Positions 1 to 64,000 are shown, numbered from the stretch's first letter. The stretch: 64,000 bases of DNA from Candidatus Thorarchaeota archaeon (GCA_048882325.1 JBHLRS010000002.1:32001-96000), one strand, 5' to 3'. Translations and numbers: made by a program. Notes: a model not told the origin generated them from the letters alone.

Positions 1-2
1 TG

Positions 3-1604
3 TTTCTCAGAAGTGCATCAGCTGTGGATAAGATTCTGAAACAAAGCATTTCGAAATTACAGCGAATTGTAGAGATAGCACAAAAGGAGAATGAGTCACT
101 CAGAGAAAACTTACGAATGGTGATTTTGACAGATTATATCAGACAAGCCTTCATGCCTCAGACTCCCGACGACCAACCAATCTTGAATAAGATCGGAGTT
201 GTACCAATCTTCGAAGCAATAAGGCGTGAAGGTTTAGATCGGTCGAGAATTGGTGTATTAAGTGGTTCATTGGTCATCATTCCATCAAAATCTGAAAGTA
301 AATTCCGAGAGTGTGCAATGGCCCTTGGTATTGACAGTAATGAGATGGCATTAAAGCCCTTGATTCATGATTCGGAATTCCTTAGAGTGCGAGTAAAGGA
401 TTCTGAAAAACATAAGCTTGTAAGAGCTGTTACAGACTTATTCACGATAGGTGCCGTGAATATACTCATCGGTACAAAGAGTCTCCTTGGAGAGGGATGG
501 GATGCACCATCAATCAACTCATTGGTACTTGCAAGTTTTGTAGGATCGTACATGCTCTCAAACCAGATGAGAGGAAGAGCAATCAGAAGTGAGAGGGGGA
601 ATCCCGACAAGACAGCGAATATCTGGCATCTGGTTTGTATTGAGCCAGAATCCCGTCTAGCTGGTGAGGATTTTGATACGATGCTAAGGAGATTCAAAGC
701 TTTCGTAGGTGTGTCCTCAGTTGAACCAGTAATAGAAAACGGATTTGCCCGATTGGATGTTGGAAAACCACCGTTCGAAAAGGATGAACTCAAAGCCTAC
801 AACCAACGCATGTTTGCTCTTGCCAAAGATAGAGACGCCATTCGACGTTCGTGGGATGAAGCTCTGCGTAGAGGGGAAGAAGGAGTTCGTCTTGTCGAGG
901 ACATTCAAGCTGAAAAGGTTTACCTACCCAGAGGCTTTGTCTTCAGCAATACCATTTCCGCTTTGTTTTGGCAAGGACTGTTTTTGGCAGGTTACATTAT
1001 ATCCGAATATGCTGAAGGAATGGCACCCCCAACATGGGAAGCATTCCTATTCACACTCCTCGTGTTATTCATCATTTGTCTGATAATAATGGCTCCAACA
1101 ACATTCAAGGCAATCTATCTATTCATCAAACATGGACCAGTAAAGAATAGCCTAGAACAAATCGGAACAGCTGTATTGAAAACCCTATGTCACATAGGCG
1201 AAATCCGGACAGAATACAAGGAGATGCGTGTGGTCATTGAGGAAGGAGAATATGGATTAGTATTCTGTAGAATAGATGGTGGAAACGCTAGGGAGAAGTC
1301 CTTGTTTCTCCAAGCTTTACAGGAATTACTTAATCCAATTGAAAACCCAAGATATCTCCTTGTCAGGAAATCAATGTGGTGGAATCGATTCACTCGTAAG
1401 GACTATCATTCTGTACCATCAATCATTGGTGCAAAGAAGGAATATGCTGAGTATTTCGCAGACCAGTGGAGTAAACGGGTTGGTCGGATGAACCTTATCT
1501 ATACAAGAACTAGGGATGGAAGAATTGAACTAATTCGCGCCCGTAACAAGTCCCTGTCTGCTACATTCAGACCGAGATCAGAGCGTCTAACAAGATGGAA
1601 ATGA
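3..1604 (+). CDS. SF2 (DEAD/DEAH, res-subunit-like) helicase, C-terminal part, with two predicted TM helices; 5' truncated by window edge
   Basis: Frame open from base 3; helicase C-terminal motifs LIGTKSLLGEGWDAP and QMRGRAIR; two hydrophobic segments after the helicase core. Confidence 0.8.
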   Translation, partial: FLRSASAVDKILKQSISKLQRIVEIAQKENESLRENLRMVILTDYIRQAFMPQTPDDQPILNKIGVVPIFEAIRREGLDRSRIGVLSGSLVIIPSKSESKFRECAMALGIDSNEMALKPLIHDSEFLRVRVKDSEKHKLVRAVTDLFTIGAVNILIGTKSLLGEGWDAPSINSLVLASFVGSYMLSNQMRGRAIRSERGNPDKTANIWHLVCIEPESRLAGEDFDTMLRRFKAFVGVSSVEPVIENGFARLDVGKPPFEKDELKAYNQRMFALAKDRDAIRRSWDEALRRGEEGVRLVEDIQAEKVYLPRGFVFSNTISALFWQGLFLAGYIISEYAEGMAPPTWEAFLFTLLVLFIICLIIMAPTTFKAIYLFIKHGPVKNSLEQIGTAVLKTLCHIGEIRTEYKEMRVVIEEGEYGLVFCRIDGGNAREKSLFLQALQELLNPIENPRYLLVRKSMWWNRFTRKDYHSVPSIIGAKKEYAEYFADQWSKRVGRMNLIYTRTRDGRIELIRARNKSLSATFRPRSERLTRWK

Positions 1605-1606
1605 TA

Positions 1607-1639
1607 AATGAGGTGTGAGATAGGATTCTCACACCCATT
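1607..1639. terminator. Hairpin between convergent genes
   Basis: GGTGTGAGA-taggat-TCTCACACC 9-bp stem (1612-1635), extendable by AATG/CATT. Confidence 0.55.
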
Positions 1640-1649
1640 ACACTGAATG

Positions 1650-2321
1650 TTATGCAAATCCCCGGCTTGGACCAGAACCTAGCCTAAGTTGAGCATAACG
1701 AGCGTCATCGTGTGGAGCAGCTCCTTCAAGCTGCCTTTGCAGCTTTTTGTACTCATCCTCGCAAGTCGCTTGGAGCTGGAACTTTGTTATGCTAAGTCTG
1801 ATTTCATTTCTGGTAATCTCCTCGATGAAATGAGGTGGAACAAGAAGGTCAATGTCAGGTTGAGCCCTAATACGCTCGAGCAGCTCTTCAAAAAACCCAC
1901 CACCAAGTACAAGCCACATGACATTATCCCGGTCAAACCAGATATCAATGACAAATCCAATCTTGAAATTATCAGAATCAACGACCTTTATGTCAGAGAG
2001 CTTTGAGAAAGTATAGTCGTCTTCGCCCAGTACTCCCGGGTCAATGGTCTTTTTTAGAGAGTCTTTTTCAACCTTCAAGTAGACCTTGTCAGATATCGAG
2101 GCGACATCCTCGAGTCTGATAACAGGATCAATATCAGGTCTTACGCCAATAGATTCGAGAAACTCCTCGATTCTTCCACCTCCCAGTACGATGTACTTCA
2201 GGTCCAGTCTATTTTCGCCACAGCCAAAAATCCAATCGTTTACCTCACCAACGTTCACGCCATTGGAGTCGACAACATCCTTGCTTCGAATTTCACTGTA
2301 CTTTAGTTCACAGCAATCCAT
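1650..2321 (-). CDS. Tandem PRC-barrel domain protein
   Basis: Two repeats: SEIRSKDVVDSNGVNVGEVNDWIF and SKLSDIKVVDSDNFKIGFVIDIWF, each followed by LVLGGG-like and PDID motifs. Confidence 0.75.
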   Translation of the reverse strand: MDCCELKYSEIRSKDVVDSNGVNVGEVNDWIFGCGENRLDLKYIVLGGGRIEEFLESIGVRPDIDPVIRLEDVASISDKVYLKVEKDSLKKTIDPGVLGEDDYTFSKLSDIKVVDSDNFKIGFVIDIWFDRDNVMWLVLGGGFFEELLERIRAQPDIDLLVPPHFIEEITRNEIRLSITKFQLQATCEDEYKKLQRQLEGAAPHDDARYAQLRLGSGPSRGFA

Positions 2322-2428
2322 TATCCCAAACCTCGTGTTTATTCACAATAGTTAACATTTAAGCTTTCGTGTTATTCACTGCGAAATGCGTTAGGAAAAG
2401 AAAAACATACATCCTGAAAAAGGATTGG

Positions 2429-2446
2429 GAGCCCGAAATGGGGCTC
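2429..2446 (-). terminator. Hairpin followed by T-run downstream of the 100-aa gene
   Basis: GAGCCC-gaaatg-GGGCTC stem, followed on the minus strand by CCAATCCTTTTT. Confidence 0.45.
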
Positions 2447-2452
2447 AAAAAT

Positions 2453-2755
2453 CTAGTAGACTTCTCTAGGACTCTCTCTGAGGCGATCAGGAAGCTGACC
2501 ACCCTCACCCAAGACCTCAAGCTCGTGGTCTCGGCCATATCGACCACCGTCGTTGCAGAGGAAGCCTGTCTTTGTGATGCCCCTAGCTTGACGCTCAGCG
2601 GCACGACGAGTAATCATGGTTTTTCCTGATGGAACTGTCATAATCAACTTCTTCTGGGTTTCATCAATCACCAGTAAGATTGTATCATCACTGGCACTAC
2701 GTGTGGTCTCGAAAAATTGAGAGGTCGACTCATTAAACTCGAGGTAGACTGGCAT
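2453..2755 (-). CDS. Small protein, probable single gelsolin-like domain
   Basis: SDDTILLVIDETQKKLIMTVPSGKTMITRRAAERQARGI resembles the gelsolin strand-strand-long-helix pattern; EVLGEG downstream. Confidence 0.5.
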   Translation of the reverse strand: MPVYLEFNESTSQFFETTRSASDDTILLVIDETQKKLIMTVPSGKTMITRRAAERQARGITKTGFLCNDGGRYGRDHELEVLGEGGQLPDRLRESPREVY

Positions 2756-2863
2756 TCGGAATCAAAGCCTCCAAGTGGCTACTTAAACTAGAATGGTTTC
2801 TGGGCGTTTATTAATGAATCTCGCGCGAGTTCCATTATAGAATTGGTTCACTATTGTTGCAAA

Positions 2864-3544
2864 TCATAGGAGATGCGCAGTTCCACAATGAGCGCACACA
2901 ACAGCGTTCTCAAACTCACCTGGTAATGGTAGTGGGGCTCCGCAATTTTGGCATTTGAGGTCTCTTATCTCCGACCGTTTCTCCTGAGGGATGTTCAATT
3001 TGAAGACTCGTTCTGCAACATCCTGAATGGTCTTCCCAACCTTTTGAGCAGCTTGACCAATCGAACTCCTTTCAGGATCGCTCAAGGAACCAAGACCAAC
3101 AGCTCTGAAGAAGTTGTCAATTGCTCGCCCAATCTTTCCAAATACTGAACCGGCTTTGTATGACATGACCTCAGGAACCTGCAGTTCTAGAAGTTCAGTG
3201 TCGGGATGGCCGGGGATTTCATATCCTTGTTTCCAGTCGACTCGCTCTGAGCGTATTGAGGACAATGCCTGACCACAACTGGGACAATACATCTGCCACT
3301 CCTTACCGAAGAACCCTTTCCTTTTCTTTCTTTCACCAACATTGTACCAACAGCGTTTGTGTGCGAGTTTTTCACAATTGGGACAAGGGAAGAGATGAAA
3401 TGTGTCGGGTTTGACTTTGGCCGTTCCACCAGTGTGTATCTTGAGATATGCAAGGTCGTCACCCGTGTTGTTGAGGAGATACTTACCACAGATGAAACAG
3501 GTTCTTCCATCCAACTTGTTCATTTTATCAGGAGTGATTTTCAT
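2864..3544 (-). CDS. Zinc-finger protein: N-terminal C4HC3 RING/PHD-like finger plus C-terminal zinc ribbon
   Basis: CFIC...CPNC-x4-H-x2-CW...CPSC; C-terminal CQNCG...CAHCG. Confidence 0.7.
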   Translation of the reverse strand: MKITPDKMNKLDGRTCFICGKYLLNNTGDDLAYLKIHTGGTAKVKPDTFHLFPCPNCEKLAHKRCWYNVGERKKRKGFFGKEWQMYCPSCGQALSSIRSERVDWKQGYEIPGHPDTELLELQVPEVMSYKAGSVFGKIGRAIDNFFRAVGLGSLSDPERSSIGQAAQKVGKTIQDVAERVFKLNIPQEKRSEIRDLKCQNCGAPLPLPGEFENAVVCAHCGTAHLL

Positions 3545-3829
3545 GTCATAAGAACCTCAATGATTCCCAAACCATGAGGCAATAAGAACCTTACAGATTG
3601 TGTATTTTAACAAAATCCGAAAGGCTCTTAGCACCGACTTGAATTCGAACACAACCGCAGTGTGTCATTCCTCAGTCAACCATTTAGTTTACTCAGACTC
3701 TTTAATATCGAGAGTTATTATTGACCTGATGAGGATTTGAGGAGTGTTCCACATAGTAATATGCAACTGTCATTATGATACTGAGTTATATTAGGAAGAA
3801 TCAGAGAGAATCAATGGCGGGTATTCACC

Positions 3830-4480
3830 GTGTTCGAATATGTTCAAGAGAGAGAGGTTGGCAAAAGACTAGAACCCAGAACCATGGTGTATGTCATAAC
3901 AACAGGAGAGCCAAAAGGATTCAATTATCAAGAACTTACAGAACGTGGTGAGAACCAATTATTCGAGATGGCAAGGTCCCGAGTAGCAAGCGGAGTGAGA
4001 GTCCTGTATTCAGCTACTGACAAAATTGCTGTGATGTCATCTGAGGTTTTGGCAAAAGAGTTTGAATCAAAAGTCAAGAAAATGAACTGTCTTGATTCTG
4101 TTAAGTTCAGTAAGGGAACTGATACTCTTGAGGTCGTGGGAGAAACCATGAAGCAAATGTGGCAAGATGTAGACTTTGTACCACCAGTTGGAGAGTCTTT
4201 GGCTGAAGCGAGAGTTCGTTTTGGAAGTTGCATGGGTGGAATAGTAGCGCGACATCAAGACGATGTAGTAGCTGTAGTCGTAGATCCTTTAATCGCATTT
4301 CTTTTCTACTCTCATGTTACTGCAACACCTTTAGATATCAGCGAATGGTATTCAATGGGTCATGCAGCATGTGCTATGTATGAGTACTCACGTGGATGGA
4401 GTCTTGTAATACCGCCAGATAACAGCTATTTGAGTGATCCCACCACAGTTCATGATATATTACCAGAAGAGCTGTTCTGA
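3830..4480 (+). CDS. Histidine phosphatase (PGM-like) fold protein with degenerate active site
   Basis: LTERGENQ, VLYSA and PPVGESL motifs retained; RHG replaced by TTG and SHG by VDP. Confidence 0.65.
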   Translation: MFEYVQEREVGKRLEPRTMVYVITTGEPKGFNYQELTERGENQLFEMARSRVASGVRVLYSATDKIAVMSSEVLAKEFESKVKKMNCLDSVKFSKGTDTLEVVGETMKQMWQDVDFVPPVGESLAEARVRFGSCMGGIVARHQDDVVAVVVDPLIAFLFYSHVTATPLDISEWYSMGHAACAMYEYSRGWSLVIPPDNSYLSDPTTVHDILPEELF

Positions 4481-4486
4481 GTGATT

Positions 4487-4522
4487 AAAAAAGAGAGAGA
4501 AGAACCGGAGCAAATGTCCGGT
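4487..4522 (-). terminator. Hairpin plus pyrimidine/T tract terminating the 1175-aa gene
   Basis: ACCGGA-gcaaatg-TCCGGT (4504-4522), followed on the minus strand by TCTTCTCTCTCTTTTTT. Confidence 0.55.
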
Positions 4523-4535
4523 CTTCATAGATAGA

Positions 4536-7500
4536 CTATCTTCGTCTATAGAGTACGCAGACGATAATGACTAAGACAACCACTCCGCCAACTATCAGGT
4601 AAAGTGTCATTGGGTTGCCTTCACCATTTGTGGGTGGAGGTGTGGTGCCACTCTGATGTGCACTTGTGTATGCAACGAACACAGGATCACAGATGATCTC
4701 ATGTCCACCCCAGTTCTCATAGCCAGCGGTCATGAACAACATGGATGCATCTACATTCCAATCAGTTATTGTCTGACCAGACGATGACTGATACATCGCA
4801 CTGAAGGCACCTATAGGTACAGTAGAAGAGCCTGAGATATAGACATTAGCATGGTTGTCCCCGCCCCAGGTGTAGGGGAGACCACCCATTGTCACATTAG
4901 CATATGGGCTGTTAGCCTGTCCAAACTCATAGTACTCTGCACCAACACTCTCACGATTTGTGTCAGTCACTGGACGGTCATCTGCAGAATGAGTGGTGCG
5001 ACCTGCGGTTCCAAGAACTCCGAAGAAATTCACTGCGAGGCTACGATCATTGAGGACACTCTGATCGAATGTGTCTAATGTGAAATCACCTATCCTTTGG
5101 TCTACCTTGAAAGAAACAGCGTGATTCCAAGTGGACGGATCCTCTGCATCATAGACTACCTGATCCACATTGAATGATATGTCAAATGCCATTTCATCGA
5201 CTGTGGCATGAGAGATTGCATAGTCAAAGTCTCTCTGGTTCAATTCGAGAGACCCTTCGTAGGACTCACGGAATGCCCAAGGACCTCTGACTCCACGAGA
5301 GTGTTCAATTAGTAGTGGATAGATTGTCACGTCAACGTCGTAGATTGAAACTCCAAAGCTTACTTCAGTATCAGGTGATACAATTACCTCACCAGTTCCA
5401 TTGGTAGCACCAAAAGGTTGGCGGAACTCGACAGATCCAACTGTATCAATAAGGATCAAGTGAGTTACCTCATCAGTAACCAATTGACCGTCTTCAAAGT
5501 AGAAGTCTGGTGCTTTGGGTGAAGCACCGAGTGGATCGTCATTGAAGATTAGCAACCCAGCATACTGAGCTCTGAAGTGTGCAGCCAAACGACTACTCTC
5601 AGAAACACCAACCAGGAATGCTTGATGTGTTCCCCAGAAGAACCACGTTGTCGTCCATTCATTACTCTCAAGACCTGTTATTGCACTCAAATCAAGAGTA
5701 CGATTTTCGGTCATCCAAGCAACATACTTGTATTCAGGTCGAGCAATCTCATCCACTCTGTCAGCCCATAGACTGTTTCGAATGCCATCGAGCTCACCCT
5801 GAGTGACAGGTGTCATATCTGTGTGATACCAATAGAATGTTTCATTGGCCTCAAAAGCCAGTTCGAAGTCAAGGGTTCCCATCCAATTCCCGGACAAGAA
5901 CTCATCACCATTTCGTCCCGGCGTCGGATCAAAGCCTACACCTACTTGCATCATTTCGACAGAGGTGTTGCCCCAATCATGCCAGTATCCTGTGCGCTTG
6001 ATGAAATACTGGTCATCAGTCGTGAAGACATTACCATCAAGATCGATAGCACCCTCAGTGGTTACCACCCATCTCTGCGGTTCAAAGAAGTCTACCTCAC
6101 CCAAAATAAAGTGAGCGGGACTCCAGATTACGTCACTGTCAACCTCTTCATTGAATGATTCAGTATTGTTTCCTGGTTCAGGCCCAGCTGGATAGAGTTG
6201 CCAGTTGTTCTGGCCAGCCAGTGAGATGTTCATCTGCCACCAGCCAAGTCCGCCTGATGCAATGTGCGCTGAAGATACCACCATTGAGGGCGTTTCTGGG
6301 GCAAATTCCAGACCAATATCTAATATGGACTCTGTTGGACCGATAGACCAGCTCCAATCGTGAATCACAATCAAGCCAATATTCAGTTTCTCTTCGGTAC
6401 CCACGAAGACTCCGTCAGTACTGTGAACAAATTTAGTTATAGTAGATACTGACCACACGACATCATGGACAAAGTCAACTACAATATAGTGACGAGTAGT
6501 GTGTCGCCAGTAGTGTGTCGCATTGGACTCGAAACCTTCCGTTTCAAACCATAGCGTGATGTTGTGTCTGTCGACATGGAAATAGAGCCCAGCAATATCG
6601 ACCTGAAGTGCAGCATCAACGGAAACGTTGTTTTGGTTGGTTTCGAGGTATGTGGTACCATTGACTAGGTCTGCAGGAGCATGGATATTAAGAGTCAGGT
6701 TGAGAATGTCACCTGGAAGTGCTCTGTCCGCGATAACACCATCCTTCTTAAGGAAAGCTTCTATGAACTCTTGCTGGAAGGCAAGACTCACTGTGTTGTG
6801 CTTCTCCATGTCAGGATGCGCCTGAAGCCAGTGACCATCTTGACTGAGTACATACCAGAAGGAGGGATCTGGAGTAATTTTGCCTCCAACCTTGAACTCA
6901 TCTGAGTCAAGATCCAACTTGTTTGCGAATGATCCAGTCCAAGTGATCTTGGCTCCACCATTCTCGACTGTGGTTCCACTTGCTACATAGAAGTCAGACA
7001 CTGGAATAGTTGCATTGTAATCGAAATCGAAGTCGACAGTCCACATCAGTATCTCCGCATTCCAAGTCCATGTGATATTGGTAAGATGGCCTCCGATAAC
7101 AAATGCGTCTGTACCATTGTAGACAAAGAACAGAGTCAAGGGCATCTCAGTACCATGAATCCATGGAGTTGCTGGAGAGAAGAAGTTCAAAGGCATTGAG
7201 AAGTTGTAGGGTCTAGTGTATTCTCCATATGTGGTTACAAATGGAAGTACAGCAGCTCCAATTGCTTCATTTGCCTCGAGGTTCAGGGTGAACTCATCAC
7301 CCACGTCAACGTAGTGGAGGATATCACCAGCTCCGTCAACAACCTCAGCATAGTAGTACCGTGGTAGTTCGAAAATGTGACTCGCAACATCAATTCCAAG
7401 ACCTAGAGGTGGAACTGCAAAACCTCCTGCGTTGACAGCAGCTAACCACGATGGTGTTACTGGACGACCAAGTGTGTCGATTGCTTGCATACCGGTCCAG

Positions 7501-8063
7501 AAGATGCGTCTAACAATCCGCATTGTGAACCTAAACGCAAATGTGAGCTCTAATCGATCTAGTCCAGTGTTTTCAGAGTAAACTGAGTTCCCAGAATCTA
7601 GAGCTACAAAATCTGAAGGTACAGGTGCTTCAACTCCAGCTACAGCATGAAAACTCAGAACATTCCAGGCATCTCTTGTGACGTTATACTCCAGCACAAA
7701 GAAGGTGCCCCCATCTTCACCAGTGGATCCCCAAAAGTGTACTGCATCAAGTGCAATGCCCTCACCGAGGAAGGAGTTGGGTATTGTGATATCAACAAGT
7801 AGATCCACACCAGGTTCTACTCGGTAATGATTCTCAGCAATGGAAGTTCCATTGTCTGCATAGAGAATATCCACAGTTGGTTGAGGACCAAAAATCCACT
7901 GAGATTGTTCTTCAGTGTGCTCGAACGTGTCCTGTTCATTTGTGACTTCCCAAGCCACGTACAAGAGTGGATCTCCTGTCGTTTGAGCTTTCACGAAACT
8001 TGCAGTAGCAACGAAGCTCAAAACCAGGAGAGCCACAATGAATATTGTGTTAGTTCTTTTCAT
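4536..8063 (-). CDS. Large secreted, C-terminally anchored cell-surface (glyco)protein
   Basis: Signal peptide MKRTNTIFIVALLVLSFVATASFVKA; acidic beta-rich body with many N-x-S/T sequons; TTPPPT linker, TM helix, RRR tail; SD GAGGTG. Confidence 0.8.
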   Translation of the reverse strand: MKRTNTIFIVALLVLSFVATASFVKAQTTGDPLLYVAWEVTNEQDTFEHTEEQSQWIFGPQPTVDILYADNGTSIAENHYRVEPGVDLLVDITIPNSFLGEGIALDAVHFWGSTGEDGGTFFVLEYNVTRDAWNVLSFHAVAGVEAPVPSDFVALDSGNSVYSENTGLDRLELTFAFRFTMRIVRRIFWTGMQAIDTLGRPVTPSWLAAVNAGGFAVPPLGLGIDVASHIFELPRYYYAEVVDGAGDILHYVDVGDEFTLNLEANEAIGAAVLPFVTTYGEYTRPYNFSMPLNFFSPATPWIHGTEMPLTLFFVYNGTDAFVIGGHLTNITWTWNAEILMWTVDFDFDYNATIPVSDFYVASGTTVENGGAKITWTGSFANKLDLDSDEFKVGGKITPDPSFWYVLSQDGHWLQAHPDMEKHNTVSLAFQQEFIEAFLKKDGVIADRALPGDILNLTLNIHAPADLVNGTTYLETNQNNVSVDAALQVDIAGLYFHVDRHNITLWFETEGFESNATHYWRHTTRHYIVVDFVHDVVWSVSTITKFVHSTDGVFVGTEEKLNIGLIVIHDWSWSIGPTESILDIGLEFAPETPSMVVSSAHIASGGLGWWQMNISLAGQNNWQLYPAGPEPGNNTESFNEEVDSDVIWSPAHFILGEVDFFEPQRWVVTTEGAIDLDGNVFTTDDQYFIKRTGYWHDWGNTSVEMMQVGVGFDPTPGRNGDEFLSGNWMGTLDFELAFEANETFYWYHTDMTPVTQGELDGIRNSLWADRVDEIARPEYKYVAWMTENRTLDLSAITGLESNEWTTTWFFWGTHQAFLVGVSESSRLAAHFRAQYAGLLIFNDDPLGASPKAPDFYFEDGQLVTDEVTHLILIDTVGSVEFRQPFGATNGTGEVIVSPDTEVSFGVSIYDVDVTIYPLLIEHSRGVRGPWAFRESYEGSLELNQRDFDYAISHATVDEMAFDISFNVDQVVYDAEDPSTWNHAVSFKVDQRIGDFTLDTFDQSVLNDRSLAVNFFGVLGTAGRTTHSADDRPVTDTNRESVGAEYYEFGQANSPYANVTMGGLPYTWGGDNHANVYISGSSTVPIGAFSAMYQSSSGQTITDWNVDASMLFMTAGYENWGGHEIICDPVFVAYTSAHQSGTTPPPTNGEGNPMTLYLIVGGVVVLVIIVCVLYRRR

Positions 8064-8248
8064 ATCTTACACCTCACCAAAAACCTAGCGTGCCGCATCT
8101 CCTCTGCGAGATGTAAGAGTCGAATGCGGGTTCTTGATTTATTGGCGCGATCATCAAAGGTTCTTTCCTAGTAACCTCTGATGGAAAAACCGACGAACTG
8201 CAAATAATATCCTACAATTTTGCATATAATATATTATGGATGAATCAT

Positions 8249-10315
8249 CTATAGCTCATCAAAGTAGACTCTGAGAAGCTCTGCTACACTCCTTGCCCGA
8301 GATACTGTACCTCGATCTCTATGTGGTTTTGAACCATCGAACATTCCAGATACAGTTCCAAGACACCCGCGTCGAACTGCATTAAGTACAGGTCTGAAGA
8401 TGCTCTTCTCAGCTTTTGCTTTATTTGCCTCTGTTCGTCCATTTACATTCAACCATGCAGTTATGTAGGGACCTATAAGCCACGGATGAACAGTGCCTTG
8501 ATGTGTTGCAGCAGCCCTGCTCTTTGGACCACCTGTATAAGCTCGTGCATATCGCTTGTCAGATGGAGCTAGAGTTCGCAACCCAAATGGAGTAAGTAGC
8601 TCCTTAGTGACAGTTTTTAGAACAGAGTTCGCCTGTATATCATCCAAGATTGGGTACGGCAAACTGATTGCGAAAATTTGATTGGGTCGGATGGATTTGT
8701 CATTTACATCGTCAGTGACGACATCATAGAGATAACCTATTTCCTCATCCCAAAATGTTTGTTGGAATGCTTCTTTGATCCATGAAGCAACTGCTCTAAA
8801 TTCGTAGGGGTCTCTCCCAACAAGATCACACATGTCACCCATAGCCATTAAGACATTGAACCAAAGAGCATTGACCTCGACACATTTTCCGAGTCGTGGA
8901 GTGGCAGTCCAATCGCCTATTCGTTCGTTCATCCAAGAAACCTCAACACCCTCGATCCCAGATATAATCAATCCGTCATGATCCTCATGGATGTTGAATT
9001 TGGTCCCGATTCTATAAGCGGCAATAATAGACTCCATTGTATCCCAAATTATTCCTCTAAGGAACTCGACATCGTTGGTAGCCTCAATATAGTTGTGAAC
9101 TGCCATGATGAACCACAATGATGCATCCACAGAATCATATTCAGGCTGGATTCCTCTGTCAGGAAAGTCATTGGGTACTAAACCATACCTAGAGTGTCGA
9201 GCATAATTTGTAAGAATGGCTCGCGCGTCTTGAAACCTGCCTATCGACATAGTCAGTCCTGGTAGTGCCACCATAGCATCTAAGCCTATATCGGCCAACT
9301 CATGATATCCAGCAATAATAGACCGCATCTTTGTAGAAGCTCTATCAACGATGAAGGTGTCTGCATCTAGAATGAGCCATTCGATATCTTCATCGCGAGT
9401 TCTTTGAGTCATTGCATAGGCTCGGTCGTTTAGTATTTTACGTCGTCGTAACTCTTCAAACCGAAGTTTGGCAAAGTCCTTTCTCTCTGCTTTTGCAAGA
9501 GAACCAAGGCGCTTCATCAACTGCTTCTGGGTGGGACTCACAGCAAAGAGAAATGACAGGAAGTGATCACCTGGTTCGAGTGTAGTATGAAAAACTCCAG
9601 GAATAATCATCTCTTCTTCATGAGGTAACCCCATTGCTTTGTCTTTTCGATAAATCTGGGGTTCGGTTACTCGAACTTCACTCGGTGTGAACTCAGCATC
9701 GGGGGTATATGCATACATCCAAGGACTGTTCGGGCGATCATCATATGAGAAGTATGAATGCTCATCCACCACCTCCACTCCTGGAGTGAAATCTAAGTGT
9801 GGTGGTCTTGCGTGAAGATCTCTACAGGTCTGAATCGGTGTTACGGTGAAAATAGTTTCTTCAGTGTTTTTGATCTCGTAGTTTACTACTGTGATGTTTC
9901 GCCTATAGGCCATGAATACCGTCTTCTCTAGTTCAACAAAACCAGTCTTGTAGACCATCTGTGGTAGAGGATTCAATTCGAAGCGTTTCAAGTATCGGTA
10001 TCCTCGATGAGTGACACCGCTCTTTGTTTGCTCAGTACTAAGATTGCACTCGCCCTCTTTATTGACAAGTGCTTCATCTAATCGGGATAGTGTCAACCAT
10101 CTATCAACCGGGGGATTCAGTGATGATACAAGAAGTCCATGATACCCCCTCACATTCAAACCTACAATCGTTGAAGATGTATATCCGCCAAGACCGTTAG
10201 CATACAGCCACTCAAAAGTAACTGCCCTATTCAGTCTAAGGTCTGCATCTTCCAGAGTAATCACTGTGGGGTCTCCATCCAGTTCTGAATGTAATTGTGC
10301 TATCGAAATATGCAC
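8249..10315 (-). CDS. Glycogen debranching enzyme / amylo-alpha-1,6-glucosidase homologue with substituted catalytic acids
   Basis: EWLYANGLGGY, YHGLLV, IIAGY, SVDASLWF, GKCVEVNALW, RPNQIFA, PFGLRTL and SVAELLR family motifs. Confidence 0.85.
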   Translation of the reverse strand: MHISIAQLHSELDGDPTVITLEDADLRLNRAVTFEWLYANGLGGYTSSTIVGLNVRGYHGLLVSSLNPPVDRWLTLSRLDEALVNKEGECNLSTEQTKSGVTHRGYRYLKRFELNPLPQMVYKTGFVELEKTVFMAYRRNITVVNYEIKNTEETIFTVTPIQTCRDLHARPPHLDFTPGVEVVDEHSYFSYDDRPNSPWMYAYTPDAEFTPSEVRVTEPQIYRKDKAMGLPHEEEMIIPGVFHTTLEPGDHFLSFLFAVSPTQKQLMKRLGSLAKAERKDFAKLRFEELRRRKILNDRAYAMTQRTRDEDIEWLILDADTFIVDRASTKMRSIIAGYHELADIGLDAMVALPGLTMSIGRFQDARAILTNYARHSRYGLVPNDFPDRGIQPEYDSVDASLWFIMAVHNYIEATNDVEFLRGIIWDTMESIIAAYRIGTKFNIHEDHDGLIISGIEGVEVSWMNERIGDWTATPRLGKCVEVNALWFNVLMAMGDMCDLVGRDPYEFRAVASWIKEAFQQTFWDEEIGYLYDVVTDDVNDKSIRPNQIFAISLPYPILDDIQANSVLKTVTKELLTPFGLRTLAPSDKRYARAYTGGPKSRAAATHQGTVHPWLIGPYITAWLNVNGRTEANKAKAEKSIFRPVLNAVRRGCLGTVSGMFDGSKPHRDRGTVSRARSVAELLRVYFDEL

Positions 10316-10407
10316 ACTTTAAGGGTTGTGTCACATTCGTTAGGCTCAGACAGGCATCGTCATAAGGAGGTCGTCTTTTCGAACTTGCTACAGTTGGAGA
10401 GACGTCG

Positions 10408-11694
10408 ATGACAAAAGATGACTACGGAGAAATCATTGAAGATGAATCTGTAGTCGATACTATTGATAACTCAAAGGACAGATTTGGATTGAGTGGAAAT
10501 CTCCAACGTCTTGCCTTTGTCACTGGTATAGCTCAGTTTGTCATGAGTGTTTGGGCTTGGCAATTCAGCATCTTTCTTGAGGCAAGCGTGAATGAATTAT
10601 GGCAAATAGGAATTACGTTCTCAATTGGAACCTTTGCTACAATTATCGGATATGTTGTTTCTGGTACATTGGCAGATTATATTGGAAGAAAAAACGTGAT
10701 GATAGTAGGTTTTATCCCAATGTTTTCGGGACTCCTTGCTCTTCGATTTCTCCCTATCTGGCCAATCATTCCACTGGAATATGCTACGATACAGATTGGA
10801 TGGGCATTCATTCTCATCATGACGAGTGCAATCCCGGCAGATGAAATCGCACAAACTTCTGGCGTGAATGCGGCTCGTACCTTCAATATGGTCCTATTGC
10901 CTGCCTTTCTAATAGATGGCTCAAGCCCAATAATAGCTGGTATTCTCCTAAATGCTGGTTATGTTGCAGGAGACCTTCATTTACTAGCTGCAATAGGAGC
11001 TCTTGTTGCTATGGTGGCGACACATCTAGGAGTCAGGGAGTCTCTTGGTGAGGACATCATTAAGAGAGCCAAATCGGGATCAATCATCACGATTCGAGGA
11101 TTGGGACGGAACTTCTGGGTCTTTGTATCTGGAATGCTGGGATATGTCTTCGTGATGAATTTCGCATTTCCCTATCTGGGAAATCTTGTCGTAAACGAAT
11201 GGGGTGTAAGTGAATCAGTATATGCATTCGCTTGGAGCGCATGGTCATTCACATGTGTAATTTCAATGTATGGTGTTGGGTCTGCAACGGACAAGAACAT
11301 CAGACTTGCGTTGGTCGTGGGTCTCTACTCCACAGCGATAATCGTAGGTCTCTACTCTTATGGTGCTTCTTTGACAGATCTAATCATTATGAACATTCTA
11401 TTAGCTGTCCCGATAGTGATTTGGAGCGGAGCGGAAAAGACACTCGCAGTAAACGGAGTTAGTGAGGAAATGAAGGGTAGAGCATTAGGAACATATCAGT
11501 TCTTAATGGCTTCAACAAGATTGATTGGCCAATTCATAGGAACTTTGCTTTGGGAATACTTTGGTAGTCTAAGGACAGTGTTCGGAGTCGCTAGTATTGC
11601 AGGTATGATTGTAGTGGTGTGGCTTACATACGCTCTTATGACACTGAAACTAGAATACAGAGGAGAATTTGGAACACTCACCAATACCGAGTAA
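10408..11694 (+). CDS. MFS transporter
   Basis: About 12 TM segments; motif A GTLADYIGRK; EEMKGRALG. Confidence 0.85.
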   Translation: MTKDDYGEIIEDESVVDTIDNSKDRFGLSGNLQRLAFVTGIAQFVMSVWAWQFSIFLEASVNELWQIGITFSIGTFATIIGYVVSGTLADYIGRKNVMIVGFIPMFSGLLALRFLPIWPIIPLEYATIQIGWAFILIMTSAIPADEIAQTSGVNAARTFNMVLLPAFLIDGSSPIIAGILLNAGYVAGDLHLLAAIGALVAMVATHLGVRESLGEDIIKRAKSGSIITIRGLGRNFWVFVSGMLGYVFVMNFAFPYLGNLVVNEWGVSESVYAFAWSAWSFTCVISMYGVGSATDKNIRLALVVGLYSTAIIVGLYSYGASLTDLIIMNILLAVPIVIWSGAEKTLAVNGVSEEMKGRALGTYQFLMASTRLIGQFIGTLLWEYFGSLRTVFGVASIAGMIVVVWLTYALMTLKLEYRGEFGTLTNTE

Positions 11695-11750
11695 TCTTCT
11701 TATCTTCGTTTATGTGGATAAAATACTAACAGGAGCCCTGAGGGAGTATT

Positions 11751-13673
11751 ATGAAAGACGATGACTCATCTTTCATTGGCCGTCGTTTACGTCAAACGGG
11801 GGACCTGCTGTTAGGCGGAGCACAGAAACAGGTTGGAGACTATAGGTCAAAATTCGAAGGACTCAGAGGTACGTATGATGATTTTCTGTCTAAACTTATA
11901 GTTTCATATTCGGGTGCAAAATTCGACCCAGCATTTGTTGACAAATTCTTTGGAAAACGGAATCTTTCCTTTGCCGGAATAGATGGGACAATTCTGAAGT
12001 ATGATGTGTTCGATCTGGTTGTGTTCTTCGCTGGTGCTTACAGTGCTCATGGGGAGGTTGACATCTCAGACAAGGGGGATGCGACTATCACCTATGACGA
12101 GAAATATCTTGAACGAGGAATTGGAGTTTCCAGCGTTTTACCTGTATATATCAATGAAGTCCCGCTTATTGATCAGACACTTTTAATTCGTGGCGATGAT
12201 GGACAAGTTGATGATTCTTTCACATTTACTGATGCATGGGTGGTTGATAATTCAGCCTTTGCAGACTTTTTGATGGGGCTTGCTGAGTTTTACTTAGGAT
12301 ACCAGCTTGTGAGTTCAGAGAATCCAGTTGATATTCTATTGTTGGACCGAGTCTTTTCTTCCGAGATAGCATCATTCTATGCTGAGACCTCTGACTTCAG
12401 ATTGAGTCTTGAACATGAGTGTGGGTTGATTGGTCACAAAATCGATGGTAAGCCCTTCAATAAGACCGAGTGGGTGTTTGCCAGGAAACTGTTTGGCAAT
12501 ATGAATTTTGATACACCTCCCGGTAGAGGAGAATATCTACTGCCAAGAATTATAATGGAACTCGGAAGAGAATCGGGTTTTGCATTAACCAGAGATGAGA
12601 TTGCTCAAAGACTTGGACTTACTGATGAGTTTCATCTTGCAAGATTGGATAAGGAGCTGGAAAAGGGGATTAGGGGCTCAGGGGAAACTAAGGGCGTTAT
12701 TACTCGAAAAGGAAAACACTTTGTTCTGAAAGCAGAGTATCGCGAAATCAGAGAACGGACTAGGAAATTAGTCGAAGAAGTATGTGGTCGTATTTTCTCC
12801 TCTGATCCCAATGTATCATATGAAGAACGTTTCAAGGTTGATGGTCGATGGATCACAACAAATGATCTAGCGTTCCTTAGTCTTGCATCACTGCATCTAA
12901 CAGTTGAAAGAAGTTGGGAGAACAGGACTCTGTTGATAGGAGTTGCGAAGGACACCTCAGCGAGAGACCTCAAAAGACAGGTCCTTCCAGTCCTTAATCA
13001 TGTAGGAAGGTTTACTGGTGGTTTTGGAGATAAAGGTCAAGATACACCAGACACGGATCGAATGATTTTACAGTGGATCTCGCTTCATGAGATGGATCGT
13101 CTCAAAGTTCCGTGGGCAACGGTAGAATATGATACTGCGTTTAAGACAGTAGTTCCACACTTTGAAAGATTACCCGGTCTTGTTTCAGGGGCACGGAGGA
13201 ATCAAATATCCCTTGAACGGACCTTCGCAAAGGCTTACTTCCAACTCTGTCAGGCAACTTCTGACCCGAAGCTGAGAAGCAACGTCTTACTCTATGACAG
13301 ACTTGTCTATCCTGAGTTTGACAAGAATTCCAACCAATTGACAAAACTTCATCATGATTATGAGAACAGACCAGATAGCCCTGAAACAGTTGAGGTTCTT
13401 TTCTACGAGGGGGTTGATAACCCAATTCAATCGTTTATCATGCCTCTCTTCAAGATGATGACAAGCATGAGTATCCCTGAGTTGTTTGGCCATTTGAAGC
13501 CACTCTATATTGCAGACAAAGTAGCTAAATACTATTGGAATCAATTCAAGGGGATGGTAGAGAGTACGGGAATCTGGCTAGTTAATCGTCCTGATCTTAG
13601 AGAGTTTCTATTCTATTTGAGTAGTTTTAGAGAAAGGAGGTCTAGTATTGAGCAATCAAGAAAAACAAGTTAA
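11751..13673 (+). CDS. nurA: NurA-family nuclease, enlarged (640 aa) with internal HTH-like insertion
   Basis: FAGIDGT, DILLLD, LIGVAKD, TDRMIL and GHLKPLYIADKVAK motifs; overlaps the downstream HerA. Confidence 0.75.
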   Translation: MKDDDSSFIGRRLRQTGDLLLGGAQKQVGDYRSKFEGLRGTYDDFLSKLIVSYSGAKFDPAFVDKFFGKRNLSFAGIDGTILKYDVFDLVVFFAGAYSAHGEVDISDKGDATITYDEKYLERGIGVSSVLPVYINEVPLIDQTLLIRGDDGQVDDSFTFTDAWVVDNSAFADFLMGLAEFYLGYQLVSSENPVDILLLDRVFSSEIASFYAETSDFRLSLEHECGLIGHKIDGKPFNKTEWVFARKLFGNMNFDTPPGRGEYLLPRIIMELGRESGFALTRDEIAQRLGLTDEFHLARLDKELEKGIRGSGETKGVITRKGKHFVLKAEYREIRERTRKLVEEVCGRIFSSDPNVSYEERFKVDGRWITTNDLAFLSLASLHLTVERSWENRTLLIGVAKDTSARDLKRQVLPVLNHVGRFTGGFGDKGQDTPDTDRMILQWISLHEMDRLKVPWATVEYDTAFKTVVPHFERLPGLVSGARRNQISLERTFAKAYFQLCQATSDPKLRSNVLLYDRLVYPEFDKNSNQLTKLHHDYENRPDSPETVEVLFYEGVDNPIQSFIMPLFKMMTSMSIPELFGHLKPLYIADKVAKYYWNQFKGMVESTGIWLVNRPDLREFLFYLSSFRERRSSIEQSRKTS

Positions 13674-15564
13674 ACACAAGCTATTCACAGATTTCGATGG
13701 AGCTTTTGAAGGCAGACTTGCAAGAGTCATCCCAGTTGCAGCCAATTATACATCGGAGTGGTCTGGCTCCGCAGCTCGATATGATTGCCGAATCAAGATT
13801 CGGTACAACAAAGAACTGATGGCACAACTCGAGGAGGGTATGCTCTTGGCTGTCAAGAATTTCAGGGGGCAGTCCAAGAGGGCAGCGAAGGAAGGGATTG
13901 AACGATTCACTGTGATGGTGATAAGTAAGGTATGGCCACTACACTATGGGCTCGGAGGGGTCAGCGATAGTCACTATTTCCCACTTCAAATGGAAATCAT
14001 CGAACAGTCGGTACCGGACTGGTCAACCGATGACCAAGCAACAATGATGGTTCACATGAATGCTGTTCCAATCAACTACGATCTCGTGATTGATAAGACA
14101 GGCAATATAGAGTTTAAGAAAGGATTTTCATACCCGCTAGTGGGAGAGAAGGCATATGTCATTGACATGGAAACTGTTGACCTCATTTACAACGATAAAG
14201 TGAAGAAGGCAATGGGGTTCACAAAGAAGACTTCAGTTGCTGACCCGAAGAAGGATCCTCGTGTTGGAGTATTGAGGATGTTTATGGAGTCTGGACAGGA
14301 AGTACCAATCTATGTTGACTTGACTAAACTAGTACGGTACCACTTTGGCGTATTCAGCTTTACAGGCGGCGGAAAGAGTAACCTACTCTCTAACTTGTTT
14401 AGGAGGATTCTCTATCATGACAAGGACACTAAGCTGGTTATATTCGACATTAGCTGTGAGTATCCCTTCCTGTTGAGTGATGTTTTCATGGATTCAAAGA
14501 TATCTAGTCTCATTGTTCTTGAGGATGAGGCTAAGACATCAGAACACTTTGCCAGGTCCATTGTTAAACCAAGAGATTTCGAAGAGGATGATAGAGCAAA
14601 CGAAGTCCTAAAGCAGATTTATGACAAAGGGAATGTAACTTTCTACAATAGACCATTGACACAAGTTCCAACGTTTGGCAGTCTCATGCAAGAGATGAGA
14701 TCGATACGGGCAGAGAACTCCAACAGACCAACATACGTTTCAGCAATGGATGCTATCATGGACTTCGTGGCCGATTACATCAACAAGGCGGGCAAATCAG
14801 AACATGACGAGCTCGACACTGCATTCATTGACCAACTGGACTCCACAGCAACTCAAGCAATGACTACTTTCAAAGTTAGTGAGAAATCCAACGTATTCGC
14901 ATGGGCAACGACCAGATCAAGTTTGAAAGGGGTTCTCACCAGGGCACAGAAAGCGAAGAAGTCTGGTGTCACAGTTAAAGAGCTCAGAAAGAAACTCAGT
15001 GGACCTGAGCGAGTCATATGCATCTCGATTGCAGACCCTGATACATTAAGAGACCTCGTTATAAAACTGACCAGTGCAGCACTTCGCTATCGAAAGAGGA
15101 GCTTTGAGATCAAGCCACAGATACTTTTTGTCTTTGATGAGGCACAGGAGTTCATCCCCTCAAATGCCTCAGGTCATCTCGGACAAACGAGTGCAGCTGT
15201 GGAGAGGTTACTCAGACAGGGAAGGAAGTATGGACTAGGTGGAGCTATTGCCACACAGAGAATTGCTTACCTGAACACGAACATCATGCAACAGCTTCAT
15301 ACTTTCTTTGTGGGCACACTCCCACGACCCTATGACAGGACGGTGGTAAGTAGCTCATTCCAGATAGATCTTAGTATTCTTGATAAGACACTCGAGTTTC
15401 CACCTGGGTCATGGCTTTTGTCAAGCTATATCGCAACGGGACTTGACAGTGTTCCAGTTTTTGTGAAAGCTGATAATTCGGAGGATGTTTTGAGGGAACA
15501 TGTTGAATCTGTGTTAACCAAGAAAAATAAGACCGATGAAGAGGAACAAACAAAACTAGGTTAA
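13648..15564 (+). CDS. herA: HerA/FtsK-family ATPase
   Basis: Walker A FSFTGGGKS, FDISCEY, Walker B VFDEAQEF, LRQGRKYG, ATQR; N-terminal beta-barrel-like region. Confidence 0.85.
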   Translation: MSNQEKQVKHKLFTDFDGAFEGRLARVIPVAANYTSEWSGSAARYDCRIKIRYNKELMAQLEEGMLLAVKNFRGQSKRAAKEGIERFTVMVISKVWPLHYGLGGVSDSHYFPLQMEIIEQSVPDWSTDDQATMMVHMNAVPINYDLVIDKTGNIEFKKGFSYPLVGEKAYVIDMETVDLIYNDKVKKAMGFTKKTSVADPKKDPRVGVLRMFMESGQEVPIYVDLTKLVRYHFGVFSFTGGGKSNLLSNLFRRILYHDKDTKLVIFDISCEYPFLLSDVFMDSKISSLIVLEDEAKTSEHFARSIVKPRDFEEDDRANEVLKQIYDKGNVTFYNRPLTQVPTFGSLMQEMRSIRAENSNRPTYVSAMDAIMDFVADYINKAGKSEHDELDTAFIDQLDSTATQAMTTFKVSEKSNVFAWATTRSSLKGVLTRAQKAKKSGVTVKELRKKLSGPERVICISIADPDTLRDLVIKLTSAALRYRKRSFEIKPQILFVFDEAQEFIPSNASGHLGQTSAAVERLLRQGRKYGLGGAIATQRIAYLNTNIMQQLHTFFVGTLPRPYDRTVVSSSFQIDLSILDKTLEFPPGSWLLSSYIATGLDSVPVFVKADNSEDVLREHVESVLTKKNKTDEEEQTKLG

Positions 15565-15566
15565 GT

Positions 15567-16274
15567 TCAAGGTTTCTTAGAACGAATTTCGTCAACGTTG
15601 CGTTGCTCAGCCAGTTCCCCAAATAGGTGTCCAGAGCGTTTCGTCTTGGTTTCAAGATAAGCCCTACTATATTCAGTGGGCTCCATAATCAAAGGTAGTC
15701 GTTCATCGATTCTTATCCCTGCATTAGATAACTGTCTAATCTTCTCTGGATTATTGGTAAGTAGTTTGATTGATTTCACTTGTAAGTTGTTTAGGATACT
15801 AGCGGCTATGCCATAATCCCTCTCGTCAGGTTTGTAGCCCAGGTGGATGTTTGCATCAACTGTATCAAGACCAAGGTCCTGAAGAGCATATGCTCTGATT
15901 TTCTCAGTGAGACCAATGTTACGGCCCTCCTGTCTCAGATAGAGAAGAACACCCTCACCTTCCTCTTCGATAATCTTCATTGAAGTCAGGAGTTGGTCAC
16001 GGCAGTCACAACGTTGACTACCCATCACATCTCCTGTCAAGCATTCGGAGTGGACTCGGGTAACAACACCCTCTTTACCAACGATATTACCTCTGATGAT
16101 AGCAGTGTGCTCCTTTACATCGCATGGACTGATGAAGCCAGCAATCTGAAACGCTCCAAATCTGCTAGGGAGGTCAGCCACTGCTACTAGTTGGACACAG
16201 CATTCATCAGTGACGCAAACCTGCTTCTCACTAGCGATTAGTAGCATATCGATTTGATCTTGGGAGAGCTTCAT
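15567..16274 (-). CDS. ribA: GTP cyclohydrolase II
   Basis: RVHSECLTGD, RCDCRDQL, YLRQEGRNIGL, LLTNNPEK; likely start ATG 16274 rather than 16406, which would overlap the divergent gene. Confidence 0.92.
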   Translation of the reverse strand: MKLSQDQIDMLLIASEKQVCVTDECCVQLVAVADLPSRFGAFQIAGFISPCDVKEHTAIIRGNIVGKEGVVTRVHSECLTGDVMGSQRCDCRDQLLTSMKIIEEEGEGVLLYLRQEGRNIGLTEKIRAYALQDLGLDTVDANIHLGYKPDERDYGIAASILNNLQVKSIKLLTNNPEKIRQLSNAGIRIDERLPLIMEPTEYSRAYLETKTKRSGHLFGELAEQRNVDEIRSKKP

Positions 16275-16391
16275 TATTTTCGGAATGGGGCGATAACCTA
16301 TGCTTGATATACCTTTGTGAATAACAGAATCCGACAGTTCTAAATAGCACCAACATTTTCCCGGACGATATCGTTTCACGAGGGATATCAA

Positions 16392-17459
16392 TTGACCAGA
16401 AACCATGAAGCTGCCTCAGAGAAGAGCCAAGCTTGGCTCAAGGAGAACACAAAAAGATACGCTTTCAAGAAACTTGAGAGAGAGATTATTCAGACCGGAG
16501 CCTGTGTTGAATGTGGCTCTTGCGTCACTGGTTGCCCTGTCGATGCTTTAACCGGAGAGCGCGTGGAGAGCAAGTATGTTCCTACACTGACTGGCAAGTG
16601 TACTGCCTGTGGAATATGCTATGCGATGTGTCCTCGCATTTCTATATTGGAAGACGATCTCATCGGAGAGTATTCGAGTGTTTGGAAAGTGAGGACTCTT
16701 GGAGATCATAATCGTCAAGATGGAGGTGCTGTCACAACGATTCTTGGTTATATGCTCGAGAAGAATGAAATCGAGGCAGCAATTGTTGCAGGTCAGTCTG
16801 ATGAGCTGCCCTGGATGCCTGTTGCAAAAAGAGTCACCACGAAAGAAGATCTACTCGCATCAGGCGGGACTGTCTATACACACGCGCAGGTGATTGGAGA
16901 GATGCACAATTTCTTCAAGGAGAATTTCTCTTCAGTTGGTGTAGTGGGTACAGCGTGCAACATTGATGCTATTCAAAGAATGCAGCAGCACGAGGGAAGT
17001 TATTTGAAACTTGATTCAAAGACAGATGTCTTCAAAGTAAGTCTCTTCTGTATGGAGTCCTTCGATTATAACGGTCTTGTAGGATTCTTGAAAGGTGAAG
17101 GCATCGATATTGGGAAGGTCGAACGATTTGCCATCACTAAAGGCAACTTCATCGTGACAGTTGGCGGAGAGGAAAAGAGCTGGCCAGTAAAGGATCTTGA
17201 TGCCATTTCAGCCTCCTCGTGTTCATATTGCACTGATTTGACTGGAATGAACTCAGATCTCTCATGCGGGAATATTGGTTCAGATGATGGTTGGACCACA
17301 GTTATCGTCAGAAGCAAGAGAGGAGATAAAATCTTCAAATCAGTCATCAAAGAAGGACTCGTGGAAGCAGAGGAGATCGACCAAGCTGCTTTACAAGCTG
17401 TGATTAACACTGCACGATCCAAGAAGCATAAGCGTTTCAAACTGAAACCGATTCATTAG
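16392..17459 (+). CDS. Coenzyme F420 hydrogenase/dehydrogenase beta-subunit family protein (FrhB/FpoF-like) with 2x[4Fe-4S]
   Basis: Two CxxCxxCxxxCP motifs; QDGGAVT, GTAC, LFCMESF, CSYCTD, DLSCGNIGS. Confidence 0.88.
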   Translation: MTRNHEAASEKSQAWLKENTKRYAFKKLEREIIQTGACVECGSCVTGCPVDALTGERVESKYVPTLTGKCTACGICYAMCPRISILEDDLIGEYSSVWKVRTLGDHNRQDGGAVTTILGYMLEKNEIEAAIVAGQSDELPWMPVAKRVTTKEDLLASGGTVYTHAQVIGEMHNFFKENFSSVGVVGTACNIDAIQRMQQHEGSYLKLDSKTDVFKVSLFCMESFDYNGLVGFLKGEGIDIGKVERFAITKGNFIVTVGGEEKSWPVKDLDAISASSCSYCTDLTGMNSDLSCGNIGSDDGWTTVIVRSKRGDKIFKSVIKEGLVEAEEIDQAALQAVINTARSKKHKRFKLKPIH

Positions 17460-17523
17460 GAAATACCCTCTTTGAGATGAATTTCGAGTGAATTCATAAG
17501 AAACGTTGATTCTCAAAGAATAG

Positions 17524-18048
17524 ATGAAGAATAACATCCTGCTAACTGGCAAACCTGGAATTGGGAAAACAACTGCAATAAGAACTGTAGTTAACGAACT
17601 CGGTTCTAGTAGAGTTGCTGGTTTTTTGTCGGGTGAGATTCGAGAGAAAGGACGAAGAGTTGGGTTCAGAATAGAAACACTTTCCGGAAAATTAGGAATA
17701 CTTGCTCATGTGAATCAGAGAGTTGGACCGAAAGTAAGCAAGTATAGAGTCAATATTGAAGATATTGATTCAATCATGGTATCAGAGATGAAGATGGCGC
17801 GTGAATCAAGTAGAATAATCATCATAGATGAGATTGCTAAGATGGAGCTCTACTCGCAGAATTTTGTAAATGAAGTCCGTAAGTGTCTAGACACTAGGCA
17901 GGTTCTTGGAACAATCCAAGAAAGGCGCCTCACTTTCCTTGATGAAATCAGAGCACGGGAGGATGTGCTCATAATTAAACTGACTCCTGCTAACCGTGAC
18001 CGGGTTCCTTTGCAATTACTCGATTTATTTAAGGAGCAAACTATCTAG
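17524..18048 (+). CDS. NTPase_1 (THEP1/NTPCR-like) nucleoside triphosphatase
   Basis: LLTGKPGIGKTT, EIREKGRRVGF, IIIDEIAKMEL. Confidence 0.9.
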   Translation: MKNNILLTGKPGIGKTTAIRTVVNELGSSRVAGFLSGEIREKGRRVGFRIETLSGKLGILAHVNQRVGPKVSKYRVNIEDIDSIMVSEMKMARESSRIIIIDEIAKMELYSQNFVNEVRKCLDTRQVLGTIQERRLTFLDEIRAREDVLIIKLTPANRDRVPLQLLDLFKEQTI

Positions 18049-19798
18049 TTTTGGTTCTGAAGTAGAGGATAAAAAGCACTAGTAATGAGAGTGCGCCAAA
18101 TATCACTACGCCAGCATAGAGGAGAGCTGGAACTCGGTCAATTCCCTGGCTAGTGATTTCAATGTCCATCCATCCAGAGTCGTAAACAAGATTGACTGAT
18201 GAGTTATCGGTTGCGAGAATCTTGAACCAGACCACTACTCCATGTTTGTATTCTCCGAGATGTGCCGTGAAGACATTCTCGATTTCAGATTGTTCCATGT
18301 CTAGAGTTTCGTACTCAAACTCTGTAGAATTAGGATCTCCCACGCCCCATTGAACCTGCAGCTCGCTGATGTTGTTCAAGTCCCAGACATATGCATGAAC
18401 TGTCAGGTTGTTTGTAGTCCTAGTCGAGAATGTTTGGAATGTCCGAATCTCAGCCACTGTGGGAGGATGGGCATCTGGGGAAACCTCGACCTCTATCGAT
18501 GAATAGGCAGTTTGATTGAAGAAGTCTGTGTAACTCATGTTGTAGAGGTATATGCCAACTGCAAAGCCATCCACATCAAGGACATAGTCCTCACCACGCC
18601 AGGTGCCATTCTCGTAGGCCTCGCCGTTCAATGTGAGATTGAAGTAGTATGGATTACTCTCCTCAATGGTCCAATTGATACTGTACCCCGTATATCCTTC
18701 TTCATATATGAGGTCACCAGAAGATGTGATAACTGGAGCACGAAGGTCTTTGTAGACTGTTACATTAACTGAATCATTGGACATTCTACCGTCATCATCA
18801 AATAGTGTGAGTGTGATAGTGTAGTTCCCAAGGTAGAGACCATCTACTACAGTAGAGATGTTCCCACCATCAGGATCAGTAAAGGTCCAATCAGACTCCA
18901 CTACATCTATGAACGTATGGAACTGTGACACATTCCCATAAGTTGTGTCATTGTAATGAATCACACCGGTAATAGTGTAGTTCTTTGGATTACTGTCATA
19001 GGCGTGCCAGATGATTTCAAATCCCTCATCTCCAAATTCGTAACTAATGTCAGTAGGAGATGTGATCGTTGGGTTTGTTGTATCAGGAACAACTGTGACA
19101 TTAACATAACTAGTTGCGTTCCTGCCAAAAGTGTCATTCACGAATAGAGAATAAATATACCATCTGGAAACATTCAAACCATCAACATTAACCGTAATGT
19201 TGTTGCCAGTCCATGGACCAGACACGATCACTGTTGCATTGTTTGTAGGCTCATTGGAAGTTCTTGATACATTGTAGAACTCAGGATTAGCCTCAGTGAT
19301 ATTCCATAATATGTTGTGGCCAAAACTCCCAACCTCGTAAGTGATATTTTCTGGCTGTTGAATTATCGGAGCAGTCTCGTCAAGAATCACTGTTATTGTT
19401 GTTGTTGCAGAAGCACTCTCTCCTTCATCATTTACAACGGTGCAGTTCATGATGAGAGTTTTAGGAAGTGTGTCAATCAATGCATCGCGATAAAGCCATA
19501 CAAGGAAAACTGTGATGTCACCACCGTCCCAGAATCCGAAGTCAAGTTGATGTTCATCAACCAATACTGTGTAATTCGCTGGATTAGGATCGCTAGCATG
19601 ATAGACAATTGTATGACCGGTGGTTCCGTTCTCAAACTGATATGTTGCAGGTCCAGTAATAGTGGGAGCCGACAGGACTGTTGTTGCAGTTGGACTATAT
19701 GATTGCCCAACTTCGCCTGCAGTCAAGGCATAAGGTGATAGTACAAGCCATGCTAGAATGAAGACAAACACAATGTTGCGGCGATTTAGTGTGACCAT
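18041..19798 (-). CDS. Membrane-anchored surface protein with about 4 Ig-like repeats
   Basis: Signal-like N-terminus from ATG 19798; repeats of D..AP.I..P..I.YE.G..G..I.W...D..P..Y; C-terminal TM plus RTKTR. Confidence 0.75.
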   Translation of the reverse strand: MVTLNRRNIVFVFILAWLVLSPYALTAGEVGQSYSPTATTVLSAPTITGPATYQFENGTTGHTIVYHASDPNPANYTVLVDEHQLDFGFWDGGDITVFLVWLYRDALIDTLPKTLIMNCTVVNDEGESASATTTITVILDETAPIIQQPENITYEVGSFGHNILWNITEANPEFYNVSRTSNEPTNNATVIVSGPWTGNNITVNVDGLNVSRWYIYSLFVNDTFGRNATSYVNVTVVPDTTNPTITSPTDISYEFGDEGFEIIWHAYDSNPKNYTITGVIHYNDTTYGNVSQFHTFIDVVESDWTFTDPDGGNISTVVDGLYLGNYTITLTLFDDDGRMSNDSVNVTVYKDLRAPVITSSGDLIYEEGYTGYSINWTIEESNPYYFNLTLNGEAYENGTWRGEDYVLDVDGFAVGIYLYNMSYTDFFNQTAYSSIEVEVSPDAHPPTVAEIRTFQTFSTRTTNNLTVHAYVWDLNNISELQVQWGVGDPNSTEFEYETLDMEQSEIENVFTAHLGEYKHGVVVWFKILATDNSSVNLVYDSGWMDIEITSQGIDRVPALLYAGVVIFGALSLLVLFILYFRTKTR

Positions 19799-20002
19799 TT
19801 GACTTACTTCCTGATATAGGCTGTTTGTGACTTGCTGACCGCTCGAACTTCTTGGGGCGGTTTTATACCCTTCGGTGGTTGAAGTTCTGTTAAACGAAAC
19901 AAATAGGTATCCGTATGACATAGGCTGATAAGACAGAATGTATGTTCAATAGGAAAGCAGCTCTGTCGAAAACGGGACTAGCAAGACACCGGGGAAGCAA
20001 AC

Positions 20003-20917
20003 GTGCCTAAGGCAATCTATTCTATATGGTGGGATGACGTTCTCGGGCCATCAGTTGGACGTTCATTCCCTGAGGAAGGTGCACTGACGAGCGAAGAAGC
20101 TTTAATCGTTTTCATGGGTCATGGTGTGAATCGAGAGGCCGAGGTAGGATACTCAAAATTGACAAGAGGATTGATTATTTCTTACATGAAACCACCTAAC
20201 TGTATAGCGATTCTTCTGGATGATAATGACAATACTCCAGCCATAGAACGAAACCTCCTACGCCTTGTGAAATACATTGATTTCAACAGTGATAAATGGG
20301 ATGCTGAGCTAGAACGAGCATTTCAGCTGCTAAATGAACTTATAGATGAAACAAGTGGAGCATCGCTCCTTACAAATCCTGGTGTCAAGAAACTTGTGGA
20401 GGATATGTCAAGTAATAGAGTGACATCTCTGAAGCCTAAACACGTTCTACGTGCATCAGTTAGATATCCTGAGGCTCATGATTATCTTGGTTCAGATGAT
20501 GACGAAGTCGTTAGAATGCTAAAGGATCTTGATGATGAGAATGTTCTTGAGTCTCGCACATACGGTCGCCGCGTTGTTTGCAGGCAATGTGGAGATTCAG
20601 ACCTAACTGTTGAGCTATTGTGTCCTAATTGCGATTCGAATGATATTCATAAGGTGTATACACTGTTTTGTCCCAAGTGTAGCAATCAATTCCATGCGGT
20701 TTTAGTTGACGATATCGCAGAAGTCACTTGTTTGAACTGCAAAGAACCAGTCAAGGTTGGTGAATTGGCAATCCTTGATGTTGAACCTCTATGCAATAAA
20801 TGTGGAACTGCATCCAGTGACCCTAGGATAGTCTTTCGATGTGCGACTTGTGGGAAACATCTGCGTGGAGCAGACCTACTCGCAGGTACTGGATTAGCAT
20901 ATTATCGAAAAGAGTGA
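20003..20917 (+). CDS. uDENN/longin-like N-terminal domain fused to a TackOD1-like multi-zinc-ribbon domain
   Basis: N-terminus IYSIWWDDVLGPSVGRSFP; C-terminal YP...LKDLDDENVLE followed by six CxxC pairs. Confidence 0.6.
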   Translation: MPKAIYSIWWDDVLGPSVGRSFPEEGALTSEEALIVFMGHGVNREAEVGYSKLTRGLIISYMKPPNCIAILLDDNDNTPAIERNLLRLVKYIDFNSDKWDAELERAFQLLNELIDETSGASLLTNPGVKKLVEDMSSNRVTSLKPKHVLRASVRYPEAHDYLGSDDDEVVRMLKDLDDENVLESRTYGRRVVCRQCGDSDLTVELLCPNCDSNDIHKVYTLFCPKCSNQFHAVLVDDIAEVTCLNCKEPVKVGELAILDVEPLCNKCGTASSDPRIVFRCATCGKHLRGADLLAGTGLAYYRKE

Positions 20918-20971
20918 ACCGCAACAGTTTTGTGTGCGCTGTTTTGCCTCACGTCGGAGTGAGTTTACAAA

Positions 20972-21838
20972 ATGTCAGTAAACACAGTTAATGTAGGGGT
21001 AATTAAGCTCGGTGCAATTGCTTCAGCCCCACTTCTTGATCTGATTTTCGATGAACGTGCAGAACGTGATGACATTAATGTAAGAGCGTTCTCGAGCGGC
21101 GCGAAGATGGATGAGGAATCAAGTGTCGGTCCAGCTGAATCAGTAATCGCATGGGCACCTCACCTTGTGCTGATTGTGAGTCCAAATGCCGCATTACCAG
21201 GGCCCACCAAGGTTAGAGAAATGTTGGCAAAGGCGAAACTTCCAACCATATCCATCTCTGATGGTCCAGCTGAAAAGGCATTCTACAAAAAGAACGAGGA
21301 AGGAAAGAAGAAACCTCATGTTCTCGAGGGGCAGGGATTCATTGTAATCCCATCAGATTCCATGATTGGAGCCAAGAAGGAGTTTCTTGATCCCACTGAG
21401 ATGACTCTCTTTAATGCCGATGCAATTAAAGTTCTGGCAAACACAGGAGTAATGCGAGCAATTCAGAACGAGCTGGATGAAGTTGTTGCCGCTTTTCAAG
21501 CAGGCGAAACACCTGAAATGCCTCAAGTGAAACTAACAGCGGAAAAAGCAGTGAAGTGTGGATACTTCAAGAACCCATATGCTCATGCAAAAGCCATCGC
21601 AGCGTTGACAATTGCTGAAGCTGTTGCTGAAATAACAGCCAAGGGTTGCTTCAAAACAAAAGAATCAGAGAAGTACATCCCACTCGTCAGTGCGGGTCAC
21701 GAAATGATGAGAGTAGCAGCAAAGCTAGCTGATGAAATAAGGGAGCTTGAAAAAGCAGGAGATTCCGTTCTAAGAAACCCACACGTTTCAAAGGGCAAAG
21801 TCAAGACAAAGACTGCTTTGATGGACAAGCCGAAGTAG
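20972..21838 (+). CDS. mtd: F420-dependent methylene-tetrahydromethanopterin dehydrogenase
   Basis: IKLGAIAS..LLDLIFDERAERDDI, SGAKM, SPNAALPGP, MIGAKKEFLDPTEM, HEMMR. Confidence 0.92.
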   Translation: MSVNTVNVGVIKLGAIASAPLLDLIFDERAERDDINVRAFSSGAKMDEESSVGPAESVIAWAPHLVLIVSPNAALPGPTKVREMLAKAKLPTISISDGPAEKAFYKKNEEGKKKPHVLEGQGFIVIPSDSMIGAKKEFLDPTEMTLFNADAIKVLANTGVMRAIQNELDEVVAAFQAGETPEMPQVKLTAEKAVKCGYFKNPYAHAKAIAALTIAEAVAEITAKGCFKTKESEKYIPLVSAGHEMMRVAAKLADEIRELEKAGDSVLRNPHVSKGKVKTKTALMDKPK

Positions 21839-21845
21839 CCCAGTG

Positions 21846-23423
21846 CTACTTCTTCTTCTTCTTTTTCTTTACAGTCTTCTTGACCACCGAACGAGCTGCC
21901 TTCAGAATCTTCTCGGCACCAGCGACACTGAGACCCTCAATCTTAGGGGCCAATCTTTGAGCAGACTCACCAGCTAACTGTGCGGCGGACCCATACCCTG
22001 CAGCTATTAGCTTTTTCTCAAGGCTCTCACCTATGCCGGGAACTCTACGCAAGGGAAGCATTTCCTTGAACTCATCGCCCAAGATGTCTTCAAACTCACT
22101 GTCACTCACATCATTAGAAGCGTCGATGATGTCTAGCTGACTCCGTATTGATGCAAAGTCCTCAGCACCTACAAAGGCATCGACTGTCCGTTTCACTTGT
22201 CGTTCATCAAAATCTAGGTCTAAATCCTCCATCTCGATTTCCCTGCCAAGGGTTGCCGGGAGCGGCCCGGTTAGATAAAGTGCGCCTAAAGAGAGAAGAA
22301 TTGCCATCTGTCCTCCAACTGCCGAGAGTAAGCTAGGTGCATCAAAGGTGATACCCATTATCACGACATTTATGTCCAATCCCCAAAAGAGGGTCATATA
22401 ACCAAGGAAGAAGAACCAGTATAATGAAAGTCGAAATCCCTTTGATTTCACAGGACCAAGTTCAGGCCAAATCAAGAGTAAGCACAAGCCAAGCAAGTAA
22501 CCTTCCACAACTCTCTCTGAGATTAGCAGAGCATCCAACCAATTGGTATCAACAAAGGTAGACCCAAAGATAGTCAGTAATCCCATCAATAGGATTACAA
22601 AACGAAAAGCAGTCTTCCTACCATACCGATCAGATATGAACCCAGCAAGTAGAATTGAAATAATAAATGGCACCATCTCAAGTATCCCGAGGTTGGCTGA
22701 CTGACTTAATGAAATGAATGAGGGAGTTTTAGACAGTTCCAGATTTGTGACCGTATACCAAAGCAAATGTGCTCCAAGAATGAAAGTCATTGGAACGAAA
22801 TACTTGAAGGAACTTCCTGTGATAGTCAGTGAAGCTCGAGCAACTTTCCAAGGTCTAAATGAAGCTGATAGTAGGATTGCGACAATCGACACCATTGTTG
22901 GAAGTGTAATATCATTTGTCAGAACTGCCAAAAAAGAGATACTTTCCATGTATCTATAGAGTGAAGCAATAATAACAGCTGTTGCTAGGAACACTGCTAC
23001 TGTTCTGCCGCGAAAACGCAGTACTACACTCTGATTGATTCTGGCAGACCAAGAAATGAGCATCAATGCTAGACATCCAAAGGTCATTGTTGAGAGAAGA
23101 ATGGGGTACATCTCAGTATAATCAGAACCAATCTCGAGAATACTGAGTAGTCCAATGAAACTTGGAATTAATGCTGCAAAATACATCAAAAAATCGTGTT
23201 TTCGGATTCGATCCACAAGCAATCCAGAAAGGGGTAATGCAAAAACCGTAGTCAAAGCTCCATAACCTAGAAGACCGTAATGATCTTCAATTGACATACC
23301 AAGGTAGCCAAACAAAGTTCCTGACAAAAGGCCAGTAATCACATAAATTGAGAAAGCCATAGGAACTGCGAGTAGTACATAGATAAACATCGTCTTCAAT
23401 GGAAAATCGCGGTACTCTAACAA
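21846..23423 (-). CDS. MFS-like polytopic membrane protein with C-terminal helix-hairpin-helix domain and poly-Lys tail
   Basis: About 12 TM with GLLVDRIRK and GFISDRYGRK; C-terminal LRRVPGIG...IEGLS...AEKI; KKKKKKK; likely TTG start at 23423 after AAGGTGG. Confidence 0.7.
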   Translation of the reverse strand: MLEYRDFPLKTMFIYVLLAVPMAFSIYVITGLLSGTLFGYLGMSIEDHYGLLGYGALTTVFALPLSGLLVDRIRKHDFLMYFAALIPSFIGLLSILEIGSDYTEMYPILLSTMTFGCLALMLISWSARINQSVVLRFRGRTVAVFLATAVIIASLYRYMESISFLAVLTNDITLPTMVSIVAILLSASFRPWKVARASLTITGSSFKYFVPMTFILGAHLLWYTVTNLELSKTPSFISLSQSANLGILEMVPFIISILLAGFISDRYGRKTAFRFVILLMGLLTIFGSTFVDTNWLDALLISERVVEGYLLGLCLLLIWPELGPVKSKGFRLSLYWFFFLGYMTLFWGLDINVVIMGITFDAPSLLSAVGGQMAILLSLGALYLTGPLPATLGREIEMEDLDLDFDERQVKRTVDAFVGAEDFASIRSQLDIIDASNDVSDSEFEDILGDEFKEMLPLRRVPGIGESLEKKLIAAGYGSAAQLAGESAQRLAPKIEGLSVAGAEKILKAARSVVKKTVKKKKKKK

Positions 23424-23548
23424 ATCCGTTCCACCTTTCAAGATGTGCGACTCATCAACCTGTTATGGATGTTTCGGGCTACACAACAATTTCGGAGCGA
23501 TATCTTAAAGACTATTCAGAATCTGGAAAAGACAAGGAGAGTAAGTGT

Positions 23549-24457
23549 TTGGTAGACAAACTCGGTGTCAATGAGTTTATGGTCCTCACTGCAGGAGGTA
23601 CACCAATCTTCCATTATTCAAAAACAGAAACAAGAAAGCTGGATGAGCTGTTGTCAGGCTTTCTTAGTGCAATGACAAGTTTCGCCACTGAGTTTGGAGA
23701 GAAGTCAATTCAGAGATTGTCATTTGAAGGATCAGAGCTACTCTATGAGCAGTTTGGATCTGAGTACTTGTTCATCTTTCTCGTTGATTCGGGCTCCTCA
23801 GAGAAAGTTCTACGTGTTGTATTAAGAGAACTCAGTAAACGCTTCCTATCTAGATATCAGACTGAACTGAAAATGGATATTCCCGTGCTTGATGTTTTCA
23901 TGGATTTCCAGACTGATGTGCAAGGAGTCTTAGCATATTATGAGGGAATACTTGTAATTATGTCAAGTCTAAGTGCGTTTGTTATACCTGAAGCTAAGAA
24001 GGATAACATGGATATCGCAATTAGAAGTGGAGGATTTCTAGACGAGTTTCATCGAGACCTCGGCAACTCTGGCAACCGTGTTTTGTCAGCCATTGATGGT
24101 CAGACATCTATCTATGATATGAGTAGAAACTTGGGTTTAGCAGAACCCGAGATTTCTGAGGTAGTCGAATACCTAGCCATAAGGGGGCTTCTCAGAATAT
24201 CAAAACTTTGTCCCTTAATTCAGGAGAAAGATGCTCGATTTGATGCGTACCTCGATTTAATCGGTCTTCCAAGTAAGGACTATCAGCTCCTTGATAGAGC
24301 GAAGTCACTTTGCAACGGTGATCGTTCCCTAGTAGATATCAGTGAACGCCTAGGTGTGGTTCCCGAACAGCTCTATGAAGTTCTTGAGAAGCTCGGTGAT
24401 GAAGTTGAGTGGAAGCTCATTGAAGTAAGTGGTCTAGTGGATGACCCAATGTCTTGA
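23549..24457 (+). CDS. Longin-domain protein with two C-terminal winged-HTH domains (NPRL2-like architecture)
   Basis: GGTPIFHY...LLSGFLSAMTSFATE longin signature; IDGQTSIYDMS...LAIRGLL and CNGDRSLVDIS wHTH; likely TTG start 23549 after AAGGAG. Confidence 0.75.
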   Translation: MVDKLGVNEFMVLTAGGTPIFHYSKTETRKLDELLSGFLSAMTSFATEFGEKSIQRLSFEGSELLYEQFGSEYLFIFLVDSGSSEKVLRVVLRELSKRFLSRYQTELKMDIPVLDVFMDFQTDVQGVLAYYEGILVIMSSLSAFVIPEAKKDNMDIAIRSGGFLDEFHRDLGNSGNRVLSAIDGQTSIYDMSRNLGLAEPEISEVVEYLAIRGLLRISKLCPLIQEKDARFDAYLDLIGLPSKDYQLLDRAKSLCNGDRSLVDISERLGVVPEQLYEVLEKLGDEVEWKLIEVSGLVDDPMS

Positions 24458-24538
24458 AAAGCAATTATCGTTCCGGCAAAGGTATTAAGTGCCTTCGTAT
24501 ACCTCATGAATAGCTCGTGCTGATAGGAGGCCACCTCC

Positions 24539-25816
24539 TTGGTTAAAGAAATCATTGTGCTTCGAGATACAGGAATTCTCCTTTTCCACTACAGTGTTAG
24601 TGGAACTCGAAGACTTGATGAGCTTGCAGCAGCTTTTCTTTCTGCAGTCGGTTCATTTGCCAAAGAGGTGAGCCAAGATAGAATTACAGTCATGTCATTC
24701 GCCAAGAACAAACTGGTTTGGGAGCGAAAGGGAGACCTCTACTTTATTGCACTAGTTTCAGAAGAGGATAGTGGGGAGATTCATAGAGTAATACTGCAAG
24801 ATCTTGCTGAGCAGTTTGTCAGTATGTTCTATTCCGATCTTAGAAGAGAGCTTCCTGACTCGAAAAAGTTTCGTGCTTTTGCAGATACTGTTGAGGTGAC
24901 CCTCCAAAAATTCGATGGAATACCTGGATTGGCCCGACGCTACAAAACAATACTACTACCTGCAGAAGATCTAAACACCTTGAAACGAGTGTTATCAGAA
25001 GTCGAGGTCAATCGGGACATTCTTCGAGGCGGCATGGTTTCCTCAAAAGGTTACGTTTCCGTTTCAAATCTGAGGGCATATGAACTCGAAGCGGCATTAG
25101 ACTTCCTACCAACTGTGAAAGAAAAAGTTGAGATGAGGGAACACTCTAGTCTTGAGAAAGGAACTGCATTCCTCTTAGTTCAGATTCCAAAAAAGGGTCT
25201 ATGCGCTTTCGTAGTCAAACTTGGGATGTCTGAGAAAACCTATCTGGATCTTATCAATCCCTTCACTTCGCTCCTCCAACTGACGAGTTTCGAGAATGCG
25301 AGGAAATTTGAACCTGACAAGGTCGAAGGTCCAATCTCGTTCTACGATTTTGATGCTGTTTCAATAGCTATTCCTGAAGAAGACCTTAGACGAGAAACCA
25401 AGATGTCTCTATCATCATTTTCTGATAGTATTCAGGCAGGAGCAGTGCGACTCGTAAATTCTATTACTGAAACCTCCACAGTAGCGGATGTGGTTGAAGC
25501 AAGCGGTCTTATTCGTGAACAAGCAGACGAGGTCCTTGCGCAGTTGATCGCAAAAGGAGTGTTGCGAATTTCAAAACTGTTTCCTGTAATGGAAGATAGG
25601 GATGAAAGATTCGTTGCTTATCTTGAGGTCATCGGAATCAAAAAAAGGGATTTTGATATTGTCGATTCTATCTGGAAATACTGCAATGGAAGTCTATCTC
25701 TAAGGGAGATTTCTGAGAGGTCAGATATCCCAGCCCAAAGAATACTCGACGTCCTTAGAGCACTAGGTAATCATGTGCAATGGTTGAAGGAGAGGATGCT
25801 AAGTCATGTCAGGTAA
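24539..25816 (+). CDS. Paralogous longin + roadblock-like + two wHTH domain protein
   Basis: TGILLFHY...LAAAFLSAVGSFAKE; extra middle alpha/beta domain; C-terminus aligns by eye with the upstream gene; SD AGGAGG. Confidence 0.75.
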   Translation: MVKEIIVLRDTGILLFHYSVSGTRRLDELAAAFLSAVGSFAKEVSQDRITVMSFAKNKLVWERKGDLYFIALVSEEDSGEIHRVILQDLAEQFVSMFYSDLRRELPDSKKFRAFADTVEVTLQKFDGIPGLARRYKTILLPAEDLNTLKRVLSEVEVNRDILRGGMVSSKGYVSVSNLRAYELEAALDFLPTVKEKVEMREHSSLEKGTAFLLVQIPKKGLCAFVVKLGMSEKTYLDLINPFTSLLQLTSFENARKFEPDKVEGPISFYDFDAVSIAIPEEDLRRETKMSLSSFSDSIQAGAVRLVNSITETSTVADVVEASGLIREQADEVLAQLIAKGVLRISKLFPVMEDRDERFVAYLEVIGIKKRDFDIVDSIWKYCNGSLSLREISERSDIPAQRILDVLRALGNHVQWLKERMLSHVR

Positions 25817-26558
25817 AATAGTTTCAATTCATAGTTTCAGAGGTGGAACCGGAAAGTCAAACATAGCAGCGAATCTAGCTGCAGCAGCTGCATTGGATGG
25901 AAAACGAGTAGCAGTTATGGATACAGATATGGCATCTCCCGGTATTCATGTCATCTTCGGTTTGGGTCGAGAGAAGATGAAGTACACCCTTAATGACTAT
26001 CTTCGGGGATCTTGTGATATCACAGATGCATGCGTAGACCTCACAAATCGACTGAGTATCAAGCAAGGTAAACTGTTCCTCATCCCCAGCTCAATGACTG
26101 CCACAGACATAACAAGAATATTGAGAGAGGGGTATGAGGTTGGTGACCTCAAGAAAGGTTTCACAGATGTGATTAAGAAGAAGGATCTTGATTACCTGAT
26201 TATCGATACACACCCCGGACTCGATCGAGAAACTTTGTTGTCAATGGCAACAGCAGACTATCTGTTCGTAGTTGCCAGAATCGACGAACAGGATTTGCTT
26301 GGAACAGCTGCAACGTTGAGCGTTGCCCGGAAATTGCAGGTACCAGACATTCGAATCATCATTAACAAAAAGCCTGGGATTTACGAGAACAAAGCTATCA
26401 CTTCAGAGGTGGAACAGAAGTTTAAGACAACAGTTGCCACAATCATCCCATTACTTCCATTGTTAATCGAAGCTGGGAGTCGATATGTGGTAACACTACG
26501 CCACCCTGATAGTGAGTTCACAAAAAACATCGAAGAGATTTATAGATTGATGAAGTAA
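25806..26558 (+). CDS. MinD/ParA-family ATPase
   Basis: HSFRGGTGKS, VMDTD..SPG, IIDTHPG, IINK; overlaps the upstream stop by 11 bp. Confidence 0.9.
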   Translation: MSGKIVSIHSFRGGTGKSNIAANLAAAAALDGKRVAVMDTDMASPGIHVIFGLGREKMKYTLNDYLRGSCDITDACVDLTNRLSIKQGKLFLIPSSMTATDITRILREGYEVGDLKKGFTDVIKKKDLDYLIIDTHPGLDRETLLSMATADYLFVVARIDEQDLLGTAATLSVARKLQVPDIRIIINKKPGIYENKAITSEVEQKFKTTVATIIPLLPLLIEAGSRYVVTLRHPDSEFTKNIEEIYRLMK

Positions 26559-26587
26559 ATCTACCCAACTAGTCTTGGCAAGTAGAT
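26559..26587 (+). terminator. Imperfect hairpin directly after the MinD-like stop
   Basis: ATCTAC-CCAA-ctagtc-TTGG-caa-GTAGAT. Confidence 0.35.
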
Positions 26588-26788
26588 AATCGCTAATGCT
26601 AGTAGAAGGATTATCAGACAGACAACAAGAATCAGAGGAAGAAGAATATCTGGACTTGTATCCTCTTGAACTAGCATGGAGAATCACCTCTGTTCAATTA
26701 TATGTCACAAACTATATCAAATTGGTCATAAGCAAAACACTTCTAACTCGCGTGACATGTTTGAGAGTAGACCGGAGGAAACAGAACC

Positions 26789-27238
26789 ATGGATATAGAT
26801 GTGAGACTCGCAACAGCACAGGACAGGTCTTTGATAGAGGAGTTCTATGTGCGAGAAGGAAAAAACTTCCAACAACTTATACTTCATTCAGGTTCTACTC
26901 CGGTGGGAGCTAGTAGTGAAACCATGTTTGTGGTTGCAGTTACTAGAGGTATGGTTGTCGCTGCGTTGAAGCTTGATATTGCAAGAGACCCCGCAATGGG
27001 ACGGGTCGGGTTCATTCGATATTTTGAGATTGAGGATGACCTTGAAGAAACTGATTTGGGTCAGAAGATGTTGAATAAGACAACAGAGATTGCGGAGGAA
27101 AAGGGACTTCGAGCCTTGAATGCAGTCTTTGATGTGGGAAGGGCAGATCTCTTTGACCTTTATACCGAATCTGGTTATAGAGAGGAACGGAAAGAGGTCT
27201 GGTTGCGTAAAGATTTCCGTCCTGGTGTCTTTGGATGA
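26789..27238 (+). CDS. GNAT-family N-acetyltransferase
   Basis: VRLATAQD, GFIRYFEI...LGQKML, LYTESGY. Confidence 0.75.
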   Translation: MDIDVRLATAQDRSLIEEFYVREGKNFQQLILHSGSTPVGASSETMFVVAVTRGMVVAALKLDIARDPAMGRVGFIRYFEIEDDLEETDLGQKMLNKTTEIAEEKGLRALNAVFDVGRADLFDLYTESGYREERKEVWLRKDFRPGVFG

Positions 27239-29071
27239 TTAGCCAGTAAGTGAGCTCAGACCAAGACTCTTGATTGTTTCCTCTGTTGGAACACCATTCT
27301 TGTCCCAACCCCGAAGTTCATAGAATCGGTCTAGTGATTTCTCAAAATCCTCCCTATTGAGAAAAGCTTTCATCCCTTTTGCTGGACCATCTGTCTCCTC
27401 TTCCCAGAAACGTGCTGGAAGTGTATCATCGTTTCTTGTTAGACCTTCTCTGATGTTGAAGAGACGAGCGAGGGTTTCAACCCTCTGAGCGAATGAAGCT
27501 ATACTCTCTTTGTCATAATTATGTCCAGTGGCTCCATTGAGCATAGTGATATTTTGGCCATGCTTCAAAGGCATGTGATAAGTGAAATGGCAAACAACTA
27601 AACTATCGCGTAGAATTTTGATATCTCTCTGTTCAATCAACGACTCAATCACATCAAGAGCAGATGAGTCTGGTTGATCAGTGGTCTGAGGCCATCCCCG
27701 AAGATGACTCGCGCCCATACTTGAGGTGGCATATGAAAGACCCATTCCTTTTTTGCCTCTTGGATCCCATGCAGGAACATCTATGCCCTTGACATGTACA
27801 GCGAAGGTTTCACTTCCCTTGCCAATCTCAATCGACGCTTGGTGAACGCCCTTTGCAAGGATTGCACCAATTCCTTCTTTGTATGCGATCAATTTGAGAA
27901 GCTTCTTTGCACCTTCAAAGTCTCCAAATGGTAGTGGAAACCCGATGTCTTCTTCTGTTAGTACACCTTTTTCAAAAGCCTCCATCGCAAACCCGATTAC
28001 TCCCCCGGCTCCTATAGTATCGATACCCAGGTCATCACAAAGATAGGTTAATTGAAAGACACACTGAGGATCATGAATCCCAAGATTTCCTCCACAGAGT
28101 CCCAGTGTTTCATATTCGACAGTCGCTTCGACTTCGGTTCCTGGAATGAGTGGATGGTCGGTTTTGTATCCACGAGTACATCGCATTATACAATGCGGGC
28201 AGGAGAGATGTGTACCCATGCTCCATGTTTCAAACTCTTCTGGAGTTAAAGATTCATATCCTTCAAAGTACCCATTCTGGAAATTTCGGGTTGGAAATTG
28301 TCCCCTTTCGTTAGAGACCTCCACGAGGAAAGGAGTACCATATTTCTTGAAGTCAGAATCAGGCTTCTCATTCCAGAACTTAGTGACTGCCCTATTCACC
28401 TCCCGAATAGTATCACGATTATCAGCTTTTATAGTGTTAGTTCCTCTGACAACAACACCTTTGAGATTCTTGGATCCCAGAATTGCTCCTGCGCCCCCTC
28501 TACCTGTTTGATGAGCTAGCTCACAACATCCAGTTGCAGACAGCACAAGATTCTCGCCAGCAGGGCCAATCACGTAAACTGCTGAGCCCTTGTTTGTTCT
28601 TTCATGAAGAATACTCGTCGCTTCCTGTGTACCCTTCCCCCAGATATCCTGTGCGTTTTCAAACCTAACAGAGTCATCCTCTACCACTAAGACGACGGGA
28701 TTATCGGATTTCCCCATGACTGCAATAGCATCATATCCCGCATTCTTGATCTCTCTTCCCAAAGGACCTCCACAGTGCGTATCCAAGAAGAAACCAGACA
28801 AAGGGGATTTGGTGATTAACGACCATCGACCTACATTCGGAGCAGGAAGACCTTGAAGTGGTCCTGTCATGAAGAATAGAATGTTCTCAGAGTCCAGAGG
28901 GTTGACTCCCTGCTTCAGATATCGATACAGTAGATAGGTGCCAAGACCTTTTCCACCTACGAAGTCTTTGTAGACCTGATGTGCAAGTTCCTCAGTACGA
29001 GTTCTTTTTGAGGTCAGGTCTACCCAGAGTATTTTGCCATTCCAACCTTTGAATCTCATGATAATGGACAT
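27239..29071 (-). CDS. aor: Aldehyde:ferredoxin oxidoreductase (tungstopterin AOR family)
   Basis: GKILWVDLT, KSPLSG, IGPAGEN, GRGGAGAILGSKNLK, CPHCIMRC, EYET, CDDLGIDT, DSLVVCHF, FYELRGWD. Confidence 0.92.
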   Translation of the reverse strand: MSIIMRFKGWNGKILWVDLTSKRTRTEELAHQVYKDFVGGKGLGTYLLYRYLKQGVNPLDSENILFFMTGPLQGLPAPNVGRWSLITKSPLSGFFLDTHCGGPLGREIKNAGYDAIAVMGKSDNPVVLVVEDDSVRFENAQDIWGKGTQEATSILHERTNKGSAVYVIGPAGENLVLSATGCCELAHQTGRGGAGAILGSKNLKGVVVRGTNTIKADNRDTIREVNRAVTKFWNEKPDSDFKKYGTPFLVEVSNERGQFPTRNFQNGYFEGYESLTPEEFETWSMGTHLSCPHCIMRCTRGYKTDHPLIPGTEVEATVEYETLGLCGGNLGIHDPQCVFQLTYLCDDLGIDTIGAGGVIGFAMEAFEKGVLTEEDIGFPLPFGDFEGAKKLLKLIAYKEGIGAILAKGVHQASIEIGKGSETFAVHVKGIDVPAWDPRGKKGMGLSYATSSMGASHLRGWPQTTDQPDSSALDVIESLIEQRDIKILRDSLVVCHFTYHMPLKHGQNITMLNGATGHNYDKESIASFAQRVETLARLFNIREGLTRNDDTLPARFWEEETDGPAKGMKAFLNREDFEKSLDRFYELRGWDKNGVPTEETIKSLGLSSLTG

Positions 29072-29086
29072 CCAGATTTTTTCGCT

Positions 29087-29236
29087 CTAATCAATCTCAA
29101 TCTTTGTAATCTTTTCAAGATTGATGTCTCTCAGATTATCGAGTAGCGCCATCAATACATCATTGATTATCCTAGCAACAAAGTCGTTCATGTGAATCTC
29201 TTTTCCCTGTACATACAATACGAAATCAGCTGTCAT
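29087..29236 (-). CDS. Unlisted 49-aa ORF resembling the C-terminal domain of some MobB proteins
   Basis: Hand translation MTADFVLYVQGKEIHMNDFVARIINDVLMALLDNLRDINLEKITKIEID; stops 15 bp before the aor start. Confidence 0.7.
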   Translation of the reverse strand: MTADFVLYVQGKEIHMNDFVARIINDVLMALLDNLRDINLEKITKIEID

Positions 29237-29399
29237 GGATAGACAACAAATCAACGCAGCATATTAGTCTTACAGAAGTGCTATGTATGAGCTAGTGCTT
29301 AGGAATTGTGATGTGGAGCCGAGTCCGATACGCATTTATACCCTTCATCTTCGTACCATCGCGACTGATGGTGACCATCACCAAGTGAGGAATTCAGAT

Positions 29400-31337
29400 A
29401 TGTCCCAGTTGAGTTCATTAAAGTCAGTAATTAGTGGTGCTGACCAATCGGAAGAACGCGTTGGAAGATTAGCAGGTTTTGGAAGTATCTTTGGAATTAT
29501 AGCAGCTGCATTCGGCCTTATAATGGGTAAGACTCTCATTCCAGTTCCTGGGTTGAGATGGGAGGTGTTTTCCCTTGTACCTTTCGATTGGATGATGGAA
29601 GGAAGTGATCAATATACTCTATTTGTTGCCATTTTCATGGGTCTAATGGCTGCAGCTCTTCTTCTCCAAGGTTTAGGTTCTAGGAAACTTGGAAGTTTCT
29701 TAGGCAGCGGGTTTGTCAATGTTTTTTGGGGAGGTTTTGTGTTTGCAGTTGCAACTGCATATTTCGTTCCAACATCTTTTGCTAGAGTTTTCAGTAACTC
29801 ACTCATTCCAAATTTCATGCCTCTGATGTATTTCCTTGGAGCGTTCTTTGTAATATGCTGGCAACTGACAGCGATAATATATACGGATTCGAGTAAAACT
29901 TGGATTGGTTTCCTCGCTGGTATTCTGAACGCTTTATTTATACCAATGCTTGCAATTGGACAAGCAATCAGTCCAACACTAATCTATGTAGCCTATGGTA
30001 TTCTTCTCGTCGGCCAGTTGACGGCTCTTTTATTCTGGTGGTCACCCTTCAACACTATTCGTGAATTCGCGAGAAGTCCTGACAAAGCCAAAATCGCCTT
30101 TGGATTAAGTGGTTTCGTGACTTTTGCAATTGGACTTGCTGCAATCATTGTCGGTCCAATGGGCATCGAACAAGACATACCAGTCTGGTACCCTTGGAGC
30201 ACATTAGTGAGTGAAACAACATACCTAACTAATCCAGCACTTGTCTTTAGCTTGTTGGCTTTTATGATCTATTGGATTATGTTGGCTCCAAGGCTTGGCG
30301 CCCGAGAACTAAAAGCAGCAGCTATAGGAGAGGACATAGTCAAAGGCGGGAACAAATACTTCATGATGCTCATGGCGATAATGGGACTGATCGCTGCGGG
30401 ACAAGCTGGTGCGTACATAAGCGGAGTTGGAACATGGGGTTTCTTCCTGGTTACAGGACCTGCTGGTGTGATGTTCATTATGGGTGCGTCTTACACTGCA
30501 AAGACCGATATGATTACAGGAATACCATTAGTGGTAACATCCGTTTTTCTTATGGTCCATCCATTTGTCCTTCAACCACTTGTATTCTTGCCATGGATCT
30601 TAATCCTCGTGAGTCAATTCCTTCTGATGATTGAGTCTTGGTGGAGAGGACTTACAGGATTCTCACAAGGAGCACTGGCGGTTATAACCAGTCTCGCCGC
30701 GTCTCTAGCAATAATTATCTTCATGACTGGAGGATTTGGTAGTGGTCCTCTCGCACTTTGGCCAACAAACCGTTGGTTCAACATTACTTTGATTCCTGGA
30801 GTACCTGCAGCAATTCAAGGACCAGCAATCATTGTCCTACCTCTCTTGATACTCCTGATTAGGAATGTGTCCTTAGCGGGATATTCGTATGGTCGTGGAT
30901 ACACTACAGGTGGCATTCTTATGGGTGCAAGTGTTTTGTTCGCGTTCATGATTCCAGCTATTGCAGGAAATGAGAGTGTCGCACATGAGGCTAACACTGG
31001 AGCAGCTCTACTACTAGCATTATACTCTATCAGCCTTGTGCTAGTCATGTCACTTAACATCAATCTAGCAAACGACGTGGAGGACCAAGGTCACGGGTTT
31101 GAAGGTAGCCTAATCAAAGTATCAACTGTTGCAGGACTTATTGCAGCAGCTGTTGTTGTTATTCTAGTGTTGGTAGTCTTTGCTGGAATGCCATCACCCA
31201 CAGAGATTGCTACAATGATTTCAATCATGGTGACCTTTGTGGTTGCGAGTGAGGTTCTATCTATCATAGGCTGGTTCATTGCAGGTGTTAGACTGGGAAT
31301 GCTGAAGGAAGGCTTTAGTTTCTCGAGAATCAAATAA
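29400..31337 (+). CDS. Polytopic membrane protein of unknown function (roughly 16-18 TM)
   Basis: Continuous hydrophobic segments; likely ATG 29400 after GTGAGG. Confidence 0.7.
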   Translation: MSQLSSLKSVISGADQSEERVGRLAGFGSIFGIIAAAFGLIMGKTLIPVPGLRWEVFSLVPFDWMMEGSDQYTLFVAIFMGLMAAALLLQGLGSRKLGSFLGSGFVNVFWGGFVFAVATAYFVPTSFARVFSNSLIPNFMPLMYFLGAFFVICWQLTAIIYTDSSKTWIGFLAGILNALFIPMLAIGQAISPTLIYVAYGILLVGQLTALLFWWSPFNTIREFARSPDKAKIAFGLSGFVTFAIGLAAIIVGPMGIEQDIPVWYPWSTLVSETTYLTNPALVFSLLAFMIYWIMLAPRLGARELKAAAIGEDIVKGGNKYFMMLMAIMGLIAAGQAGAYISGVGTWGFFLVTGPAGVMFIMGASYTAKTDMITGIPLVVTSVFLMVHPFVLQPLVFLPWILILVSQFLLMIESWWRGLTGFSQGALAVITSLAASLAIIIFMTGGFGSGPLALWPTNRWFNITLIPGVPAAIQGPAIIVLPLLILLIRNVSLAGYSYGRGYTTGGILMGASVLFAFMIPAIAGNESVAHEANTGAALLLALYSISLVLVMSLNINLANDVEDQGHGFEGSLIKVSTVAGLIAAAVVVILVLVVFAGMPSPTEIATMISIMVTFVVASEVLSIIGWFIAGVRLGMLKEGFSFSRIK

Positions 31338-31368
31338 TTGCCGCTCCAACCAATTAGAGTGATTAACA

Positions 31369-32118
31369 TTGGTTCCTGATGTAAAGGGTATAAAGACCCA
31401 CGCAGAAGGAGCCACTGTTGCATTTCTATTAATTCATGGTTTTGCAGCGTCAACAGACGAAGTGACAACGCTAAGTGAATTCTTGGCTAATCTGGGATAT
31501 GCATCCTTCGCTGTACAATTAGAAGGCCATGGAACCACTCCTGAAGAATTCAAAGCAACTACTTGGGGAGACTGGTTAGATTCCGCTAAAAGAGGACTCG
31601 AAGTAGTGCGTTCATGGAAACCTAAACATCTTTTCATTGGGGGTGTATCAATGGGTGGTCTCCTTTCCTTACTGATAGCAGGTGAAGAAGATGATATTAG
31701 CGGTATAGTAACGCTTGGAGCTGCGTTAAAAATTCCAGGAATTCTACCCAAGTTATTTCCTATTCTCAAGTATTTTATGAAGTGGCGTGACATCGATCTC
31801 GAAAAAGCGCAACGAGTTTATGATGTGAAGCGATTCAAATATGATAGGGAACCGGTTTCGGCATACGGAGAGCTCTTCGCTCTGCAGAAACTCGTTTGGA
31901 ATAATTTGCAGAAGGTAACGATACCAGCACTCATTCTTCAAGGACTTGAAGACAAAACAGTTGATCCAGCTAGTAGTCAGATCATCTTCGATGGGATTTC
32001 TTCAGAATCGAAAGAGCTCCACATGATTGAAGATGCTGAACATGTAATCACCTGTCACCCAACTCGCGCCGTGGCGTATCCTCTCATTCAAAGTTTTACA
32101 GAGAAGATTATTGACTGA
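31369..32118 (+). CDS. Carboxylesterase, alpha/beta hydrolase
   Basis: LIHGF, GVSMGG nucleophile elbow, QGLEDKTV, AEHVI. Confidence 0.88.
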   Translation: MVPDVKGIKTHAEGATVAFLLIHGFAASTDEVTTLSEFLANLGYASFAVQLEGHGTTPEEFKATTWGDWLDSAKRGLEVVRSWKPKHLFIGGVSMGGLLSLLIAGEEDDISGIVTLGAALKIPGILPKLFPILKYFMKWRDIDLEKAQRVYDVKRFKYDREPVSAYGELFALQKLVWNNLQKVTIPALILQGLEDKTVDPASSQIIFDGISSESKELHMIEDAEHVITCHPTRAVAYPLIQSFTEKIID

Positions 32119-32821
32119 ACCTCTTTTGATTTAGAATGGCTAAAGCTCTGTCGGGATAATCAGTGATTAATCCATCAACACCAATTGAGAGAAGCTTTTT
32201 CATGAGTGAGCTGTCATTTATTGTCCATGGATAAATCAAGAGACCAGCGTTGTGAGATTCCCTAACAAGATTTTCAGAGATTAGATCAAAGTGAGGATTT
32301 ATTGCATTGGCTTTGAAATCCAAAGAGTAGTTCACAAGGTCCGGTTTAGGTTTGCTAACCAGGATGGCAGTTATTACTGCATCGCTGAGGTCTCTAGTAG
32401 TTGCTAATGCACCATGGAAGAATGAGGAAATTATCACATTTGGAAGCATATTGTTATGTTCAATGATATCCAAAACCTTCTGTTCTACTCCTATCACCTT
32501 TAGTTCTATATTGACACGAATTTTACCAAAAGCATATTTCAGAACATTATCAAGCAAGGGTATGATTTCACCCTGGCCAGCATTTAGCTTGAGTAGGTCT
32601 TTGTATTTGAAGGAGTGAATCTCACCGCTACCATCTGTTGTTCGGTCCAGTGTCGAATCATGAATGCAGACCAACTCACCATCGAAGGTTTCATGAACAT
32701 CAAGCTCAATCATATGAGCACCTAGCTCAACTGCATGTCTGAATGAACGGAGTGTGTTTTCTGGGAGCAATCCAGATGCACCACGGTGTGCAATGACAAT
32801 CTGCGCGTTAATCATTTCCAC
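32108..32821 (-). CDS. Glycerophosphodiester phosphodiesterase
   Basis: IAHRGASG..PENT, IELDV, HDSTLDRTT, NIELK, WTIN, GLITDYP. Confidence 0.92.
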   Translation of the reverse strand: MEMINAQIVIAHRGASGLLPENTLRSFRHAVELGAHMIELDVHETFDGELVCIHDSTLDRTTDGSGEIHSFKYKDLLKLNAGQGEIIPLLDNVLKYAFGKIRVNIELKVIGVEQKVLDIIEHNNMLPNVIISSFFHGALATTRDLSDAVITAILVSKPKPDLVNYSLDFKANAINPHFDLISENLVRESHNAGLLIYPWTINDSSLMKKLLSIGVDGLITDYPDRALAILNQKRFSQ

Positions 32822-32851
32822 ACTCCTTCGGTCTAGACTATTACTCTCAAA

Positions 32852-33154
32852 TTACGCAGTGTCATCTGGTCGTGCAAGCCCTGTTCCACCACAGCGTGGA
32901 CAGGTGCTCATCTCATCTCCACTCTTAATCTTCCCGGTTCCTTTACAGTAATAGCAGTCGTCGCTAGGGATATCTAGAGAACTTTCAGCTTCACGGGCAA
33001 AAGCGGCGCCAACCCCAATCAAGACAACTGAGAAAAACATCAGGAATAATGAAACAATGTAGAGGTTGGGTATCGGAAGAACAAGAAGCAATGTGCCAAG
33101 GAACAAAACGATTCCAAAGATTGCAAGTAGAAGACCTGTTGTTTTTCGATCCAT
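32852..33154 (-). CDS. Small 2-TM protein with DnaJ-type zinc finger
   Basis: CYYCKGTG and CPRCGGTG after two hydrophobic helices; no J domain. Confidence 0.7.
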   Translation of the reverse strand: MDRKTTGLLLAIFGIVLFLGTLLLVLPIPNLYIVSLFLMFFSVVLIGVGAAFAREAESSLDIPSDDCYYCKGTGKIKSGDEMSTCPRCGGTGLARPDDTA

Positions 33155-33479
33155 TGTTAATACCCATCCCTATGGACTAACCGATTGCCCTACTCACCTG
33201 CTTAATAATTTGTGGATGCTGTTAGAGAATGTATATTGGAAATATGACTAGCAGAAGCAGAGGATTGTTGGTGGTGAACCAAAAATCCCTCAAATCTTAG
33301 CTCTTGTTGTTGTAATCGAATTTCCAGATTTCTGATAGTCTACTATCAATTAGTGGTAGCAATTTGCCGCTATAAGTATATTCGAATTGTCACAGTACAG
33401 TGCAGAACATTCGAAGTAAATCACCCGAAATGATAATAGAGTGAGATGAAGGTAGTATAGAACTGCGGGAGACAGGAAG

Positions 33480-34397
33480 ATGTCAAGAACAGACCTCTTT
33501 GCAAAGTACACTCAGATTTATGCAAAAGCTCAGGCTAAAGAGATAGTACCTGATGGAACCTTCGTCAGACAGTTGGTAGACCTACCAAGACGAAACTATG
33601 ATGTTGGAATTTTCTTCAAGGCAAAGCGAGTAGGTAGAATTGTTCAGATGTATCTCGGAAATCCAATTCCATCCGAAGTAGCAACTCAGGAGGGATTCCT
33701 TGAAACTGAGGATTCAAACTACCTGAGCCGAACTATTCTCTCTAAATTTAAGACAGTTGATTTTCTGAGGGTAGTGATCTCTGCGAAAGAAGTGTTGACT
33801 GAGAAAGACAAACGAATTGAATTCCTAAAAACCTCTCAACGAATTATCGATGTAGCACTTAGGAAAGCTCGTAACATCTTGCATGTAGGAGAGCTGGAAC
33901 CATTTCGGTTTGATACCAAAGTCCGAACTTTGGATGAGTTTCTTGTCAGAGAATTAAAAATGGATGATGTTTCAGTGGAGGCTGCATCAATTCCCTTCAA
34001 TGTTGCAGGACCTCAATATATCCTTCTTGCCGATGGTTCGATGATTGTAATTGGAGATGAACCACAAGTCCCTCAAGCAGAGTTCTATCTAGTTGGTGGG
34101 ATTGGATACAGATTTGACAAGACTGAAGGAGCTATCAGTGAGGAACGACTTTTTAGAACTACTGCAGATTTGTCGCCTCACGGTATCGATGAAGCGTACA
34201 TCGATGGTATGATACAAAGGGTGACAGAAGACTTCCAAAACAAGCTTCATTCTTTGATTTTTGCAGATGTTTGGAAGAAAGGTAAATCTGGACCTATTGG
34301 TGTCAATTTTGGCGGTGACCTTCTCATAAAGGCTGAACAGAGTAGTGAGATATGGGAAGGAGTCTTTGAAGTCTATGTAAAACCACCTAAAGCATGA
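33480..34397 (+). CDS. Hypothetical protein
   Basis: 305-aa ORF with upstream purine-rich SD-like sequence; no family recognised. Confidence 0.6.
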   Translation: MSRTDLFAKYTQIYAKAQAKEIVPDGTFVRQLVDLPRRNYDVGIFFKAKRVGRIVQMYLGNPIPSEVATQEGFLETEDSNYLSRTILSKFKTVDFLRVVISAKEVLTEKDKRIEFLKTSQRIIDVALRKARNILHVGELEPFRFDTKVRTLDEFLVRELKMDDVSVEAASIPFNVAGPQYILLADGSMIVIGDEPQVPQAEFYLVGGIGYRFDKTEGAISEERLFRTTADLSPHGIDEAYIDGMIQRVTEDFQNKLHSLIFADVWKKGKSGPIGVNFGGDLLIKAEQSSEIWEGVFEVYVKPPKA

Positions 34398-35973
34398 TGA
34401 GATCAAAAGCATCAATAGCAATGAACACTGCACGAAAAGCATAGATCCTGAAGGTGTACGTGGAAATTCCACTTTCAACTTCATCAAGCGCTACACGAAA
34501 AGCTGTAATGGAGCTATTTCCGTAGGAGGTTAGAAGAGAAGGAAGGGAATCTAGCGTCACCTTTTGGATACCGTTTCCAGCCGCGAGAGCTATGTCGTTC
34601 ATCAGAACATCAATGTCCTGATAAACACTGTCCCTCCTTCCAAGCACATCAGTCGAGTTACCTATTTCTCCAAGTCGTAAACTCCATGATGTTTCTAGTT
34701 TCGAAATGGAGCTGGAGTAAGAGTGCACTAAATATTCACCAACATCTCCACGCATCTCAAAGGAAAAACGAGAACGACTACAGGAAACAGATACATTTTC
34801 CCAATCTCGTAGTGAGGCTGTAGTCACTCCGCATAGCTTCATTGCATTTGCATCACCATCAAGCAGGTCATCAATAACAAATGATTCGACCAATAATCCA
34901 GATGGAATCCCTGTAGCTAGTACCTCAGAATACAGTGTAGCTGAGGCATTCTCAATTCGACCAGCATCGACTGAATAGATCGAAGACCGCATTAAACTTC
35001 CAAATCCGATAAGGTCAAGGTTTCTTGTTTTCCGCATTAGCTCTTGCCATTCCGGTCCTGAAAGTGTCATGTCGAAAAGGATAGAGTCCGGTAGATTGGT
35101 TATGTTAACTAGGTCAACATCGAAGAGATGATTCAATCCGAAACTATGACTCGCATAGATGTCCTCAATCAGTTGAGTTGTGGCTAATGTGTTAAGATGT
35201 TCAGATGCCAATAAATCACGATTGGCACTAATTGTGATAGAATAGGAAATTGCTGTATTGTTTAGCTCTATAGCCCAAGCTCGAAGTCTAGACAACGAAA
35301 GAGCATCAGATGAACGGACACGGAAGTCGAGGGAGAATTCATTTGATTCGATTTCGGTCAGAAGTTGATTTGAAGGTACGATTCCTTGATAGGGAAAGTC
35401 AAAATCAGATAGTGGAACACTTAGTTGGATGTGAGGTATATTGTGTACTTCCGTGTTTGCTATCGGAGTCTGGCCCATGAGAACAGTTGAGAGTGGGAAA
35501 GCAAGACCAAGGAGATTCACGAAGATAAAGTATGCAATCACCTTCTTTCCAGCTTCTCTAAGTTTTCCTCTCGGTCGAAAACGCCCCATAATGAATAGAG
35601 AAACAACTGCGATGACATTGAATAGCAAGCAGATAATGAAACCTCTAACAAGCAGAGAAAGCATGCCAAAAAAGACTGTACAAATCACCAAAAATACAAA
35701 ATTCCATGCAGCAGTTCGACCAAGATAATAAGCTCTGATCATGATAGGTAGAATGATCATCATAGGTAGAATATACAGCGCGATTGGGAGGGAGTCGATA
35801 AACCCAACACCACTGAAGGTCATTCTGAGTGTGACGGATATTAGTGCATACAGAATTAGGATCATGTTAGCAGTCAGTACTAGTGTGATATATCGATGAA
35901 GGAATAAGTCATACTTCGGAATTGAATTGACTCGTCGTCGAACTTTTCTGCGAGCTTCAAGCAGCTGACTCAT
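34387..35973 (-). CDS. Membrane protein (about 5 N-terminal TM plus large soluble domain), unknown function
   Basis: Long ORF, SD GAGGAG, hydropathy pattern. Confidence 0.65.
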   Translation of the reverse strand: MSQLLEARRKVRRRVNSIPKYDLFLHRYITLVLTANMILILYALISVTLRMTFSGVGFIDSLPIALYILPMMIILPIMIRAYYLGRTAAWNFVFLVICTVFFGMLSLLVRGFIICLLFNVIAVVSLFIMGRFRPRGKLREAGKKVIAYFIFVNLLGLAFPLSTVLMGQTPIANTEVHNIPHIQLSVPLSDFDFPYQGIVPSNQLLTEIESNEFSLDFRVRSSDALSLSRLRAWAIELNNTAISYSITISANRDLLASEHLNTLATTQLIEDIYASHSFGLNHLFDVDLVNITNLPDSILFDMTLSGPEWQELMRKTRNLDLIGFGSLMRSSIYSVDAGRIENASATLYSEVLATGIPSGLLVESFVIDDLLDGDANAMKLCGVTTASLRDWENVSVSCSRSRFSFEMRGDVGEYLVHSYSSSISKLETSWSLRLGEIGNSTDVLGRRDSVYQDIDVLMNDIALAAGNGIQKVTLDSLPSLLTSYGNSSITAFRVALDEVESGISTYTFRIYAFRAVFIAIDAFDLIML

Positions 35974-36073
35974 TAGACTCCCTCTGATTTCAAACTATAG
36001 GGTAGATAAGGTTGATGTGCTCAACCTTTAAGATGCTGTGGTATTGGCTTCAAGATGTGAGTGATCGTCAAGC

Positions 36074-37270
36074 ATGTATGATGTTGTAGTTATTGGAGCA
36101 GGACCAGGAGGTGCAACAGCAGCTCGTGCTTTGGCCAAGAATGGACTGGAAGTGTGTTTGATTGACAAAGACAGATTCCCCAGAGACAAACCGTGCGGCG
36201 GTGGCTTTTCACAAGGTATAATCGATGAGTTTTCGTATCTAAAACCACGAACAGATGAGTTTTTGAAGGGAGTGGCTCGAGTGGGGGTACTTCACTCTCC
36301 GAACAGACGGATAGTCCTTGAGGGAAGGGTGGATATGGCAGTCACCCTCCGGATAGACTTTGATAACGTCCTCTTTGAAGAAGCGGTTTCTGCAGGGGCA
36401 ATACCATTGACAGAAACACGGGCTAAGATGATACACATCAAAGATGATTGTGTTACTATTGATTTGGCAGGCGGAGAACATATCCGAGGAAAGATGATCG
36501 TAGGAGCGGACGGAGTCACTAGCATGGTTGCAAGAGAAACAGACCTGAATAGGAGTTGGCCAAAATCGAGTATTACTGCTTGCAGGGTATGCGAAGTTCC
36601 AGCTTCAACCAGTGATATTCTCGACCGATACACGAAAGATCTCAAGTATCATTTCTTTGCGAATCTCGGTGGACAACCTGGTTATGCGTGGTTGTTCCCG
36701 AAAACGGAAACCATCAATGTTGGTCTAGGATTAGTAAGTACCCATGCTAAAGGATTACCGCGATTGTTTGATGCTTTTGTGAAATATCTCAAGCGGAGGG
36801 ATCTTCTCCCAGACTCTTCGGACCTGACATCTGCAAAAGGAGCCTTAGTACCAACTGGAGGGCCAATAGATCAAACTGTAACAGACCGATGCATTCTCCT
36901 TGGTGATTCCGCAGGTCATGTGAGTCCGCTTACTGGTGGTGGAATTGTCTACGCAATGCGTGCAGCCCGGAGCGCGTCTCAGGTGATAACATCTGCAATC
37001 GAAAACGAAACCCTTGATGCAGGTAGTCTTGGAAAATATCAAGAGCTTTGGCAATCAGAGTTTGGAAAGGATTTTAGGAACCAACTCTTGGCTCAGAGAG
37101 TCTTCACAAGCCCATTCACCGACTTGCTGTTTCACATAGGTAGCAAGGATGAGAAGATTCAGGCGATGGTTTCAGAGTCTATGTCAGAAACGTCTGAGGG
37201 TGAGATAGATGTATTGAAACTCGCTCTTCGAACCCTCAAGGTTTGTTTGCGTGAGGTGTTCAGTCCGTAG
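36074..37270 (+). CDS. Geranylgeranyl reductase family FAD oxidoreductase
   Basis: DVVVIGAGPGG, PRDKPCGGG, GADG, GYAWLFPK, LLGDSAG.VSPLTGGGI. Confidence 0.9.
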   Translation: MYDVVVIGAGPGGATAARALAKNGLEVCLIDKDRFPRDKPCGGGFSQGIIDEFSYLKPRTDEFLKGVARVGVLHSPNRRIVLEGRVDMAVTLRIDFDNVLFEEAVSAGAIPLTETRAKMIHIKDDCVTIDLAGGEHIRGKMIVGADGVTSMVARETDLNRSWPKSSITACRVCEVPASTSDILDRYTKDLKYHFFANLGGQPGYAWLFPKTETINVGLGLVSTHAKGLPRLFDAFVKYLKRRDLLPDSSDLTSAKGALVPTGGPIDQTVTDRCILLGDSAGHVSPLTGGGIVYAMRAARSASQVITSAIENETLDAGSLGKYQELWQSEFGKDFRNQLLAQRVFTSPFTDLLFHIGSKDEKIQAMVSESMSETSEGEIDVLKLALRTLKVCLREVFSP

Positions 37271-37820
37271 GGTGAAGAATATCTGTCTGTAGGTTCTCAA
37301 TCAGTGAGTGTATCTCCGGTCGTCCCAGAAGCTTCCTGCGAGTTTCACTCATATTGTTTATCACACACGCAATTCCAATGACCTGTGCACCTATTTTTTC
37401 AACTACCTTTGATACAGCAAGTACTGTAGTGCCTTGAATCAACCAATCGTCAACTATTGCTACTCGGTCGCCCGGATCTAATGACTCAGAAACAAGAGCA
37501 AGTCGTTTATCGGCAAATTTGCTTGATGGTAGATATTCAACCGGGCGCTCATAATCATCAGGTAAGTAAGCAATCGAACGGGCTGGTACAATCCCACATC
37601 CAAGATAGTACGCTATTGCACTACCTAGTGCGAGTCCTCTTTGTTCGATTCCAATGACCTTGTTTGGTCGGACCTCCACAAGTGGCTTTGCAAGAGTTAC
37701 TACTGCCTCATGAAAGATATGAGGGTGCTCGAGAAGTCTGCTGATGTCACAGACTGCTTGTCCGGGTTGTGGCCAATCTTTGATTACATCAACGTATTCA
37801 GAGAAATCTACATCCACCAT
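37260..37820 (-). CDS. apt: Adenine phosphoribosyltransferase-like protein
   Basis: DWPQPG...DIS.LL, GIEQRG, PRPP motif VAIVDDWLIQGTT (divergent). Confidence 0.7.
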   Translation of the reverse strand: MVDVDFSEYVDVIKDWPQPGQAVCDISRLLEHPHIFHEAVVTLAKPLVEVRPNKVIGIEQRGLALGSAIAYYLGCGIVPARSIAYLPDDYERPVEYLPSSKFADKRLALVSESLDPGDRVAIVDDWLIQGTTVLAVSKVVEKIGAQVIGIACVINNMSETRRKLLGRPEIHSLIENLQTDILHPTD

Positions 37821-37979
37821 CTTTTCAACCTGAGGTCAGCTAGCTACTAACAAGATTTTATTCTTTCTGTATTGCTTATTGTTCTGTATCTTGATGACAA
37901 TACGGATAGTCGCACACGAAACAGTTAAGATACAACAAAAGGCAAGGGTCAATACTCAGCTAGGAGGCGCTGAGCAGTT

Positions 37980-39266
37980 ATGATAATACCTGGTACAACA
38001 ATCTCACTCACCCTAACACCAACCTATGTTGAGGTTCGAGACAAAGGGATGATCAAGAAGAAGATACCTCTGAAGGGGAGATCCTTTGATGATGTTGCAT
38101 TGGAGTTGACAAAATACGTTCGTTATCTCGGAAAGAGGTTGGCCCCGGGTGTTCTAGAGGAAGTATTAGAGCGCATTGGTTTACCAAAAGCAAGGAGAGT
38201 CTTGAAAGAAGAAGAATTAGAACCTTTAAAACCGGAACCTGAACCAGTCCACATTGAAGAGGCAATAGAGGAACCAGTTCCTGAAGTAAAACCCAAGAAA
38301 AAGAAAGGCGTCATTCGGAAAAAGACAGAGGAAAAAGAACAAGCTGCTACCTTTGTTGAAAGCCCCGGAGTGAGTGCGGACGAAAAAGGAGCAATTAGTG
38401 TTGATGATTTTGACGACATATCTGATGCACTTCAAGCTGTTGAAGCTCTCAGTGACTCTTTCATGACAGGTGCGCCAAAGGAGAAACCTATTGAAAAGAA
38501 ACCAGAAATAAGTATCAATCTTGCTGGAAGTGAGGAGATAGTAGCATCAGGCAGATCGTACGCTCGAATTGGAGAAGCAACAATACCTGAAGAAGAGGAG
38601 GCTGAGCCAGAAGAAATTGAGCTCGTTGCAGAAACAGTCGAGGAAGATGTAGAACCAGAGGCTGAGCCAGAACCACAGGTGACTCCTACCCACCAAATCA
38701 AGCCTATTGTTGAATGCAAAGCATTACTACTTGGTGAAGATGGAGTAGGTAAAGAAAGTCTAAAGGCAAAAGCAAGTGTTGTACCTCATACCAATGAAGA
38801 TGAATCAGTTTCCGAACATATTTTCAGTCGAATCTTCGAGGGTGTGAATCATCGGATTGACTTGAGAGTTTGGTCCTTTGACTTAGCTGTGAAAGCAAAG
38901 GTTCAGCGTAAGGATTTCTATCGAGACTCTCAAGTTCTTGTAATAGTATATTCAGCATCGGATAGATGGAGCTTTGAGAGTATAGATTTCTGGTTGCGAG
39001 AGGCTACTTTGTCAACCGAAGAGATGCCACCAATAGTGATAGTAGCAAATAAGATAGATCTTCGGACAGAAGCAGGTGAAGATTCCGGTGATGAACCTGT
39101 AACTCATGATGAAGGATTCAAGTTTGCTGAAGAGCTAGCTCAGAAATACGGGAAGGATGACGGGTCACTCCATCCAGTGGCATTCATTGAAACTTCAGCA
39201 TTAACTGGTGAGCGTGTCGAAGAGGTATTCACAACTGCAGCTCAACTATTCGAAAATTCGATATGA
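37980..39266 (+). CDS. Protein with acidic linker and C-terminal degenerate Rab/Ras-like small GTPase domain
   Basis: LLLGEDGVGKES, VIVYS....SFESI..W, VANKID, FIETSA; G3 DxxG absent. Confidence 0.8.
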   Translation: MIIPGTTISLTLTPTYVEVRDKGMIKKKIPLKGRSFDDVALELTKYVRYLGKRLAPGVLEEVLERIGLPKARRVLKEEELEPLKPEPEPVHIEEAIEEPVPEVKPKKKKGVIRKKTEEKEQAATFVESPGVSADEKGAISVDDFDDISDALQAVEALSDSFMTGAPKEKPIEKKPEISINLAGSEEIVASGRSYARIGEATIPEEEEAEPEEIELVAETVEEDVEPEAEPEPQVTPTHQIKPIVECKALLLGEDGVGKESLKAKASVVPHTNEDESVSEHIFSRIFEGVNHRIDLRVWSFDLAVKAKVQRKDFYRDSQVLVIVYSASDRWSFESIDFWLREATLSTEEMPPIVIVANKIDLRTEAGEDSGDEPVTHDEGFKFAEELAQKYGKDDGSLHPVAFIETSALTGERVEEVFTTAAQLFENSI

Positions 39267-39380
39267 CATGGGTTTACTTAAGTGGAGAAACTTTATTGAC
39301 ATGACTCAGAGAATTCATATAGTGGTCAGCCAACCCGTACGTGAGACATACTTCGAACAAAGAAGCCCTGTATCTATAAT

Positions 39381-39698
39381 GTGATGAATATGTCAGTAGA
39401 TTACTGTGAAAGCTGCGGCAAAGAAATCGATTCTATTCAACCAGCTAAGAATCTTGAAGAGAACTTTGCCAATGATACAAGAAAGAACCTCAGTATCTGC
39501 TCCGACTGTTTCAAAAAGAGGTTCAAGATAACATCCAAGAAGAGAAGTGGCTATGGAGGGACTATCTATGAGCTCGAAGAGAAACCCCCTCCCCGTTTTG
39601 GTCTTGGAAGCACATCCTTTAGTTGTCTGAAATGCAATTGGGTAGCCTGGAATGAATTAGGCTTAGAAGTACACATGAGAAATAAGCATGCTGACTAA
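39381..39698 (+). CDS. Small zinc-finger protein (CxxC...CxxC plus C2H2)
   Basis: CESC...CSDC; FSCLKC-x12-H-x4-H. Confidence 0.7.
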   Translation: MMNMSVDYCESCGKEIDSIQPAKNLEENFANDTRKNLSICSDCFKKRFKITSKKRSGYGGTIYELEEKPPPRFGLGSTSFSCLKCNWVAWNELGLEVHMRNKHAD

Positions 39699-39700
39699 TA

Positions 39701-40339
39701 TCACTGATTGATAGCGAATTGACTACTCTCTCTAATTATCTCAGAACCTGTAATTCTCAAACCTTCTACTCGACGTGCGGCACTCTCAAGCATCCCCATT
39801 CGATAGGTCGCTGTACGAGGACCAATTGCATGGAGCCACTCAAGGCTAGCTAAGTCTAGTCGTTCATTAGCTACGAAATATACCTTAAGGTCAGCTCCGA
39901 TTGCCCGAGCTCGGTCAAACATTGCTGTTGTGAGACCAAGACTTGGTGCAGCAAATCCAAGTAGTACCCAGATAAAGATGAATTGGTCAGCTCCGAAGTA
40001 CTCGTAGAAGAACACGAACCCAGTGAAGATCGGTTGAACAAGTGAGAGAATGACAAGAATAAGCGAAAGGTGTTGGGTGATGTCATCACTTCCAAGTCCT
40101 GCAATGCCAATCACGTCCTGGTCAGGTGGAAATAGGTATACCAGTACTCCGCCTGAGGTTATGCCTACTATGAGAGCTGAAAACACAATATAGAGTGGGT
40201 AACCCAGAGAATACTGAGTCCAAACAATACCGAAACTGATGAATGACTGGATGATTAGGGTCAACGCCATAATCACAGCGCCCACTATGAATCCTTGCCA
40301 ACTGAAGAACTCATATTTACGTGCCATAATTTCAGACAT
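39701..40339 (-). CDS. Membrane protein (about 4 TM), unknown function
   Basis: Hydropathy; SD GAGGTG. Confidence 0.65.
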   Translation of the reverse strand: MSEIMARKYEFFSWQGFIVGAVIMALTLIIQSFISFGIVWTQYSLGYPLYIVFSALIVGITSGGVLVYLFPPDQDVIGIAGLGSDDITQHLSLILVILSLVQPIFTGFVFFYEYFGADQFIFIWVLLGFAAPSLGLTTAMFDRARAIGADLKVYFVANERLDLASLEWLHAIGPRTATYRMGMLESAARRVEGLRITGSEIIRESSQFAINQ

Positions 40340-40569
40340 AGCTAGCTACACCTCTAACTATTCTATGAACAAATAATACATGTGAGGTCTTAAAGTTTCT
40401 CATGTTGTACTAAACACATTATCAAAGCCGTTAATTACTGGTTGTATGTGCGCAGTAACCTTAGTCCAGAGATGATAGTACATTCATTGGTACTTCGAAG
40501 GAGTAATTTATTAGTCTTCGAACTTAGCTCATCCGTAGCGCGGAGAAGGCTGCTTCGGAGTGGGTAGTA

Positions 40570-41268
40570 TTGAATAATGACGTAATCGTTGATCTCAATG
40601 AAGTTTCGCGAGTCTATTCAATGGGTGAAATTGAGGTCCATGCATTAAGAGGTGTTTCTCTTCAGATCAAGCGAGGTAGTGCCATAGGAATCATGGGGCC
40701 CAGTGGATCGGGAAAGACTACTCTCCTCAACTTGATTGGTGCACTTGACCGTCCGACACGAGGAAGAGTTACACTGGATGGTGTGGACATAACGGATATG
40801 GGCGAAGGCGAACTCACCAAGATTCGTAGAAACAAAATTAGCTACGTGTTCCAATTCTTTAACTTGTTACCCGTCCTTTCAGCCTATGAGAATGTAGAAC
40901 TCCCATTGCTCATTGGTGGCCTCGAAGAGGGAGCCAGAAGAGAACGGGTTGATCACCTATTGTCCTTGGTTGGTCTGACGGAGAGAGCGGATCATCGACC
41001 GGATGAATTGTCAGGTGGCGAACAACAGCGGGTCGCTATCGCAAGAGCGCTTGCAAAGCCACCTGGAACAACAAGCTCAGTTGTTGTACTCGCAGACGAA
41101 CCAACAGGGGATCTTGACTACCACACTGGCAAGGAGATTCTAGATATTCTCGTTGCTCTGACTAAAGGCGAGGGAGGAACACTGATCACTGTGACTCATG
41201 ACCCAGAGGTTGGTGAGAAGATGGATCATGTCTACAGGATGCGCGACGGACTGATAGAAAATCCGTGA
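40570..41268 (+). CDS. ABC transporter ATP-binding protein (LolD/MacB/FtsE type)
   Basis: GPSGSGKT, LSGGEQQRVAIARAL, LADEPTGDLD, VTHD. Confidence 0.93.
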   Translation: MNNDVIVDLNEVSRVYSMGEIEVHALRGVSLQIKRGSAIGIMGPSGSGKTTLLNLIGALDRPTRGRVTLDGVDITDMGEGELTKIRRNKISYVFQFFNLLPVLSAYENVELPLLIGGLEEGARRERVDHLLSLVGLTERADHRPDELSGGEQQRVAIARALAKPPGTTSSVVVLADEPTGDLDYHTGKEILDILVALTKGEGGTLITVTHDPEVGEKMDHVYRMRDGLIENP

Positions 41269-41283
41269 GGGAGGCATTGGAAT

Positions 41284-44094
41284 TTGGCCGCTGTTCCAAC
41301 AGGATATGAGGCATTTCATAGTAGGAGACGCAAAGGAGTGACATTACTTTGCTTTCTCCTTGCATCAACGATGGCTATGGGAATCACTGTCTATGTGGAT
41401 TCATATTCGATTCACCAATGGGACACCAACATGGCTGGAGTTGGAGATATTGCTATTTTCGCAGAAGGCGAGGGAATTGAGAACTATATAGATGCAATTA
41501 GGAATTTCAATGGTGTTACTAAAGCAGCAAGCCTCTTACGTTCTAGCGGAAACATACCCTTCGAAGTGCATGATCCTGAATATGGAGATTGGATAGATTC
41601 GATTTGGGGCGACCTTATTGCACCAGACCAAGAGTTCATGGACACATTCCCTGGGTACATCACACTTGTGGAAGGTTCGTTCCCCTCTGGAAATAGCTCA
41701 CAAATTGCGATAATCGATTCTCTTGAACAAGACTACGACATTCATATCAGCGATGTTTTAAATTTGTCATACGAATGGGATGGTCCTTATCAACAGGTAG
41801 AGGTCATCGGTGTCTATCATCAAGGTGGGGATGAATCAGATTCATACTACTACGGTTGGTACGAGAGCATCGCCATCGTAGACCCTGACATTATGGAATA
41901 TAATGAATACGTGATATACATTGACATAGATAGATCACGGATCTCACCATTCGATGCAGGAAGTTCTCGGGCATATGCCAATAGCTTCGATCAAAGAATC
42001 CGTGAACTTGATCCATTTTATGATCCACAATTTCCATGGTCTTCGAGATTCTATGTGAACAATCGTGTGACTGGTGCTATCTCCTCGTACATATACTGGG
42101 TTCAGGCTGCTAGATTCACACAGCTATTCAGGTCATTCTCGATAATCATTTTGATAGTATTAGTGACATTCCTCGCAATCCGACATAATGTAAACGAGAG
42201 AAGATTCGAAACAACCATGTTATTTTCTAGAGGTGCGTCGTCTGGAGACTTAGACAAGATTGTCAACCGAGAGATGATTGTCCTCTCCATAACATCGTGC
42301 ATCGTAGGGATTATAGCAGGAATAGGTGTAAGCAGAATCGCTATTTCAGCCACTGGATTTTTCGAGTTTGACCTTTCACTGATGTTCTCCGAACCATTTC
42401 TTGTTTCGCTACAGTCACTCATCATGTCTTCGGTGGTAGGAATTGCCTTACCTTTAGTGACTCTTGGAGGATATAGAATTGTTTACTCAACAAAGAAGTC
42501 AGCTGATGAGGGTACTGGTAAACTAGCTAAAGTTGTCAAGGGGTTCAATTTCATACGATGGGATTTACTCGTTGTTTTGATTGCTGGACTGCTACTTCTG
42601 ACTCTGACAACTGGTGGAGCAACGATTGGTAGTGATCCGATACTAGGATTCATCCTCCCGATCGTTCCGATTCCGTTATTCCTAGGAGTTGCTAGTCTAT
42701 CCATCAAGATTCTTCGTCGAGGGGCTAACTCTATCTCTAAGTACATGTCGAGGATTGTAGGTCGAGTTTCAGCATCCATCGGTATACGCAGGATTGGAAA
42801 GGGAGCTTCGTCAGGAGGGGTTGCCGCTATGGTACTTGTTTTGGCAATATGTCTCTCCTGGAATAGCGCAATTGTCAATTCCTCTCTTCCAGTTACAGTA
42901 GAGTATCAATCAAGATTAGTTGTAGGATCAGACATTACGTTCGTGCTTGATGAATCTAAATATTCCCAATGGGATGAATTTCTAACCAATGTAACGGACA
43001 ATGAAGAAGTTGTGTCAGGAACAATCGTTTCGGAGACTTCTCTTTCTCTGACGAGTGGTTACGAAGGTCTAAATACATTCATGGCCGTGAATCCTAGAGA
43101 ATACGCAGAAATTGGGTATCACTATCTGGGAAGTAGACTTAATGTTTCAGAGATGGCATCAATGATGGCGTCTCTCGAGTCCGTGCCTGATGGTGCCATT
43201 ATTTCATCAGACATTGCTAGTGATTACAATCTAGAGGTAGGTGATGTTCTACGTGCTACAGATCTTTATGATGATGAAGCGTTGCCGATTTCATTCAGAG
43301 TTCTTGGAATTGTCACTTCACTTCCAGAAATGCCAGATAAGTATTACATTTGGTATGATATACCTCCCCCCATGGTGCCAACACCATTTCCATATTATTG
43401 GTACCGGATTGTTGGTCAACAAAGGGTGATGGTAAACAGAGACTATCTCAGTAATGAAATTGACATCGTAAATGATACAAACTCGTATCTATGCGTTCAA
43501 ACAACTGAAGGAGCAAATGGCACAATCATTGGCAATGAGCTCGTGGAGCAGGGTGGAATGGATGCGCTCTATGAAGGGATGTGGGAATCAGTTAGTTTAC
43601 GCGTTGATGAATATCTTGGACAGCTGTCATATCATATGAACCGGTCGGTTGACACTATGATGACCGTCCTCACCATTGGCACTATAATTGGGGCGTTTGC
43701 AGTGTATGCCCTAGAGGGAGTTCGAGCTAGAAGAAGAGAGATAGCCTTACTGAGATCTAATGGTGCGAGTATTGGAGTAATCATTAAGGCTCAAGCTGCA
43801 GAAATGCTCGTATTGATGCTGTTCAGTATCACAGTTCTTGCGATCTATTCACCATTATTCTTGACAACATCTGTGGGTTCTACCTCAAGTGGCATAGCTG
43901 GTTGGGGATTGATTTATCCTGTAGCAATATTCCCAGTCATCCCTTGGTTGACAATAATGGCAGTACTGTCCTTCTTCATAGTTTCAGTGGTTATTTGCAT
44001 CGGAATCATTGCGATGGTCGGATCTCGAATAAACTTGGCAGAGACACTTAATGCAACCTGGGCTGAAGCAGCACCCTATGGAGGTGATGTCTGA
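41284..44094 (+). CDS. FtsX/MacB-like (type VII) ABC permease
   Basis: Duplicated TM1-ectodomain-3TM architecture; ERRFE...SRGAS and RRREIALLRSNGAS. Confidence 0.85.
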   Translation: MAAVPTGYEAFHSRRRKGVTLLCFLLASTMAMGITVYVDSYSIHQWDTNMAGVGDIAIFAEGEGIENYIDAIRNFNGVTKAASLLRSSGNIPFEVHDPEYGDWIDSIWGDLIAPDQEFMDTFPGYITLVEGSFPSGNSSQIAIIDSLEQDYDIHISDVLNLSYEWDGPYQQVEVIGVYHQGGDESDSYYYGWYESIAIVDPDIMEYNEYVIYIDIDRSRISPFDAGSSRAYANSFDQRIRELDPFYDPQFPWSSRFYVNNRVTGAISSYIYWVQAARFTQLFRSFSIIILIVLVTFLAIRHNVNERRFETTMLFSRGASSGDLDKIVNREMIVLSITSCIVGIIAGIGVSRIAISATGFFEFDLSLMFSEPFLVSLQSLIMSSVVGIALPLVTLGGYRIVYSTKKSADEGTGKLAKVVKGFNFIRWDLLVVLIAGLLLLTLTTGGATIGSDPILGFILPIVPIPLFLGVASLSIKILRRGANSISKYMSRIVGRVSASIGIRRIGKGASSGGVAAMVLVLAICLSWNSAIVNSSLPVTVEYQSRLVVGSDITFVLDESKYSQWDEFLTNVTDNEEVVSGTIVSETSLSLTSGYEGLNTFMAVNPREYAEIGYHYLGSRLNVSEMASMMASLESVPDGAIISSDIASDYNLEVGDVLRATDLYDDEALPISFRVLGIVTSLPEMPDKYYIWYDIPPPMVPTPFPYYWYRIVGQQRVMVNRDYLSNEIDIVNDTNSYLCVQTTEGANGTIIGNELVEQGGMDALYEGMWESVSLRVDEYLGQLSYHMNRSVDTMMTVLTIGTIIGAFAVYALEGVRARRREIALLRSNGASIGVIIKAQAAEMLVLMLFSITVLAIYSPLFLTTSVGSTSSGIAGWGLIYPVAIFPVIPWLTIMAVLSFFIVSVVICIGIIAMVGSRINLAETLNATWAEAAPYGGDV

Positions 44095-46965
44095 ATGTTC
44101 CTGTTCTCACGTTTATCTGCAAAAGCTCCTCAAGTGATTACTACGTTGCTAATCTTTGCTCTATCAAGTGGAGTTCTTGGGGGAATATTGTTCTATATGG
44201 ATTCAACAGCACCTACCGTGCTCAATGATATGACTGCAAATGTACCAATCGATATGGAGGTTTCATTTGGACAGCGGTTCTACGTTCAAAACCAATCTGA
44301 TCCGAGCTATACTTCAGTTGATGATATTAGAGATATAGTTGAATCACAAGACTATGTGTTGAATACGGAACCACTTACGTTTGTTGATATCTACGACTGG
44401 TATGCTGAAGATTATCTTTTCAGTAGACGAGGATTCCTCGGGATTAACAGCACATCGCTCGCTAATTTTCCTAGAGCAATTGAATTTGAAAGTGGAAGTC
44501 TTTCATATGATAATGACTCATGTCTAGTAGAGAAGGACTTGTTTCTATCAGCAGGTCTTCAGATTGGTGAAAACTATACTCTGAATATAACGGTGGAAAC
44601 CTATTTTGATGGAAACTATTCTCTTTACACTGTTGAGAAGGAGTTTGTAGTGAAAGGAACCTTCACTTCTAGTATCTATATGTTTCAACCCTATTGGGAT
44701 GGTCCAGAAGTGACCTATCTGCATCTTATTACTACCCAGGAGATACTAGAGGAGTTGTTCTACATGCTTCCGCACGATGAATGGTATGGAATTCAAAATA
44801 GAATCTGGGTAGAGTTTGACCGATTAGGAATAATCCAAAACAATCCTCAAACTATGATTGAAACATTGGATAATGTCAAAAAACAGATTGAGCAGGAAAC
44901 ACTCCCATTTGGAATCATTGAGTATGATTCGTTCAAACTTCAGGAAGCAGTTTACGAGTTTGCCATTTGGTCATTGAGTATTCGAGCAGTAGCGATTGCC
45001 TTCTCTATTCCCTCGATAATCATGGGCATTATGCTGATCCAATATAACTCAAAATTGCTTGCTGATGAACAACGAAGAGATGTAGGAACAATCAAGACAC
45101 GTGGCTCGTCAGGCCTACAAGCTTTCTCGTGGGTATTGAGTAGTGCACTCACGACAGGGATAATAGGAAGTATAGGAGCTGTCTTCACTGGAATCTTAGC
45201 ATCTATTGTTTCAGGTTCAGTAAGGGAATTGCTAGTATTCAATCTAGACCAATTATCAGGTTTTGTTCTCCTTCTTCAGCCTACAGCTGTCATCATAGTA
45301 TTCTCGTTCTCCTTCGTTGCTGGACTTGTTGTTGCATTGCCTGCAGCGGTGAAGGCTCTGCTCATGACGCCTACTGAGGCTCATGCGGTCTTAGAAGGAG
45401 AGATTCTAACCGAGTCCGAGGAAATGGGCAGTCCAGCAGTTGACATTTTGGTTGTATTTGTTTCTGGCTACCTCTTCTTGCTTCTTATGTTTGTGTTTGC
45501 ATTCGGCGGATTGACAACCATGGCTTCAACTTTCTTCGCAGCAACTATCATTCCAATGATGGGTATATTCCTATACTTTTTCACTCGTATGTTGTCTCGA
45601 GGAACCTCAGTGTTAAAATCAAGGATACTCTCTCAATTTAAGAGACCTTCACTTGTCGTAGGTACGAAACTTCTATCGAGAACAACAAGGTTGTTTAAAA
45701 AATCGGAAGCTATAGGCACAATGTTTGTTGCGATGGTCTTCACTGCGGGACTTTTTTCGTCTCTATCCGCAACAACTGGTGATACTCACATGAAACATGT
45801 ATTCTACTTTGAAACAGGTGCTGATATTGCGATAGAAGTCGATTCAGGTCTCACCAACGTTACTATAGACCTGATTCAAAACATCACAGCAGTTGAGGGT
45901 GTTGCTCGAGTTAGTCCCATGATCAGAATCACAGGCTACGTACAGTACTATAACGCATATGAGTACGGTGGAGGAATCTATCTCAATAGATCAGTGTCTG
46001 TGTATGGTGTCCAACCAGATACATGGGTACAAACTGCATTTTGGCTTGATTACTTTACACTACAGAATAGTCCAAGAGTATCAATACCTCGATTGAATGA
46101 AACACTTGATGGTGAGATAAATGTCATCACCACCTTCAAACCCATTGCACACTACACGATTGACTCATTTACAAATATGCGAATTCCTGAATACTCACCA
46201 TATTTGAATCTTCAAGTTTTCAGTAATGAATGGTATAATGAAACGGCATGTACAATTGTTGACATCATGGCCAGCAATCTTGACGAATATGGCCAAGTAA
46301 CATACTTGCCTGGTGAAACAGATGTTGCTAGTTTTCTGATAATGGACCTCAGTCTGCTGCATAATTGGATTAACAGCACACATGTTTCAAAATTCTATGT
46401 TGATCTAGAACCTAGAGCAAACTATACACAGGCGATGACTGAAATATATCAGATTGCGCCATATAGTTTTACGAAAGTTGAGGCTGCATCAGAGTTTATT
46501 GATGAGGTTCTGGATTCAAGAGCAACTCAGTCTGTTTTTGGAGCTTACACTCTTAATGTGATCTTCACTCTCATCTATCTAACATTCGGAATGGTTATTG
46601 TGACGACTGTAAAGGTTCGTAACCTAAGACGACAATTCTCCGTCCTTCGCGCACTCGGAGCTGACACAAAATCCATGGTTGTTGCGTCTCTAGCAGACAC
46701 CACAGTGGGTCTATTGCTATCAGCCTTGATTGGGGGAGCAATTGGAGGTTTACTAGCATACCTTTTGAAGAGCATTCCGTTACTATACATGGGACTCTCA
46801 ACGACTCAATTGTGGAGAAGACTCCCGGTACGTCTAATAATACCATGGACGCTTCTCTCGGAAATTGTGGGTGTTGCTGTAGCTGTTTCGCTTATTGCAA
46901 CCTATGTTGTCGTGACACGGGCCTTGAAACAGAACATCGCAGAGGAAATTCAATACACGGGGTGA
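44095..46965 (+). CDS. Second FtsX/MacB-like ABC permease
   Basis: QRRDVGTIKTRG and RRQFSVLRALGA; abuts the upstream stop. Confidence 0.85.
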   Translation: MFLFSRLSAKAPQVITTLLIFALSSGVLGGILFYMDSTAPTVLNDMTANVPIDMEVSFGQRFYVQNQSDPSYTSVDDIRDIVESQDYVLNTEPLTFVDIYDWYAEDYLFSRRGFLGINSTSLANFPRAIEFESGSLSYDNDSCLVEKDLFLSAGLQIGENYTLNITVETYFDGNYSLYTVEKEFVVKGTFTSSIYMFQPYWDGPEVTYLHLITTQEILEELFYMLPHDEWYGIQNRIWVEFDRLGIIQNNPQTMIETLDNVKKQIEQETLPFGIIEYDSFKLQEAVYEFAIWSLSIRAVAIAFSIPSIIMGIMLIQYNSKLLADEQRRDVGTIKTRGSSGLQAFSWVLSSALTTGIIGSIGAVFTGILASIVSGSVRELLVFNLDQLSGFVLLLQPTAVIIVFSFSFVAGLVVALPAAVKALLMTPTEAHAVLEGEILTESEEMGSPAVDILVVFVSGYLFLLLMFVFAFGGLTTMASTFFAATIIPMMGIFLYFFTRMLSRGTSVLKSRILSQFKRPSLVVGTKLLSRTTRLFKKSEAIGTMFVAMVFTAGLFSSLSATTGDTHMKHVFYFETGADIAIEVDSGLTNVTIDLIQNITAVEGVARVSPMIRITGYVQYYNAYEYGGGIYLNRSVSVYGVQPDTWVQTAFWLDYFTLQNSPRVSIPRLNETLDGEINVITTFKPIAHYTIDSFTNMRIPEYSPYLNLQVFSNEWYNETACTIVDIMASNLDEYGQVTYLPGETDVASFLIMDLSLLHNWINSTHVSKFYVDLEPRANYTQAMTEIYQIAPYSFTKVEAASEFIDEVLDSRATQSVFGAYTLNVIFTLIYLTFGMVIVTTVKVRNLRRQFSVLRALGADTKSMVVASLADTTVGLLLSALIGGAIGGLLAYLLKSIPLLYMGLSTTQLWRRLPVRLIIPWTLLSEIVGVAVAVSLIATYVVVTRALKQNIAEEIQYTG

Positions 46966-46969
46966 AAAA

Positions 46970-47854
46970 ATGGCAGAGAATCTAGAAGAACTTGCAGACC
47001 AATACAAGGTTGTTGTAAGAGACCTAATGAAAGTCTACAAACGGGGACAAAAGGAAGTCATTGCACTCAGAGGGGTTGACTTCGAAGTCCGTGAAGGAGA
47101 ATTTCTTTCGATTGTTGGTCCATCAGGATCAGGAAAATCAACCTTACTCAAGATGCTAGGTGCATTAGACAAACCTACAGCTGGTATGATTCTCTATGAT
47201 GGTCATAGTGTATCTATTTTGGATGACAGGAGATCCATGCTTTACCGTCGACAGAAAGTAGGATTCATTTGGCAAGTTGGAAATCTTGTACCCGGTCTCA
47301 CTGCTTTCAAGAATGTCACTCTACCAATGAAGCTAGCTGGAGCTCCAACAAAGCTTGCAAACGAGAGGGCACACATGCTTCTAGATACAATGGGTTTGGG
47401 ACCTCGTGCTAGTCATAAACCAAATCAAATGTCTGGTGGAGAAAACCAGAGATGTGCAATCTGCGTTGCTCTTGCAAACAAACCAGAGCTAGTTTTGGGT
47501 GATGAAATAACGGGTGAACTTGATAGTGAAACCACTGAGTTGGTGATGGAAGCTCTGAAAAAGACAAATGAAGAGTTTGGAACAACAATCATCAATGTCA
47601 CACACAACCCTAGGGTTGCTGAATACGCAGACAGGGTACTAAGGATTAGAGATGGTCTTATTGAAGGTCAGAAGCATACTCTATATGGAGATATCACTGA
47701 AGTCGATGCTAAGGGACGGATGGTGATTCCTGAAACGATAAGACGCCTTGCAGGAATCAGGAAACGTGTTGTGCTAAAGGCGACCTCTGAGGGTCTTCTG
47801 GTCAGTCCCCTTGAAGCTGATGAAGAGAACAACAATGATATGTCTCAGCAATAA
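46970..47854 (+). CDS. ABC ATP-binding protein with C-terminal AbrB/SpoVT-like domain
   Basis: GPSGSGKS, MSGGE, GDEITGELD, VTHN; C-terminal EVDAKGRMVIPETIRRLAGI. Confidence 0.9.
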   Translation: MAENLEELADQYKVVVRDLMKVYKRGQKEVIALRGVDFEVREGEFLSIVGPSGSGKSTLLKMLGALDKPTAGMILYDGHSVSILDDRRSMLYRRQKVGFIWQVGNLVPGLTAFKNVTLPMKLAGAPTKLANERAHMLLDTMGLGPRASHKPNQMSGGENQRCAICVALANKPELVLGDEITGELDSETTELVMEALKKTNEEFGTTIINVTHNPRVAEYADRVLRIRDGLIEGQKHTLYGDITEVDAKGRMVIPETIRRLAGIRKRVVLKATSEGLLVSPLEADEENNNDMSQQ

Positions 47855-47890
47855 GCAATGCCTTTATTGCAGAGGGATTGACCTGAATGA

Positions 47891-48133
47891 GTGGTGACAA
47901 TGAGCTTTAATAAAATGCCATCGTCGTTTTATTGGACCTTGGTTTCATTTGCAATCTTCTTTGCTTGTCTCAATATCTATATCTTGACACTCTGGTTGTC
48001 ACATCCATTTGCAAGTCCACTCTGGCTAATTGGCGCATTAGTAGGAGCATTACTTTTAGTATATTCAATCAGGTTGGTCAGAATACAACAAACAGAGCTT
48101 ATAGAGAATAAACAACTGGAGTCTTCAGATTAA
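47891..48133 (+). CDS. Small 2-TM membrane protein
   Basis: Hydropathy; tight spacing between co-oriented genes. Confidence 0.55.
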   Translation: MVTMSFNKMPSSFYWTLVSFAIFFACLNIYILTLWLSHPFASPLWLIGALVGALLLVYSIRLVRIQQTELIENKQLESSD

Positions 48134-48150
48134 CAAATGAGGATTGATAA

Positions 48151-48795
48151 ATGAAGAAACTGGCAATCGGTCTTGTTTTACTTGTAATCGGAGGTGTTAT
48201 CGCAGTTGTTCTCTTTCAACAGAATGATTTCATTCAAGACACGTTTGACACAGAAGGACGCTATGATGCAAGTGTTCTCGACAATATGGGAGTCATTTAC
48301 TCTAACAGGTCTGACATCAGATCGTTTAATGAGGCCTACAGCGAATCAGATAACTGTCCATGGGGATTTGTCCATAACGGAATTGATTATGCCTATTTCA
48401 ATGACTCAGATGTCATCGCGGCTGCACCTGGATTAGTAGAGCGGATCGAATTGAATGATTGGGGTCCAGAAGCACAACATCGTTATACGATCATGGTGGA
48501 GATCAGATTCAATTCATCAGTAAGTTTAATCTATAATTTTGAACCTTGGACAAATTCTACCAATGAACAAACACAGCAGGTCGAGATGTTCAACTTCGAG
48601 GTAGGAACATGGGTGGATAAAGGTGATGTGATTGCGAAATTCCTGGTTGCAGGGGAAGGGGCGCACATTCACTTTGGAGTAGTCCAAGATGATGAATGGA
48701 GAGATCCCACTCTATATCTGTCAACCGAAGGGTATAATGAACTCCTAGGCATGATTCATGAATTTCAGCCGACCTGGGAGATTAGCTATCCATAA
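48151..48795 (+). CDS. Membrane-anchored or secreted M23 (LytM)-like metallopeptidase
   Basis: N-terminal hydrophobic anchor; HNGIDY, VIAAAPGLV, GTWVDKGDVIA, HIHFGV, DP..YL. Confidence 0.75.
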   Translation: MKKLAIGLVLLVIGGVIAVVLFQQNDFIQDTFDTEGRYDASVLDNMGVIYSNRSDIRSFNEAYSESDNCPWGFVHNGIDYAYFNDSDVIAAAPGLVERIELNDWGPEAQHRYTIMVEIRFNSSVSLIYNFEPWTNSTNEQTQQVEMFNFEVGTWVDKGDVIAKFLVAGEGAHIHFGVVQDDEWRDPTLYLSTEGYNELLGMIHEFQPTWEISYP

Positions 48796-48820
48796 ACCTG
48801 GATAGCTCAATCTCATTAAG

Positions 48821-50125
48821 CTAAGGAAAGATTCGGCTGACAGTCCTGGGAAAGGGTATGCAATCCCGAATATGCTCAAGATTGAGCATCCAGGTCATCA
48901 ATCGGTCAACACCCACTCCAAAACCTGAGTGAGGTACACTTCCATATCTTCGAATGTCGAGGTACCACTCATACTTCTTTGGATCATCACCAATCCTGTT
49001 CAGGTTGTCAATGATTCTTTGATAATCGGTTTCACGTTCGCTTGCACCTATCATCTCTCCGAAGCCTTCAGGAGCAAGGAGGTCGTTGTTTTTGTAAGTT
49101 CGGGGGTCTTCCTCATTGTTTTTCATATAGAAAGACTTGATCTCTTTTGGATAGAATTCTACGAAGAGGAATTTCTCTCGATCGTCTGTAAGAATGTGTT
49201 CTGCTTCAGTTCGAATATCCTGTCCCCATTCTATGTCAAGACCAGCTTTTTGACAAATATCAATAGCCTCAGTGTACGTCATTCTATCAAATGGGGGCTT
49301 GACATTGTAGAGTCTTTCCAGATCCACACCCAGTTCTTTGAGCTCAGGACGTCTGTTGTCTGCAACTGAGTGACACATTGCACTGATGAGACCCTCCTGT
49401 CGTTTAAGGTTACATTCATGATCGCACCAAGCTTCCTCAACCTCTAAATGCCAAAACTCTGTGAGGTGCTTTCTTGTCCTAGACTTTTCTGCACGAAATG
49501 AAGGGGCTAAAATAAACACCTTCTCCATTGCGAACAACTGTGGCTCAAGATGCATTTGACTTGTTTGAGTCAGATACACCTTCTTGCCAAAGTACTCTAC
49601 CTCAAAGAGTTCAGCGCCTTCCTCGCCCATCGTTGACACAAACATAGGTGAGGTTGTTTCATAGAACCCTTCACTTCGAAGATATGCTCTAGCACCTCTA
49701 AACACTTCATCTCGAATCTTCAATACATTTGTGAGCTTTCTGGACCTCATCCATAGGTGACGATTATCATTCAAGAATTCAGTGCTTTGGTGCTCCGTTA
49801 TCGGAAACTCTTCTGCGAAGTGCAAGACTTCAAACTTCTCAACTTGAACTTCGTATCCTCCCTCTGCACGAGAGTCAGCTTTTGCTGTACCGACCATTGT
49901 GACGAGAGACTCTATCAGCATCTTTTCAGCGTCAGCGTATTCTGTTTCGCTGACCACTGTCTTCTTGATTACGGTTTGAACAACACCTGAAGGATCACGT
50001 AGAAGAACAAAGACCATCTTCTTCTGCTTACGGATTCTATGAACCCATCCGCGGAGATGGACTTTCTCCCCTTCGTATTTTCCTTCAAGCACGTCACCGA
50101 CGTGAATATAGCTCACTGTTGTCAC
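48821..50125 (-). CDS. asnS: Asparagine--tRNA ligase
   Basis: OB fold LRGWVHRIR; FRAEKSRTRKHLTEFWHLEVE; GSVPHSGFGVGVDRL. Confidence 0.9.
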   Translation of the reverse strand: MTTVSYIHVGDVLEGKYEGEKVHLRGWVHRIRKQKKMVFVLLRDPSGVVQTVIKKTVVSETEYADAEKMLIESLVTMVGTAKADSRAEGGYEVQVEKFEVLHFAEEFPITEHQSTEFLNDNRHLWMRSRKLTNVLKIRDEVFRGARAYLRSEGFYETTSPMFVSTMGEEGAELFEVEYFGKKVYLTQTSQMHLEPQLFAMEKVFILAPSFRAEKSRTRKHLTEFWHLEVEEAWCDHECNLKRQEGLISAMCHSVADNRRPELKELGVDLERLYNVKPPFDRMTYTEAIDICQKAGLDIEWGQDIRTEAEHILTDDREKFLFVEFYPKEIKSFYMKNNEEDPRTYKNNDLLAPEGFGEMIGASERETDYQRIIDNLNRIGDDPKKYEWYLDIRRYGSVPHSGFGVGVDRLMTWMLNLEHIRDCIPFPRTVSRIFP

Positions 50126-50221
50126 CTTGATTAAATGTCCACTGCCATCTATAGCAGTGGCTCTCCTGACCTCACTTGCTAGAGATAAAAGGATGACGGC
50201 TTTTTAGGACCGCCATTCGCT

Positions 50222-52135
50222 CTAGCGATACTTAAAGAACCATATGACGCCAATAATCGCAATGACTCCAACGGCAAGAAGAGCAACGGATGTGAGATAC
50301 ACCATTGCCGTTGATGTTGTCACATAGACCATAACGATAGACTCAGCCATGTTGCCACCGAGATCATAAACGCGGAGGGTTACATTGTGCTGTCCTTGAG
50401 GTAGCCCTGAGAAGTCAAACTCAATTGTCGTAGTAGTCCAGTCTTCTGTTACAACAACAACGCCATCGAGAAGAATCTCATAGTAGTCTTGGAAATCGTC
50501 AGACGCTGTCCAGTTGTAAATCTGGTGTTGAGCGCCCTGTGCATAACGAATGGTCTGAGGACTGTAACTAATCACAGGTGCAATCTCGTCTCCGAGCACA
50601 GTGACCAACACACTATCCATCGCAGTGTTGCCACTAGTATCGTTGACAAAGAGGCTAAAATTGTGTACGCCAATCTCAAGATCATTCAAACTGATTTCGA
50701 TGACAGGATTATCTGGGTCGATAGTGCCATTCTCAAAGGACTCTTCATTTCTGGTTATCTGATACTTGTCGGGGTAGTCATCAGTGACATTCCAAGAGAG
50801 CGTGTATCCTGATTCACTGAATGTGAACTCAACCGGGTCTGGTCCTTCAATAACTGGTGTAACATTCTCATAGAACCGAAGTGTGATTATATCCTCCGCG
50901 AAATTTGAATTCAGGTCATAGGCAAATAACCGGACCTCATATTCACCGATGATGAACTCAGGAAATGAAGCACTGACATTGTACACATAGTCAAATGTGG
51001 TATTGACCCAAGATGTTGTGGCATTGAGATGATTATCAATCCACACTTCAATTGAACTTGGGTACTCATCTTCCACAGTCCAGGTCAAAGTCACATTTTC
51101 CGCATCAATTAAAACATCAACATCACCGGGACTCGTGATGATCGGGTCTCGTACATCAGATTCCACAGCAGTCAGGTTGTAGAAATAATCTCCTAGCCCA
51201 ACAGGTTGACCCATATAGTAGATAGTCCAGTTGATGAATTCGATTGGTAAGTCAACAAAGATCACGGTACCATTTGCAGGTGTGACTTTGGAATCATAGA
51301 CTGTACCATTCTTGAAAGTCACCTGTACATCTGCACCCACGATTGGAGACAGACTGGTTTCATAGTATGCAAAGACTTCCAAGTCAAGATGATCTGGGTT
51401 TCCAGTTATTGGACCAATACTCTGGTGTGCAAGTAATTGTGTTCCATTCGACTCAACCTCTCCTTCATCAAGCAGGTACCCATCATATGTTGGGTCATAT
51501 AGCACAGACAAACGCCAAGTGTAGTTATCCTGTGGTAGGTCTGCAAAGTTAGCAGTCCCATCGGTGACTTCAACCTGAGCATAAATTGACATATCACTTG
51601 TACGATGAATCGAGAAGTTGAGGTTCTGTGCAGGATTGCCTTCAATATCCGTTATGGTTGCATTAAGGTCATCCTCATCATTTTCCCAATCAATATTTCC
51701 AAATAGGATACTGACGATTGCCTCGGGACCATCTGACACAATTTGACCTGTTTCCTGAGGAGTTATTGAATCGGTATCATGTGAAACATTCCACTGATAG
51801 ATACCTCTGGGCAGGTTTGAGAACAAGGCATAGCCATTCCCATCTGTTTGAGTTTCATCTTCAAGCAATCCAGTGGAAACATTGTAGAGACGTACCCAAG
51901 CGTTGTTCAAGGGAGTCGTACCATTCCGGACCCTGAATTCAAAGTCATCATCATTGAATGCGAGTAAGTTGTTATAGACTCTGACATCCACAACATAGTT
52001 TGTCGCAGCAGGTTCAAATGATGTGTCTTGGTAAGCATGTGAGATCAGGTTCTCACTATATGAAACTGGAATAGCGATACTAGCCGCAAATAGAACCAGG
52101 AAGAGGAATGTGAACGCTCTGTGTAACTTGCTCAT
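50222..52135 (-). CDS. Membrane-anchored surface protein with Ig-like repeats, paralogous to 18041-19798
   Basis: Signal peptide; N-terminal beta-sandwich repeats (F..LP...Y.W); three C-terminal repeats like those in 18041-19798; TM plus KYR. Confidence 0.75.
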   Translation of the reverse strand: MSKLHRAFTFLFLVLFAASIAIPVSYSENLISHAYQDTSFEPAATNYVVDVRVYNNLLAFNDDDFEFRVRNGTTPLNNAWVRLYNVSTGLLEDETQTDGNGYALFSNLPRGIYQWNVSHDTDSITPQETGQIVSDGPEAIVSILFGNIDWENDEDDLNATITDIEGNPAQNLNFSIHRTSDMSIYAQVEVTDGTANFADLPQDNYTWRLSVLYDPTYDGYLLDEGEVESNGTQLLAHQSIGPITGNPDHLDLEVFAYYETSLSPIVGADVQVTFKNGTVYDSKVTPANGTVIFVDLPIEFINWTIYYMGQPVGLGDYFYNLTAVESDVRDPIITSPGDVDVLIDAENVTLTWTVEDEYPSSIEVWIDNHLNATTSWVNTTFDYVYNVSASFPEFIIGEYEVRLFAYDLNSNFAEDIITLRFYENVTPVIEGPDPVEFTFSESGYTLSWNVTDDYPDKYQITRNEESFENGTIDPDNPVIEISLNDLEIGVHNFSLFVNDTSGNTAMDSVLVTVLGDEIAPVISYSPQTIRYAQGAQHQIYNWTASDDFQDYYEILLDGVVVVTEDWTTTTIEFDFSGLPQGQHNVTLRVYDLGGNMAESIVMVYVTTSTAMVYLTSVALLAVGVIAIIGVIWFFKYR

Positions 52136-52296
52136 CCAATGTCACTCTCGATAAAAGATAGAGACGGACTTCCTTCAGTCATCTCGACACTTGGCGGCGT
52201 CGAACCTTCAGCGCGCATAAAAGGGTTTTCATAGTTAAACTTCAGAACTATTGAGCTAGAACAATCCTTATGACATGAAGTAGAGCGGAAACAATC

Positions 52297-52713
52297 ATGA
52301 CAGAAATTCAATGGGATGAAAGTCTTTCAGTCGGTATTGAATTAATAGACGATCAACACAAGCTCCTGATTCAGCGTATTAGGGATCTCTCCGATGCAGT
52401 CAACTCAAGTAGAGGGGCCATAGAGATCGGGAACACACTTAGTTTTTTGATAGACTATACCGAGTTCCATTTCTCAACTGAAGAGAAGCATATGTATAAC
52501 ATGGATTATCCCGGACGTGATTTTCATAGGGAACAACATGACGAGTTCAAATCCACACTCAATGAAATGGTAATGGAGTTTGAGGAGGATGGAGCAACAG
52601 CACAACTCAGTGAATGGGTAAACAACTACTTGATCAATTGGTTGATAAAACACATCAAATCTATTGATACGAAACTTAGTGACTTTCTTCAAGAAAAAGG
52701 ATTTGAGGGATAG
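52297..52713 (+). CDS. Bacteriohemerythrin
   Basis: W...LSVG...IDDQH, HFSTEE, HREQH, WL..HI...D; all iron ligands present. Confidence 0.92.
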   Translation: MTEIQWDESLSVGIELIDDQHKLLIQRIRDLSDAVNSSRGAIEIGNTLSFLIDYTEFHFSTEEKHMYNMDYPGRDFHREQHDEFKSTLNEMVMEFEEDGATAQLSEWVNNYLINWLIKHIKSIDTKLSDFLQEKGFEG

Positions 52714-52748
52714 AAGGAAAATCTATCCCATGATTTCTTGTTTTGTCT

Positions 52749-53648
52749 CTATCTCAATTTAAGAATTTTCGCCACATTTGCATCGGCATCAATGACAGGT
52801 TCAATCATTCCCTTTGTTGACGTGAACAAAGTAGTGACACCAGGTCCATGACCAGAAATCACACAATCACTATGAACAACTATTCCTACGGACACAGCAT
52901 CTTTGAGGTATATCCTTCCAAATGAATGATCAGCATCCATTATAGCTACAAGGTCTCCAAACCTCAGGTCATCAAGACCATACTCCTTGTTAGTAACCTC
53001 ATCAAAGAGTTGGATATCATAGTCACCGGAATATACCTGATCTGCCCCCAAACCAGAACCCATTATCTTTGCAGGGACTTTGTGTGTGACAGGAATTGCT
53101 AGCTTTCCATCCTCATCCCCAAAATTAATTTTGTTCACAAACCGTGGGTCGATATTCATGACTTTGATATCAGGATAATCCAGAAGCTCGAGCCCCTGAC
53201 CATAAGCCTTAATCTGCATTTTATCTCCAATAGCGAGTTTCTCCATAATAGCTTCAGAAAAATCTACCATCACATGCTCGATACCGCCATGTTTCCCAAC
53301 AACTGTTCCCTTCTCGCCTTTGGCATCACTAGTACCAATGACTGTTGCTTCATTGCCAACGCAAGAGAGAATGTTTAGCGAGTTGTTCGCCATTGTCTTG
53401 AATCTAGCATCATTCTCTTTATTCTCGATACTCACACCAGGTTCAACATGGTCAGCTTTCCAACCAGTTGCGAGGTCTCCAACTCGGAGATTGTATGTTA
53501 TTCCTCCAACTCCAGGAAGTGTGACTGGCTGCCCGTCATGAGTTATTCGGTATGGTGATCTTGCTACTGGACTAGCAACCTCACCTAGCACGGATATCTT
53601 CACAATTTTGTCTTCGTTCGTATGAATTTGCATGATTGATTCAACCAA
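52749..53648 (-). CDS. DUF4438-family protein
   Basis: LPGVGGITYN, DHVEPGVS, GKHGG, MGSGLG, GDYDI, SGHGPGV. Confidence 0.7.
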   Translation of the reverse strand: MVESIMQIHTNEDKIVKISVLGEVASPVARSPYRITHDGQPVTLPGVGGITYNLRVGDLATGWKADHVEPGVSIENKENDARFKTMANNSLNILSCVGNEATVIGTSDAKGEKGTVVGKHGGIEHVMVDFSEAIMEKLAIGDKMQIKAYGQGLELLDYPDIKVMNIDPRFVNKINFGDEDGKLAIPVTHKVPAKIMGSGLGADQVYSGDYDIQLFDEVTNKEYGLDDLRFGDLVAIMDADHSFGRIYLKDAVSVGIVVHSDCVISGHGPGVTTLFTSTKGMIEPVIDADANVAKILKLR

Positions 53649-53704
53649 TGGGGGGATAGGATAGCCTGTAGATAAGAATGATGTTTACTTCAATCCTAGA
53701 TCAA

Positions 53705-54535
53705 TCACAGATGCTCTTCAAGCCAGCCAAACAAGTCAGACAGAACTTCTTCGCTACCTTCATCTTGGAATGGCTCATGATACATTCCCGGGTAGAGCTT
53801 CCATGTCTTGTCATCAGAAGCAATATTGTCAAAGAATTCCTTGTTTCGTTCAGGATCAAGGATGAGGTCTTCTCCTGCTTGTTGAAGTATGACGGGGAGT
53901 GTGATCCTATTAGCTAGATTGAAACCTTCCTCACTTGCCCTTAGTCCTTCAGTGCCAAATCGGGGAGTTGCCTTGTCGAATCTAAGAGGGTCTTCTTGAT
54001 TTCTCTTGACAAACTCAGGATTTCGTGATACTAATTCAAGATCCAATCCATTATCAAAGTACATCTTTACATTGATTTTGGAAAGAAGTTTTGCTATTGC
54101 TCTGGTTGCTCCACTCATCTTAAGCCGCTCGGATACTGCAGGACAGGGAATAACTATACCGTCAGCCTCGTTAGGGTGATTGGCGATGTATCGAATTACA
54201 TGAAGTCCACCAAGGGAATGACCAAAGAGAAACAGCTTCATGTCATGATGCATCAACTTTAGATATGCTACAAGAGATTCCATGTCCTCTATGTACTCAT
54301 CGAAACTCTCTACATGTCCCTTTCTTCCTGGATATGTACCAAATGCTCGCATATCTGGGGCATAGAAGATGTATCCTCTCGATGTGAACTGCTCAGCTAT
54401 GAAGTCCATTAGACCACTGTGTGACCCCAACCCATGTATTCCCAAAACAACAGCCTTTGGACTGCTATCAGGTTTCCAGATTCGCAACAACATGGTGGTG
54501 CCGTCAAAGCCTTGATACGTGCTTTCTTCACTCAT
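53705..54535 (-). CDS. Lysophospholipase / monoacylglycerol lipase-like alpha/beta hydrolase
   Basis: HGLGSHSG, GHSLGG, YPGMYHE. Confidence 0.88.
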   Translation of the reverse strand: MSEESTYQGFDGTTMLLRIWKPDSSPKAVVLGIHGLGSHSGLMDFIAEQFTSRGYIFYAPDMRAFGTYPGRKGHVESFDEYIEDMESLVAYLKLMHHDMKLFLFGHSLGGLHVIRYIANHPNEADGIVIPCPAVSERLKMSGATRAIAKLLSKINVKMYFDNGLDLELVSRNPEFVKRNQEDPLRFDKATPRFGTEGLRASEEGFNLANRITLPVILQQAGEDLILDPERNKEFFDNIASDDKTWKLYPGMYHEPFQDEGSEEVLSDLFGWLEEHL

Positions 54536-54595
54536 CGTGAAAACCAAGGAAATACATGGGCAAAATACCCTATGTGTCTTCCGAAGTCTTTGATT

Positions 54596-55396
54596 TTATT
54601 GATTGAAAGCGAGTCTCTTCCTCGGATAATCAATAACTGTTTCAAATCTGTTCAGGAAATCAAATCCAAGTATTCCATGCTCAATGAGTTTCCCTTTGGG
54701 TGAAACCTTGCTTAAATCGAGAACAACAGCCGAAGTGTGAGAGATTTCTGCGTTTCCGACAGCTAGTTTTTGAACTTCTGTGAGCATTAGTTCGTAGTCT
54801 CCACCAATCCCTCGAGCTATACCCCAGCCAGGTTTCGGATCAAGGCCAATTCGGGTTGCTAACTCTGGTGTTATGACCGTGTTGCCTGCGCCTGTGTCAA
54901 GTACAAAATCAAAGGGTCCTTTGTCATTAATGTGTACTGGAACTCCAACAAGGTGTGAGTCCTTAATGAATTTGAAAGAAATCCAATTCAGCTTTCTTTC
55001 AGAGATCCCTTTATGGAGTTTGAACAGTTTCTCATTGTAATTCAAAGACATTGTACAATGTCGCAGGGTTGTGAATCCCAGAACTCCCTCACGGCCGCCA
55101 CTAGCTTTCAATAAAGCATTGACATCCAGTACATAGACTTCATCTTCATCAAACTCAAGTGACCCGACTCCAATAGTTGCATCAGCATACTTGACAGGGA
55201 TACCACCCCCAATTCCTCGAGCCTCTGATTGTGCACCTGTACGAGTAGGGATACCCAAACTCTCTGCAAGCTGGGGAGTAATAGTTGTTGTTGAAGCTCC
55301 TGTGTCAAGGTCGAATGTGAATGGTCCACGACCATTAACTGTTACCGGAACTTTTACGAGACGGGTCCCTGAATCGATCTCAACCTCAGTTTCCAT
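54596..55396 (-). CDS. Two-domain retropepsin-like aspartyl protease
   Basis: Two repeats: FDLDTGA...GVLGF and FVLDTGA...GILGFDFL. Confidence 0.88.
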   Translation of the reverse strand: METEVEIDSGTRLVKVPVTVNGRGPFTFDLDTGASTTTITPQLAESLGIPTRTGAQSEARGIGGGIPVKYADATIGVGSLEFDEDEVYVLDVNALLKASGGREGVLGFTTLRHCTMSLNYNEKLFKLHKGISERKLNWISFKFIKDSHLVGVPVHINDKGPFDFVLDTGAGNTVITPELATRIGLDPKPGWGIARGIGGDYELMLTEVQKLAVGNAEISHTSAVVLDLSKVSPKGKLIEHGILGFDFLNRFETVIDYPRKRLAFNQ

Positions 55397-55409
55397 TGTT
55401 ATAGCCTCT

Positions 55410-56234
55410 TCACTCAGGTTTCGTGCCAGCTATGTAGGCACTATATGCTCCGTATATGCTAGCTCCAGCCTTGCTGTTAATCCTAGCATCTTTGAATCCA
55501 GCATCTCTCATATGTTGTAGATATTCCTCATCTAGGATTGCACCGCCAATGCATCCGGTGTATGTGATAACCTCATCACTGACTTCCTTTGGTAGAGGCT
55601 TTGAGAGTACAATATCAGACACCATAACTCGACCACCAGGCTTTAGGACTCTGTATACTTCACGAAAGACCTTACCCTTGTCTGGAGCCAAGTTGATCAC
55701 ACAGTTACTGATTACGACATCAACTAAATTGTCTTCAATGGGCATATCCTCAATGTCTCCAAATCGAAACTCAACATTAGTGATGCCAAGTTCCTCAGCA
55801 TTCTTCTTCGCCTTTTCAATCATAGCAGGTGTCATATCAACTCCAATGACCTTACCTGTGTCGCCGACTTTCTTACTGGCTACAAACATGTCGAGACCTG
55901 CACCACTCCCAAGATCAAGAACAACTTCTCCTTCTTTCAGACTTGCCAGTGCAACTGGATTTCCACATCCTGCAAAAGTTTCAACGGCGCCAGTTGGCAT
56001 ACCTTCGGTATCATATCCCAATGCTTGTGCAAGGTTCACTCTTGTGACCTTAGCCTCCTCTTGAGGTCCACAACAACTAGAGGATGTTTGAGCTTGAGGA
56101 GGACAACATCCAGCATCGTTACTACTTGGTGACTGCTCCTCCGCAGACCAGGTTCCCTCAGCTACACGAGAGTATGCATCTCGTACAGCCTTTTTGATTT
56201 CATCAGATTTCATTTCACTGACTTTCTTTGTCAT
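55410..56234 (-). CDS. arsM: Arsenite S-adenosylmethionine methyltransferase
   Basis: N-terminal CC pairs, GCGNP, VLDLGSGAGLD, GVDMT, ISNCVINL, GCIGGA. Confidence 0.92.
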   Translation of the reverse strand: MTKKVSEMKSDEIKKAVRDAYSRVAEGTWSAEEQSPSSNDAGCCPPQAQTSSSCCGPQEEAKVTRVNLAQALGYDTEGMPTGAVETFAGCGNPVALASLKEGEVVLDLGSGAGLDMFVASKKVGDTGKVIGVDMTPAMIEKAKKNAEELGITNVEFRFGDIEDMPIEDNLVDVVISNCVINLAPDKGKVFREVYRVLKPGGRVMVSDIVLSKPLPKEVSDEVITYTGCIGGAILDEEYLQHMRDAGFKDARINSKAGASIYGAYSAYIAGTKPE

Positions 56235-56371
56235 ATTACCACCAATCTGTTTGGATTCTCGTTATTGTATTCGTAACAACCACAGGATAATTGACATGAG
56301 GACTTAGACTCGGTTTTCTTTTGGGATCCACATATCGGTCGGGATTCCGCAACAACTCTGTCTTCAGTCAT
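56231..56371 (-). CDS. Unlisted 46-aa Cys-rich ORF coupled to arsM
   Basis: Hand translation MTEDRVVAESRPICGSQKKTESKSSCQLSCGCYEYNNENPNRLVVI; SD GGTGAT; ATGA overlap with the arsM start. Confidence 0.55.
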   Translation of the reverse strand: MTEDRVVAESRPICGSQKKTESKSSCQLSCGCYEYNNENPNRLVVI

Positions 56372-56385
56372 TCAATCACCTTCTA

Positions 56386-56430
56386 TATTGGGTGTCCAAT
56401 ACATGACAAAAAATATTGGGCATCCAATAT
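56386..56430. promoter_or_regulatory. Two palindromic operator-like boxes TATTGG-N4-CCAATA over the predicted arsM-operon promoter
   Basis: TATTGGgtgtCCAATA 56386-56401 and ATATTGGgcatCCAATAT 56413-56430; minus-strand AAAG-TTTATA (BRE/TATA-like) overlaps box 2. Confidence 0.75.
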
Positions 56431-56485
56431 AAACTTTGCTTTTAGAGAAAGAAGTCAGTCTGCAGGTGAGAAAGAATTTATTAGC

Positions 56486-56501
56486 TATAGGAAGTCCAAT
56501 A
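56486..56501. promoter_or_regulatory. Third box (one mismatch) between the TATA-like element and start codon of padR
   Basis: TATAGGaagtCCAATA, just downstream of GAAAGAA-TTTATTA and 5 bp before ATG 56507. Confidence 0.65.
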
Positions 56502-56506
56502 GATAT

Positions 56507-56878
56507 ATGTCCGACCTAGAGCAGACTGAGCAGTGTTGTCCTCCTGATTGTTGTGATATGAGAGGACTTCTTACATTTCAGATCCTCTGGGAACTTGACA
56601 AAGAAGAAATGAATGGGCAACAGATTGCTGAAAAGATCGCGATCAGGAGAGGAACAAAACCGACTCCAGGTACTATCTATCCTGCTCTCAAGGAACTGAA
56701 GGAGGGTGGGCTTATTATTGGACGAAAGGAGGGTAGACAGGTCATCTACCAGCTAACACCTGAGGGAGAGAAAGGTCTTGCTCAAGCGTCCAGATATTTC
56801 CTGCAAGCATTCGGGGACATCGCAGAGGATGTCAAGGTGAAGATAGTTGTGATCAAGAAGGGCGATTGTGACTGCTAG
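56507..56878 (+). CDS. PadR-family transcriptional regulator with Cys-rich termini
   Basis: MRGLL...IL, PGTIYPAL..L...G, YQLT..G; N-terminal CCPPDCC and C-terminal CDC; ATG 56507. Confidence 0.88.
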   Translation: MSDLEQTEQCCPPDCCDMRGLLTFQILWELDKEEMNGQQIAEKIAIRRGTKPTPGTIYPALKELKEGGLIIGRKEGRQVIYQLTPEGEKGLAQASRYFLQAFGDIAEDVKVKIVVIKKGDCDC

Positions 56879-56940
56879 AGACAGTTATTCACTCACCATT
56901 GCTCACATTTAAAAGGCGACTTATTAAGAAAACTGCAGCC

Positions 56941-56960
56941 CCTTATATACTATATAAAGG
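56941..56960 (+). promoter_or_regulatory. TATA-rich element upstream of tbp
   Basis: CCTTATATACTATATAAAGG, 25 bp before ATG 56986. Confidence 0.5.
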
Positions 56961-56985
56961 CAAGAGAGCAGGCAGGTTTGAGCAG

Positions 56986-57591
56986 ATGCCACGTCCACAG
57001 CCAAAGACAAAGATAGAGAACGTTGTAGCTTCTGTGATTCTTAATCAACGACTCGACCTCGACGAGATTGCGGCCACCATGCCAAATGTCGAGTTTGATC
57101 CTGAGCAATTCCCAGGTCTGGTGTACCGTCTGAAGAAACCCAAGACAGCCACACTGATTTTCAACTCAGGAAAGATGGTGTGCACCGGAGCAAAGAGCGA
57201 GAAGGAAGCAAAACGTGCAGTTCACAAGATTGTGAAGAACATCAAGGAAGCTGGTATTGAGATCACCGGCAAACCAATCATTGTTGTTCAGAACATTGTT
57301 GCCAGTGCAAGTCTGGGAGCAGAACTCAATCTTGAGCTTGCAGCCATGAAGCTCGAGAATACACTTTACGAACCGGAGCAGTTTCCAGGGCTTATCTACA
57401 GGATGCGAGATCCTAAGGTTGTCATTCTGCTGTTCGGTTCAGGAAAGCTCGTCATCACTGGTGCCAAATTCGAGCCACAGATCGATGAAGCAGCTGAGAA
57501 AGTGATGGACCGTCTTCTTGAGTTAGGAGTCATGAGGATCCCAGAAGGTGAAGATTGGGGTCTCGAGGACTACGAAGAAGAAGACTGGTAA
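56986..57591 (+). CDS. tbp: TATA-box binding protein
   Basis: Two repeats IENVVAS/VQNIVAS...PEQFPGL.YR...SGK.V.TGAK; acidic tail. Confidence 0.97.
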   Translation: MPRPQPKTKIENVVASVILNQRLDLDEIAATMPNVEFDPEQFPGLVYRLKKPKTATLIFNSGKMVCTGAKSEKEAKRAVHKIVKNIKEAGIEITGKPIIVVQNIVASASLGAELNLELAAMKLENTLYEPEQFPGLIYRMRDPKVVILLFGSGKLVITGAKFEPQIDEAAEKVMDRLLELGVMRIPEGEDWGLEDYEEEDW

Positions 57592-57595
57592 AATG

Positions 57596-57636
57596 AGATG
57601 AGTTCCCGGTCTTAGCCGGGAACATCTGCTATTTTT
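57596..57636 (+). terminator. Hairpin plus T-run after tbp
   Basis: GTTCCCGG-tcttag-CCGGGAAC (57602-57623) followed by ATTTTT. Confidence 0.6.
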
Positions 57637-57709
57637 ATGACAGCAACCAGATTCACAAGATTTTTCATATGGATGCAACTTAATTGATGGAAACTGTGGA
57701 GGAGAGAGT

Positions 57710-58576
57710 ATGAAGAAAACTATAGTTGCAATAATCGTAATCCTATGCTTGGGACTGACTACCCTATCTACGGATATTGGTCAAGCGTTCTGTCCGGGTA
57801 GCGAGTGGTCTGACGACTTCAACGATGGTAATATTGATGGATGGACTGTGCAAGGATATAATACCACAGATAATCCTCCAACACAACTCCCAGGAAATTT
57901 CACTGCAGATGATTATAGCCTCCGAGCATACGATGATGGAACAAACCAAGCGTATCGTACTAGTATAGTGGCGTATGGCTCGTGGGAATTCGATCTCCAT
58001 TCAGTACCTACTACCAATAATCATAGCTATATAGCGTTTGTATCAGGCCCCGCGGTTGAGATAACAGGTAGTCCAGGTTGGGAGGCATCGGTGCCATATG
58101 AGTATGGTATAGCAGTTGTTAATGGTCAGTTTGCTAGTTTCAATAACACATTCGTACTCTATCGGCGAAATCAAGGAAACTTGAACATAATTCCATTGGG
58201 ACAGTATCATGTGAATGAGATGACCGGGTGGCATAAAGTCAACATCACAAGAAACCTTGAGGGGAACTTTGAAGTTTACTTCAATAACACTCTGGGAATC
58301 ACAGCAGTTGAAGACACGTATACTACATCTGAGATCTTTTCGTTCTATACCTTAGCTGGTTATGCACTAGATAACATTGTCGTGGAACCCCATCCTGGAC
58401 TGATAATTACAACCTATTCATGTACAACTACATCTACAAGCACTACTACTTCATCAACGACCACTCCTTCAACCAATGGAGGTGGCCAACTACCTGACAT
58501 GACACTACTCCTAATTGCTGGAGGAGGAATTGTTGTAGTTGTGATTCTAGTTGTGCTTGTCAGGTCGAAGAGATAA
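57710..58576 (+). CDS. Secreted beta-sandwich (concanavalin-like?) protein with Thr/Ser linker and C-terminal TM anchor
   Basis: Signal peptide; WSDDFNDG, WHKVNITR, LDNIVV; TTTSTSTTTSS linker; TM plus RSKR. Confidence 0.7.
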   Translation: MKKTIVAIIVILCLGLTTLSTDIGQAFCPGSEWSDDFNDGNIDGWTVQGYNTTDNPPTQLPGNFTADDYSLRAYDDGTNQAYRTSIVAYGSWEFDLHSVPTTNNHSYIAFVSGPAVEITGSPGWEASVPYEYGIAVVNGQFASFNNTFVLYRRNQGNLNIIPLGQYHVNEMTGWHKVNITRNLEGNFEVYFNNTLGITAVEDTYTTSEIFSFYTLAGYALDNIVVEPHPGLIITTYSCTTTSTSTTTSSTTTPSTNGGGQLPDMTLLLIAGGGIVVVVILVVLVRSKR

Positions 58577-58580
58577 GAAA

Positions 58581-58629
58581 GGAGGAGGTTGATGTGGCTT
58601 TTGATTAATCAGGAAGTCAAAGCTCCTCC
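58581..58629. terminator. Long imperfect hairpin between convergent genes
   Basis: GGAGGAG...CTCCTCC outer stem with an inner imperfect stem. Confidence 0.4.
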
Positions 58630-58631
58630 AA

Positions 58632-59723
58632 TCATTTCTTCTTTGGTTTCTTCTGAGTTTTCTTACTTTTTGACTTTGACTTCTGTTTCACTGTCGAGGA
58701 CTTGGTCTTGGTCTTGTCCTTTGACTTGATACTCTTCTGTGTTGAAACTATCTCTTTGTTTGCTGCTGCAGCATAGAGTTCGACAGTTGCGGCCTTGTCT
58801 TCGTCGTAGACAGAACTAAGTCTCTTAATCTCCTGAATCTGTTCTTTTCGAACCATCTTCGCACCTAGTCTTTTGGCTAGCTTGAGAATCCTGACCGTTG
58901 AACGTTTCTGCATAGCTTCATTGAACATAATAACTGGAAGAATGAACGCCATCACGAAGAATGGAAGACCAATTGTCCAAAGAGTTCCTGTTATGATTTG
59001 GATAAGTGCTTGCTCTGTAGACAGGGGATTTAATTCCAGCCACGGAACGATGAGTGGTTCGTAGAAGTGATTCAGGAACATTGTGATGGGAAAAGCGAGT
59101 AAAGCATATCCACCAAGCATATTTGCGATCCATCGACCAACCCCTTGCGTATCCGGTGTCTGACGAAGATCTAATCGATCAGATTTCAGATGTGTGACCA
59201 CTCCTGCATCGTTCAAGACCCATGTTGGCATGAAAAGGAGTAATGCAATCGGTACTGCAAGCAATGCACTCATGAGTGATACTACAACAGGAAATAGTGT
59301 GGCAAACTCTGAGGGAGGTACATATCCAGCACCAAATAGATAGTTCCTTAGTGGTAGCCTAAATAATTCGGCAGAAGCAACTGCGAACAGCGCTGGAGCA
59401 GCAGCTCTACGAACCAGTTGAGTTCCACCAAACTCCCTACCTATATTCATGATATTGAGTTCATACCTTGTCGATTTGACAATCTTTGTACCAACCAATA
59501 GAACAACCGCAATTGGAACTGCAAAGATGTAGTACTCGAGAAACAGAATCGGAAAAGCTATCAGCATGATTGTGAGAATGTCAGTTCCGAGCGTGTTAGA
59601 TAGTGTATCTGGAATCAATTCTATGTGAGGCATTCCCTCGGTAATAGTCAGAATCAATTGTATAGTGACTAGCATACCCAGAAGGAACATTAAGACTGGC
59701 GTTGCGAATCGTCTAGCTCCCAT
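58632..59723 (-). CDS. Membrane protein (about 5-6 TM) with Lys/Ser-rich C-terminal tail
   Basis: Hydropathy; tail KSKDKTKTKSSTVKQKSKSKSKKTQKKPKKK. Confidence 0.7.
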   Translation of the reverse strand: MGARRFATPVLMFLLGMLVTIQLILTITEGMPHIELIPDTLSNTLGTDILTIMLIAFPILFLEYYIFAVPIAVVLLVGTKIVKSTRYELNIMNIGREFGGTQLVRRAAAPALFAVASAELFRLPLRNYLFGAGYVPPSEFATLFPVVVSLMSALLAVPIALLLFMPTWVLNDAGVVTHLKSDRLDLRQTPDTQGVGRWIANMLGGYALLAFPITMFLNHFYEPLIVPWLELNPLSTEQALIQIITGTLWTIGLPFFVMAFILPVIMFNEAMQKRSTVRILKLAKRLGAKMVRKEQIQEIKRLSSVYDEDKAATVELYAAAANKEIVSTQKSIKSKDKTKTKSSTVKQKSKSKSKKTQKKPKKK

Positions 59724-59796
59724 TGTTATGACCTCGTCTTGGCATACGCGGGAGCATGTTAATGTTATGGATTCTCAATCAGAGTTTTGAAGTATC

Positions 59797-60969
59797 CTAG
59801 AACAACCCCAACATCTGCCAGAGTGGTGGAATGCACACAATCAAAATGAACATAGCGAGCACAAAAAGTGCGATACGCCAATTCGAGATCTTCACAGTAT
59901 CATTCAATGGTCCAGGATGACCGCCACCAGAGGATATTGCCAGAATTAGGATTGCCATCAGATAGTATCCAGTGAGCAGCATGATCAATAGTGCCACCCA
60001 TCCAATCTGCTTATGCCACTTTGGTCCAACAATCGCCCTGAGAGCATGACCACCATCAAGCTGAGCAATTGGGAAAAGATTCAGTGCAGTAACAAGCATA
60101 CCCACCCATGCTGCAAATGCAATGGGATGCATATAGAGAGTACCACCTGGGGGAATGAAGTCAATGAAGAGAAAGCCAACCAATGTAAAGAGGAAGGGTG
60201 TGGCTAGTTCGCCAGACATCCCTGGGAATGCATCCTCGATTGCAATAAGTTCCTGAGCTGTTACTGGTACAGACAGCAGATATCCAAAGAAGAGGACAAC
60301 TAGAGTGACACAAAATCCAGCTAGGGGACCTGCAAGTCCCATATCAATCAGTTCCTCTCTGTTGTTTGGCGGGCTCTTCTGGGAAATGAATGCACCAAAG
60401 GTACCTCCAATCTGTGGTAGTCCAGGAATGAAATATGGAAGCGTCGCTTCGATACCCTTTCTTTTACACATCAGGTAGTGTCCCATTTCATGGGTAAATA
60501 TAATCCCCATCAGTGCTAAAATGAACGTGATGGTTACAAAAGCGATGTCTAAATAGGTCCACCCGGCAGGATAGAATAGAGAAAGGAATACCGGGCTTGT
60601 AGCTTGGAGAAGACCACCAATAGCCATAGTAGCCAGGGTAGTCACGAACAAAGCATAGTTGATACGTCTGTTACTCGGTCCCGGCTTTTGGATTGGAACG
60701 AACCGGATGAAATACTCACCCTCAGCCTTGTTCTTCCATCGGACAAGTGGCCAGACTTTGAGTGGCTTTGTTAAATTTGTGAGTTCCTTGAATACCTCAT
60801 CCTGCATTTCATTGGTTGATTCAATGCCTACTCGCCACTTTACAATGAATGTAGGCATTCCAAACTCAAGGACATTTGTGACAATTTCAAAATGCAGAGC
60901 AAGAATATCACTCAATTCTGCAAATGTCGGGTAGGTAATGACAGTTGGAACTTCGTCACCGAAAGCCAC
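59797..60969 (-). CDS. Site-2 protease (M50) family intramembrane metalloprotease
   Basis: HEMGH, LPYFIP, GTFGA, AGPLAG, LNLFP..QLDGGH. Confidence 0.92.
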   Translation of the reverse strand: MAFGDEVPTVITYPTFAELSDILALHFEIVTNVLEFGMPTFIVKWRVGIESTNEMQDEVFKELTNLTKPLKVWPLVRWKNKAEGEYFIRFVPIQKPGPSNRRINYALFVTTLATMAIGGLLQATSPVFLSLFYPAGWTYLDIAFVTITFILALMGIIFTHEMGHYLMCKRKGIEATLPYFIPGLPQIGGTFGAFISQKSPPNNREELIDMGLAGPLAGFCVTLVVLFFGYLLSVPVTAQELIAIEDAFPGMSGELATPFLFTLVGFLFIDFIPPGGTLYMHPIAFAAWVGMLVTALNLFPIAQLDGGHALRAIVGPKWHKQIGWVALLIMLLTGYYLMAILILAISSGGGHPGPLNDTVKISNWRIALFVLAMFILIVCIPPLWQMLGLF

Positions 60970-61056
60970 TATGGTCGTTTCTCCCAGTCGTCTTGACTCA
61001 GTGAAAGTCCCTGTTGAACGAATTTAAGGATAACCGCTGAGGCAGGTTCTTATTCC

Positions 61057-61896
61057 TCACCCATAGAACTGGAACCAGTGGCTCAGTGTTCGTTCTGCAA
61101 ATCGCTCTGCACCTTCTGAAATTGCTTCAGGGACCATACCCTCCTCAATGAACTGAGTGACTGTCAATCCCATGCTTGTAGCGTCTTCTACATTGGCTCT
61201 TAGATCCATAAGAGCCTGAATGTATCCCTCAAGCTCATCAGGACCACAGACGGGACCATGGCCCGGGACAATCGTTTCGAGACCCATGTCAAGAACTTCT
61301 TCGAGTGCCATGATCCACCTATCTGGATCACAGGTCGGATCGCCACCATAAGGAAACATCCCACTGAATATCAGGTCTCCAATAAAGATTAGATTATGAG
61401 GATGAGAGATTATAGTAGATGAACCAGCGGTATGTCCGCCGAGAAGCTTCACTGAGACCTCCTCATTGTTCCCAAGAAAGAGGTGATTCTTAAAGACAAC
61501 ATCAGGAAGTCGAATCGAGAGGTCTTGGACCGCATTCCATAGCTCTGGTCGTTCATCCTTGATAGAGTCATAATTCTTCCTCAGGGTTTCAGCCGCCCAG
61601 TCCCCCTTGATGTTTTCTTCACATCGGTTTCGCATTGGCAGTGACGCAATGAGACTCACTGGCTCAAATGCCTGCGCACCAAACACATGATCACTATGAG
61701 AGTGAGTGAACACAATTTTGAGGATTGGTTTACCGGTTTCCTTCTCCAGGTACTCCTTCGTTTCTCGACTCTTCGGATGAATCATTCCAGCGTCAATCAT
61801 GATGACTTCATCTTCCAGAACAATAGCTCCATGGTTTCCCCCATTCGAACCATCAGTGCATACATAAATTCCATCCATCAGTTTCTGGAGAGTCAT
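61057..61896 (-). CDS. Metallo-beta-lactamase fold hydrolase
   Basis: THSHSDHVFG, GHT, FIGD, VPGHG; likely ATG 61896. Confidence 0.88.
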   Translation of the reverse strand: MTLQKLMDGIYVCTDGSNGGNHGAIVLEDEVIMIDAGMIHPKSRETKEYLEKETGKPILKIVFTHSHSDHVFGAQAFEPVSLIASLPMRNRCEENIKGDWAAETLRKNYDSIKDERPELWNAVQDLSIRLPDVVFKNHLFLGNNEEVSVKLLGGHTAGSSTIISHPHNLIFIGDLIFSGMFPYGGDPTCDPDRWIMALEEVLDMGLETIVPGHGPVCGPDELEGYIQALMDLRANVEDATSMGLTVTQFIEEGMVPEAISEGAERFAERTLSHWFQFYG

Positions 61897-62107
61897 ATAC
61901 CAACGATGACAAATCTTCCAGATATACTTGTTCACTCAAAGGCTATAATGTCAAAGTCCATAGACGGCTCAAAATCACTTTATTCGACCATCTCCAAACC
62001 CAACCTGAGCTGTTCCAGAGCTGGTATATCTTTTTGGGAGTTCATCTATGCGTAAGGATATAACACATTCAAATCCTAAGAAACAATAGTTAACAGGAGT
62101 AAAAGAA

Positions 62108-62455
62108 ATGGCAGAAACAAGGGAAGAACTAGCCTCACTCACCTGTGTGCCTTGTAGAGGCGGCACTCCACCAATGGAGGGTGACAAGATCAAACTGATG
62201 ATGTATATCGTACCTGGATGGACAAAATCCGAGGGTGAGATTGACAAGATTGAGAAGACCTTCAAATTCAAGGATTTTGCAGAAGCTATGGCATTTGTGA
62301 ATAAAGTCGCTGAAATAGCTGAAGAGCAAGGACACCACCCGGACATATTCATTCAATGGAACAAGGTCACTCTGACGCTCTGGACACATGCGATCAAGGG
62401 ACTATACGATAACGACTTCATTCTTGCTGCAAAGATTGATGAACTAATCAGTTGA
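62108..62455 (+). CDS. Pterin-4-alpha-carbinolamine dehydratase
   Basis: CVPC, FKFKDF, AEEQGHHPDI, WTH..KGL..NDFILAAKID. Confidence 0.92.
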   Translation: MAETREELASLTCVPCRGGTPPMEGDKIKLMMYIVPGWTKSEGEIDKIEKTFKFKDFAEAMAFVNKVAEIAEEQGHHPDIFIQWNKVTLTLWTHAIKGLYDNDFILAAKIDELIS

Positions 62456-64000
62456 TGGTCGCTTAAACCAGCAGACAATCCCACCGAAAAGAATCACTCC
62501 ACCGGAAATTGTTGCTACTACGGTTAAAGTCATGATACTCAGTGGAAATGCCCAGAGGAGTGTCAGAAATGATGTCACGAGAGTCATGAGTACAGCAACC
62601 ACTATGCCGTAACGAATGACTTCTCCTTCGATTCCTATCTCATCAATGACAGCAGCAGCATTCTGAATCTTTGCAGGACTGAGAACGCTTGCAAGCCCTC
62701 CACCAATACCATTTGATGCAGCAACGTGAACAGCGCTTGCGTTAATTATGGTACTCGTTTCTACATGATATCTCGTGAACATTGCAATAGCTGAGGTCTC
62801 TGATCCAGAAATGAATCCGCCAAGCAATCCCATGAATGGTGCTAGTAGTGGATATAGAAGCCCAATTCCAGCTGTAAGTGATGCAAGCAGATAGATCATG
62901 TTGTTGGTAGGATCCAAACCCGGTGACGATGTAGGATTTAACCAAACACCACCGGAATCAACAGCCCAACCACTAAAATTCATTACATCAGCCATTGCGA
63001 AAAAGATTGCTGCTGCAACAACTGGTCGAGGTGCTCTTTTCAAGAAGCTGACCATTGTTCGTTTCAGTACATTCGCATTAGTCTTGAGGAATGGCATTGA
63101 CACAAAGGTTGCAATAAGCATCAAGGTATAAGCCTGCCAGAGAAATCGGGTTCTAATCACACTAGGATAACCTCCAATTTGCACTGGGAAGGCAAGGTCA
63201 ACAAACATTAGTTGGAAGATTTGTGGTATCATATTTGTAACAAGACTTAGCATCACAAGCACAACCCATGGAATACTCGCTCGATATATGCTCATACCAT
63301 TCTCAACTTCGATGTCCTTCTCTTCAAGCGTGCTTCTGTCTAGAATTGGTTTTCCTCGTACCTTATTGAAAATGAAAAGAACAAGAAGAACAGCCGCACC
63401 TGCAAATACATTTGTCAATGTAGTAAGTGGAAGTATAACATTACAGACAATCGCCATACCTCCTGCAGTAAGCCCGCACAAACTAGCTAGAACAACTCCA
63501 TCTCGGCTGAGTAGAAGCTTTCGACCTCCTGCAATCCAAAGCATGGATATAGCTATCCCTATACTAACGAGTGGCATGAACCAAGCAAAGACTGAGCCAG
63601 CTTCCTGCAGCGTTATGCTTTCAGTAGCCCAGGCACTATATTCTCCTGTGAACACAACAGCGGGAACTCCTAGTAGTGCAAAGGTTGTGAGAGGATCATA
63701 ACCGATTGACGGAAGTGCAACAGCAACCATAGGGGAGAAACCAAGTGCCAACATTACGGGAGGAAGCATAGATACGGGGGTAGCTCCTATTCCTACTAGA
63801 AAGAGACCGAGTCCAAAGCTAATCATTAGTATCTGCATTGGTCTACTGCCTCCGCCTAAAGTTTTGAAGAATACAATCAACCTCTGAAGAGCTCCAACCT
63901 CTTGCATGTAGGTCATCATCAATATCGAAGTAGCGACCATCAACGAGATGGGAAATGACTTGACAATGCCAGCGACGCTTGCAGTGATAGCTATGCCAAC
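62444..64000 (-). CDS. L-lactate permease family transporter, 5' end beyond window
   Basis: Multi-TM; GFISGSETSAIAMF and LSPAKIQNA motifs; frame open to base 64000. Confidence 0.8.
   Translation of the reverse strand, partial: VGIAITASVAGIVKSFPISLMVATSILMMTYMQEVGALQRLIVFFKTLGGGSRPMQILMISFGLGLFLVGIGATPVSMLPPVMLALGFSPMVAVALPSIGYDPLTTFALLGVPAVVFTGEYSAWATESITLQEAGSVFAWFMPLVSIGIAISMLWIAGGRKLLLSRDGVVLASLCGLTAGGMAIVCNVILPLTTLTNVFAGAAVLLVLFIFNKVRGKPILDRSTLEEKDIEVENGMSIYRASIPWVVLVMLSLVTNMIPQIFQLMFVDLAFPVQIGGYPSVIRTRFLWQAYTLMLIATFVSMPFLKTNANVLKRTMVSFLKRAPRPVVAAAIFFAMADVMNFSGWAVDSGGVWLNPTSSPGLDPTNNMIYLLASLTAGIGLLYPLLAPFMGLLGGFISGSETSAIAMFTRYHVETSTIINASAVHVAASNGIGGGLASVLSPAKIQNAAAVIDEIGIEGEVIRYGIVVAVLMTLVTSFLTLLWAFPLSIMTLTVVATISGGVILFGGIVCWFKRPSTD

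Follow-up and report, generated by a model that had tools for sequence, protein, structure and literature searches.

A cysteine-tagged PadR-family protein encoded divergently from arsM is a candidate non-ArsR arsenic switch in Asgard archaea

INTRODUCTION

What is understood of how prokaryotes sense arsenic derives almost entirely from ArsR proteins of bacteria. Members of the ArsR/SmtB family coordinate As(III) through three cysteines, and a vicinal pair at a helix end or on a flexible arm is often among them; AfArsR (Cys95-96-102) and CgArsR (Cys15-16-55') both place such a pair at a helix end (PMC11868830). MarRars shows that a winged-helix repressor outside the ArsR family can likewise rely on a vicinal cysteine pair. 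The representative from Achromobacter deleyi As-55 (AdMarRars) uses Cys36, Cys37, and Cys157 and is released from DNA by As(III) or Sb(III) (bioRxiv 10.1101/2021.08.12.456183). A PadR-family protein has also been reported, namely PadRars of Azospirillum halopraeferens Au 4, a repressor of an operon for resistance to trivalent metalloids (Zhang, Wu, Tang, Chen, Rosen, Zhao 2022, Environ Microbiol 24:5139, pmid 35880613). That paper is cited in PMC12817078 and PMC11566425, the first of which quotes the PadRars operator as CCTTGA-N11-TCAAGG. Outside of bacteria, sediment archaea, among them the Asgard relatives of eukaryotes, are considered relevant to arsenic cycling through the arsenic methylation that they carry out (PMC10060404).

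Here, we describe a locus from the genome (3.6 Mb, 44% G+C) of a Thorarchaeota-type (Asgard) archaeon, contained in a 64-kb window, by which we mean the whole stretch of 64,000 nucleotides that was analyzed. A first-pass annotation of the window had proposed that a cysteine-rich PadR protein, encoded next to the arsenite methyltransferase gene arsM and surrounded by three palindromic boxes, is an autoregulated repressor with its own As(III)-binding thiols. Like PadRars, the archaeal protein has a PadR fold and is encoded beside a gene of trivalent-metalloid resistance (arsM, in 76 of the best 80 of 234 loci). Going by the title of the PadRars paper and by the papers that cite it, the two differ in that PadRars is bacterial and in that the archaeal operator is TATTGG-N4-CCAATA instead of CCTTGA-N11-TCAAGG. 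As those sources present it, the idea of a non-ArsR arsenic repressor built on PadR has already been published for a bacterium. The archaeal family is set apart by an operator of its own, an arm of four invariant cysteines, a broad distribution among archaea, and nitroreductases in its regulon. A search of the literature on PadR together with arsM returned no paper on this archaeal protein.

The other two systems are similarly informative. ArsR/SmtB repressors (R773 ArsR, AfArsR, CgArsR, and ArArsR) resemble what we predict for the archaeal protein in being small, dimeric, winged-helix autoregulators of ars genes, and the N-terminal Cys15-Cys16 of CgArsR is the nearest analogue of the archaeal cysteine arm. 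The archaeal protein differs from them in its PadR family membership, in the placement of four invariant cysteines within one short arm, and in its operator. MarRars, in turn, is a bacterial protein with a MarR fold, and the gene under its control is arsV.

RESULTS

A PadR-family gene, a small ORF, and arsM

The core of the locus consists of three genes:

56507-56878, plus strand: padR, encoding a 123-aa PadR-family winged-helix protein of the short single-domain type; predicted repressor
55410-56234, minus strand: arsM, encoding an As(III) S-adenosylmethionine methyltransferase in a short 274-aa form; main predicted target
56231-56371, minus strand: small ORF of 46 aa, cysteine containing, between the operator region and arsM

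The arsM product passed the cutoff for the arsenite methyltransferase family NF008823 in NCBIfam (309 bits versus 263), and its closest solved structures were ArsM entries (5evj and 4fr0). When aligned with 5evj, the GCGNP and SNCVINL motifs were identical, and the third catalytic cysteine was aligned as well (GCIGGA in this protein, ECLAGA in 5evj). Near the N terminus, the enzyme has vicinal cysteine pairs at residues 43 to 44 and 54 to 55 (C43-C44-P-P ... C54-C55). Five loci (L022, L028, L029, L033, and L045) have an extra small ORF that corresponds to the N-terminal ~55 residues of ArsM as a stand-alone protein, CC pair included; these ORFs resemble products of tandem duplication of the arsM 5' end.

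The first-pass annotation had described padR as divergent from arsM. The two genes do lie on opposite strands, but they do not face each other directly since the conserved 46-aa ORF intervenes. The stop codon of this ORF overlaps the start codon of arsM (ATGA), an arrangement from which the two appear to be translationally coupled. Homologs with a SCQxSCG-like motif occurred in 18 of 29 close loci, and all but one of these 18 (n = 17) ended within 3 nt of the start of the next gene. The ORF was missing where the spacer in these 29 loci was only 86 to 101 bp. The 46-aa product had no match in Pfam or NCBIfam, and the small ORFs opposite two distant padR homologs (L104 and L107) had no homology to it.

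Directly 3' of padR is a gene for TBP (PF00352; 56986-57591, plus strand), and directly 3' of arsM is a gene for a twin-domain aspartyl protease (two PF13650 domains; 54596-55396, minus strand). Almost every locus from the same genus has both neighbors, which makes the entire block syntenic within that genus. The TBP gene was considered as part of the padR unit and rejected, as it has its own TATA element and its distance varies in relatives.

A PadR fold with an invariant N-terminal cysteine arm

Two clusters of cysteine codons mark padR:

56534-56554, plus strand: CCPPDCC codons (Cys10, Cys11, Cys15, and Cys16; residues 10 to 16), directly before helix 1; proposed thiol sensor arm
56867-56875, plus strand: C-terminal CDC codons (residues 121 to 123); clade-specific extra cysteine pair

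Family assignment agreed with the earlier claim that the protein belongs to PadR and not to ArsR. Residues 26 to 92 matched PF03551 (PadR) at 41 bits against a cutoff of 27 (E = 1.9e-10), while scores against ArsR/SmtB models remained below threshold (29.7 bits versus 55 for NF033788; 16 versus 97 for NF007528). The AlphaFold model consisted of a winged helix-turn-helix and a C-terminal helix, both predicted with high confidence (pLDDT > 90), preceded by a low-confidence segment (residues 1 to 17, pLDDT < 50). Its elements were helices at residues 19 to 32, 37 to 48, 54 to 66, and 85 to 108 and strands at residues 70 to 75 and 78 to 83. The top Foldseek matches were all of the PadR type, with TA0346 and Rv3488 at ranks 1 to 3 and RosR and LmrR also among them. 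TA0346 from Thermoplasma (profile E = 3.7e-9) and Rv3488 from Mycobacterium tuberculosis are short single-domain PadRs, and they were the best structural and sequence matches, sharing with the archaeal protein a winged helix-turn-helix and one C-terminal dimerization helix. Alignments to both proteins start near query residues 18 to 21, leaving the cysteine arm without a counterpart in them. A score of 31 bits against a cutoff of 140 for NF053635, the family of Rv3488, means that the padR product is not a member.

Structure prediction also returned a homodimer formed through residues 16 to 28 and 94 to 113. It scored 0.55, compared with 0.00 for the best control, a mark that in the calibration was attained by 20 of 30 homodimers and by 1 of 23 monomers with solved structures, though PadR dimers have already been solved and the pass may reflect those known structures. 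The three runs shared at least 88% of contacts with a partner pLDDT of at least 78, and residues 12 and 16 to 25 fell at the predicted interface. Because the predicted contacts include residues 16 to 28, the modeled cysteine arm would hang directly on an interface-forming helix.

Both cysteine motifs were found where the first-pass annotation had put them, and it had named a lack of their conservation in orthologous loci as grounds for rejecting its proposal. Of the two, the N-terminal arm proved to be conserved. A CC-x3-CC motif was present in all 107 homologs whose called protein includes the arm, with the exact sequence CCPPDCC in 98 of them, and the four cysteines were invariant in an alignment that included members from Hermod- and Hodarchaeota. 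The C-terminal pair, in contrast, was clade specific. Of 120 homologs, 80 ended in CxC, 11 ended in CxxC, and 8 had no cysteine in the last 14 residues. CxC was absent from Hermod-, Hod-, and Bathyarchaeota members and missing in L049, L050, and L055, and we therefore regard it as accessory rather than core. In the same alignment, the recognition-helix region (PGTIYPALK) was nearly invariant. An exhaustive search of cluster representatives extended the picture to the wider family, in which one cysteine (CDMRG), a pair (CCDMRG), or expanded clusters precede helix 1, and in which many members also have a cysteine in the C-terminal helix (YFC). The genome contains at least seven other weak PadR-like matches, and paralogs were no more than 39% identical to the padR product.

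Palindromic boxes overlie both predicted promoters

The region between the small ORF and padR contains three palindromes and two TATA-like elements:

56386-56401, unstranded: box 1, TATTGGGTGTCCAATA, exact TATTGG-N4-CCAATA; predicted operator near the inferred arsM-side transcript start
56414-56429, unstranded: box 2, TATTGGGCATCCAATA, exact; predicted operator overlapping the TATA element of the small-ORF/arsM transcript
56486-56501, unstranded: box 3, TATAGGAAGTCCAATA, one mismatch; predicted autorepression operator between the padR TATA element and start
56477-56483, plus strand: TATA-like TTTATTA of padR, in a block (gagaaag..TTTATTAgc) conserved in eight orthologous regions
56427-56433, minus strand: TATA-like TTTATAT of the small-ORF/arsM operon, read from the sequence and conserved in orthologous regions; putative promoter function

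These boxes, two exact and one with a single mismatch as originally described, were the only matches with one mismatch or less in the 64-kb window. Shuffling the window gave a mean of 0.12 matches, and none of 100 shuffles reached three. Across the whole genome, there were 25 sites with one mismatch or less compared with 7 for a reversed-pattern control.

The geometry of the boxes was conserved. An alignment of eight intergenic regions had, in order, the small-ORF ATG, GGTGAT, box 1, box 2 with TTTATAT, gagaaag-TTTATTA, box 3, and the padR ATG as conserved blocks. Box 1 sits upstream of the small ORF's ribosome-binding site (GGTGAT), and box 2 overlaps the minus-strand TTTATAT and is conserved together with the adjoining TAAA that represents this element. 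Box 3 lies downstream of TTTATTA and ends 5 bp before the padR ATG. By usual archaeal promoter geometry, transcription starting ~25 nt past TTTATTA would fall on the ATG itself, and the padR mRNA is probably leaderless. The conserved blocks thus place box 3 between the TATA element and a probably leaderless start. The earlier reading of boxes 2 and 3 relative to the two promoters was therefore correct, and the positions and conservation of the boxes are what one would expect if PadR regulates its own gene along with the divergent one. Archaeal repressors with sites in such positions block the recruitment of TBP/TFB or RNA polymerase.

Boxes were present in all 29 close loci, and 28 of these have a box at -22 or -23 relative to the padR start codon; the two upstream boxes were either 27 to 28 bp apart or arranged as a tandem with a 14-bp offset. 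The same motif also occurred in the promoter of a padR homolog that is 56% identical and comes from an unrelated metagenome. A position weight matrix built from boxes of other genomes, taken within one mismatch of the consensus such that only spacer and flanks were free, preferred an RYRY spacer. Its top seven sites in the genome were two padR/arsM boxes, followed by two boxes on contig C56, one each on C21 and C50, and box 3.

The pairing of padR with arsM is conserved

The first-pass annotation had suggested that linkage of padR and arsM be examined in related genomes, and the linkage proved to be widespread. With a criterion of E ≤ 1e-15, a single-copy padR ortholog was found in 79 of 301 sampled genomes of the phylum, concentrated in families f1 (57/76), f12 (18/19), f18, and f21. 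Among the 49 loci fetched from the phylum, arsM was divergent and adjacent in 45, made up of all 29 close ones and 16 of the 20 distant ones. A scan of GTDB species returned 234 padR loci. Among the best 80 of these, which include Hermodarchaeota, Bathyarchaeota, one Thermoproteota genome, and one Methanomethylicota genome, arsM was divergent and adjacent in 76, and one further locus had an arsM remnant. Within family f1, 55 genomes had both genes, 2 had padR only (one of which has an arsM truncated at the edge of a contig), none had arsM only, and 19 had neither; as the compared genomes are kin, all such counts overstate independence. In one genome (G203), padR and arsM were on separate contigs, and arsM retained three upstream boxes.

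Beyond these relatives, a check of gene context in five distant representatives, mostly on contigs that were too short, yielded one case (P0130) in which a PadR with 51% identity and five cysteines is divergent from a small ORF and a methyltransferase with arsM-like Pfam methyltransferase matches. A tblastn search against plasmids gave only generic bacterial PadR matches with identity of 39% or less, none of which covered the N-terminal arm. On a Bathyarchaeota chromosome (CP070649; L250:1995-2411), only a 138-aa N-terminal remnant of arsM stands opposite the padR homolog, and by its sequence this locus appears to be a decayed copy of the padR-arsM module.

Boxes precede a nitroreductase operon and a second gene

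The genome-wide motif scan that had been suggested as a check recovered arsM as a gene with boxes, but arsM was not alone. Two other transcription units share the motif:

G000 C56:8117-9326 (L068:3117-4326): nitroreductase/flavin-reductase gene pair behind two adjacent boxes
G000 C21:14611-14995 (L069:3611-3995): gene for a 116-aa protein, with one box 19 bp upstream of its ATG

On contig C56, which is outside the window, the two adjacent boxes take up the interval from TTTATATA to the start codon of a nitroreductase gene (product of 209 aa, PF00881), which is followed 19 bp on by a flavin-reductase gene (product of 175 aa, PF01613). The tandem boxes between TTTATATA and the ATG were kept in all 15 nitroreductase orthologs, which were found in just 15 of 78 genomes of the family. 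Nitroreductases recurred elsewhere in association with padR. In Hermodarchaeota, the gene is directly downstream of padR and behind its own boxes. In Hodarchaeota (f21), padR is divergent from the nitroreductase and not from arsM, whose partner is another cysteine-rich protein, of the AbrB type; it follows that arsM does not always have PadR as its regulator. The box upstream of the 116-aa gene, on contig C21 and likewise outside the window, was perfectly kept in 10 of 10 genus orthologs. Its product contains a WCDGC motif and had no family match. Downstream on the same strand are a DUF362 gene and, 0.9 kb beyond the 116-aa gene, a second nitroreductase-family gene. With these additional members, the range of possible signals for the regulon widens.

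Other sites and genes were considered and set aside. The exact box at C50:2022 was attributed to chance, as no genus ortholog keeps it (0/21). The exact box at C16:53604 was not counted as a target because no ORF of at least 70 aa starting at an ATG ends within 2 kb; the site is probably internal to a single very long ORF. The arsenite efflux gene acr3 (C22:49678-50637, L086; TIGR00832, 294 bits, above the cutoff) stands alone and was rejected as a regulon member, having neither boxes nor an adjacent ArsR. The sole strong ArsR/SmtB protein of the genome (C7) adjoins a heavy-metal P-type ATPase and not ars genes.

Other cysteine-bearing proteins occur next to arsM

We classified the neighbors of arsM in the best 30 arsM loci outside the PadR-bearing Asgard lineages (L109 to L138). 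Among these, 19 had an AbrB/MazE-type protein, 3 had a MarR, and 1 had an ArsR. The AbrB/MazE-type proteins (92 to 114 aa) are encoded directly before arsM on the same strand; they carry a CC...GCC(K/H)VE N-terminal arm and usually a second cysteine or cysteine pair near the C terminus. Two examples are as follows:

L117:1175-1471, plus strand: AbrB/MazE-type protein next to arsM
L118:1194-1469, plus strand: AbrB/MazE-type protein next to arsM

The protein in L117 matched the NCBIfam family NF040962, "HgcAB-associated protein HgcC" (115 bits versus a cutoff of 70), which is named for its association with the mercury-methylation genes hgcAB. The three MarR proteins bear CCC or CSC in the helix-turn-helix, and the single ArsR has a CVC motif. 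Cysteine-bearing MarR proteins of this kind stand beside arsM in some Asgard genomes and are unrelated to the archaeal PadR. The AbrB/MazE-type protein is a candidate regulator of the arsenic/mercury type on a third fold. That the scaffold next to arsM is swapped while cysteine pairs are kept would be expected if all of these proteins sense the substrate of the enzyme.

DISCUSSION

Computational analysis gives this archaeal protein a PadR fold, a conserved operator, a stable gene pairing, additional regulon members, and an invariant set of cysteines. With its invariant cysteine tag, its back-to-back arrangement with arsM, and its conserved sites, PadR is a good candidate for a non-ArsR arsenic switch. 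We propose that the 123-aa protein would act as a homodimeric, autoregulated repressor that binds the 16-bp palindrome TATTGG-RYRY-CCAATA. On box 3, it would cover the region from TATA to start of its own gene; on boxes 2 and 1, it would do likewise at the TATA element and start of the transcript that runs divergently through the small ORF and arsM; and on contigs C56 and C21, it would cover the promoters of the nitroreductase/flavin-reductase pair and the 116-aa gene. Bound in this way, PadR would keep TBP, TFB, and RNA polymerase off the target promoters. The flexible N-terminal arm would put Cys10, Cys11, Cys15, and Cys16 before helix 1 at the dimer interface, where three of the thiols could bind a trivalent metalloid such as As(III), or possibly methylarsenite or Sb(III). 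Binding may then put strain on helix 1 and on the dimer interface, which would release the DNA and turn arsenic methylation on. In this scheme, we infer repression as opposed to activation, the release of DNA upon ligand binding, and arsenic as the ligand, the last of these from gene context and by analogy with known cysteine-based arsenic sensors. On balance, we judge it probable, by a modest degree, that PadR is an autoregulated repressor with its cysteine arm serving as a sensor of trivalent metalloids.

The same repressor and operator could also work with a cysteine arm that functions as a general thiol switch, in which case arsM would be one member of a thiol-stress or xenobiotic regulon responding to oxidants, electrophiles, quinones, nitroaromatics, polysulfide, or soft metals (Hg(II), Cd(II), and Cu(I)). 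We view this as possible, if rather unlikely. At two of the four target promoters, the genes have no established function in arsenic metabolism, which speaks against arsenic, and a regulon with a nitroreductase, a flavin reductase, and a 116-aa gene near a second nitroreductase-family gene fits a general response to thiol-reactive, electrophile, or nitroaromatic stress. Nitroreductases are typical of the YodB, QsrR, and NemR electrophile regulons, and it is a nitroreductase, not arsM, that is paired with PadR in Hodarchaeota. The AbrB-type protein that takes the place of PadR beside arsM belongs to a family linked to hgcAB (NF040962), which indicates that thiol sensors of this sort need not be specific to arsenic and that the context is not exclusive to it. 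Chemically, two vicinal pairs of cysteines would also be able to take up Hg, Cd, Cu(I), or Zn or to become disulfides. Against a general thiol switch, arsM is by far the most constant partner of padR, both among the best 80 of 234 loci and in the near-perfect co-occurrence in family f1, whereas the nitroreductase ortholog is confined to 15 of 78 family genomes. Moreover, one or two cysteines usually suffice for sensors based on disulfides or alkylation, and two invariant vicinal pairs would be more than they require.

The cysteines might instead be structural or hold a cofactor, such as Zn or an Fe-S cluster across the dimer, while an organic effector (for example, an organoarsenical or nitroaromatic compound) would occupy a pocket at the dimer interface as in LmrR and PadR. 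The closest folds do include the ligand-pocket regulators LmrR and Bacillus subtilis PadR, and members of the wider family with a single cysteine (CDMRG) or none suggest that DNA binding does not need the tag. We nevertheless find this improbable given that the arm is predicted to be disordered, that vicinal CC pairs make a poor geometry for Fe-S clusters, and that the invariance of the four cysteines goes with arsM linkage across phyla. Least probable of all, to the point that we give it very little weight, is that some other factor binds the boxes and that PadR is simply encoded nearby. The additional PadR-like matches in the genome would offer other candidates. Yet wherever padR occurs across phyla the boxes accompany it, their distance to its start codon is fixed, the recognition-helix region is nearly invariant, and the paralogs share no more than 39% identity with it.

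Returning to PadR as a metalloid-responsive repressor, the padR-arsM module offers a defined candidate regulator, operator, and regulon that are open to simple biochemistry. Its compact four-cysteine arm could serve in biosensors, and the nitroreductase pair and the 116-aa protein are new candidates for arsenic-related enzymes. Together with the AbrB, MarR, and ArsR neighbors of arsM, the PadR family may represent a case of several folds converging on the same thiol chemistry. A bolder and more speculative extension, which we regard as unlikely, is that archaea sense trivalent metalloids by means of a portable CC-x3-8-CC tag placed before unrelated small DNA-binding folds (PadR, AbrB/HgcC-type, MarR, and ArsR). 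If that were true, the nitroreductase/flavin-reductase pair and the 116-aa protein would be undescribed enzymes for the anaerobic detoxification of arsenic or organoarsenicals. As a minor observation, numerous top arsM matches from other Asgard families (G064, G088, G070, G047, G038, and others) contained one in-frame TAA or TAG; the match may run through the stop codon of an upstream AbrB-type gene.
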